DNA of 32,000 nucleotides, taken from Haloimpatiens sp. FM7330 (GTDB taxonomy: Bacteria > Bacillota > Clostridia > Clostridiales > Clostridiaceae). Under the pieces are notes generated by a model. The model saw only the letters and a program-made list of their open reading frames with translations, did no database searches and was not told where the DNA came from. The position numbers and the translations under genes are program-made. Positions within the stretch are counted from its first letter, which is position 1. Each line of letters starts with the position of its first letter. The stretch spans positions 3,729,278 through 3,761,277 of the forward strand of contig NZ_JBHWAB010000001.1 of NCBI RefSeq assembly GCF_042688525.2, given 5' to 3'. Of the stretch, positions 1-32,000 are shown one piece after another.

Positions 1-493
1 GATGTCTTAATATACCTTCTGGGGCAAACATAGAATTTTGAAATTCTACTCCTATAGGAAGTGTAGTTGGTTTTCCATAACAACAACCCGCTAAAAAACA
101 TCCTATTCTTCCAAATCCTTGTGCTAGAGGTATTGATGGAATAACTAAATCAAATACATCAAGTGTATTCCATTTCTTCTTTTTTGAATATAAATAAACT
201 GCTAAAGCACCACCTAAAATTCCACCATATATAACAAATCCATATTGTATATTCTTAAGGATTTCAGGATTGATTACTATATTTTTCAATTCAGTAATTA
301 TAAATAATAATTTTCCTCCTAGCACACCACTTACAATAGCTATTATAGCCATATTAGTTATACTATCATCATCATATTCTCTTTGCTTAATTCTATAATT
401 TAAAAGAATAAGTGCTGCCGCTACTCCGATAGCTATCATAGTACCATATCCGTAGACTTTAATACCAAATATTTCGAACAATACGGGTCTCAT
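1..493 (-). CDS. lgt: prolipoprotein diacylglyceryl transferase family protein, N-terminal ~164 codons (gene continues past window start)
   Basis: Absent from the ORF track because it runs off the window. Minus-strand ATG at 493..491 is preceded by AGGAGG (complement of 501..506). My translation MRPVLFEIFGIKVYGYGTMIAIGVAAALILL...PLAQGFGRIGCFLAGCCYGKPT is multi-TM and resembles the Lgt-family conserved G-R-x-G region. Confidence 0.6.
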   Translation of the reverse strand, partial: MRPVLFEIFGIKVYGYGTMIAIGVAAALILLNYRIKQREYDDDSITNMAIIAIVSGVLGGKLLFIITELKNIVINPEILKNIQYGFVIYGGILGGALAVYLYSKKKKWNTLDVFDLVIPSIPLAQGFGRIGCFLAGCCYGKPTTLPIGVEFQNSMFAPEGILRH

Positions 494-509
494 TATATTA
501 CCTCCTGTC

Positions 510-541
510 AAATAAATAAAGAGAAGTTTTACCTTCTCTTT
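510..541 (-). terminator. rho-independent terminator after the 195-aa gene
   Basis: Minus-strand RNA AAAGAGAAGG-UAAAA-CUUCUCUUU followed by AUUUAUUU. It lies between the stop at 592 and the lgt RBS. Confidence 0.6.
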
Positions 542-591
542 AAAATAAATTATAATACTATAATTGTTTTTAAGCAATTTTTTTATGAATT

Positions 592-1179
592 TTATATAAT
601 TTTTAGAGTATTAACTATAGTTTGAAAAATTGTAGGCATATTTTCTTTAAAATTCTCTTTTCGTACAAAAAAGGAAAATCTCAAAAATCCTTCTTCTCTT
701 TTTATAAAATATTCATAAGAATTATAAGTATAATTTTTACCATCAACTAATGAATAAGTTACTAAATATCCTTTTTCATTATTTACATTGAATTGTTCAA
801 TTTTATAATCGTTTATTACATTTTGTTCTAATGCTATTTGTTTACTATCCTCTAAAAACTTTTTTAAGCTCTTATTAATATTCCATACCTGAACAAAACC
901 ATAAATATTATTATCTTTAGAAGCGAACTCATTGTGATATATAATCTCCTTACCTTGAAACTGTCTCTTTTTAGTTTTCCATTCTTCTGGAAGCTTGTAA
1001 GTATATTTATTATCTAAAATAGAATATTCTTTTAAAGAATTTATATTACTGTGCATAAGAGCTGCAAATTTTAATCTATGATCAAAATTTTTTTCAAAAA
1101 CAATTAGCATAAGCATAAGACCTATTATAATAAGTGTAACCCCAATTTTTTTACCATTTAAAGTTATGATTTTTATCAT
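592..1179 (-). CDS. hypothetical membrane-anchored protein (single N-terminal TM, extracytoplasmic alpha/beta domain)
   Basis: 195-aa ORF with GGGAGGA RBS upstream of the ATG at 1179. Hydrophobic segment VTLIIIGLMLMLIVF. I recognise no family motif. Confidence 0.6.
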   Translation of the reverse strand: MIKIITLNGKKIGVTLIIIGLMLMLIVFEKNFDHRLKFAALMHSNINSLKEYSILDNKYTYKLPEEWKTKKRQFQGKEIIYHNEFASKDNNIYGFVQVWNINKSLKKFLEDSKQIALEQNVINDYKIEQFNVNNEKGYLVTYSLVDGKNYTYNSYEYFIKREEGFLRFSFFVRKENFKENMPTIFQTIVNTLKII

Positions 1180-1239
1180 TTATTTCCTCCCATATAGTTC
1201 AACTCTCTTTAACACTATATGAATTAGAAATATAAAATA

Positions 1240-2715
1240 TTACTTTTTCTTCTTAACTGGAATGAGTATATTAGATGTTTTAAAATCATAAAACATCAAC
1301 CAATATCCCTCTGACTCACAATTTTTTCTATTATGCATCCATGTTACAAATCCAGTTCTACCTGCATATGGTTGATATTTTGTAGATTTTCTTCCAGGAA
1401 TTGCATAGACAATATATTTTATCTTTCCTTTTTTATCATATTTGTAGCCAACTAAATAGTGATTATATTTTTTTATATAAGGATAATAACAAATCATAGG
1501 ATAATATATAACTACATATTTATCATAGTCAGACATATCACACATATCTTCTACACTTTTTATAGGTACTTTATACCATTTACAGTTTTTAATTTTACTA
1601 AATACATTAGTTACCTCTTCAAAGTCTTCTGTTAAATCCTCAAAAAATTCACCTGTTGGTCCTTTTTTACAACCACAGCATCTATTGTCTTTATTGCAAT
1701 TTTGTTTATAATATACTTCATTCATAAAATCATTTGATTTTCTATATGGACTATCTATATTATTTTCTTCATCACTTACTTTATTATATTTTTCCTCTTT
1801 TTTCTTTTCTATTTCTTTCTCTTCATCCCCTAAATTACTTTTTTCATTTACAGAACCTTTCTCTTCATCCACCTTTTCAACTTCTTCATTTCTATAATCT
1901 TTTTCACTTATTATTACTTTCTTTTCTTCATCTACTGTTTCATTATCTAATTCTTCTACCTGTACATCTTCTTTATTTTCTTTATCTACTTCATCTTTAT
2001 CTACTTCTATGCTTTTTACTTCTTTTCTTACTTTTTCACTTTGTATTTCTTCTTTATTTTCTTTACCTACTTCCTCTTTATCTACTTTTATGCTTTTTAC
2101 TTCTTTTCTTACTTTTTCACTTTGTATTTCTTCTTTTATTTTGTGATCATTTTCTTTATTTGTCTCTTCTGCTGATTCTTCAATTTGTTTTTCTTTATTT
2201 TTCTTTGTATCTTCTATTGATTTTTCATACTGTTCGAATATATTATCCTTTTCTTCTCTCTTATTATCACTATCAATCACTACATATCGTTTCCAATCAT
2301 TTGGAATATCCGTAGTAGTAAATCCGCTCATTACAGATATTATGTTAGAATCGATTTTTTTAGCTACTGCTGCTCCTATAATTTTATCGACGGATATGTT
2401 TGAATTAGCTATATTTGTTACATCATACTCATAACTCACATCACTTCTTCCATGTTCATCTAAATTTAAATTGCCTATGTTAATTAATTTATTAGTACCT
2501 TTCTTTCCACATATAAGTATCATACAGTATTTATGTGATTGAGCTTTTAAATTTTGTACATAATAAGAAACTTTACACTTAGAATTTTTTATTTCTATTT
2601 TAGCATAACCGGTAGGTGCTTTTCCTGCTGCTAACCCGTAACCTCTTTCATCTTCTTGTAATATTATAAAGTATCTACTATAACTTTTCTTTGAAGTCAA
2701 AACTAGTCCCTCCAT
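1240..2715 (-). CDS. hypothetical two-domain protein with an acidic Lys/Glu repeat linker and a Cys/Tyr-rich C-terminal domain
   Basis: 491-aa ORF. The ATG at 2715 has no SD. The in-frame TTG at 2700 lies 6 nt after GGAGGGA and is the more likely start. The central region holds 27-aa tandem repeats EEIQSEKVRKEVKSI(K/E)VDK(E/D)EV(G/D)KENK. Confidence 0.7.
   Translation of the reverse strand: MEGLVLTSKKSYSRYFIILQEDERGYGLAAGKAPTGYAKIEIKNSKCKVSYYVQNLKAQSHKYCMILICGKKGTNKLINIGNLNLDEHGRSDVSYEYDVTNIANSNISVDKIIGAAVAKKIDSNIISVMSGFTTTDIPNDWKRYVVIDSDNKREEKDNIFEQYEKSIEDTKKNKEKQIEESAEETNKENDHKIKEEIQSEKVRKEVKSIKVDKEEVGKENKEEIQSEKVRKEVKSIEVDKDEVDKENKEDVQVEELDNETVDEEKKVIISEKDYRNEEVEKVDEEKGSVNEKSNLGDEEKEIEKKKEEKYNKVSDEENNIDSPYRKSNDFMNEVYYKQNCNKDNRCCGCKKGPTGEFFEDLTEDFEEVTNVFSKIKNCKWYKVPIKSVEDMCDMSDYDKYVVIYYPMICYYPYIKKYNHYLVGYKYDKKGKIKYIVYAIPGRKSTKYQPYAGRTGFVTWMHNRKNCESEGYWLMFYDFKTSNILIPVKKKK
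1971..2132. repeat. 81-bp tandem repeat, 2 copies plus a partial third, inside the 491-aa CDS
   Basis: Units at 1971..2051 and 2052..2132 are near-identical (ctttattttctttaYctacttcMtctttatctactt...cactttgtatttctt). The period is a multiple of 3, so the repeat is in frame. Confidence 0.85.
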
Positions 2716-2747
2716 TAATATTATTCAATATAATATATGAGGGACTA
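2704..2747 (-). promoter_or_regulatory. hairpin pairing an anti-SD (UCCCUC) with the SD of the 491-aa gene; may also act as a weak rsmA terminator
   Basis: 9-bp perfect stem TAGTCCCTC (2704..2712) / GAGGGACTA (2739..2747) with a 26-nt AU loop. The 3' arm on the mRNA contains GGAGGGA and is followed by GUUUUG. Confidence 0.35.
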
Positions 2748-2775
2748 TGCAAAAAGTGAACTTTATAATAAAATT

Positions 2776-3612
2776 TTATTTTATTTTACATATATGATTA
2801 CATAAATTTGCAAATTCTTCTATAGATAATGTTTCTCCTCTTCGTTTAGGATCTATATTAGCATTGTTTAAAGCCTGTTGTAATTTATCTTTTTCTATTC
2901 CTAAATTTTTAAGTGCATTCCATAAAGTTTTTCTTCTCATATTAAATGCATCTCTTATTATTCTAAAAAATAATTTTTCATCATCTACATCTACTTTTGG
3001 TTTTTCTTGCCTATCTAACCTTATAATTATAGACTCTACTTTAGGTCTAGGTACAAAACAAGCTGGTGAAACTTTTCTTATAATTTTAGTATTGCAATAA
3101 TATTGTATAAGCAATGTTAATGCACCATAATCCTTAGAATTTGGTTTTGCATTCATTCTTTGAGCTACTTCTTTTTGTATCATTATAGTTAATGATTTGA
3201 ATTTATGCCTTCCGTTTAATAAATTAGATATTATAGGTGTAGTAACATAATATGGTAAATTAGCTACTACTTTTACATTTTGCTCATTTCCTATAAGTTC
3301 TTTATAATCTACTTTTAGTGCATCATTATGTATTAATTGAAAATTATCATATTCTTCAAGTTCTTTTTCTAAAATAGGTATTAATTTTGAATCAATTTCT
3401 ATTGAGCATACTTTTTTTGCTCTTCTCAATAATTCTTTTGTAAGTGTCCCAACCCCAGGACCAATTTCTATAACAAAATCGTCTTTACAAACTTCTGATC
3501 CTTCTATAATATCAATAATTACATTATTATCAATTAAAAAGTTTTGTCCTAAACTTTTAGTAAACTTAAAACCATACTTTTCTACTACTTCTTTTGTATT
3601 TAAATTACCCAT
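2776..3612 (-). CDS. rsmA: 16S rRNA (adenine1518/1519-N6)-dimethyltransferase RsmA/KsgA
   Basis: [11 protein letters not shown] motif [12 protein letters not shown], and [10 protein letters not shown]. The length (278 aa) and its position after rnmV fit. Confidence 0.95.
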
Positions 3613-4156
3613 GATTCATCTCCTTATTTATTTTATCAATAGCTTTAACAAATTCTTCTTTAGTTATTCCAAAATTATTGAGTCTCGCTATAAATTGTGC
3701 TGCATTGCAGTATCCTACTCCAAGTTCTTTTCCTAATCTATCTCTTCTTTCCTTTGAATCTTTATGTCCACATAATTTAAAATAAAACATATCCTGCATT
3801 GTGTATACTTCTCTTTTTTCTTTCACTTCATATTTCGCCTTTTTCAATGCTCTTATAATACTCTCAGGCGATGCATTTTCAACACCTATATCACCATCTT
3901 TTATACCTTCCTTTTGAGAAATATATGCATGTTTTATACCTTTAACTCTTTTAGATATTATTTTTCTTATTTTTTCTCCTGCGAAATCTGGATCTGTTAA
4001 TACTATAACACCTTGTCTTTTCTGCGCTTCTTTTATCTTATCTATAACTTTTTTATTTATTCCAAAACCACCAACAGCAATCATCTCTGCATCTACTGCT
4101 CTTTTTACCGCTGTAATATCATCTCTTCCTTCAACCACAATTACTTCTTTTATCAT
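3605..4156 (-). CDS. rnmV: ribonuclease M5 (Toprim domain)
   Basis: VIVVEGRDD...[13 protein letters not shown] Toprim signature. 183 aa, overlapping the rsmA start by 8 nt. Confidence 0.9.
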
Positions 4157-4258
4157 TTAAATTCCTCCAAACATATTATGTCCTAAATAACATTTTCTTT
4201 CTTTTTTTATTGTATGTCAATATTTCAAGTAAATTTCTCAACTATATTTATTTTCATT

Positions 4259-4330
4259 TCAACTTTCGCAATAGAAAATACTGTATAGAGTAAGAAACAT
4301 TTAATATCAATTAATAATTAATGTTGAGTT
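4259..4330. repeat. degenerate/deleted copy of the palindromic element found at 12524..12671
   Basis: tcaactttcgcaatagaaaatactg...gtaagaaacattta...aatgttgagtt matches the reverse complement of 12524..12671 (tcaactttggcagtaaaaaaatactg...gtaagaaacatttga...aaagttgagt). Confidence 0.55.
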
Positions 4331-4340
4331 TTTATCAAAT

Positions 4341-4366
4341 AAAAAATGGAGCCTTTTAGCTCCATT
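4341..4366 (-). terminator. rho-independent terminator of yabE-like gene
   Basis: Minus-strand AAUGGAGC-UAAAAG-GCUCCAUU followed by UUUUUAUUU, 7 nt after the stop. Confidence 0.8.
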
Positions 4367-4372
4367 TAATCT

Positions 4373-5413
4373 CTATTTTAAGACATAAATATTAACCCAT
4401 TTTACGCCCCAATTTCTAGCTTGAGATTCACTATTTAAGTATACATCTATTTTACTTCCCTTTATAGCTCCTCCAACATCCTCTGCTATAGCTAGACCAT
4501 AGCCTTCTACATAAACCTTTGTTCCTAAAGGTATAACTCTTGGATCTACTGCTATAGTACTATATCCTCTTGAATTTCTTTTAGCCTTTGTTCCTGTAGC
4601 AGTTATTCCAAACCCTGGACTTCCAGGATATTTTCCTGTACATGCTAAACTAGATGTATATGCTGTAGCTTTAACTTTAAGCGACCTTTTGTAATTATAT
4701 GAACCTCCACGAGATGGTCTTATAACTCCAAGTGTACCTATTGCTACTATCTGTGAAACTGGTTTTTTAGTAACAGACTCACTTACAACTTTTCTTGATA
4801 CTTCTTTTCCATCTTGATAAGTTACTTTTGTAGCAATAACCTTTTGACCTTTTGCACCATTTTGTATTACTTTTCTTTTATTTTTTTCTAAAGTATCATC
4901 TTTTTTCATTACTGTAGAAAATTCTACTGGTTTAGCTTCTTTTAAAACCTTATACTCTACTCTTGCTATAGAAACTAACAAATCTTCATTTATCTTTTCT
5001 GTATTAGATGGATTTACTTTATCATCTTTATCAATTTTTATGCCTTCTGCTTTTAACATATCACCTATATTGTTTTCAGCAGTTTTTATATTTAAAATTT
5101 TTCCATCTACTTTTACTTTTATATCTATAGCTTTCTTTATATATATCTTGTCCCCGTCTTTAACTTTAGTGTCTAGTTTTTTACTTATTTTATCCTTTTT
5201 TCCTATACATATATCATTTTTCTTTAGTATATTATCTAATTGACTTCTATAAGTAACTATTTTTTTCTCCTTACCGTCAATTACTACTGAAACTGTCTTT
5301 TTCATGTTTACAATCCCCATAAGCAATGCTAACAATATCAGGACCGCAATAACCAGAGCCATTGGACCTTTTGAAAAACACCTACTAATAAGATCCTCCG
5401 CTTTTTGTTTCAT
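4373..5413 (-). CDS. yabE: YabE-like cell-wall protein (N-terminal TM, DUF348 repeats, G5 domain, C-terminal 3D/RlpA-like domain)
   Basis: The C-terminus KATAYTS...CTGK...GITATGTKA...STIAVDPRVIPLGTKVYVEGYG...AEDVGGAIKG.KIDVY is the 3D-domain signature. Synteny with tatD and rnmV agrees. Confidence 0.85.
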   Translation of the reverse strand: MKQKAEDLISRCFSKGPMALVIAVLILLALLMGIVNMKKTVSVVIDGKEKKIVTYRSQLDNILKKNDICIGKKDKISKKLDTKVKDGDKIYIKKAIDIKVKVDGKILNIKTAENNIGDMLKAEGIKIDKDDKVNPSNTEKINEDLLVSIARVEYKVLKEAKPVEFSTVMKKDDTLEKNKRKVIQNGAKGQKVIATKVTYQDGKEVSRKVVSESVTKKPVSQIVAIGTLGVIRPSRGGSYNYKRSLKVKATAYTSSLACTGKYPGSPGFGITATGTKAKRNSRGYSTIAVDPRVIPLGTKVYVEGYGLAIAEDVGGAIKGSKIDVYLNSESQARNWGVKWVNIYVLK

Positions 5414-5448
5414 AGTAAATTACCTCCCTTTAGGCATAAACAAAAAGT

Positions 5449-5477
5449 ATTATATAGACTTTTAATCAAATTGTCAA
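5449..5477 (-). promoter_or_regulatory. sigma-A type promoter for yabE-like gene
   Basis: Minus strand TTGACA (5477..5472), 17-nt spacer, TATAAT (5454..5449), about 35 nt upstream of the ATG. Confidence 0.7.
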
Positions 5478-5617
5478 ATTTTTATGTCTTTTGTCATTAG
5501 GTCAAAATGCATAATATGCATAATATATTTAAAATGATTATAAAATATAATCATTCAACCCGCCATTAGGGATATATTGAAATATTTGGTATTATTATTT
5601 ACTTTTTTATAATAGAA

Positions 5618-6379
5618 TTAAATGTGAAATAGTTTTTTGGTATTTTTAATAGTAGCCTCTTCTAAAGTTTTAAGTGGTATATCTCTAATTTTTGATATCT
5701 TTTCTAGTATGTATTTTATATAATCAGACCTATTACATTTTCCTCTATTAGGAACTGGAGCCATATATGGACAATCCGTTTCTACAAGTAATCTATCTAA
5801 TGGAACTTCTTTTGCTACCTGTACTACTTTTTTAGCATTTTTAAATGTAACCACACCTGTAAATCCTATATAATATCCTAATTTTAAACATTCTCGTGCA
5901 AATTCAATACTGCCTGAAAAACAATGAATTACTCCTTTTACATTTGGATACTCTTTGATTATTTCTAAAGTATCTCCATGTGCATCTCTGTCATGAATAA
6001 TTACTGGCATATTTAATTTAGCTGCTAATTCCATTTGTTTTCTAAATGCTTGCTTTTGGATTTCTCTTTCTGGATTTTCATCACCATAATAATCTAATCC
6101 TATTTCCCCTATAGCTTTAACCTTTTCATATTTAGAAAGTTCTTTAAGTTCCTTTAATATCTCTTTATTAACTTCATTTGCATATTCTGGATGTATTCCT
6201 ACCGCTGCATAAAAGAAATCATACTTACTTGCAAGTTCTACAGAGTCTCTTGATCCTTGTACCGAGGCTCCACAATTTATTACTCCAATAACTCCATTTT
6301 CCTTTAGTTCCCTTATTACTTGTTCTCTATTATTTTGAAAAGCTTCATCATCATAATGAGCATGTGAATCAAAAATCAT
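5618..6379 (-). CDS. tatD: TatD-family metal-dependent hydrolase/DNase (YabD)
   Basis: MIFDSHAHYDD..., GEIGLDY, and the HCFSG and ETDCPY motifs. I place the start at ATG 6379, which follows GGGAGGATAAGT, not at the track start 6409. Confidence 0.9.
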   Translation of the reverse strand: MIFDSHAHYDDEAFQNNREQVIRELKENGVIGVINCGASVQGSRDSVELASKYDFFYAAVGIHPEYANEVNKEILKELKELSKYEKVKAIGEIGLDYYGDENPEREIQKQAFRKQMELAAKLNMPVIIHDRDAHGDTLEIIKEYPNVKGVIHCFSGSIEFARECLKLGYYIGFTGVVTFKNAKKVVQVAKEVPLDRLLVETDCPYMAPVPNRGKCNRSDYIKYILEKISKIRDIPLKTLEEATIKNTKKLFHI

Positions 6380-6483
6380 ACTTATCCTCCCTTGTGTGAA
6401 CAATGCCAAATAATCTATTTTAAATTATTACAACATATTACTATTAATATAAAATTTTATATTTTATTATACGATTCAATTTA

Positions 6484-7596
6484 TTATTTAATTACTACTA
6501 ATTCATAATTTTTATTTCCAAGTCCAATTTTTTCAGCATGTTCAATGCCACACTTCCAATTAGTATTTATATATAAACTATTAAATTTATCGTCACATTC
6601 ATGAATATGTTTTTCATCTAATTCACAGCCTTTAGCAATTGGAGTTTTATTTACTAAATCTACTGAAGCCATATCTAATGCAACCGGATCAAAAGACGCT
6701 GCTATCCCTATGTCAGGGACAATAGGAACATCATTGTATGCCCAACAATCACAATTTGGTGATACATTCATTATAAAGTTTATGTGAAAATTAGGCTTAT
6801 TGTTAACTACAGCATAAGCATATTCAGCTATCTTCTCATTAGCAATATCAGCTGCTTCATCCCATTTTACTAATGATGCATCATGTCTACATACAGCTAC
6901 ACATTGACCACATCCAATACATTTATCATAATCTATGTCTGCTTTTTTATTTTCATCAAAACTTATAGCATTTACTGGACAATGACTTATACATTGACCA
7001 CAAGAAACACAATTTACTTTTTTTATCCAAGGTTTAGATGCAGAATGCATTTCCATCTTTCCACCACGTGATCCGCATCCCATACCTAAATTTTTAAGTG
7101 CTCCTCCAAAACCAGTCATATCATGTCCTTTAAAATGATTCATAGATATTACTATGTCTGCATCTGCAATAGCTGTTCCTATCTTAGCCTTACTACAATG
7201 CTTCTTGTTTATTTCTATTTCTCTATAACTTGTTCCTTTGATTCCATCTGCAATTACTATATGACATCCTACAGTTAAAGGATTAAATCCATGCTGATAC
7301 GCTGTTTGCAAATGATCTAATGCATTAGCTCTTTTTCCTGAATATAAAGTATTTGCATCAGTCAAAAATGGTCTACCACCTAATTCTTTTATAAGATTTA
7401 CAACTTGAGCTGCATAATTAGGTCTTATATAAGCTAAATTTCCTGGTTCACCAAAATGTATTTTTATTGCAGTAAATTTATCTTTAAAATCTATCTTTTT
7501 TATACCTGACTGTATCAATAAACTATTAAATTTATGAATCAAATTTCTACCTGGTTTAGTTCTTAGATTCATAAAATATACTTTAGATTTTGACAT
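6484..7596 (-). CDS. DUF362 domain protein with 2x[4Fe-4S] ferredoxin insert
   Basis: CVSCGQCISHCP and CIGCGQCVAVC cluster motifs sit within a DUF362-like scaffold. GAGGGGG RBS. Confidence 0.75.
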   Translation of the reverse strand: MSKSKVYFMNLRTKPGRNLIHKFNSLLIQSGIKKIDFKDKFTAIKIHFGEPGNLAYIRPNYAAQVVNLIKELGGRPFLTDANTLYSGKRANALDHLQTAYQHGFNPLTVGCHIVIADGIKGTSYREIEINKKHCSKAKIGTAIADADIVISMNHFKGHDMTGFGGALKNLGMGCGSRGGKMEMHSASKPWIKKVNCVSCGQCISHCPVNAISFDENKKADIDYDKCIGCGQCVAVCRHDASLVKWDEAADIANEKIAEYAYAVVNNKPNFHINFIMNVSPNCDCWAYNDVPIVPDIGIAASFDPVALDMASVDLVNKTPIAKGCELDEKHIHECDDKFNSLYINTNWKCGIEHAEKIGLGNKNYELVVIK

Positions 7597-7644
7597 ATAT
7601 ATTCCCCCTCACTTAGTATTACGTACTCACATACTATCTAAATT

Positions 7645-8742
7645 TTACATTAAACTTTCTTTATATATCTTAAAAATATCTTCTCTGTTTACCTTGTATG
7701 GATGATTTTTAAGTTTACCTTTATTATTTATCATACTATTTGTATATTCATTTATTTCATCTTCACTAACAAAATTCTCTTTACCTAAAATTTCATTTAA
7801 AAGTTCACCTAATTCATCAGTATTATTCATCCTTATACATTCTAATATACTCTCAACTTTCTTCTTGTCCTCACAAAATTCTAAATAAGCTTTTAATAAA
7901 AGCCCATTAGCTTTTCCATGTGGAATTCCATGAAAATACGTTAGGGGATAGCCCATTCCATGAGGAAGTGATGTACCTGATTGTGCTATAACCATACCAG
8001 CTAATGTAGATATTAAAAGTAATTTTTTACGAACTTCGTAAGTAAAATTATTTTCTTTGATATATGGTATACATTCACCAAATAATCTCATTCCCTTTTC
8101 TGCAGCAGCATCACTGAGAATATTTGCTTTAGAAGATAAATATCCTTCCACTAGGTGAGATAACGCATCTACACATGTGTTTACCGTAACATTATATGGA
8201 GTGTGCATTAAATATTTTGCGTCTAAAAATGCTATTTTAGGAAAAACTCTATGCATGAAATTTTTCTTAGTTTTAATTTTATGATTAGTAAAAATAGCAT
8301 ATGGAGTAACTTCCGACCCTGTTCCTGCTGTAGTAGGTACAGCTATTATTGGAATAGAGTCTAACTTTGGTTCATTATATAAATCTTCTACATTAGCATT
8401 TTTATTTTTTAGTAATACTCCTATTCCTTTTGACGAATCTAAAGGAGATCCCCCTCCAATTCCTATTATAAAATCTACATTTTCCTCTCTGCCTATTTGG
8501 GCTGCTTCATCAATCATTTCTAAAGATGGATTTTCCTCTACATTATCAAAAATACAATATTCAATGTTATTTTTTTTCAAAGCATTTACAACATCATTTA
8601 ATGAACCATTTTTCTTAGAAGAACTTTTACCAGTTACTATAAAAGCTTTTTTTCCAAATTTCTTAAATAACTCTGCTTCTTTTATTATAATGTCTTTACC
8701 ATATAAAACTTTAGTAGACATAAGATATTGAAAATCATTCAT
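7645..8742 (-). CDS. iron-containing (group III) alcohol dehydrogenase
   Basis: GIGGGSPLDSSK nucleotide motif and the metal-His region LSHLVEG...LPHGMG. The start is moved to ATG 8742, 8 nt after AGGAG. The track start 8751 is a GTG abutting the SD. Confidence 0.85.
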   Translation of the reverse strand: MNDFQYLMSTKVLYGKDIIIKEAELFKKFGKKAFIVTGKSSSKKNGSLNDVVNALKKNNIEYCIFDNVEENPSLEMIDEAAQIGREENVDFIIGIGGGSPLDSSKGIGVLLKNKNANVEDLYNEPKLDSIPIIAVPTTAGTGSEVTPYAIFTNHKIKTKKNFMHRVFPKIAFLDAKYLMHTPYNVTVNTCVDALSHLVEGYLSSKANILSDAAAEKGMRLFGECIPYIKENNFTYEVRKKLLLISTLAGMVIAQSGTSLPHGMGYPLTYFHGIPHGKANGLLLKAYLEFCEDKKKVESILECIRMNNTDELGELLNEILGKENFVSEDEINEYTNSMINNKGKLKNHPYKVNREDIFKIYKESLM

Positions 8743-8838
8743 TTTCATCACTCCTATTCTATAGTTTTAGTAAACAATGAACTATACTTATATTATGTAT
8801 CAAAATACTAAAATTTTAAATATCTTTCAACAAAGAAC

Positions 8839-10362
8839 TTACGCCATTGCTATTAGAGAAGATATAAATCCCATTGTTCCTCCTAATAAAGCACCAAACC
8901 ATGTAATAGCACTTAACTCCTTACTTGCAATATCTAATATTATTTTCTCAGCAAAAGCTACATCAAAAGAATTTATCTTATCTTCAACAATTTTAGAAAT
9001 ATCTAAAGCTTCAATAACATCAGACGCTCGATTTTCTATAAATTTGTTATACATATTTTCTGAAGTTTTACATATAAATTGTGATAATTTTTCTTCTCTT
9101 CCTTTAAAAATATCTTTTACATTCTTTTGCATCATAGAATTTGTAATTTCACTTATCACATCACTAAGTTTTCCACATAACAATTCACTTTCAATAAAAT
9201 TATTCACTTTGTTGTGTATAACTTTATCTATATTGTTATAAAAATCACTGTCCATATCTAATATTATCTCTTCTAATGAACTACTCTCATCTAATTTATT
9301 TTCTATTTTTTTAATTATTTCCAATAAATTATTTTCTGTTATAACTTTATTTGTAATAAAATTCACAATACTTTTAACACTTTCTTCTTTTGTTTCTTCT
9401 GAAGTATTAGACATTATGTCTGATATATTACTTTGCAAACCTTTATCTATTAAACTATTTATTACTTCTACTACATCTTCTTGATTTTTTTCATTACCTA
9501 AAAAATTATTTATTATTTCCATAAGTTTATTATGTATCATATCCTTACTTAAAAACATAGCTATCATTGGACTTAAATTATTACTAATAGTTTCACCAAT
9601 TATACCTTTTATTTTTAACTGAACCTTTTCTTCTTTTAGCATATTTTTAAGTGTTAAACAAACTTCTCTTTTATGTTCAAAAGTATATCCTTTTAAACTA
9701 TCTACAACACACTCTGGTACTAAATCTTTAATTTTTAATTCACTCTCTTTAACAGATATAATTTGTTTATCTAAAATATTAATTAGCTCTTTATTAATTT
9801 TTTCTTTACCTTCATTATTTAAAAGTTTATTTATTATATTATTTTTGACTTTAATAAAAAGTTGGTTTTCTTCAATTATTTTAAAATCATTTTCTTTTAG
9901 TTTTTGTCTAACTAATTTACATATATACTCTGAAATTTTAATTTTGTTCTCTTTTTTCTTTAAATTTTGAATAAATAGCTGAACCATTTTCTCATTAAAT
10001 TTGCTTATTATTTTATTATAGTTATCCTTAAATAATTCTTGAATTTTGCTTTCTATTGTACTTTTATCTTCCTTAATACTTTCAACTTTCAAAACGATCC
10101 ATTTTCTAAGTTTACCAATTATTTTTTCACTGCATAATGATTCTATCATTGTATCTTTAGTTAATAAGTGATTTCCTACCGCTTCTCCCACACTTTTAGC
10201 TATTCTAGACTTTTCTTTTGGTATAAGTCCTGGTGTAAATGGAATTTTTATTCCACCAATTTTTTTTTCGTTATATGGTCTAAATAACATTTTAATAGCA
10301 AGCCAATTAGTTATATATCCAATAATTGCTCCTGATACTGTAGTAATCAAAATCTTATTCAT
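8839..10362 (-). CDS. DUF445 family membrane-associated protein (YheB-like)
   Basis: N-terminus GAIIGYITNWLAIKMLFRPY...IPFTPGLIPK and C-terminus ITWFGALLGGTMGF are typical DUF445 ends. The middle is long and helical, rich in K, E and N. Confidence 0.75.
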   Translation of the reverse strand: MNKILITTVSGAIIGYITNWLAIKMLFRPYNEKKIGGIKIPFTPGLIPKEKSRIAKSVGEAVGNHLLTKDTMIESLCSEKIIGKLRKWIVLKVESIKEDKSTIESKIQELFKDNYNKIISKFNEKMVQLFIQNLKKKENKIKISEYICKLVRQKLKENDFKIIEENQLFIKVKNNIINKLLNNEGKEKINKELINILDKQIISVKESELKIKDLVPECVVDSLKGYTFEHKREVCLTLKNMLKEEKVQLKIKGIIGETISNNLSPMIAMFLSKDMIHNKLMEIINNFLGNEKNQEDVVEVINSLIDKGLQSNISDIMSNTSEETKEESVKSIVNFITNKVITENNLLEIIKKIENKLDESSSLEEIILDMDSDFYNNIDKVIHNKVNNFIESELLCGKLSDVISEITNSMMQKNVKDIFKGREEKLSQFICKTSENMYNKFIENRASDVIEALDISKIVEDKINSFDVAFAEKIILDIASKELSAITWFGALLGGTMGFISSLIAMA

Positions 10363-10456
10363 ATATGCTCTCCTTTCATCAACTTCAATTCCATATTTTA
10401 TTGATATTTCAACTTATTTATTTTAACACATTTCTTTCATTTTGAAGATATTTAAC

Positions 10457-10488
10457 AAAAAAGAAGCAGCTTTAACTGCTTCCTTTTT
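10457..10488 (-). terminator. rho-independent terminator of metG (hairpin flanked by A/T runs on both sides)
   Basis: Minus-strand GAAGCAG-UUAAAG-CUGCUUC followed by UUUUUUGUU. Confidence 0.75.
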
Positions 10489-10550
10489 ATCCTGTAGCTA
10501 TCTTCACATAAAGTATAAACTTTACTTGAAACTAAATTTTAATTTATTAC

Positions 10551-12500
10551 CTATCTAACTTGACTTCCAGTCGGCAATTCTTGTGGTATTGTAGCAGTAA
10601 ATAGCTTACTATCATCATCAGTTGATGCCGCAAGAATCATACCTTGAGAAAGTTCTCCTCTTAACTTAACAGGTTTTAAGTTAGCAACTAAAATCACGTA
10701 TTTTCCAATTAGCTCTTCAGGTTTATAATATTTAGCTATTCCTGATACTACTTGCCTTACTTCTCCACCTAAATCTACTTTTAATTTTAAAAGTTTATTA
10801 GCTTTTTTAACAGGTTCACATTCTAAAACTTTAACAACTCTTAAATCTACTTTATCAAAATCATCTATAGTAATCTCTGATTTTAAAGGCTTCATTTTTG
10901 GCTGATTAGCTTTTTCAATCTCTTTAAGTTGTTTTTGTCTAATTTCTTCAAGCTGTGCTAATTTCTTTTCTACATCTATTCTAGGGAATAAGTTATCTCC
11001 CTTTTGTACTTTTGAACCAGCTCTTGTTCCATCAAAAGAAGCTAAAGAATCCCAAGATATAAGTTCTACATTTAATTTTTCATTTATCTTATCACTTGTT
11101 GTAGGTAAGAATGATGCTAATAATACTGATATAAATCTTATAGCTTCAGATAAATTATAAAGTACTGTTGCTAATCTATCTTTCTTATCTTCATCTTTAG
11201 CAAGTGCCCAAGGCATTGTTTCATCAATATATTTATTAGATCTCTTTATAAGTGTCCAAATATGCTCTAGAGCTTCTGGTAATTGGTACTTATTAACTGA
11301 TTCTTCAACTTTTTTTGGAATTTGAAGTGCTAATTTAATTAACTCATCGTCAATTTCTTCTTTAGCCTTTGGTGCCGGCATAATTCCATCAAAATATTTT
11401 TGAACCATTGCCACAGTTCTTGAAACAAGATTTCCAAGATCATTTGCAAGATCTGAATTTGTTTTCTTTATAAACATTTCATTTGTAAACACACCATCTG
11501 ATCCAAATGGTATTTCATGTAGTAAATAATATCTAACTGCATCTACACCAAATTCATTAACAAGAATTTCAGGATCAACCACATTACCTTTTGACTTTGA
11601 CATTTTTCCTCCATCAACTAAAAGCCATCCGTGACCAAATACTTGTTTTGGAAGAGGAAGTTCTAAAGCCATAAGCATAATTGGCCAATAAATAGTATGG
11701 AATCTTATAATATCTTTACCAACTAGATGGACATCTGCTGGCCAATATTTTTCCATTAACTTTTCTTGTTCATTATTATATCCCAAAGCTGATATATAGT
11801 TACTTAATGCATCTATCCAAACATATACAACATGTCCTTTGTCAAATTCTACTGGAATTCCCCAATCGAATGAAGTTCTTGATACACAAAGATCTTGAAG
11901 TCCTGGTCTTAAGAAATTATTAATCATCTCATTTTTTCTTGATTCTGGTTGAATAAATTCTGGATGATTTTCAATATATTCTATAAGCTTATCTGCATAT
12001 TTTGACATTTTGAAAAAATAAGCTTCTTCTTTAGCTTTTTCAACTGGTCTTCCACAGTCTGGACATTTACCATCTACAAGTTGAGTTTCAGTCCAAAACG
12101 ACTCACATGGAGTACAATACCAGCCTTCATAACTTCCCTTATAAATATCTCCTTGATCATACAATTTTTTAAATATCTTTTTAACTGTATCAATATGGTA
12201 ATCATCAGTTGTTCTTATATATTTATCATAACTTATGTCCATTACTTCCCATAAATGTTTTATAGTAGCCACTATTTCGTCAACATATTCTTTTGGTGAA
12301 ACACCTTTTTCTTCAGCTATTCTTTGAATTTTTTGACCATGTTCATCTGAGCCTGTTAAAAACATTACGTCATAACCTGTTAATCTCTTAAATCTTGCAA
12401 CCGCATCTGCTGCTACTGTAGTATACGTATTACCTATGTGTAATTTTGCTGATGGATAATAAATAGGTGTAGTTATATAAAATGTCTTTTTATCTGCCAT
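10551..12500 (-). CDS. metG: methionine--tRNA ligase with C-terminal tRNA-binding (EMAP/Trbp111-like) domain
   Basis: The class I motifs are AKLHIGN and KMSKS. The zinc knuckle is CTPCESF...CPDCG. The C-terminal tail reads VDLRVVKV...VANLKP.KLRG..S.GMIL. Confidence 0.97.
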   Translation of the reverse strand: MADKKTFYITTPIYYPSAKLHIGNTYTTVAADAVARFKRLTGYDVMFLTGSDEHGQKIQRIAEEKGVSPKEYVDEIVATIKHLWEVMDISYDKYIRTTDDYHIDTVKKIFKKLYDQGDIYKGSYEGWYCTPCESFWTETQLVDGKCPDCGRPVEKAKEEAYFFKMSKYADKLIEYIENHPEFIQPESRKNEMINNFLRPGLQDLCVSRTSFDWGIPVEFDKGHVVYVWIDALSNYISALGYNNEQEKLMEKYWPADVHLVGKDIIRFHTIYWPIMLMALELPLPKQVFGHGWLLVDGGKMSKSKGNVVDPEILVNEFGVDAVRYYLLHEIPFGSDGVFTNEMFIKKTNSDLANDLGNLVSRTVAMVQKYFDGIMPAPKAKEEIDDELIKLALQIPKKVEESVNKYQLPEALEHIWTLIKRSNKYIDETMPWALAKDEDKKDRLATVLYNLSEAIRFISVLLASFLPTTSDKINEKLNVELISWDSLASFDGTRAGSKVQKGDNLFPRIDVEKKLAQLEEIRQKQLKEIEKANQPKMKPLKSEITIDDFDKVDLRVVKVLECEPVKKANKLLKLKVDLGGEVRQVVSGIAKYYKPEELIGKYVILVANLKPVKLRGELSQGMILAASTDDDSKLFTATIPQELPTGSQVR

Positions 12501-12523
12501 GTTACTTCCTCCTTTTTTTACTT

Positions 12524-12671
12524 ACTCAACTTTCGCAGGTGAAAAATAGCCGCTACGGGAAATGATATCTTGCTCAGAAACCTTTCACTTCAGTAACAAG
12601 TTCAAATGTTTCTTACGCAATATATCATTTTCCTTCGCTAAGCAGTATTTTTTTACTGCCAAAGTTGAGTT
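12524..12671. repeat. 148-bp imperfect palindromic (MITE/REP-like) element in the metG 5' UTR
   Basis: The arms actcaactttcgcaggtgaaaaatag...gggaaatgatatcttgc (left) and gcaatatatcattttcc...tatttttttactgccaaagttgagt (right) are about 80% complementary over ~58 nt. A related partial copy lies at 4259..4330. Confidence 0.7.
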
Positions 12672-12681
12672 AATTATAAAT

Positions 12682-12945
12682 AAAAAAACCTCTACATAGA
12701 ACTTAATTCTACATAGAGGCGCTATTATGCACTGTACCACTCTAATTTATTACTATTTCACAATAGTAATCTCTCTAGGTAACTATCATTACCTTGCAAT
12801 ATAACGGTTGCAGCCGTATTATCCTACTTAAATTTCAGATAATATGTTTAGGGGCCATGTTCATGAATTTCAATATTGCTGACTCTCACCTTACTCAGCT
12901 CTCTTTAAATATATCCCTTCACTACTCTTCCCATCATTACATTTA
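12682..12945 (-). promoter_or_regulatory. T-box riboswitch leader, Met (AUG) specifier, with intrinsic terminator
   Basis: All elements are on the minus strand. Stem I carries AGAGAG...GGUGAGAG. The specifier is GAAAUUC-AUG-A (AUG = 12864..12862). AGUAGGA and the F-box CCGUUA are present. The T-box sequence is AAAUUAGAGUGGUACAGUG (12748..12731). The terminator is CCUCUAUGUAG-AAUUAAGU-UCUAUGUAGAGG plus U7 (12719..12682). Confidence 0.9.
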
Positions 12946-13034
12946 AGAATATAAATATCACACTATTCCTATAATAATATATTTATCAAATCAATATATT
13001 ATTATACATAAATACATAACAAATTATTGAATCC

Positions 13035-13063
13035 ATAATATAATATATATCAATATATGTCAA
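13035..13063 (-). promoter_or_regulatory. candidate sigma-A promoter for the T-box/metG transcript
   Basis: Minus strand TTGACA (13063..13058), 17 nt, TATTAT (13040..13035). It sits ~90 nt upstream of stem I, and other weaker candidates lie nearer. Confidence 0.45.
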
Positions 13064-13080
13064 TAGGTTACATTCTAAAT

Positions 13081-13536
13081 TTATTTGCAATGTTGATTTA
13101 ATTCTTCTAAAATTTCCTCTAAGTTTACTATACTCTCAAAAAATTTTTGTTTTTTTTCTGGTGATAGTTTATCAATTATTTCGTCTAACTGTTTAAGTTT
13201 ATTTTTCAATTCTTTATCTAAACATGTCATCCCATGTTCTGTTAAACTATAAAATGTATTTCTTCTATCTTTGTTGTCTATTTCCCTTTCTATATAGCCT
13301 CCATCTGATAATTTATTAAGCATAATACAAAGACTTGATGTAGAAACTCTTGTTTTTTTGCTTAAATCTTTCAAGCTGCACTTTTTCAGTTCCCTTAAAC
13401 CCATCATAGTTCTAAATTGCTGCATAGTAATATTAGAATTACTTTTATGACTTTTATCATTACATGTAGCTCTTGCATATTTTTTTAATTTCATTAGAAA
13501 TTGAACAAACTTATTAGATATATCTCTAGTTTTCAT
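13081..13536 (-). CDS. MarR family transcriptional regulator
   Basis: Winged-HTH pattern LSKKTRVSTSSLCIMLNKLSDGGYIEREIDNKDRRNTFYSLTEHG. It overlaps the upstream MATE gene by 11 nt. Confidence 0.85.
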   Translation of the reverse strand: MKTRDISNKFVQFLMKLKKYARATCNDKSHKSNSNITMQQFRTMMGLRELKKCSLKDLSKKTRVSTSSLCIMLNKLSDGGYIEREIDNKDRRNTFYSLTEHGMTCLDKELKNKLKQLDEIIDKLSPEKKQKFFESIVNLEEILEELNQHCK

Positions 13537-14881
13537 TTACCCCACTTCTCCTTATAACTACTTTTTCTTTCCATTTACCATTCTTATAATATAATACTGT
13601 TAAAATAAGTCCTGCCATCCATGATGATGGAATTGCCCACCAAATACCAGTAGGTGAATTCAATTTATTTGACAATATATAAGCTAAAAAAACTCTCACA
13701 AACCATAAAGTAACTATAGAAATAATCATTGTAGGAACTGTGTCTCCAGCTCCTCTTAACACACCATTTATAACCTGCATAGTAGCAACAATTATATAAA
13801 AAGAACACACTATATTCAGATAATTAACACCTATTTCTATTACTTTTGGATCCGCATTAAATAATATTATGAGCCATTTACCAAATATATATATTAAAAT
13901 ACTACAAGATACCGCTATTATGCTAGACATAATAATTGTAGATTTAAATCCTTTCTTAACCCTCTCTTCTCGTCCAGCACCTAAATTTTGTCCTACAAAA
14001 GTAGAAATAGCTGTTCCCAAATTCATTATAGGCATAGATGCAAATGAATCAATTCTACTGGCTGCTGTATATGCTGCAACTGTTTCTTTTCCAAATCCAT
14101 TAACCAAAGACTGAAGCACCATAATCCCTAAAGCAAAAAGCATTTGTTGAACTCCTGTTGGAAGACCTATCTTTAAACTTTTTTTGAAAATTTCCTTATC
14201 AAAAGTCATTGTTTTTATGTCAAATTTGAAAACTTCATGAGTTCTATTTAAATAATACGCTCCAAATACAAAGGATACCCCTTGAGCAATAACTGTAGCC
14301 CATGCTGCACCAGCTACTCCCCACTTAAACACAATTACAAATAACAAATCCAACCCTATATTTATTATTGTTGAAATTATTAAAAAATACAAGGGTGTTT
14401 TTGAATCTCCAAGTCCTCTTAAAATTGCACTTATAGAATTATACCCAAACATAGTTATCATACCAAAAAACATTATTTTTAAATAACTCTCTGCTTGAGG
14501 AAGTATTTCTTTTGGCACATTCATCATCATTAATATACTTTTACTAAATAAAATTCCCAATACAGTAATTATTAAAGAAGCTATAAATAAGAATATGTAT
14601 GCTGTATCTATTGTTTTCTTTACATTTTTAATATCTTTTGCCCCATAGTACTGTGCTATAAGTATTGTGGAACCCATAGTAATTCCTATAAGTAATGATA
14701 CAAGTAAAAATATAATTGGGAAACTGGTACCTACTGCCCCTAGTGCCTCAGTACCTATAAACCTACCAACAATTATACTATCAAAAGTATTATATAATTG
14801 CTGAAATATATTTCCTATAAACATAGGAAGTGCAAAATAGAATATAAGTTTCGCCTCATTTCCTTTTGTTAAATCTTTCAT
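13526..14881 (-). CDS. MATE family efflux transporter
   Basis: 451 aa with ~12 TM. N-terminus LIFYFALPMFIGNIFQQLYN..DSIIVGRFIG..ALGAVG, and LRGLGDSKTPL / LRGAGDTVPTM repeats. Confidence 0.9.
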   Translation of the reverse strand: MKDLTKGNEAKLIFYFALPMFIGNIFQQLYNTFDSIIVGRFIGTEALGAVGTSFPIIFLLVSLLIGITMGSTILIAQYYGAKDIKNVKKTIDTAYIFLFIASLIITVLGILFSKSILMMMNVPKEILPQAESYLKIMFFGMITMFGYNSISAILRGLGDSKTPLYFLIISTIINIGLDLLFVIVFKWGVAGAAWATVIAQGVSFVFGAYYLNRTHEVFKFDIKTMTFDKEIFKKSLKIGLPTGVQQMLFALGIMVLQSLVNGFGKETVAAYTAASRIDSFASMPIMNLGTAISTFVGQNLGAGREERVKKGFKSTIIMSSIIAVSCSILIYIFGKWLIILFNADPKVIEIGVNYLNIVCSFYIIVATMQVINGVLRGAGDTVPTMIISIVTLWFVRVFLAYILSNKLNSPTGIWWAIPSSWMAGLILTVLYYKNGKWKEKVVIRRSGVNEN

Positions 14882-14948
14882 ATATTGACCCCCTAACTCT
14901 AATTAATATTTAAATTCGCAATTATTTTATAATGTAATTATTTATGCA

Positions 14949-14984
14949 TAAAATAATTTTAGTATAAAATAATTTTATAGTCAA
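14949..14984 (-). promoter_or_regulatory. promoter of the MATE-marR operon overlapped by two tandem 13-bp palindromes (probable MarR operators)
   Basis: Minus strand TTGACT (14984..14979), 17 nt, TAAAAT (14961..14956). The perfect palindrome TAAAATAATTTTA occurs at 14949..14961 and 14965..14977, 16 bp apart. A half-site-like AAATAATT lies at 14921..14935. Confidence 0.6.
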
Positions 14985-15016
14985 TATCATTTTATTGATT
15001 ATCTTGTAAAAATGTT

Positions 15017-15075
15017 CTTAAAAATTAAAATCCTTGATTTTTAACAATGTATACTAGTTAAGAATCAAGGATTTT
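15017..15075 (-). terminator. terminator after the uracil-DNA glycosylase gene
   Basis: 13-bp perfect stem AAAATCCTTGATT (15027..15039) / AATCAAGGATTTT (15063..15075) with a 23-nt loop, followed on the minus strand by AAUUUUUAAG. Confidence 0.65.
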
Positions 15076-15078
15076 AAA

Positions 15079-15678
15079 TTATATTTCTCCATCTTCTTTT
15101 AATTTTTCATACTTTTCTTTTATACTTTTTAAGTCTCTCCAAAATAAACTTTTTTTACTTTCATCTCTAAAAAGTGCTGCTGGATGAAATGTAGGCATAA
15201 TATAATATCCTTTTCTTTCTATCCATTTTCCTCTATCTCTTGTAATTCTCCAATCACTACCTATTATATATTTCATAGCCGTAGCTCCTAAACAAATTAT
15301 TATTTTAGGTTTAATTAATGCTACTTGATTTCTTAAATATGGCAAACAAGTCATAGCTTCTTCCTCTGTTGGGGTTCTATTTCTATCTGGTCTACATTTA
15401 CATATATTGCATATATAATAATCTCTATCTCTTTTTAAGTCTAACGCTAGCATTCCTTTTGTAAAAAGTTGACCTGCTTTTCCTACAAATGGCCTTCCAG
15501 ATCTATCCTCATCAGCTCCTGGTGCCTCTCCAATAAATACTATAGGTGCCTTCATATTTCCTTCGCCAAACACCATATTTGTCCTTTTTTCCCCTAGTGC
15601 ACATTTATGACAATTTTTACATTCTTCATAAAGTTCTTTCCACTTTAACACTTCAAACCCTTCCTTCATTTCCATCAT
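15079..15678 (-). CDS. uracil-DNA glycosylase, family 4
   Basis: The active-site motif is GEGN...[12 protein letters not shown]. The Fe-S Cys pattern is C..C...CNICKC. The FHPAA motif is also present. The start is uncertain: the ATGs at 15678/15675 lack an SD, and the in-frame GTG at 15651 follows AAGGAAGGG. Confidence 0.85.
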
Positions 15679-15984
15679 TCAACATATTTCATAATTTTTA
15701 TTTATTATATCATAAATAGATATTTATTATATATTGTTTTAATTTACAAAATATATTAACATATAAATGATATCTTTCTTTATTTTCACAATTTTTAAAA
15801 TATATTCATTATTTTGAAGGTTTATATTTTAAAAATTACACTCGTATAAACTTTATATTTTAATATTTAACTTCACCAAAGTTAAATTTGTAATAAGCGA
15901 AAGGGGGTTATCATTATCGTATATTCATTTAAAAAACAAACCATACATGATGTATTAAATCTAGCATTACCTGCCGTTGGCGAA

Positions 15985-17280
15985 ATGACACTATATATGA
16001 TGATATGGGTATTAGATACAATAATGGTTGGACAATATGGTGGAAATATTGGGGTAAGTTCTGTAGGAATTAGTTCTGAAATTCTTTATACATTTGTAAA
16101 TATATTTATTGCTGTAGGAATATCCATTAGTATAACATCGTTAGTTGCAAGAAAATTTGGTGCTAAAAAAATTACTGAAGCCGAAGAATATGCAACTTTA
16201 GGTTTATTTATTGGTACCATTGTATCCTTTATTATATTTTTATTTTGTTTTATATTTTCTAAAAACATATTGATTATTGCAGGAGCTAAAAATGAAGTAA
16301 TCAAATTAAGTAATATATACATGAAAATAGCTTCAATAGCTATATTCTTTAATATGTTAACAAATTTATTAAATGGTATATTAAGAGGTTATGGAAATAC
16401 TAAAACTCCTCTTTTTATTTCTGCAATAATTAATATAGTGAATTTAACTCTTGATTACCTTTTAATATTTGGTATTGGTTTTTTTCCTGAGTTAGGTGTC
16501 AAAGGAGCTGCTATAGCCACACTAATAGCTGAAATAACTGGATTTATATTTGCCTCTTCATATATGTTAAAAAACTCTAAAATAAAAATTAAATTTAAAT
16601 ACATTAAATTACTAAATAAAAAAAGATTATTAGATTTAATAAAACTTTCTATACCTTCTTCAATGCAAGAAGGTGCCTTTGATATATGTAAACTTATAAA
16701 TACATTTATGATAATGCATATTGGAAGTATTTCTTTTGCTGCAAATCAAATAACAACATCAATTGAGTCTTTATCTTTTATGCCAGGATGGGGCTTTGCA
16801 ATAGCTGCAACCACTTTAGTAGGTCACAAAATTGGAGAAAAAAATTATAAAAAAGCCCAAGAATATGCACATACCTGTGCATTTCTTGGAACTTCTATAA
16901 TGTTATTATGTGGAATTATGTTTTTAATATTTCCTAATTTTCTGATAAGTCTTTTCATACAAACTACAGAAAAAGAAGTCATAAAATTAGGCTCCTTATG
17001 TGTGATGATAGCCTCAGTAGAACAACCTGCAATGGCACTTTCTATGATTTATGGGGGTGCACTTAAAGGTATGGGAGATACTAGAACTCCTTTTATAATA
17101 TCAGTTATTTCTAACTGGATAATAAGACTTCCTCTTATATACTATGTTATCTATATAGCAAAACTTCCTGTCCATTATGTATGGTGGGTTACAGCTATTC
17201 AATGGGGCTTTGATGGACTATTAATGGTTAAATTATTTAAAATTAAATTCAAAAGAATATATCCAAATAATACAATTTAA
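15985..17280 (+). CDS. MATE family efflux transporter (true start probably upstream at ATT 15913 or ATC 15916)
   Basis: LRGYGNTKTPL and LKGMGDTRTPF repeats, ~12 TM. The upstream in-frame codons encode the usual MATE N-terminus ...VLNLALPAVGE and follow AAGGGGG. Confidence 0.9.
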   Translation: MTLYMMIWVLDTIMVGQYGGNIGVSSVGISSEILYTFVNIFIAVGISISITSLVARKFGAKKITEAEEYATLGLFIGTIVSFIIFLFCFIFSKNILIIAGAKNEVIKLSNIYMKIASIAIFFNMLTNLLNGILRGYGNTKTPLFISAIINIVNLTLDYLLIFGIGFFPELGVKGAAIATLIAEITGFIFASSYMLKNSKIKIKFKYIKLLNKKRLLDLIKLSIPSSMQEGAFDICKLINTFMIMHIGSISFAANQITTSIESLSFMPGWGFAIAATTLVGHKIGEKNYKKAQEYAHTCAFLGTSIMLLCGIMFLIFPNFLISLFIQTTEKEVIKLGSLCVMIASVEQPAMALSMIYGGALKGMGDTRTPFIISVISNWIIRLPLIYYVIYIAKLPVHYVWWVTAIQWGFDGLLMVKLFKIKFKRIYPNNTI

Positions 17281-17310
17281 CTATAATATTCATATATAAC
17301 ACTAAAATAT

Positions 17311-17416
17311 AAATGTGGCTGTCGCATTAAGAGATTTACATACAATATATTGTTTTTCATTTTTTAAATCAACACAATGTATTGTAGTATTTACTTTTAG
17401 TGCGACAGCCCCATTT
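17311..17416. repeat. ~105-nt long imperfect hairpin between convergent genes (bidirectional terminator or REP-like element)
   Basis: AAATG-TGGCTGTCGCATTAAGAGATTTACATACAATATATTGT ... ACACAATGTATTGTAGTATTTACTTTTAGTGCGACAGCC-CCATTT. The arms are ~38 nt with GC-rich bases. Confidence 0.6.
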
Positions 17417-17417
17417 A

Positions 17418-18065
17418 TTAGTATCCTAATTCTTTATTAACTATTATAACTTTTATTCTCCCCTTGTTACCTAAATTTTGTCTTCTAGTTACTACATAAT
17501 GACTACAAATTCTATCATCACTATGACAATCCACACAATAACCAACTTTTGTACAAGGAGTATTTTTATTAAGTCTTTTGGCATTTATAGGTGCTGCACA
17601 ATTTTTTACCCTTGATTCCGCTTCCTCTAAGTCAGCAACAATTTTATTTATTCCTGCTACAATAATAACTTGATCTGGGCCATATATAAGAGCAGCAACT
17701 CTATTTCCATTACCATCTATGTTAAACAATTCTCCATTTTCAGTTAAAGCATTTGTAGACATAAAATATGTATCTGTACAAAAACTTTTTCTATATATAT
17801 TTTTTATATCATCTTTAGTTAATCCTTCTTTATATCTGTCTAAAAAATTATATCTACTACTTCTTAAATGTTCCATAACTCCCGCTTCAAACAAAGTCAT
17901 AGAACCTCCTACAGATACTGTGTCTCCATCTTTTACAAGTTCCTCTATCTTTTCTATTAATTCTTTTTCGTCTTGTACAAAATACCCTTCCATGTTGTTC
18001 TTTTGTAAATTTTGTATTGTCTTTTCTACTCTGTTTTGTTGATACCATTCAACATTTTTATCCAT
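17418..18065 (-). CDS. LUD (lactate utilization, DUF162) domain protein with C-terminal Cys cluster
   Basis: VSVGGSMTL...NGELFNIDGNGNRVAALIYGP..VIIVAGINKIV is the LutC/YkgG-like core, with C-terminal CTKVGYCVDCHSDDRIC. The start is set at ATG 18065, 6 nt after GAGGTG. Confidence 0.75.
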   Translation of the reverse strand: MDKNVEWYQQNRVEKTIQNLQKNNMEGYFVQDEKELIEKIEELVKDGDTVSVGGSMTLFEAGVMEHLRSSRYNFLDRYKEGLTKDDIKNIYRKSFCTDTYFMSTNALTENGELFNIDGNGNRVAALIYGPDQVIIVAGINKIVADLEEAESRVKNCAAPINAKRLNKNTPCTKVGYCVDCHSDDRICSHYVVTRRQNLGNKGRIKVIIVNKELGY

Positions 18066-18093
18066 AATCATCACCTCATAAATAAATATTTTT

Positions 18094-19761
18094 TTAACAT
18101 TCTATACTTGAGAAAATCTTTTCTCCTTTTATTGCAATAATTTTATATAAAATTATTGTAATGCCTCCAAATACTAATAAAATGAAAGCAATTGTCTTTA
18201 TTAATCCTAAATCAAAGTAAAGAACACCGGCTATTAAACCTGCTATACTTACCCATGATATAATCATTTGAAAAAATGGATTTATGTTTTGTTTTACAGC
18301 TTTTTGTTCATTTTCCCATTTTAATTTTGGATGATTCAAATCTACAAATACACCTATCATTGATATAAAAGTTATAGCTAAAACTCCTAGTATTGCAATT
18401 ATTATACTTGTTACCACTGGCATTTTTAAAACAATTATTGCTACAATAAGCATAATTATTTCTGACATTATGCCCATTACTATACTTGATAAAACTTTTG
18501 CCATTATTTGTGTTCTATATGATATCGGTAAGAACTTACATATAAATATATCTTTTCCTTCTCTTGATATAGATGTAGCAGCTATTGCATTGGCTCCTCC
18601 AACAAATAACATAAATGCAAAACTCGCTGCAATTACTATTCCTTGATAAGATGTATTATTTAAAAAGGAACTTATCTTTGATAATGTCAATCCTCTATTT
18701 GAATTTGCCATCATAGGTATAATAAAAAATACAGGCCATAAAAAATTCATTATAACGCAATTATAAAAATATGTTGGTGTTCTAAATAATAGTCTAAGTT
18801 CTTTCTTAGTATAAGAAATTAATACTGACTGTTTAATAGAAGTTTTTTCTAATTCTTCAGAACTTAGTTTTTTTCTTTTTGATGAAGTTTCAGAAACACC
18901 TAATACTCCCTTAAAATATAGTTTTTCACTTATTATTAAAAATAATCCCAATACTGCAAAAGTAATACCTAAAAACATTAAAATATTTGTAATCCCTAGT
19001 GCACTACTATTATTAACTACTCCTAAAGCTGCCAATTTAGCAGTTGGGAATATAGTAGTAACTATACTTATAAAAGAGTTATTTCCTATATTAATCATTG
19101 AATTTACTTGTTCAGGCGTAATAGAACTTGAACTTAATTTTTGTATATAGAAATTAAAACCTAAAGCAAGTGCTAAACCTACTAGTCCACTAATTTTTCT
19201 AAATCTATCTTTATTTCTTGCAAAACCTGTAAATCCCATTATTAACATTACTATTAAAGATGATAATACTAAAGGAATTATTGGTATAGTAACAAAAACA
19301 ATTATGCTATATAAATAATATAGTAAACCTCCTCCACTTTTTAATCCATATGAAATTACAAGTGGAACAAAAAATACTGCTTCTGTTAAATATTCATATA
19401 TTAAAACAGTAGTAAGTTTTGCAGATATAATATGCCATGATTTAAAAGGAAGTGGCAATATATTTTCTATGTCCATTGAAAAATACAATGTATTCATAGC
19501 ATAAAATATTCCGAAAACAAATATAATAAGGCAATTAAGTGCAAAACCAATTCCTAATATTATGCCTTCTTGATTAAATTTTGATAAAATATCATAAAGT
19601 GCTGATGCGCCTTTTCCAATCATCATTATTAAAGGTAATAATGCTATTGCTAAAATAGCATATAATACTATTTTTTTACTGAAAATTTTACTTTTATTTT
19701 GTGATCGAGTTTCATCTCCTGATTTCAAGAAGATTTTTGTTAAAATCCACCATTTATTCAT
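18094..19761 (-). CDS. putative ABC exporter permease (large multi-TM, ABC-2/'putative ABC exporter' type)
   Basis: 555 aa with >=10 TM segments. It overlaps the upstream ATPase gene by 8 nt, implying translational coupling. Confidence 0.7.
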   Translation of the reverse strand: MNKWWILTKIFLKSGDETRSQNKSKIFSKKIVLYAILAIALLPLIMMIGKGASALYDILSKFNQEGIILGIGFALNCLIIFVFGIFYAMNTLYFSMDIENILPLPFKSWHIISAKLTTVLIYEYLTEAVFFVPLVISYGLKSGGGLLYYLYSIIVFVTIPIIPLVLSSLIVMLIMGFTGFARNKDRFRKISGLVGLALALGFNFYIQKLSSSSITPEQVNSMINIGNNSFISIVTTIFPTAKLAALGVVNNSSALGITNILMFLGITFAVLGLFLIISEKLYFKGVLGVSETSSKRKKLSSEELEKTSIKQSVLISYTKKELRLLFRTPTYFYNCVIMNFLWPVFFIIPMMANSNRGLTLSKISSFLNNTSYQGIVIAASFAFMLFVGGANAIAATSISREGKDIFICKFLPISYRTQIMAKVLSSIVMGIMSEIIMLIVAIIVLKMPVVTSIIIAILGVLAITFISMIGVFVDLNHPKLKWENEQKAVKQNINPFFQMIISWVSIAGLIAGVLYFDLGLIKTIAFILLVFGGITIILYKIIAIKGEKIFSSIEC

Positions 19762-20479
19762 TTTCAGTCATCTCCAAGAACATTTTTTCAAGTGATTCAC
19801 TGTTTTTAAAGTGTTCTCTCATTTCACTTAATGTACCACAAAATAGTATTTTACCTTTATTTATTATAGCAACTCTATCACATATTTTTTCTGCAACTTC
19901 AAGCACATGAGTTGAAAAAAGTACTGTATTTCCTGAATCAGCATGTTCTCTCATCATTTCTTTTAATATGTAAGAAGATTTTGGATCAAGTCCTGTCATA
20001 GGTTCATCAAGTATCCAAACCTCAGGATCATGTATTAAAACACCCATTATAATAATTTTTTGTCTCATTCCATGTGAATAGCTTTGAATTTGATCATCAA
20101 GTGCATTAATCATACCAAATCTTTCCGCTAGATTTTTTATTCTTTCCTTTCTTACATTTGCTGGCACATCATAAATATCTGCCATAAAATTAAGATATTC
20201 TATTCCCTTTAATCTTAAAAACATATCTGGACTATCTGGTACAAAACCAAATTCCATTTTAGCTTTCAATGGTTCTTTTTGAATATCAGTATTATTTATT
20301 TTGATTTCACCTTTAGTAGCAGCAATTATTCCCGTAATCATTTTTATTGTAGTAGTCTTACCAGCTCCATTTGGTCCTAAAAACCCAAATATTTCACCAT
20401 CCTTTACATTTAAATTCAAATCATCTACTGCATAAGTAGAACCATTATAGGTTTTTGATACATTTTTTAACTCAATCAT
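19754..20479 (-). CDS. ABC transporter ATP-binding protein
   Basis: Walker A GPNGAGKTT, signature YSHGMRQK, Walker B WILDEP. The start is set at ATG 20479 after GGAGGTATAAGT, not at the track start 20497. Confidence 0.92.
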   Translation of the reverse strand: MIELKNVSKTYNGSTYAVDDLNLNVKDGEIFGFLGPNGAGKTTTIKMITGIIAATKGEIKINNTDIQKEPLKAKMEFGFVPDSPDMFLRLKGIEYLNFMADIYDVPANVRKERIKNLAERFGMINALDDQIQSYSHGMRQKIIIMGVLIHDPEVWILDEPMTGLDPKSSYILKEMMREHADSGNTVLFSTHVLEVAEKICDRVAIINKGKILFCGTLSEMREHFKNSESLEKMFLEMTENE

Positions 20480-20841
20480 ACTTATACCTCCGTTCATTCT
20501 ATATTTTATATCTATTTAATAATAAAATACCACTCATCTAACTGTAATACAATTGAATTTTTTTCAGTCAACCTAACAATAACCTTAACTCCTAAAAAAC
20601 TCTGATATACTCTCTTTTCTAAAAAAACATCTTAATATCCTCCTTAAAAACAATATATTTTTAATCATTTTAAATTTTTACTTTCGTTTATTATAGGCTA
20701 TATCATATTCTTTTATATAATTTATATTTATATTTATTAAGTTGTTCATAATCTTTTAAGGTAAGTTTGTTAAACTTTATATATAGTATAATATACTATA
20801 TATAAATATTCAAGTATTTTTTTTATTTTGTTTACATTTTA

Positions 20842-21360
20842 TTAAAACATAAATTTCGCTAAAGTCACAGCCATTATGATAGCTGTTAAATCCGCAAATA
20901 TTGCTGCCCATAAAGTATGTCTTATATTCTTAATTTTAACCGCTCCATAATAAACAGTTAATGTATAAAATATAGTTTCTGTAGACCCCATTACTATAGA
21001 AGCAACCTTACCAATATAACTATCTGCACCATACTTATTCAATGTATCAGCAAAAATACCAAGTGCCCCACTACCTGATAAAGGTTTTACCATTACTAAT
21101 GGCACAACCTCTGGAGGAAGTCCTATAAATTTTACAATTGGCTTTATTAAACATATAAAATAGTCTAGCAGTTTGGATTGTCTAAATACTGCTACCGCTA
21201 TTAACATAGCTAATAAATATGGAAATATTTTTACACATATAGAAATTCCATCTTTTGCACCATCTACAAAACACTCATAAACTTTCACTCCATTTTTCAT
21301 CCCATATATAACTATCAATCCTATCAGTATAGGAATTATAGATTTAATAATATAACTCAT
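20842..21360 (-). CDS. spmB: spore maturation protein B (nucleoside-recognition/Gate domain membrane protein)
   Basis: 172-aa polytopic protein immediately downstream of spmA. The size and pairing are typical of spmA-spmB. Confidence 0.8.
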   Translation of the reverse strand: MSYIIKSIIPILIGLIVIYGMKNGVKVYECFVDGAKDGISICVKIFPYLLAMLIAVAVFRQSKLLDYFICLIKPIVKFIGLPPEVVPLVMVKPLSGSGALGIFADTLNKYGADSYIGKVASIVMGSTETIFYTLTVYYGAVKIKNIRHTLWAAIFADLTAIIMAVTLAKFMF

Positions 21361-21387
21361 AAAAACCCCCTATTTATAAATCACTAC

Positions 21388-21963
21388 TTAAAAATGTTTT
21401 TGAAGTATTTTACAAATTATTATTCCAACTAATGCTGATGTTCCTGTTGTAAGTATTGCTGGAATAATAATAGCCCCTGGATTTTGTGAATTACAAGCTG
21501 CTCTTATAGATATAACAGATGTAGGGACAAATTGAATACACGCCGCATTTAACACTAAAAATAGAGCCATATCATTACTTGCAGTATCTTTTTTTGTATT
21601 TAATCTTTGCATTTCTTCCATGGCCTTAATTCCAAATGGTGTAGCTGCATTTGAAAGTCCCATCATATTTGCAGTTAAATTCATAATTATAGCTCCCATA
21701 GCTTTCTTGTCCTTCCCCGCCTTCGTAAATAATTTTTCTAATACAGGTCTTAAAATCTTACCAAGCTTTTCTGTAAGTCCACTTTCCTGCGCAATCCTCA
21801 TGACCCCACACCAGAGACACATCATTCCTACTAAATTAATCATTAATTTAACTGTAGATGCTGTACTATCTACTATTGATTTTGATATTACTTCACCACT
21901 TCCTGTTATTAGTCCAAAAATTATACTACTTACGAGTATTAGAAACCATATAATATTAATCAT
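21388..21963 (-). CDS. spmA: spore maturation protein A
   Basis: MINIIWFLILV... N-terminus. 191-aa Gate-domain membrane protein paired with spmB. Confidence 0.8.
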   Translation of the reverse strand: MINIIWFLILVSSIIFGLITGSGEVISKSIVDSTASTVKLMINLVGMMCLWCGVMRIAQESGLTEKLGKILRPVLEKLFTKAGKDKKAMGAIIMNLTANMMGLSNAATPFGIKAMEEMQRLNTKKDTASNDMALFLVLNAACIQFVPTSVISIRAACNSQNPGAIIIPAILTTGTSALVGIIICKILQKHF

Positions 21964-22183
21964 AAATTTCCCCCAATATATATTAATATTCCATTAATAT
22001 ATATGAATAAGTCACTTATTATTTAACTCTTTTCTAAATAAAATAATTAATATATTTTATTGAAAAAGGGAATTATAATATTACTTACCTTTTGCAGGAC
22101 AAAAATAAATTTTAACAGAATTTAGATTTGTAAGCTGTGAAAGTTTATAATGTTAAAATTTAATTTTTAGGAGGATATTATAA

Positions 22184-22360
22184 ATGAATAGTTCAAGAGC
22201 TAAACAAATATTAAATTCTAAAAAAAATATTTCTGTTTATTATAAAAATACCCCTGTTTGGATTGATGAAATATATGATAATGGAACTGTTAGTGTTAAA
22301 AATTTAAATACAGATAAAAATATAGTTGTTTCTGTAAAAACATTAAATGAACTTTCCTAA
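22184..22360 (+). CDS. sspH: H-type small acid-soluble spore protein (58 aa)
   Basis: Not in the ORF track (too short). TAGGAGGATATTATAA precedes the ATG. My translation MNSSRAKQILNSKKNISVYYKNTPVWIDEIYDNGTVSVKNLNTDKNIVVSVKTLNELS fits the SspH pattern (RAK.I..S...V.Y.G.P.WI...). Confidence 0.75.
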   Translation: MNSSRAKQILNSKKNISVYYKNTPVWIDEIYDNGTVSVKNLNTDKNIVVSVKTLNELS

Positions 22361-22412
22361 TAAGAATGCAGACACATATTTCATAAAAACCTTTCACTTT
22401 GGTTAAAAATTA

Positions 22413-22450
22413 TAAAAAAGTCCAGCAGCTATAATATTAACTACTGGACT
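22413..22450 (-). terminator. rho-independent terminator (minus strand) after the HAD remnant; may also stop sspH transcripts
   Basis: Stem AGTCCAGCAG (22419..22428) / CTACTGGACT (22441..22450). The single mismatch becomes a G-U pair only on the minus strand, where the stem is followed by UUUUUUAUAAUUUUU. Confidence 0.6.
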
Positions 22451-22478
22451 AACTATCATATTTAAATTTACTAGTATA

Positions 22479-22553
22479 TCATTTTTTCTTATTTCTCACC
22501 ATTACTCCATCCATATCCCAAATAACTAATTTAAACGTTAGGACACCCTCCAT
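22479..22553 (-). pseudogene. 24-codon remnant of a HAD-superfamily hydrolase 5' end
   Basis: The minus-strand ORF MEGVLTFKLVIWDMDGVMVRNKKK* contains HAD motif I (hhhhDxDG[TV]) and then stops. No continuation exists in any frame before the terminator. Confidence 0.5.
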
Positions 22554-22841
22554 AAGATAATAATTAATTTTATCGTAATTATATAATTATCTATACAAAT
22601 ATTGAATAAATTTATAGAAATAAAAGTATGTAAATATATAACTATTAACTTTCATAATTTTCAAATAATATTCTGCTGCAATACCTATTTTCCTCATTAA
22701 ATGAGTTACTATACTAATTTATTATAATTTAACACACTATTACTGTAATTAATATAGCTTTAAGCATTAACTCCAACTTATGAATAAATAAAAAAGTATA
22801 GTATAATAATATTAATTTAATGGTTTTTAGGGGGATTTTAT

Positions 22842-23300
22842 ATGAATTGTGTAGTATTATATGCCACATCAACAGGTAATACTGAAAAAATTGCTCTTTC
22901 TATCGCTAAAAATCTAAATATAAATTGTATTAAATTAAATGAAAACAGTACCTATGACAATTTAAATTTAAAAAATTACGACTTAGTTTTACTTGGAAGT
23001 GGTATTTATGGTGGAACTTTGCACAAAAATTTAATTAATTTCATAAATTCTATAAATACAACAGATAAAAAAACATTTAGTTTTTTCATAAGCTGGTTTG
23101 GGAGAGGACATAGTGATAAAAAAGCTATTAATCGTTGTAAAAATGTGTTATTAGAAAAAAATCAAAATGTAATTGATAATTACTATGAATGTTATGGTGA
23201 AGGTTTTTTATTTATAAAAAAGGGACATCCTTCTGAACAAGAACTTCATTCAGCCATTCAATGGGCAAAAGAAGTTATAAATGGGCAAAAAAAGTTATAA
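22842..23300 (+). CDS. flavodoxin-like domain protein
   Basis: MNCVVLYATSTGNTEKIA N-terminal FMN phosphate-binding loop. 152 aa. GGGGGA RBS. Confidence 0.75.
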   Translation: MNCVVLYATSTGNTEKIALSIAKNLNINCIKLNENSTYDNLNLKNYDLVLLGSGIYGGTLHKNLINFINSINTTDKKTFSFFISWFGRGHSDKKAINRCKNVLLEKNQNVIDNYYECYGEGFLFIKKGHPSEQELHSAIQWAKEVINGQKKL

Positions 23301-23336
23301 AAAATACCTGTGACTCAAAATTCACAGGTATTTTTT
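23301..23336. terminator. bidirectional terminator between convergent flavodoxin-like and rubrerythrin genes
   Basis: AAAAAATACCTGTGA-ctcaaaat-TCACAGGTATTTTTT: an 11-bp stem with A and T runs on either side. Confidence 0.85.
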
Positions 23337-23369
23337 GATATTATATGGGGGTATTTGGGAGTTTGTATT

Positions 23370-23915
23370 TTATTTAAAATGTCTATTTAATAACCCTCTA
23401 AATGCACTACCATGACGAGCTTCATCTTTGCACATTTCATGTACTGTGTCATGTATTGCATCATAGTTTAATTTCTTAGCTAATGTTGCTAAATCTTTCT
23501 TACCTTGACAGGCACCATGCTCTGCTTCTACTCTCATTTCAAGATTTTTCTTAGTGCTATCTGTTACAACTTCTCCAAGTAATTCTGCAAATTTAGCAGC
23601 ATGTTCTGCTTCTTCCCAAGCAATTCTCTTGTATGCTTCTGCTATTTCTGGAAATCCCTCTCTATCAGCTTGTCTACTCATTGCAAGATACATTCCAACT
23701 TCTGTACATTCTCCAGTAAAATTAGCTCTTAACCCTTCTAAAACTTCTGGCTCTACATCTTTTGCAATTCCTACTCTATGCTCATCAGCCCAAGCAAGAT
23801 TTTCTTCATTTTTTTCAACAAATTTATCTTTTGGAGCTCCACATTGAGGACACTTTTCTGGTGCCTCATTTCCTTCATGTATATATCCACAAATTGTACA
23901 AACAAATTTTTTCAT
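23370..23915 (-). CDS. rbr: reverse rubrerythrin (N-terminal rubredoxin-like CxxC...CxxC, C-terminal diiron ferritin-like domain)
   Basis: The N-terminus carries the rubredoxin-like CTICGY...CPQCG. The diiron ligands follow: GECTEV, the EEAEHA helix and KDEARH. Confidence 0.9.
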
Positions 23916-23981
23916 AATAAAATCCTCCTACTATTTACTATATATTTTTTTTAATATATTTTCTAAACTTTTGATGTTTTA

Positions 23982-24011
23982 ATTATATACTTAACTAATA
24001 CTAATTGTCAA
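23982..24011 (-). promoter_or_regulatory. sigma-A type promoter for rubrerythrin
   Basis: Minus strand TTGACA (24011..24006), 18-nt spacer, TATAAT (23987..23982). Confidence 0.6.
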
Positions 24012-24054
24012 GAGACTTTTTATATTTATTAATAATTATTATTAGTAAATTTTC

Positions 24055-24993
24055 TTAGTCAAGTTGTAATTCAAATTTTTCAGCCATCTCGTCTATATTA
24101 GTTGCTCTCATATCACTACTTAACATAGGTAATTTTATTATGTTTTTGTCTTTAAATTCTTTTTCTATTTCTTTTAAATATTTCTTTTCTAACTTCTTCT
24201 TATTTACCCAAAATTCATCTTTTATATCTTCTGGTAATATTCGATTCACTACTAAATTATTCACATGAATATTATATTTATTAAGTACATTTATAGCCTT
24301 TTTTGTTTCTTCTATAGGAAGTTTTTCTGCATTTAAAACAAATATAAAACTTAATTTTTTATCATCTATTATTATCTTTCTTGCCTTTTCCATATGCTCT
24401 TTTCTTCTATTGAGTATTTTTAATATAGGATCATCTTCAATTTTTTTATCATCTACTTTAGCTGAATTTTCAGCCATTTGTGATAACTTTAATGCTTTTC
24501 TACGCTTCATCATAAGTGAATTAGTCCACATACCTAATAATTCAGGTAAAGATAACAATCTTAATGTATGACCTGTAGGTGCTGTATCAAATATTATCTG
24601 GTCATATTCATATATCTTTTCATTAATTATTTCTATCATTTTATCAAAAACAGCTGCTTCCTGAGTACCTGGTGAAACTGATGCTGCATCTAGCTGCTTA
24701 TTTATTTCCTTTACAATAACTGGGCTTATTACACTTTTAAGATTTTGTCTTACACCATTTATATATTTTTCACTCTCATAATTTGCATCTATTTCTACTG
24801 CATCTAGATTATCTCTTAAATTTATAATTTCCCTGCCTATCTTGTTTTCAAAAATATCTGATATAGAATGTGCTGGATCTGTTGAAATTAACAGTGTTTT
24901 TCTTCCATTTTTTGCAGAACATACTGCACAAGCGGCAGAACAAGTAGTTTTTCCAACTCCACCTTTTCCACCAAAAAATACTATATTGTTCAT
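24055..24993 (-). CDS. ArsA/GET3/TRC40-family P-loop ATPase (single-domain, 312 aa)
   Basis: P-loop GGKGGVGKTT, STDPAHSISD, and switch II DTAPTGHTLRLL. The start is set at ATG 24993, 6 nt after GAGAGGTG. The track start 25002 is a GTG inside the SD. Confidence 0.88.
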   Translation of the reverse strand: MNNIVFFGGKGGVGKTTCSAACAVCSAKNGRKTLLISTDPAHSISDIFENKIGREIINLRDNLDAVEIDANYESEKYINGVRQNLKSVISPVIVKEINKQLDAASVSPGTQEAAVFDKMIEIINEKIYEYDQIIFDTAPTGHTLRLLSLPELLGMWTNSLMMKRRKALKLSQMAENSAKVDDKKIEDDPILKILNRRKEHMEKARKIIIDDKKLSFIFVLNAEKLPIEETKKAINVLNKYNIHVNNLVVNRILPEDIKDEFWVNKKKLEKKYLKEIEKEFKDKNIIKLPMLSSDMRATNIDEMAEKFELQLD

Positions 24994-25051
24994 GTCAAAC
25001 ACCTCTCATCTAAGTTATAAAATGTTATTTTAATATTAGTAATATCTTTGA

Positions 25052-25345
25052 TTAAGCATCTAAATCATAGTCTCCCCATTTTTCTCCCCAAATAGATTTT
25101 CTATCCATCATTCTTCTTTGCCACCTTTCCATGTCTTCTGCAAGATATGGTAAAAGTTCTAATGTATAATAACTAGTAGGAATTGGTAGTCCTAAAATTT
25201 CTGCAAAACAAATTAGCATAAAGTTATCCATTTCTTCACTAGCTTCTTTTTGAAGTATAGCTCTTGATTTTCTATTAAAATCTGTTGCACCTTTAAAAAA
25301 TAGCTTTAATCCTTCTAAAAATTTTTTTAATTTATCTTCAGACAC
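25052..25345 (-). CDS. hypothetical small helical protein (97 aa)
   Basis: GTG start preceded by AGAGGTGA. Predicted cytosolic and helical (…MLICFAEILGLPIPTSYYTLELLPYLAEDMERWQRRMM…). I recognise no family. Confidence 0.6.
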   Translation of the reverse strand: MSEDKLKKFLEGLKLFFKGATDFNRKSRAILQKEASEEMDNFMLICFAEILGLPIPTSYYTLELLPYLAEDMERWQRRMMDRKSIWGEKWGDYDLDA

Positions 25346-25370
25346 TCTGAATCACCTCTATGATTAAATT

Positions 25371-25400
25371 AAAGCTAACGTAAATAAATACGTTAGCTTT
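25371..25400 (-). terminator. strong intercistronic hairpin after cstA (attenuator/partial terminator or mRNA-stabilising stem)
   Basis: 12-bp perfect stem AAAGCTAACGTA / TACGTTAGCTTT with a 6-nt loop, followed on the minus strand only by AAUUUAAU (poor U tract). Confidence 0.5.
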
Positions 25401-25416
25401 ATAAACAATAAATATA

Positions 25417-27054
25417 TTATGCTTTAAAACTCTTATCTTTAGATACTGGAGTATCTCTAAATGATTTTATAGCTTCAACTATTAATACTACAGATAGTAT
25501 CATTAGAATAATAGCAAATACTAGCAGTATTGTACTTTTACCAATATTAGCTTTAATTAATAGTCCCAATGCAAATAATGTTACTGCAAACATAAATACC
25601 ATTGGTATAGTTGCCATTCTGTGTTCTTTTCCAGATCTCTTTAACCAAACAGCTAAAGATAATAAAGCAAGTGCTGCTAACAATTGATTTGCTGAACCAA
25701 ATAATGGCCATATCTTAGTCCATCCTTTAAATGTTAATGCCCCACCAAGTACTACTGTTATTCCTGTAGCAACAAATCTATTTGTTAATATATTAGGCTT
25801 AGGTTGTGCTTCTTTTCCTTGTTTACTACTTTCAAATAATTCCTGAAAAATGAATCTAGCAAGTCTAGTTGCAGTGTCTAAACTAGTTAAAGCAAACGCT
25901 GAAATTGCAAGTGCTGTAAAACTTTTACCTGTTGTATATGGTAAACCAAAACTTGTCATAAAATTACCAAGTCCATCAGAAAATACGTTTACTGGTCCAC
26001 CATTTTTAAGCAATACTCCAAGCTTATCGGCACCAATATATCCTGCTGTTATAATAGCTATAGTAGCAAGAACACCTTCTATAAGCATAGAACCATATCC
26101 TACAAGTTTTATATCTTTTTCACTATCTAATTGTTTAGATGTAGTACCTGAACCAACCAATGAGTGAAAACCTGATATTGCACCACAAGCTACGGTAACA
26201 AATAACATAGGGAATAGTAGTTGCCCATCACTTATTTTAAATGATGTAATACCAGACATTTTTAGAGTTGGATGCATAATTACTATTCCAAGAAATCCTC
26301 CAAGCAACATTGCATATAATAAAAATGAGTTCAAATAATCTCTAGGTTGTAATAAAATCCATACAGGTGTAACAGAAGCTATAAATATATATATCAATAA
26401 AACAATAAGCCATGTATTTCTTGAAAGCTCTAGTGGAAATTTCATACCAAGCCATATACATAAGAATAATAATACAACTCCAATAACACTACTTACACCA
26501 AGTCCTGCACCTCTTCTATATACAAAAAATCCAAATCCAATAGCTAATATCATAAATAGTAGTGAAGAAGTTGCTGCTGAAGGAACTGCTACAAATGTAT
26601 TAGCACAAATATTTGTAAATGCAGCTACAACAAGCAATAATGTTAACCAAGCAAATATAGCAAATAACAATTTACCTCTTCTCCCCATATTGTGTTCAAT
26701 AACTTCACCTAAGGATTTACCATCATGTCTTACAGAAGCAAATAAAGATCCCATATCATGGACTCCACCAAAGAAAACACTACCTACTAATATCCATAAA
26801 AATACCGGTACCCAACCAAATATTGCTGCTGCAATAGGTCCCACTATAGGTCCTGCCCCTGCTATTGAAGAAAAATGGTGACCTAAAAGTACTGGAGCCT
26901 TAGCTGGCACATAGTCAATTCCATCATTTCTAGTGTGTGCTGGCGTTGGTCTTTTGGGATCTATTCCCCACTTTTTAGCAAGCCACGCACCATAAGTTGT
27001 ATAAGCAACTAAAAAAACTATGATTGCAATTAAAATTAAGAAAAGAGAATTCAT
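25417..27054 (-). CDS. cstA: carbon starvation protein A family transporter (CstA/BtsT-type peptide/pyruvate transporter)
   Basis: N-terminal YGAWLAKKWGIDPKRPTPAH...DGIDYVPAKAPVLLGHHFSSIAGAGPIVGPI, the hallmark CstA block. 545 aa, polytopic. Confidence 0.92.
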   Translation of the reverse strand: MNSLFLILIAIIVFLVAYTTYGAWLAKKWGIDPKRPTPAHTRNDGIDYVPAKAPVLLGHHFSSIAGAGPIVGPIAAAIFGWVPVFLWILVGSVFFGGVHDMGSLFASVRHDGKSLGEVIEHNMGRRGKLLFAIFAWLTLLLVVAAFTNICANTFVAVPSAATSSLLFMILAIGFGFFVYRRGAGLGVSSVIGVVLLFLCIWLGMKFPLELSRNTWLIVLLIYIFIASVTPVWILLQPRDYLNSFLLYAMLLGGFLGIVIMHPTLKMSGITSFKISDGQLLFPMLFVTVACGAISGFHSLVGSGTTSKQLDSEKDIKLVGYGSMLIEGVLATIAIITAGYIGADKLGVLLKNGGPVNVFSDGLGNFMTSFGLPYTTGKSFTALAISAFALTSLDTATRLARFIFQELFESSKQGKEAQPKPNILTNRFVATGITVVLGGALTFKGWTKIWPLFGSANQLLAALALLSLAVWLKRSGKEHRMATIPMVFMFAVTLFALGLLIKANIGKSTILLVFAIILMILSVVLIVEAIKSFRDTPVSKDKSFKA

Positions 27055-27102
27055 ATATAATACCCCCTTTAAAATGTTTAGAAAAAATTATAAACTTTAC
27101 TA

Positions 27103-27606
27103 CTAATTATTAAATAATAATTTTTTAACATCACCCCTTCCAAATTTATTTGTATAAATATCATTAGTTTCAGGATTAATGAATATTAGTTTTACATTTA
27201 CCCACCCTTTAAAACCAAAAGCAAAACTTTTATAGTATTTAAATCTTTTAATTGCTTTCTTAGTATCATCATCTAAGTCTATATTTCCACAAAGTATAAA
27301 AGTTAAAATACTACACATATGTTCTTTATTTATATTTATTATCTTTTCTACATTTTCATCCAGGAAATTTTTTATATGAAGGATATGAGATCTGTCTATA
27401 TTTTCGTATATATTTTCATAGAAGATATATTCATTATTTTGAAAAGCATAAAACTCAGCCTTTTTAAGTATTAGATATCTTGATGTTCTTTGATTAAATT
27501 TCGCGAACATATTGAATTTTCTGTCAAATATTTTTTTATCATATTCTATATCAAAATATGATTTAAGTTTCTCTGAAAATTTATTCATATACTCTGTATT
27601 ATTCAT
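27103..27606 (-). CDS. hypothetical protein (167 aa, soluble, Asn/Lys/Phe-rich)
   Basis: ATG preceded by AAGGGGAATCATAA. No motif recognised. 48 nt upstream of cstA with no intervening terminator. Confidence 0.55.
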   Translation of the reverse strand: MNNTEYMNKFSEKLKSYFDIEYDKKIFDRKFNMFAKFNQRTSRYLILKKAEFYAFQNNEYIFYENIYENIDRSHILHIKNFLDENVEKIININKEHMCSILTFILCGNIDLDDDTKKAIKRFKYYKSFAFGFKGWVNVKLIFINPETNDIYTNKFGRGDVKKLLFNN

Positions 27607-27657
27607 TTATGATTCCCCTTGTTATTAACGCATAATTCATTTCTATCGTTTAGTATT

Positions 27658-27685
27658 ATTATATCATTTATAAAATATATTTCAA
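27658..27685 (-). promoter_or_regulatory. extended -10 sigma-A promoter for the 167-aa/cstA transcription unit
   Basis: Minus strand TTGAAA (27685..27680), 16 nt, TGaTATAAT (27666..27658). Confidence 0.6.
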
Positions 27686-27730
27686 TAAATATATCAGAAT
27701 ATTAAAAATTTTTAGTATATGATATTCTTA

Positions 27731-27774
27731 CAAAAATAGAAGCTGTTTACAAAAATTATAAACAGCTTCTATTT
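27731..27774 (-). terminator. rho-independent terminator of the SDR gene (stem overlaps the stop codon)
   Basis: 16-bp stem AAATAGAAGCTGTTTA / TAAACAGCTTCTATTT, followed on the minus strand by UUUUGUAAG. Confidence 0.8.
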
Positions 27775-28639
27775 ATCCATTTACTATTTTTCCACCATTA
27801 ATATGAATAGTTTCTCCTGTTATGTAAGATGCATCATCCGATGCTAAAAACACAAAGCTTGGGGCTACTTCCACTGGTTGGCCTGGACGCTTATACGATG
27901 TACTTTGACCAAATTTAGCTACTTCCTCTTTTGTAAAACATGAAGGTATTAATGGAGTCCATATTGGTCCTGGAGCAACACAATTCACCCTTATTCTTTT
28001 TTCTGCAAGAGATAATGCTAACGAACGAGTAAAAGAAACTATTGCACCTTTTGTAGAAGAATAATCTATTAATCTTTCATTACCTGCATAAGCAGTAACA
28101 GAAGATGTATTAATTATACAACTTCCCTCTTGCAAATATGGTAGACAAGCTTTAGTCATATAAAATATTGAAAATATATTTACCTCAAAAGTTCTATACA
28201 ACTGTTCTTTCGTTATATCTTCAATACTATTTTGAGCACATTGTTCAGCTGCATTATTAACCAAAATATCAATTTTTCCAAATTCATCTATTGTTTTTTT
28301 TACCACACTGTCACAAAATTTTTCATCAGATATATCTCCACGTATTGTAATGGCTCTACATCCCTTTTCTTCTATAATTTTTTTAGTTTCTTGTGCATCT
28401 ATATCTTCATTTAAATAAACTATAACTACATCTGCACCTTCTTTTGCATATAGAACAGCTACTGCTCTACCTATACCACTATCCCCTCCTGTAATTATTG
28501 CTACCTTATTTTCTAATTTATTAGAGGCTTTATATTTAATATGTTCAAAGATAGGTCTTGGATTCATAATATACTCTAATCCTGGTTTATCCTTTTGCTC
28601 CTGAGGTGGTATATCATTAATAAACTCTATATCACTCAC
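27773..28639 (-). CDS. SDR family NAD(P)-dependent oxidoreductase (YhdF/YghA-like)
   Basis: The cofactor motif is ITGGDSGIGRA. NNAA is present. The catalytic region reads SS...Y..TKGA. The track start 28657 is a TTG lying in the SD GAGGAGG. I place the start at GTG 28639 (or TTG 28642). Confidence 0.88.
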   Translation of the reverse strand: MSDIEFINDIPPQEQKDKPGLEYIMNPRPIFEHIKYKASNKLENKVAIITGGDSGIGRAVAVLYAKEGADVVIVYLNEDIDAQETKKIIEEKGCRAITIRGDISDEKFCDSVVKKTIDEFGKIDILVNNAAEQCAQNSIEDITKEQLYRTFEVNIFSIFYMTKACLPYLQEGSCIINTSSVTAYAGNERLIDYSSTKGAIVSFTRSLALSLAEKRIRVNCVAPGPIWTPLIPSCFTKEEVAKFGQSTSYKRPGQPVEVAPSFVFLASDDASYITGETIHINGGKIVNG

Positions 28640-28716
28640 CAACTTACCTCCTCTCAAATTATATTTTCTTTTAATATGTATTATTGTAATTTTTCATATA
28701 AAATATTCTTTTTTCA

Positions 28717-28749
28717 AAAAAAGCCTCATACTATTTTAAGTATGAGGTA
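28717..28749 (-). terminator. rho-independent terminator of the gapB-like gene
   Basis: Minus strand ACCUCAUACU-UAAAAU-AGUAUGAGGC followed by UUUUUUUG. Confidence 0.85.
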
Positions 28750-28823
28750 AACGTTTAATTTAAATATATTAGGTAATTTCAAATAAAAAAAGTTGCTATA
28801 TAATAATTCAATATAGAATTGAA

Positions 28824-29876
28824 TTATCCTGCTATTTTTCTGTTTTGTTGTTGATTTTTCTTCATTTCAGCTGCTACATAATTAGTTAAATCCACAACTC
28901 TTGCTGAATATCCCCATTCATTATCATACCATGCAGCTACTTTTATCATATTATCACCAATTACCATAGTTGATAATGCATCTACAATTGTTGATCTATC
29001 ATCACCCTTATAATCTGTAGAAACTAAAGGCTCTTCACAATAACCTAAAATCCCTTTTAATTCCTTTTTAGAAGCTTCTTCAAATGCTTGATTAATTTCT
29101 TCCATAGTAGCATTTGTTTTTATTTCACATACTAAATCTGTTATAGAAACTGTTGGAGTTGGAACTCTTAATGCAAATCCATTAAGTTTACCTTTTAACT
29201 GTGGTAGTACTTTTGCAACAGCTTTAGCTGCACCTGTAGTAGTTGGTATTATTGATTCTGCCGCTGCTCTTGCTCTTCTTAAATCTTTATGTGTTTTATC
29301 TAAAATTCTCTGGTCATTTGTATATGAATGAATGGTTGTCATAAAACCTTTTACTATTCCAAATTTCTCATCAATAACTTTTGCAACTGGTGCAAGACAG
29401 TTTGTTGTACATGATGCATTAGAAATTATATTGTGTTTTCCATTATCATAATTTTCTTCATTAACACCCATTACTACAGTTATATCTTCAGCATTGCTTT
29501 TAGCTGGGGCTGTAAGTATAACCTTGCTAGCTCCTGCTTCTATGTGTCCATTAAGTTGTTCTCTTGTTTTAAATTTTCCTGTAGACTCTATAACTATATC
29601 TACATCAAGTTTTTTCCAAGGCAAATCACTTGGTTTATCTTCATGAAGAATCAATATTTTTTTACCATTTATTATAATTGCATTATCCTCTACTTTAACT
29701 TCTCCATCAAATCTTCCAAAACAAGAATCATATTTAAACAAATGAGCTAATGTCTTTGAATCTGCTCTTGCATTTATAGCAACAATATCTAAATCTTTAT
29801 TCAAATTTTTTTCTGCTATTCTAAGAAATGTTCTTCCTATTCTACCAAAGCCATTAATACCAACTCTAATTTTCAT
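28824..29876 (-). CDS. gapB: type I glyceraldehyde-3-phosphate dehydrogenase, GapB-like (probable NADP-utilising gluconeogenic paralogue)
   Basis: NGFGRIGR and the active site SNASCTTNCLAP. VAINARADSKTLAHLFKYDS has Ala where NAD-specific enzymes have the IND Asp, as I recall for B. subtilis GapB (VAINAS..ETLAHLIKYD). The gene is monocistronic, not in a gap-pgk-tpi operon. Confidence 0.85.
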   Translation of the reverse strand: MKIRVGINGFGRIGRTFLRIAEKNLNKDLDIVAINARADSKTLAHLFKYDSCFGRFDGEVKVEDNAIIINGKKILILHEDKPSDLPWKKLDVDIVIESTGKFKTREQLNGHIEAGASKVILTAPAKSNAEDITVVMGVNEENYDNGKHNIISNASCTTNCLAPVAKVIDEKFGIVKGFMTTIHSYTNDQRILDKTHKDLRRARAAAESIIPTTTGAAKAVAKVLPQLKGKLNGFALRVPTPTVSITDLVCEIKTNATMEEINQAFEEASKKELKGILGYCEEPLVSTDYKGDDRSTIVDALSTMVIGDNMIKVAAWYDNEWGYSARVVDLTNYVAAEMKKNQQQNRKIAG

Positions 29877-29968
29877 TTTAAAATCCCCCTAATTTTTTAT
29901 ATGTATATTATATAATATATACTTTTAACATAAATGTTGTATACTTTTTAATTAATTGTTCTATATTA

Positions 29969-29997
29969 TTTATATTATTATTTCATTTCTTTGTCAA
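29969..29997 (-). promoter_or_regulatory. sigma-A type promoter for the gapB-like gene
   Basis: Minus strand TTGACA (29997..29992), 17 nt, TATAAA (29974..29969). This implies a ~90-nt leader. Confidence 0.55.
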
Positions 29998-30280
29998 TAA
30001 TCTCATATTTTTCATTTGAGCTTTCTATTAAGTTTATGTAAATATTCTTGCTGTTTTCTTCATTTTACTAGTATTTTCTTTTGTTTTTATTCTACAACCA
30101 ACTTTTTTGAAATAATATATGCTTTTCCAATTCAAAATTTAAAATAACTATAATTTTATTAAATAGTATATCACATTTAACTATACATACACTGCATTCC
30201 TTTATTCTAATTCTATCAAAGTAAAACTGTTGTTTATAAAAACTTTGTTTCTATATCTATAAAAGTTAAATTGTACAAAC

Positions 30281-30309
30281 TTGAAAATATATTTTACTAA
30301 TGATATTAT
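30281..30309 (+). promoter_or_regulatory. extended -10 promoter for the small zinc-ribbon gene
   Basis: TTGAAA (30281..30286), 17 nt, TGaTATTAT (30301..30309). Confidence 0.55.
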
Positions 30310-30346
30310 TGTTCTTGAACTTATTTAAATGACTGGAGGATTTGAA

Positions 30347-30589
30347 ATGACATTAAGAGACATAATGAAATACATAGAAAGTGAATATAACATAATTAAT
30401 TCAACTCCTTGTGAAATCTGTGGAGGAAGCTTCTTAGCTGAATCAATAAAAGTAAATATTATAAATTCTTTACCTTATGATATTTGTGAATGTATATGTG
30501 ATACTTGTGGACATAAAAAAACATTTAAATTTTCATCACCTTTCATAAATGAAGAAAACTTAAATGAATTTAAAAATAGTATGAATTAG
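30347..30589 (+). CDS. hypothetical small Cys-rich (zinc-ribbon-like) protein, 80 aa
   Basis: CEICGG...CECICDTCGH pattern. The start is set at the second ATG (30347), 7 nt after TGGAGGA. The track start 30329 overlaps that SD. Confidence 0.55.
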   Translation: MTLRDIMKYIESEYNIINSTPCEICGGSFLAESIKVNIINSLPYDICECICDTCGHKKTFKFSSPFINEENLNEFKNSMN

Positions 30590-30602
30590 TTTTCAATTTA
30601 CA

Positions 30603-31016
30603 CTATTCTATTCCCATATCTTTAAAAATCTTCTCTATTTCTTTAGAATTTAATAATCCTTCTGACTTTTTATATACACTACCATCTTTATTTAAAAATA
30701 CTAATGTAGGTATAAGTGATACATCATATTTTTCTGCATATTCTGGATTTTCTTCTAAATTAACTATTGTTATCTTTACTTTATCATCATATTTTTTTCT
30801 TACATCCTGTAAGATATATTTCATTTTAACACATGCTGGTCATGTATCTGTACCTAATTCTAGCAATTGAGGCATACCTGCACTTTTTGTATGCGTTTGT
30901 TGTTGATTTTCAATTGTATTAGAATCTTTTTTTGTATAAATATTTTTTTTGTAATAAAATCCTACTACTCCTAAAATTAATACACAAATTACTATATATT
31001 TAATAATTTTTTTCAT
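30603..31016 (-). CDS. membrane-anchored thioredoxin-like protein with in-frame TGA (30842..30840) at the first position of the CxxC motif; candidate selenoprotein (UPAC), or alternatively a nonsense pseudogene
   Basis: ATG 31016 follows GGAGGA. My translation runs MKKIIKYIVICVLILGVVGFYYKKNIYTKKDSNTIENQQQTHTKSAGMPQLLELGTDT-[TGA]-PACVKMKYILQDVRKKY...VSLIPTLVFLNKDG... The track reports only the part after the TGA (30603..30824). Confidence 0.65.
30798..30814 (-). promoter_or_regulatory. candidate bacterial SECIS hairpin
   Basis: UCUUAC-AGGAU-GUAAGA starts 25 nt 3' of the UGA. The apical loop contains GG. A possible lower stem (AUAU/UAUG) forms across an A-rich bulge. Confidence 0.4.
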
Positions 31017-31050
31017 ATAATCCTCCTTATACCCTGTGTAGGTATATAAA

Positions 31051-31079
31051 ATTTTATATCATATATTTATTATTGTCAA
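31051..31079 (-). promoter_or_regulatory. candidate promoter for the thioredoxin-like gene
   Basis: Minus strand TTGACA (31079..31074), 17 nt, TAAAAT (31056..31051). Confidence 0.5.
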
Positions 31080-31087
31080 ATATAATA

Positions 31088-31122
31088 TAAAAAAGCTTAT
31101 GAATTACAAATTCACAAACTTT
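31088..31122 (-). terminator. rho-independent terminator after the 178-aa membrane protein gene
   Basis: Minus strand AAAGUUUGUGAAUU-UGU-AAUUCAUAAGCUUU (two G-U pairs) followed by UUUUAUAUUAU. Confidence 0.6.
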
Positions 31123-31133
31123 TTTTATTATAA

Positions 31134-31670
31134 TTATCTTTTCTCTTTTTTATATAATATATATATACCTGCTACTATAAATAGTACTGGTACAAAATAT
31201 TGGCTTATAGATGATTTAATCATATAATATATATCATTACCCTCAAATACCTTATTGATAACAGCTAATCCACCTAAGATTATAAATATCCATCCTATTA
31301 TTTGTAAATCTCTCTTGTTATTCAACTTATTAAAAGTATGTGTATAATTATCATCATTATTTAAATTATCATTTTGTGTTTTAGTATGTTGAAAACCATT
31401 ATATCTCCTAAAAAACAATTCACAATCATTTATATTTTCTCCTCTATCTATTTTGTGTGCAATATTAAAAGTATCAAAAAAAGTATATAACCATAATGCA
31501 AATTTAAATATTCCTGCTAATGCACCTAATCCTATTAAACTAAACAATGGTCCTATTAGTAAAAATATTAAAAGTGCTTGAATTCCCATATTTAGTAAGC
31601 CTAAATACATATATCCTACTCCCGGGATTAAAGCAGCTAAAAAAGTTAAAAAACCACTTCTTCTTTCCAT
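31134..31670 (-). CDS. hypothetical integral membrane protein (178 aa)
   Basis: Several TM segments (FLTFLAALIPGVGYMYLGLL, ALLIFLLIGPLFSLIGLGALAGI, IIGWIFIILGGLAVI, FVPVLFIVAGIYILY). The RBS GGAGAG lies inside the end of the upstream gene. Confidence 0.6.
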   Translation of the reverse strand: MERRSGFLTFLAALIPGVGYMYLGLLNMGIQALLIFLLIGPLFSLIGLGALAGIFKFALWLYTFFDTFNIAHKIDRGENINDCELFFRRYNGFQHTKTQNDNLNNDDNYTHTFNKLNNKRDLQIIGWIFIILGGLAVINKVFEGNDIYYMIKSSISQYFVPVLFIVAGIYILYKKEKR

Positions 31671-31674
31671 TGTA

Positions 31675-31986
31675 TCACTCTCCTAAAAAAAATTTAAAAA
31701 AATTAAAAGTATCATTGTGATTTTGTTCAATCATAGAAATACTTGTTTTTATTTTCATCTTGGCATTTATTATATTGTACTGTAAACTAGACGTATATAT
31801 AATCAACATCAAAAAACCAGATAACATTAAACTTAATGCTGCTATACGATATCTTTCTCTATTTGAATTTTTTTGGGGTAAATTGTTTATTTTATTCATT
31901 AATCGTATATCATAACCTTTATCTGTTTCTATATCTTCAAAAGAATCTTTTATAATTTTATCTAAATAATCAAATTTTTCTTGCAC
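31675..31986 (-). CDS. hypothetical single-pass membrane protein (possible anti-sigma factor-like)
   Basis: GTG start. A cytoplasmic N-terminus precedes one TM (IAALSLMLSGFLMLIIY). The upstream partner lies outside the window, so the role is a guess. Confidence 0.4.
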   Translation of the reverse strand: MQEKFDYLDKIIKDSFEDIETDKGYDIRLMNKINNLPQKNSNRERYRIAALSLMLSGFLMLIIYTSSLQYNIINAKMKIKTSISMIEQNHNDTFNFFKFFLGE

Positions 31987-32000
31987 ACTACCACATCCTC

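What the first reader, a model, noticed from the sequence alone, without database searches (positions are those of the whole stretch)
30603..31016. In-frame TGA at the first Cys of a thioredoxin CxxC motif: candidate UxxC selenoprotein missed by ORF calling
The track ORF 30603..30824 is only the back half of a thioredoxin fold (cis-Pro region VSLIPTLVF) and has no redox motif. The same frame stays open upstream for 58 codons, back to an ATG at 31016 that has a GGAGGA RBS. Those codons encode a signal anchor and linker ending ...MPQLLELGTDT. A TGA follows at 30842..30840, then PACVKM. The stop therefore sits exactly where thioredoxin-like proteins carry the nucleophilic Cys (x-C-x-x-C). A hairpin UCUUAC-AGGAU-GUAAGA (30814..30798) lies 25 nt downstream with G residues in its apical loop, as expected for a bacterial SECIS. 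The unit has its own promoter-like TTGACA-17-TAAAAT, and the upstream gene ends in a terminator. Selenoproteome surveys have reported thioredoxin/DsbA-like UxxC selenoproteins in Clostridia, so the class is known. This locus would still be mis-annotated as a short fragment or a pseudogene.
Basis: partly seen in the sequence, partly recalled or inferred. Interest (0 to 1): 0.8.

Follow-up and report, generated by a model that had tools for sequence, protein, structure and literature searches.

The report
Split thioredoxin gene is a selenoprotein
Two small neighbouring genes in Haloimpatiens myeolchijeotgali are most likely one gene for a membrane-anchored thioredoxin-like enzyme whose catalytic cysteine is replaced by selenocysteine (encoded by TGA); this is a known kind of protein that annotation pipelines still cut in two.

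Summary
On the minus strand, ATG 31016 to TAG 30603 is one frame of 137 codons, interrupted only by TGA 30842..30840. The read-through product is a thioredoxin-fold protein, and the TGA sits at the first Cys of CxxC. The window comes from Haloimpatiens myeolchijeotgali FM7330. GenBank splits the gene into a 58-aa "hypothetical protein" and a 73-aa "thioredoxin family protein".

Seven distinct, distant orthologues (about 34-44% identity) carry TGA at the same column, with intact in-frame N-terminal halves. All seven have a stem-loop with GG in the loop just downstream; in six it is a 7-8 bp stem with a GGN triloop. Four of five Cys homologues have none.

The window lacks that hairpin at the family position. 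It has a hairpin of the same shape (7 bp plus GGA loop, 30814..30798) 15 nt further downstream. That hairpin uses rare codons, and only 0.09% of synonymous recodings reproduce it.

Best reading (confidence about 0.8): a genuine UxxC selenoprotein, probably extracytoplasmic, from a family usually paired with CcdA. It is a new, apparently uncurated member of a known kind.

Main gap: the genome's Sec machinery (selA/B/C/D) could not be checked here.

The parts
31051..31079 (-). Promoter-like TTGACA-17 nt-TAAAAT
   Evidence: 11 of 12 consensus matches. This is a consensus match only; function is not shown.
31021..31026 (-). Shine-Dalgarno GGAGGA, 4 nt before the ATG
   Evidence: Read directly from the sequence. 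All orthologues also have a purine-rich RBS before their N-terminal ATG or GTG.
30603..31016 (-). Complete coding sequence of the 137-aa thioredoxin-like (seleno)protein, including in-frame TGA (codon 59) and TAG stop
   Evidence: GenBank splits it into MFD3158510.1 (58 aa) and MFD3158509.1 (73 aa).
30951..31007 (-). N-terminal hydrophobic signal anchor (residues 4-22, IIKYIVICVLILGVVGFYY)
   Evidence: Kyte-Doolittle 19-residue mean of 2.29. It is conserved in the full-length Sec and Cys homologues that were aligned. The L014 orthologue has a lipoprotein-like N-terminus.
30840..30842 (-). UGA, proposed Sec codon (U59)
   Evidence: It aligns with the first Cys of CxxC. TGA is at the same column in 7 distinct orthologues.
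30831..30842 (-). Redox motif U-P-A-C (TGA CCA GCA TGT)
30798..30814 (-). Candidate SECIS hairpin UCUUACA-GGA-UGUAAGA (loop 30807..30805)
   Evidence: It has 7 Watson-Crick pairs and a GGA loop that starts 32 nt after the UGA. It uses the rare codons AUC and CAG. It has the same shape as the family hairpin but lies 15 nt further 3', and it is not conserved in the orthologues.
30708..30710 (-). Codon of the thioredoxin cis-Pro (P103, in SLIPTLVF)
   Evidence: Invariant P in alignment A1. It aligns with the IPT motif of thioredoxins.
31081..31132 (-). Intrinsic terminator of the upstream 178-aa gene
   Evidence: -18.9 kcal/mol, z=-6.75, followed by a U-run. This makes the thioredoxin gene a separate transcription unit (inference).
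31134..31986 (-). Context: 103-aa and 178-aa membrane-protein genes upstream
   Evidence: They are 41% and 45% identical to the two genes that precede the TGA-thioredoxin gene in L014, where they follow an ECF sigma factor gene.

Best explanation
Window positions 31016..30603 (minus strand) are one gene for a 137-residue thioredoxin-fold thiol-disulfide oxidoreductase held in the membrane by an N-terminal signal anchor. Its attacking active-site residue is selenocysteine (U59-P-A-C62).

Proposed mechanism:
- The UGA at 30842..30840 is recoded by SelB with Sec-tRNA(Sec).
- SelB is recruited by a stem-loop inside the coding sequence (30814..30798; 7 bp, GGA loop, 32 nt after the UGA).
- The catalytic domain most likely faces the outside of the membrane and reduces disulfides or oxidised thiols in envelope proteins.
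- In most relatives the electrons come through an adjacent CcdA (DsbD-type membrane protein). In Haloimpatiens the partner is not adjacent.

What is shown: the frame structure, the fold, TGA at the Cys column, conservation of the TGA in seven orthologues, hairpins that go with TGA but not TGT, and codon bias that builds the window's hairpin.

What is inferred: actual Sec insertion, that the shifted hairpin is the working SECIS, the topology, the reductase direction and the CcdA dependence.
For: 1. Fold and site. Pfam Thioredoxin spans the TGA. The closest solved structure, 2l57_A (E=1.9e-16), and classical thioredoxins place CxxC and the cis-Pro at U59/C62 and P103.
2. Sec/Cys pairs. Among relatives fetched, 223 have Cys at the column. 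Eleven have 'W' (TGA read as Trp by a table-4 gene model). About 21 are truncated exactly at the Met after the motif.
3. DNA of seven distinct orthologues (L004, L006, L007 = Clostridium omnivorum, L010, L012, L013, L014) shows TGA at the same column. Each has an in-frame N-terminal signal-anchor half and an RBS.
4. All seven have a stem-loop at the same place just after the UGA. Six have NACAGAU-GGN-NUCUGUN with the loop 17 nt after the UGA. L004 has a variant with one A-G mismatch (5-bp stem, 7-nt loop). The outer pair is UA, GC, CG or GU. Four of five Cys homologues have no such hairpin; the fifth has only a weak 5-bp one.
5. The window's own hairpin meets the loop, stem and spacing criteria of the bacterial SECIS model quoted in PMC13188914. 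Its stability (-4.6 kcal/mol) equals that of orthologue core hairpins (-4.8 to -8.0). It depends on the rare codons AUC (20 of 913 Ile) and CAG (32 of 187 Gln). It arises in 0.09% of synonymous recodings.
6. The 73-aa ORF has no RBS of its own.
7. The genetic code is standard. Window genes stop with TAA 24, TAG 5 and TGA 1, and Trp is TGG 83 times.
8. Extracytoplasmic role. There is a strong N-terminal hydrophobic segment and a lipoprotein-like N-terminus in L014. ccdA (DsbD_TM) lies directly downstream in 5 of 7 Sec orthologues and in both close Cys homologues examined. There is a weak similarity to the DsbD C-terminal domain.
Against: - No selA, selB, selD or tRNA-Sec gene lies in the 32-kb window, and the rest of the genome could not be searched.
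- The family's conserved hairpin is absent from the window. The substitute hairpin is lineage-specific, with no relative available to test its conservation.
- The 60-70 nt after the UGA fold at only -6.4 kcal/mol, above the -7.5 kcal/mol cut-off of the published model.
- No ccdA lies in the window.
- The genome is a Nanopore-only assembly, so a base error at the third codon position is not excluded.
- Rfam has no match, though it is not known to hold a fitting model.
Confidence: 0.8

Rival explanations
1. The gene is a relic. It descends from a Sec-containing ancestor, but Haloimpatiens has lost Sec decoding, or the gene has lost its working SECIS. Translation then stops at the UGA and the locus is a young pseudogene.
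For: The hairpin conserved in all seven orthologues is missing at its usual place in the window. The Sec machinery was not seen. Loss of selenoproteins is documented as frequent in Clostridia (PMC1794560). ccdA, the usual neighbour, is absent.
Against: Both halves are intact, although about 10% of random codons here are stops. The RBS, promoter and family motifs are kept. A hairpin of the same shape lies within the allowed spacing, and it is built from rare codons that only 0.09% of recodings reproduce. That is hard to explain without selection for it.
Confidence: 0.1
2. The TGA is a recent nonsense mutation or an assembly error. A TGT or TGC Cys codon was changed to TGA in this strain, or was miscalled in the Nanopore-only assembly.
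For: TGT or TGC to TGA is a single third-position change. The genome was assembled from MinION reads with Flye alone. The motif xPACVKMK is shared with Cys forms L001-L003.
Against: Four of five Cys forms examined have no SECIS-like hairpin; L018 has only a weak 5-bp one. The window has a highly non-random one. The syntenic orthologue L014 also has TGA. Coverage is reported as 114x.
Confidence: 0.06
3. The UGA is decoded without selenium. Either it is read through by near-cognate Trp- or Cys-tRNA, or the two ORFs are separate small genes (a 58-aa membrane peptide plus a 73-aa truncated thioredoxin).
For: GenBank annotates two CDSs. Several automated gene calls translate the TGA as Trp.
Against: The 73-aa ORF has no RBS and lacks the redox motif. 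Trp at the nucleophile position would kill catalysis. The 'W' calls are table-4 artefacts on short contigs. The code is standard in the window. The hairpins that go with the TGA have no role under this view.
Confidence: 0.04

Closest known systems
Sec-containing thioredoxin (Trx, PF00085, UxxC), listed as experimentally verified in PMC13188914 Table 1
   Same: Thioredoxin fold, with Sec replacing the N-terminal (attacking) Cys of CxxC, an in-frame UGA with a downstream SECIS in the coding sequence, and many Cys-form homologues.
   Different: Judging by its NCBIfam matches, classical Trx is a roughly 100-residue protein without an N-terminal extension. This protein has a signal anchor and a linker, a T-U-P-A-C motif, and in relatives a ccdA partner. 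NCBIfam thioredoxin models score far below their cut-offs (49 bits against 96.8).
'Thiol:disulfide interchange protein' selenoprotein family (PF13098, UxxC), predicted with high confidence in PMC13188914 Table 1 and reported from Deltaproteobacteria in PMC1794560
   Same: A UxxC thioredoxin-like protein that also matches PF13098 (E=1.6e-8).
   Different: The reference sequence (WP_011366075.1) could not be fetched, so direct relatedness is untested. The organisms named for that family in the PMC1794560 table rows I read are Geobacter species, whereas this family was found in Clostridia-type contigs.
CcdA/DsbD-dependent extracytoplasmic thioredoxins (ResA, StoA, the DsbD C-terminal domain)
   Same: A membrane-anchored thioredoxin domain next to a DsbD_TM/CcdA gene in most relatives. 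There are weak matches to ResA, StoA and the DsbD C-terminal region.
   Different: All those matches are far below the curated cut-offs. The active site has Sec instead of Cys. In the window no ccdA is adjacent.
PDB 2l57_A, 'Uncharacterized protein' (126 aa, TDTCPYC)
   Same: The closest solved relative (E=1.9e-16 over residues 32-136). It belongs to the same family as P0200 and has the same motif context, T-D-T-C-P-x-C.
   Different: It is a Cys form, and the depositors assigned no function.

Membership tests
Bacterial selenoprotein gene (Sec-UGA plus bSECIS) | In-frame UGA aligned with a catalytic Cys of homologues (Sec/Cys pair) | tested here: met
Bacterial selenoprotein gene (Sec-UGA plus bSECIS) | UGA conserved in orthologues, with coding sequence conserved on both sides | tested here: met
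   Seven distinct orthologues, about 34-44% identical.
Bacterial selenoprotein gene (Sec-UGA plus bSECIS) | bSECIS model: apical loop of 3-9 nt, upper stem of 4-16 bp, G in the first two loop positions, 16-37 nt between UGA and loop (PMC13188914 Fig. 2) | tested here: met
   Loop GGA, 7 bp, 32 nt.
Bacterial selenoprotein gene (Sec-UGA plus bSECIS) | bSECIS model: minimum free energy of -7.5 kcal/mol or lower | tested here: inconclusive
   The hairpin alone is -4.6, and the 60-70 nt after the UGA are -6.4 kcal/mol. Orthologue core hairpins are no stronger (-4.8 to -8.0). The region used by the published program is not known to me.
Bacterial selenoprotein gene (Sec-UGA plus bSECIS) | SECIS conserved or covarying among relatives | tested here: inconclusive
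   The family hairpin is conserved, with one pair showing compensatory changes. The window's shifted hairpin is not shared by any orthologue, and no close relative was available.
Bacterial selenoprotein gene (Sec-UGA plus bSECIS) | Genome encodes selA, selB, selC (tRNA-Sec) and selD | not testable with these tools
   None are in the window. The genome is not in the contig index.
Bacterial selenoprotein gene (Sec-UGA plus bSECIS) | Selenium incorporated into the protein | not testable with these tools
   This needs an experiment.
Thioredoxin fold (PF00085) | Profile match above the curated cut-off, with the CxxC position and the cis-Pro present | tested here: met
   45.4 bits against 23.5. U59/C62 and P103 align.
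CcdA-coupled extracytoplasmic thioredoxin (ResA/StoA/DsbD-gamma type) | N-terminal export or anchor signal | tested here: met
   Hydrophobic residues 4-22, conserved in homologues. This is a sequence inference only; the topology has not been shown.
CcdA-coupled extracytoplasmic thioredoxin (ResA/StoA/DsbD-gamma type) | Adjacent ccdA/DsbD_TM gene | tested here: not met
   tblastn with four CcdA queries found nothing in the window. The feature is met in 5 of 7 Sec orthologues and 2 of 2 close Cys homologues.
CcdA-coupled extracytoplasmic thioredoxin (ResA/StoA/DsbD-gamma type) | Match to the curated ResA, StoA or DsbD models above cut-off | tested here: not met
   26, 25 and 15 bits against cut-offs of 170, 210 and 330. 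So it works like these proteins but is not a member of those named families.

The most novel reading that the evidence does not exclude
This would be one member of a so far uncurated family of exported, membrane-anchored Sec-thioredoxins in Clostridia. Most members are paired with CcdA, which makes the pair look like a split DsbD whose thioredoxin module carries selenocysteine. Within this single family the SECIS would have moved 15 nt (loop 17 nt versus 32 nt after the UGA). That would show that clostridial SelB tolerates a wide UGA-to-loop spacing and that SECIS elements can turn over while Sec is kept.
Probability: 0.5. Interest if true: 0.5.

Novelty: new member of a known kind. Interest (0 to 1): 0.4.

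Why it matters
- It corrects a RefSeq/GenBank annotation. Two CDSs (MFD3158510.1 and MFD3158509.1) should be one selenoprotein. The same error is present in Clostridium omnivorum (WP_264852114.1 plus WP_264852113.1) and in many metagenome gene calls.
- No NCBIfam model reaches its cut-off for this family, so the annotation pipeline has nothing to trigger Sec-aware calling. A dedicated model would fix a whole family.
- Biologically, it adds a Sec-using thiol-disulfide reductase that probably acts outside the cytoplasmic membrane of strict anaerobes.
- It also offers a natural pair of SECIS positions for testing spacing rules.
- None of this changes what is known in principle about selenoproteins.

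Tried and rejected
- The first word-indexed homologue search with the read-through protein found only one distant Cys form and missed even the identical fragment.
- Exact contig look-ups for three window proteins found nothing, so the source genome could not be walked.
The 78-aa C-terminal part was used instead.
- The metagenome scan with TGACCNGCNTGYGTNAARATGAAR gave two out-of-frame chance hits.
- Rfam at E up to 10 found nothing around the TGA.
- The species paper has no mention of selenium, and no supplements are held.
- A neighbour-joining tree of the C-terminal domains was unresolved (support 6-14% around the window), so it says nothing about one or several Cys/Sec switches.
- A non-standard code (TGA = Trp) was considered and rejected.
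- The last homologue search was left unused. A SelD, SelA or SelB query from a distant species would list only its own relatives among the 120 rows shown, so it could not reveal the Haloimpatiens genes.

Full report
**What is in the sequence**

On the minus strand an ATG at 31016 follows a GGAGGA box. It opens a frame of 58 sense codons, then a TGA at 30842..30840, then 78 further sense codons ending at TAG 30605..30603. The ORF lister reports the two halves separately, as 30840..31016 (58 aa) and 30603..30824 (73 aa, starting at an internal Met).

The window has 27% G+C, and about one random codon in ten is a stop. Open stretches of 58 and 78 codons are therefore individually improbable, at about 0.003 and 0.0003. 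The 73-aa ORF has no Shine-Dalgarno sequence of its own.

The gene upstream ends in a strong hairpin followed by a U-run (-18.9 kcal/mol, z=-6.75). The pattern scanner had skipped this terminator because the stem has few G-C pairs.

**The protein**

With Cys placed at the TGA, the 137-residue product matches Pfam Thioredoxin (E=8.7e-12, above the gathering score) across residues 46-131, so the domain spans the stop. The best solved relative is 2l57_A (E=1.9e-16, residues 32-136), which carries TDTCPYC where the window has TDT-TGA-PAC. Classical thioredoxins align their WCGPC and their cis-proline with U59/C62 and P103.

Residues 4-22 are strongly hydrophobic, so the protein has a signal anchor followed by a linker. 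No NCBIfam model reaches its cut-off.

**Source and current annotation**

Exact-sequence look-up identifies the window as Haloimpatiens sp. FM7330, the type strain of H. myeolchijeotgali. GenBank annotates the two halves as separate CDSs: MFD3158510.1, a 58-aa hypothetical protein, and MFD3158509.1, a 73-aa thioredoxin family protein. The genome is a Nanopore-only Flye assembly with 114x coverage, accession JBHWAB000000000.

**Relatives**

An exhaustive phmmer search with the 78 residues after the TGA found 1245 relatives. Among the sequences fetched:
- 223 have Cys at the critical column;
- 11 have Trp there;
- about 21 are 71-82-aa fragments that begin at the Met just after the motif.

I fetched DNA for seven distinct representatives: L004, L006, L007 (Clostridium omnivorum, split in RefSeq in the same way), L010, L012, L013 and L014. 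Each one has TGA at exactly this column, an in-frame N-terminal signal-anchor half and an RBS. The 'W' forms are therefore gene-caller artefacts.

The genetic code in the window is standard. The 30 genes end in TAA 24 times, TAG 5 times and TGA once, and Trp is TGG 83 times.

**The RNA element**

All seven orthologues have a stem-loop at the same place just after the UGA. In six it is NACAGAU-GGN-NUCUGUN, starting 10-11 nt after the UGA with the loop 17 nt after it. L004 has a variant with one A-G mismatch, giving a 5-bp stem and a 7-nt loop that my loop rule did not pick up. The outermost pair occurs as U-A, G-C, C-G and G-U, and 91% of cells are paired against 28-55% for slid controls. Of five Cys-form homologues examined, four have no hairpin of this kind and one has only a weak 5-bp stem with a G-U pair.

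The window is the exception. Its codons at that place (K-M-K-Y-I instead of Q-M-V/E-S-V) cannot pair. However, 15 nt further on lies UCUUACA-GGA-UGUAAGA (30814..30798), with the same 7-bp stem and GGN triloop.
- Its loop starts 32 nt after the UGA. This is inside the 16-37 nt range of the published bacterial SECIS model, which also asks for a 3-9 nt loop, a 4-16 bp stem and a G in the first two loop positions (PMC13188914).
- Its stability (-4.6 kcal/mol) equals that of the orthologues' core hairpins. The whole downstream 60-70 nt folds at only -6.4 kcal/mol, short of the model's -7.5.
- It is very unlikely to be accidental. Only 17 comparable hairpins exist in 64 kb of both strands, so 0.006 are expected in the permitted zone.
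- It uses AUC, which accounts for 20 of 913 Ile codons, and CAG, which accounts for 32 of 187 Gln codons and is the only CAG among the gene's five Gln codons.
- Only 19 of 20000 synonymous recodings drawn from the window's codon usage produce such a hairpin.
- It is not shared by any orthologue, and I could not obtain a close relative to test its conservation.

**Genomic context**

In five of the seven Sec orthologues, and in both close Cys homologues examined, the gene is followed directly, often with overlap, by a DsbD_TM/CcdA gene. The thioredoxin part weakly resembles the C-terminal domain of DsbD, and the neighbour resembles its membrane domain. This points to an extracytoplasmic reductase fed with electrons through CcdA.

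The window has no ccdA. Its two upstream genes (103 and 178 aa) correspond to the two genes that precede the TGA-thioredoxin gene in L014 (41% and 45% identity). In L014 those genes follow an ECF sigma factor gene, and the thioredoxin has a lipoprotein-like N-terminus. The window's Gate-Gate-ABC genes are 63-74% identical to genes downstream of the L010 copy. The locus therefore looks orthologous to loci that carry TGA. That argues against a recent nonsense mutation in a Cys gene.

**What remains open**

The window holds no tRNA and no sel gene. The species description does not mention selenium.

So Sec insertion is inferred from comparative evidence only. A relic gene (about 0.10), a nonsense mutation or base-calling error (about 0.06) and selenium-independent decoding or two separate genes (about 0.04) remain as rivals.

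**Comparison with what is known**

Sec-containing thioredoxins and 'thiol:disulfide interchange' proteins with UxxC are established selenoprotein families (PMC13188914 Table 1; PMC1794560). The kind is therefore known.

This particular family is membrane-anchored, usually linked to ccdA, and carries a T-U-P-x-C motif. It has no curated NCBIfam model. I found no paper linking CcdA with a thioredoxin-like selenoprotein, which fits the split annotations seen.

I class it as a new member of a known kind, of moderate interest. The displaced SECIS is its one unusual feature.

Noticed in passing
window 12712..12946 (-): A T-box leader (Rfam RF00230, 113.6 bits) lies upstream of the methionyl-tRNA synthetase gene at 10551..12500 (-).
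   Followed up: partly
window 22184..22360 (+): A 58-aa ORF in an otherwise empty 880-nt gap matches the small acid-soluble spore protein H family (PF08141, E=6e-19).
   Followed up: partly
window 31134..31986 (-); L014 3184..4561: The 103-aa and 178-aa genes upstream of the finding are homologous (41% and 45%) to two genes that follow an ECF sigma factor gene in L014. The sigma gene, if present here, lies just beyond the window end. The 178-aa protein has a faint LiaF-TM match (E=0.018).
   Followed up: partly
window 19757..21963 (-); L010 17650..19879: The Gate-Gate-ABC transporter genes are 63-74% identical to genes about 7.5 kb downstream of the TGA-thioredoxin gene in L010. This partial synteny suggests a fairly close relative.
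   Followed up: partly
window 30329..30589 (+): A Cys-rich 86-aa ORF (CxxC...CxC..CxxC) converges on the thioredoxin gene, with 13 nt between the two stops. It has no family match, and the exact sequence is absent from the protein collection.
   Followed up: no
L004, L005, L012, L013 and proteins P0009, P0010, P0020, P0105, P0165, P0174: Automated gene calls on short Logan contigs translate the Sec-TGA as Trp (a table-4 model). The resulting full-length 'W' proteins are a handy flag for missed selenoproteins.
   Followed up: yes
L012 528..1214 and homologues; proteins: The thioredoxin-like protein weakly matches the DsbD C-terminal domain, and its neighbour CcdA matches the DsbD membrane domain, so the pair resembles a split DsbD. 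Both also weakly hit the selenoprotein TsoB model, far below its cut-off.
   Followed up: partly
window 30835..30849 (-): The minimum-energy fold also predicts a second small hairpin (AUACAUGA-CCAG-CAUGUGU region) that includes the UGA itself in its stem. Its significance is unknown.
   Followed up: no
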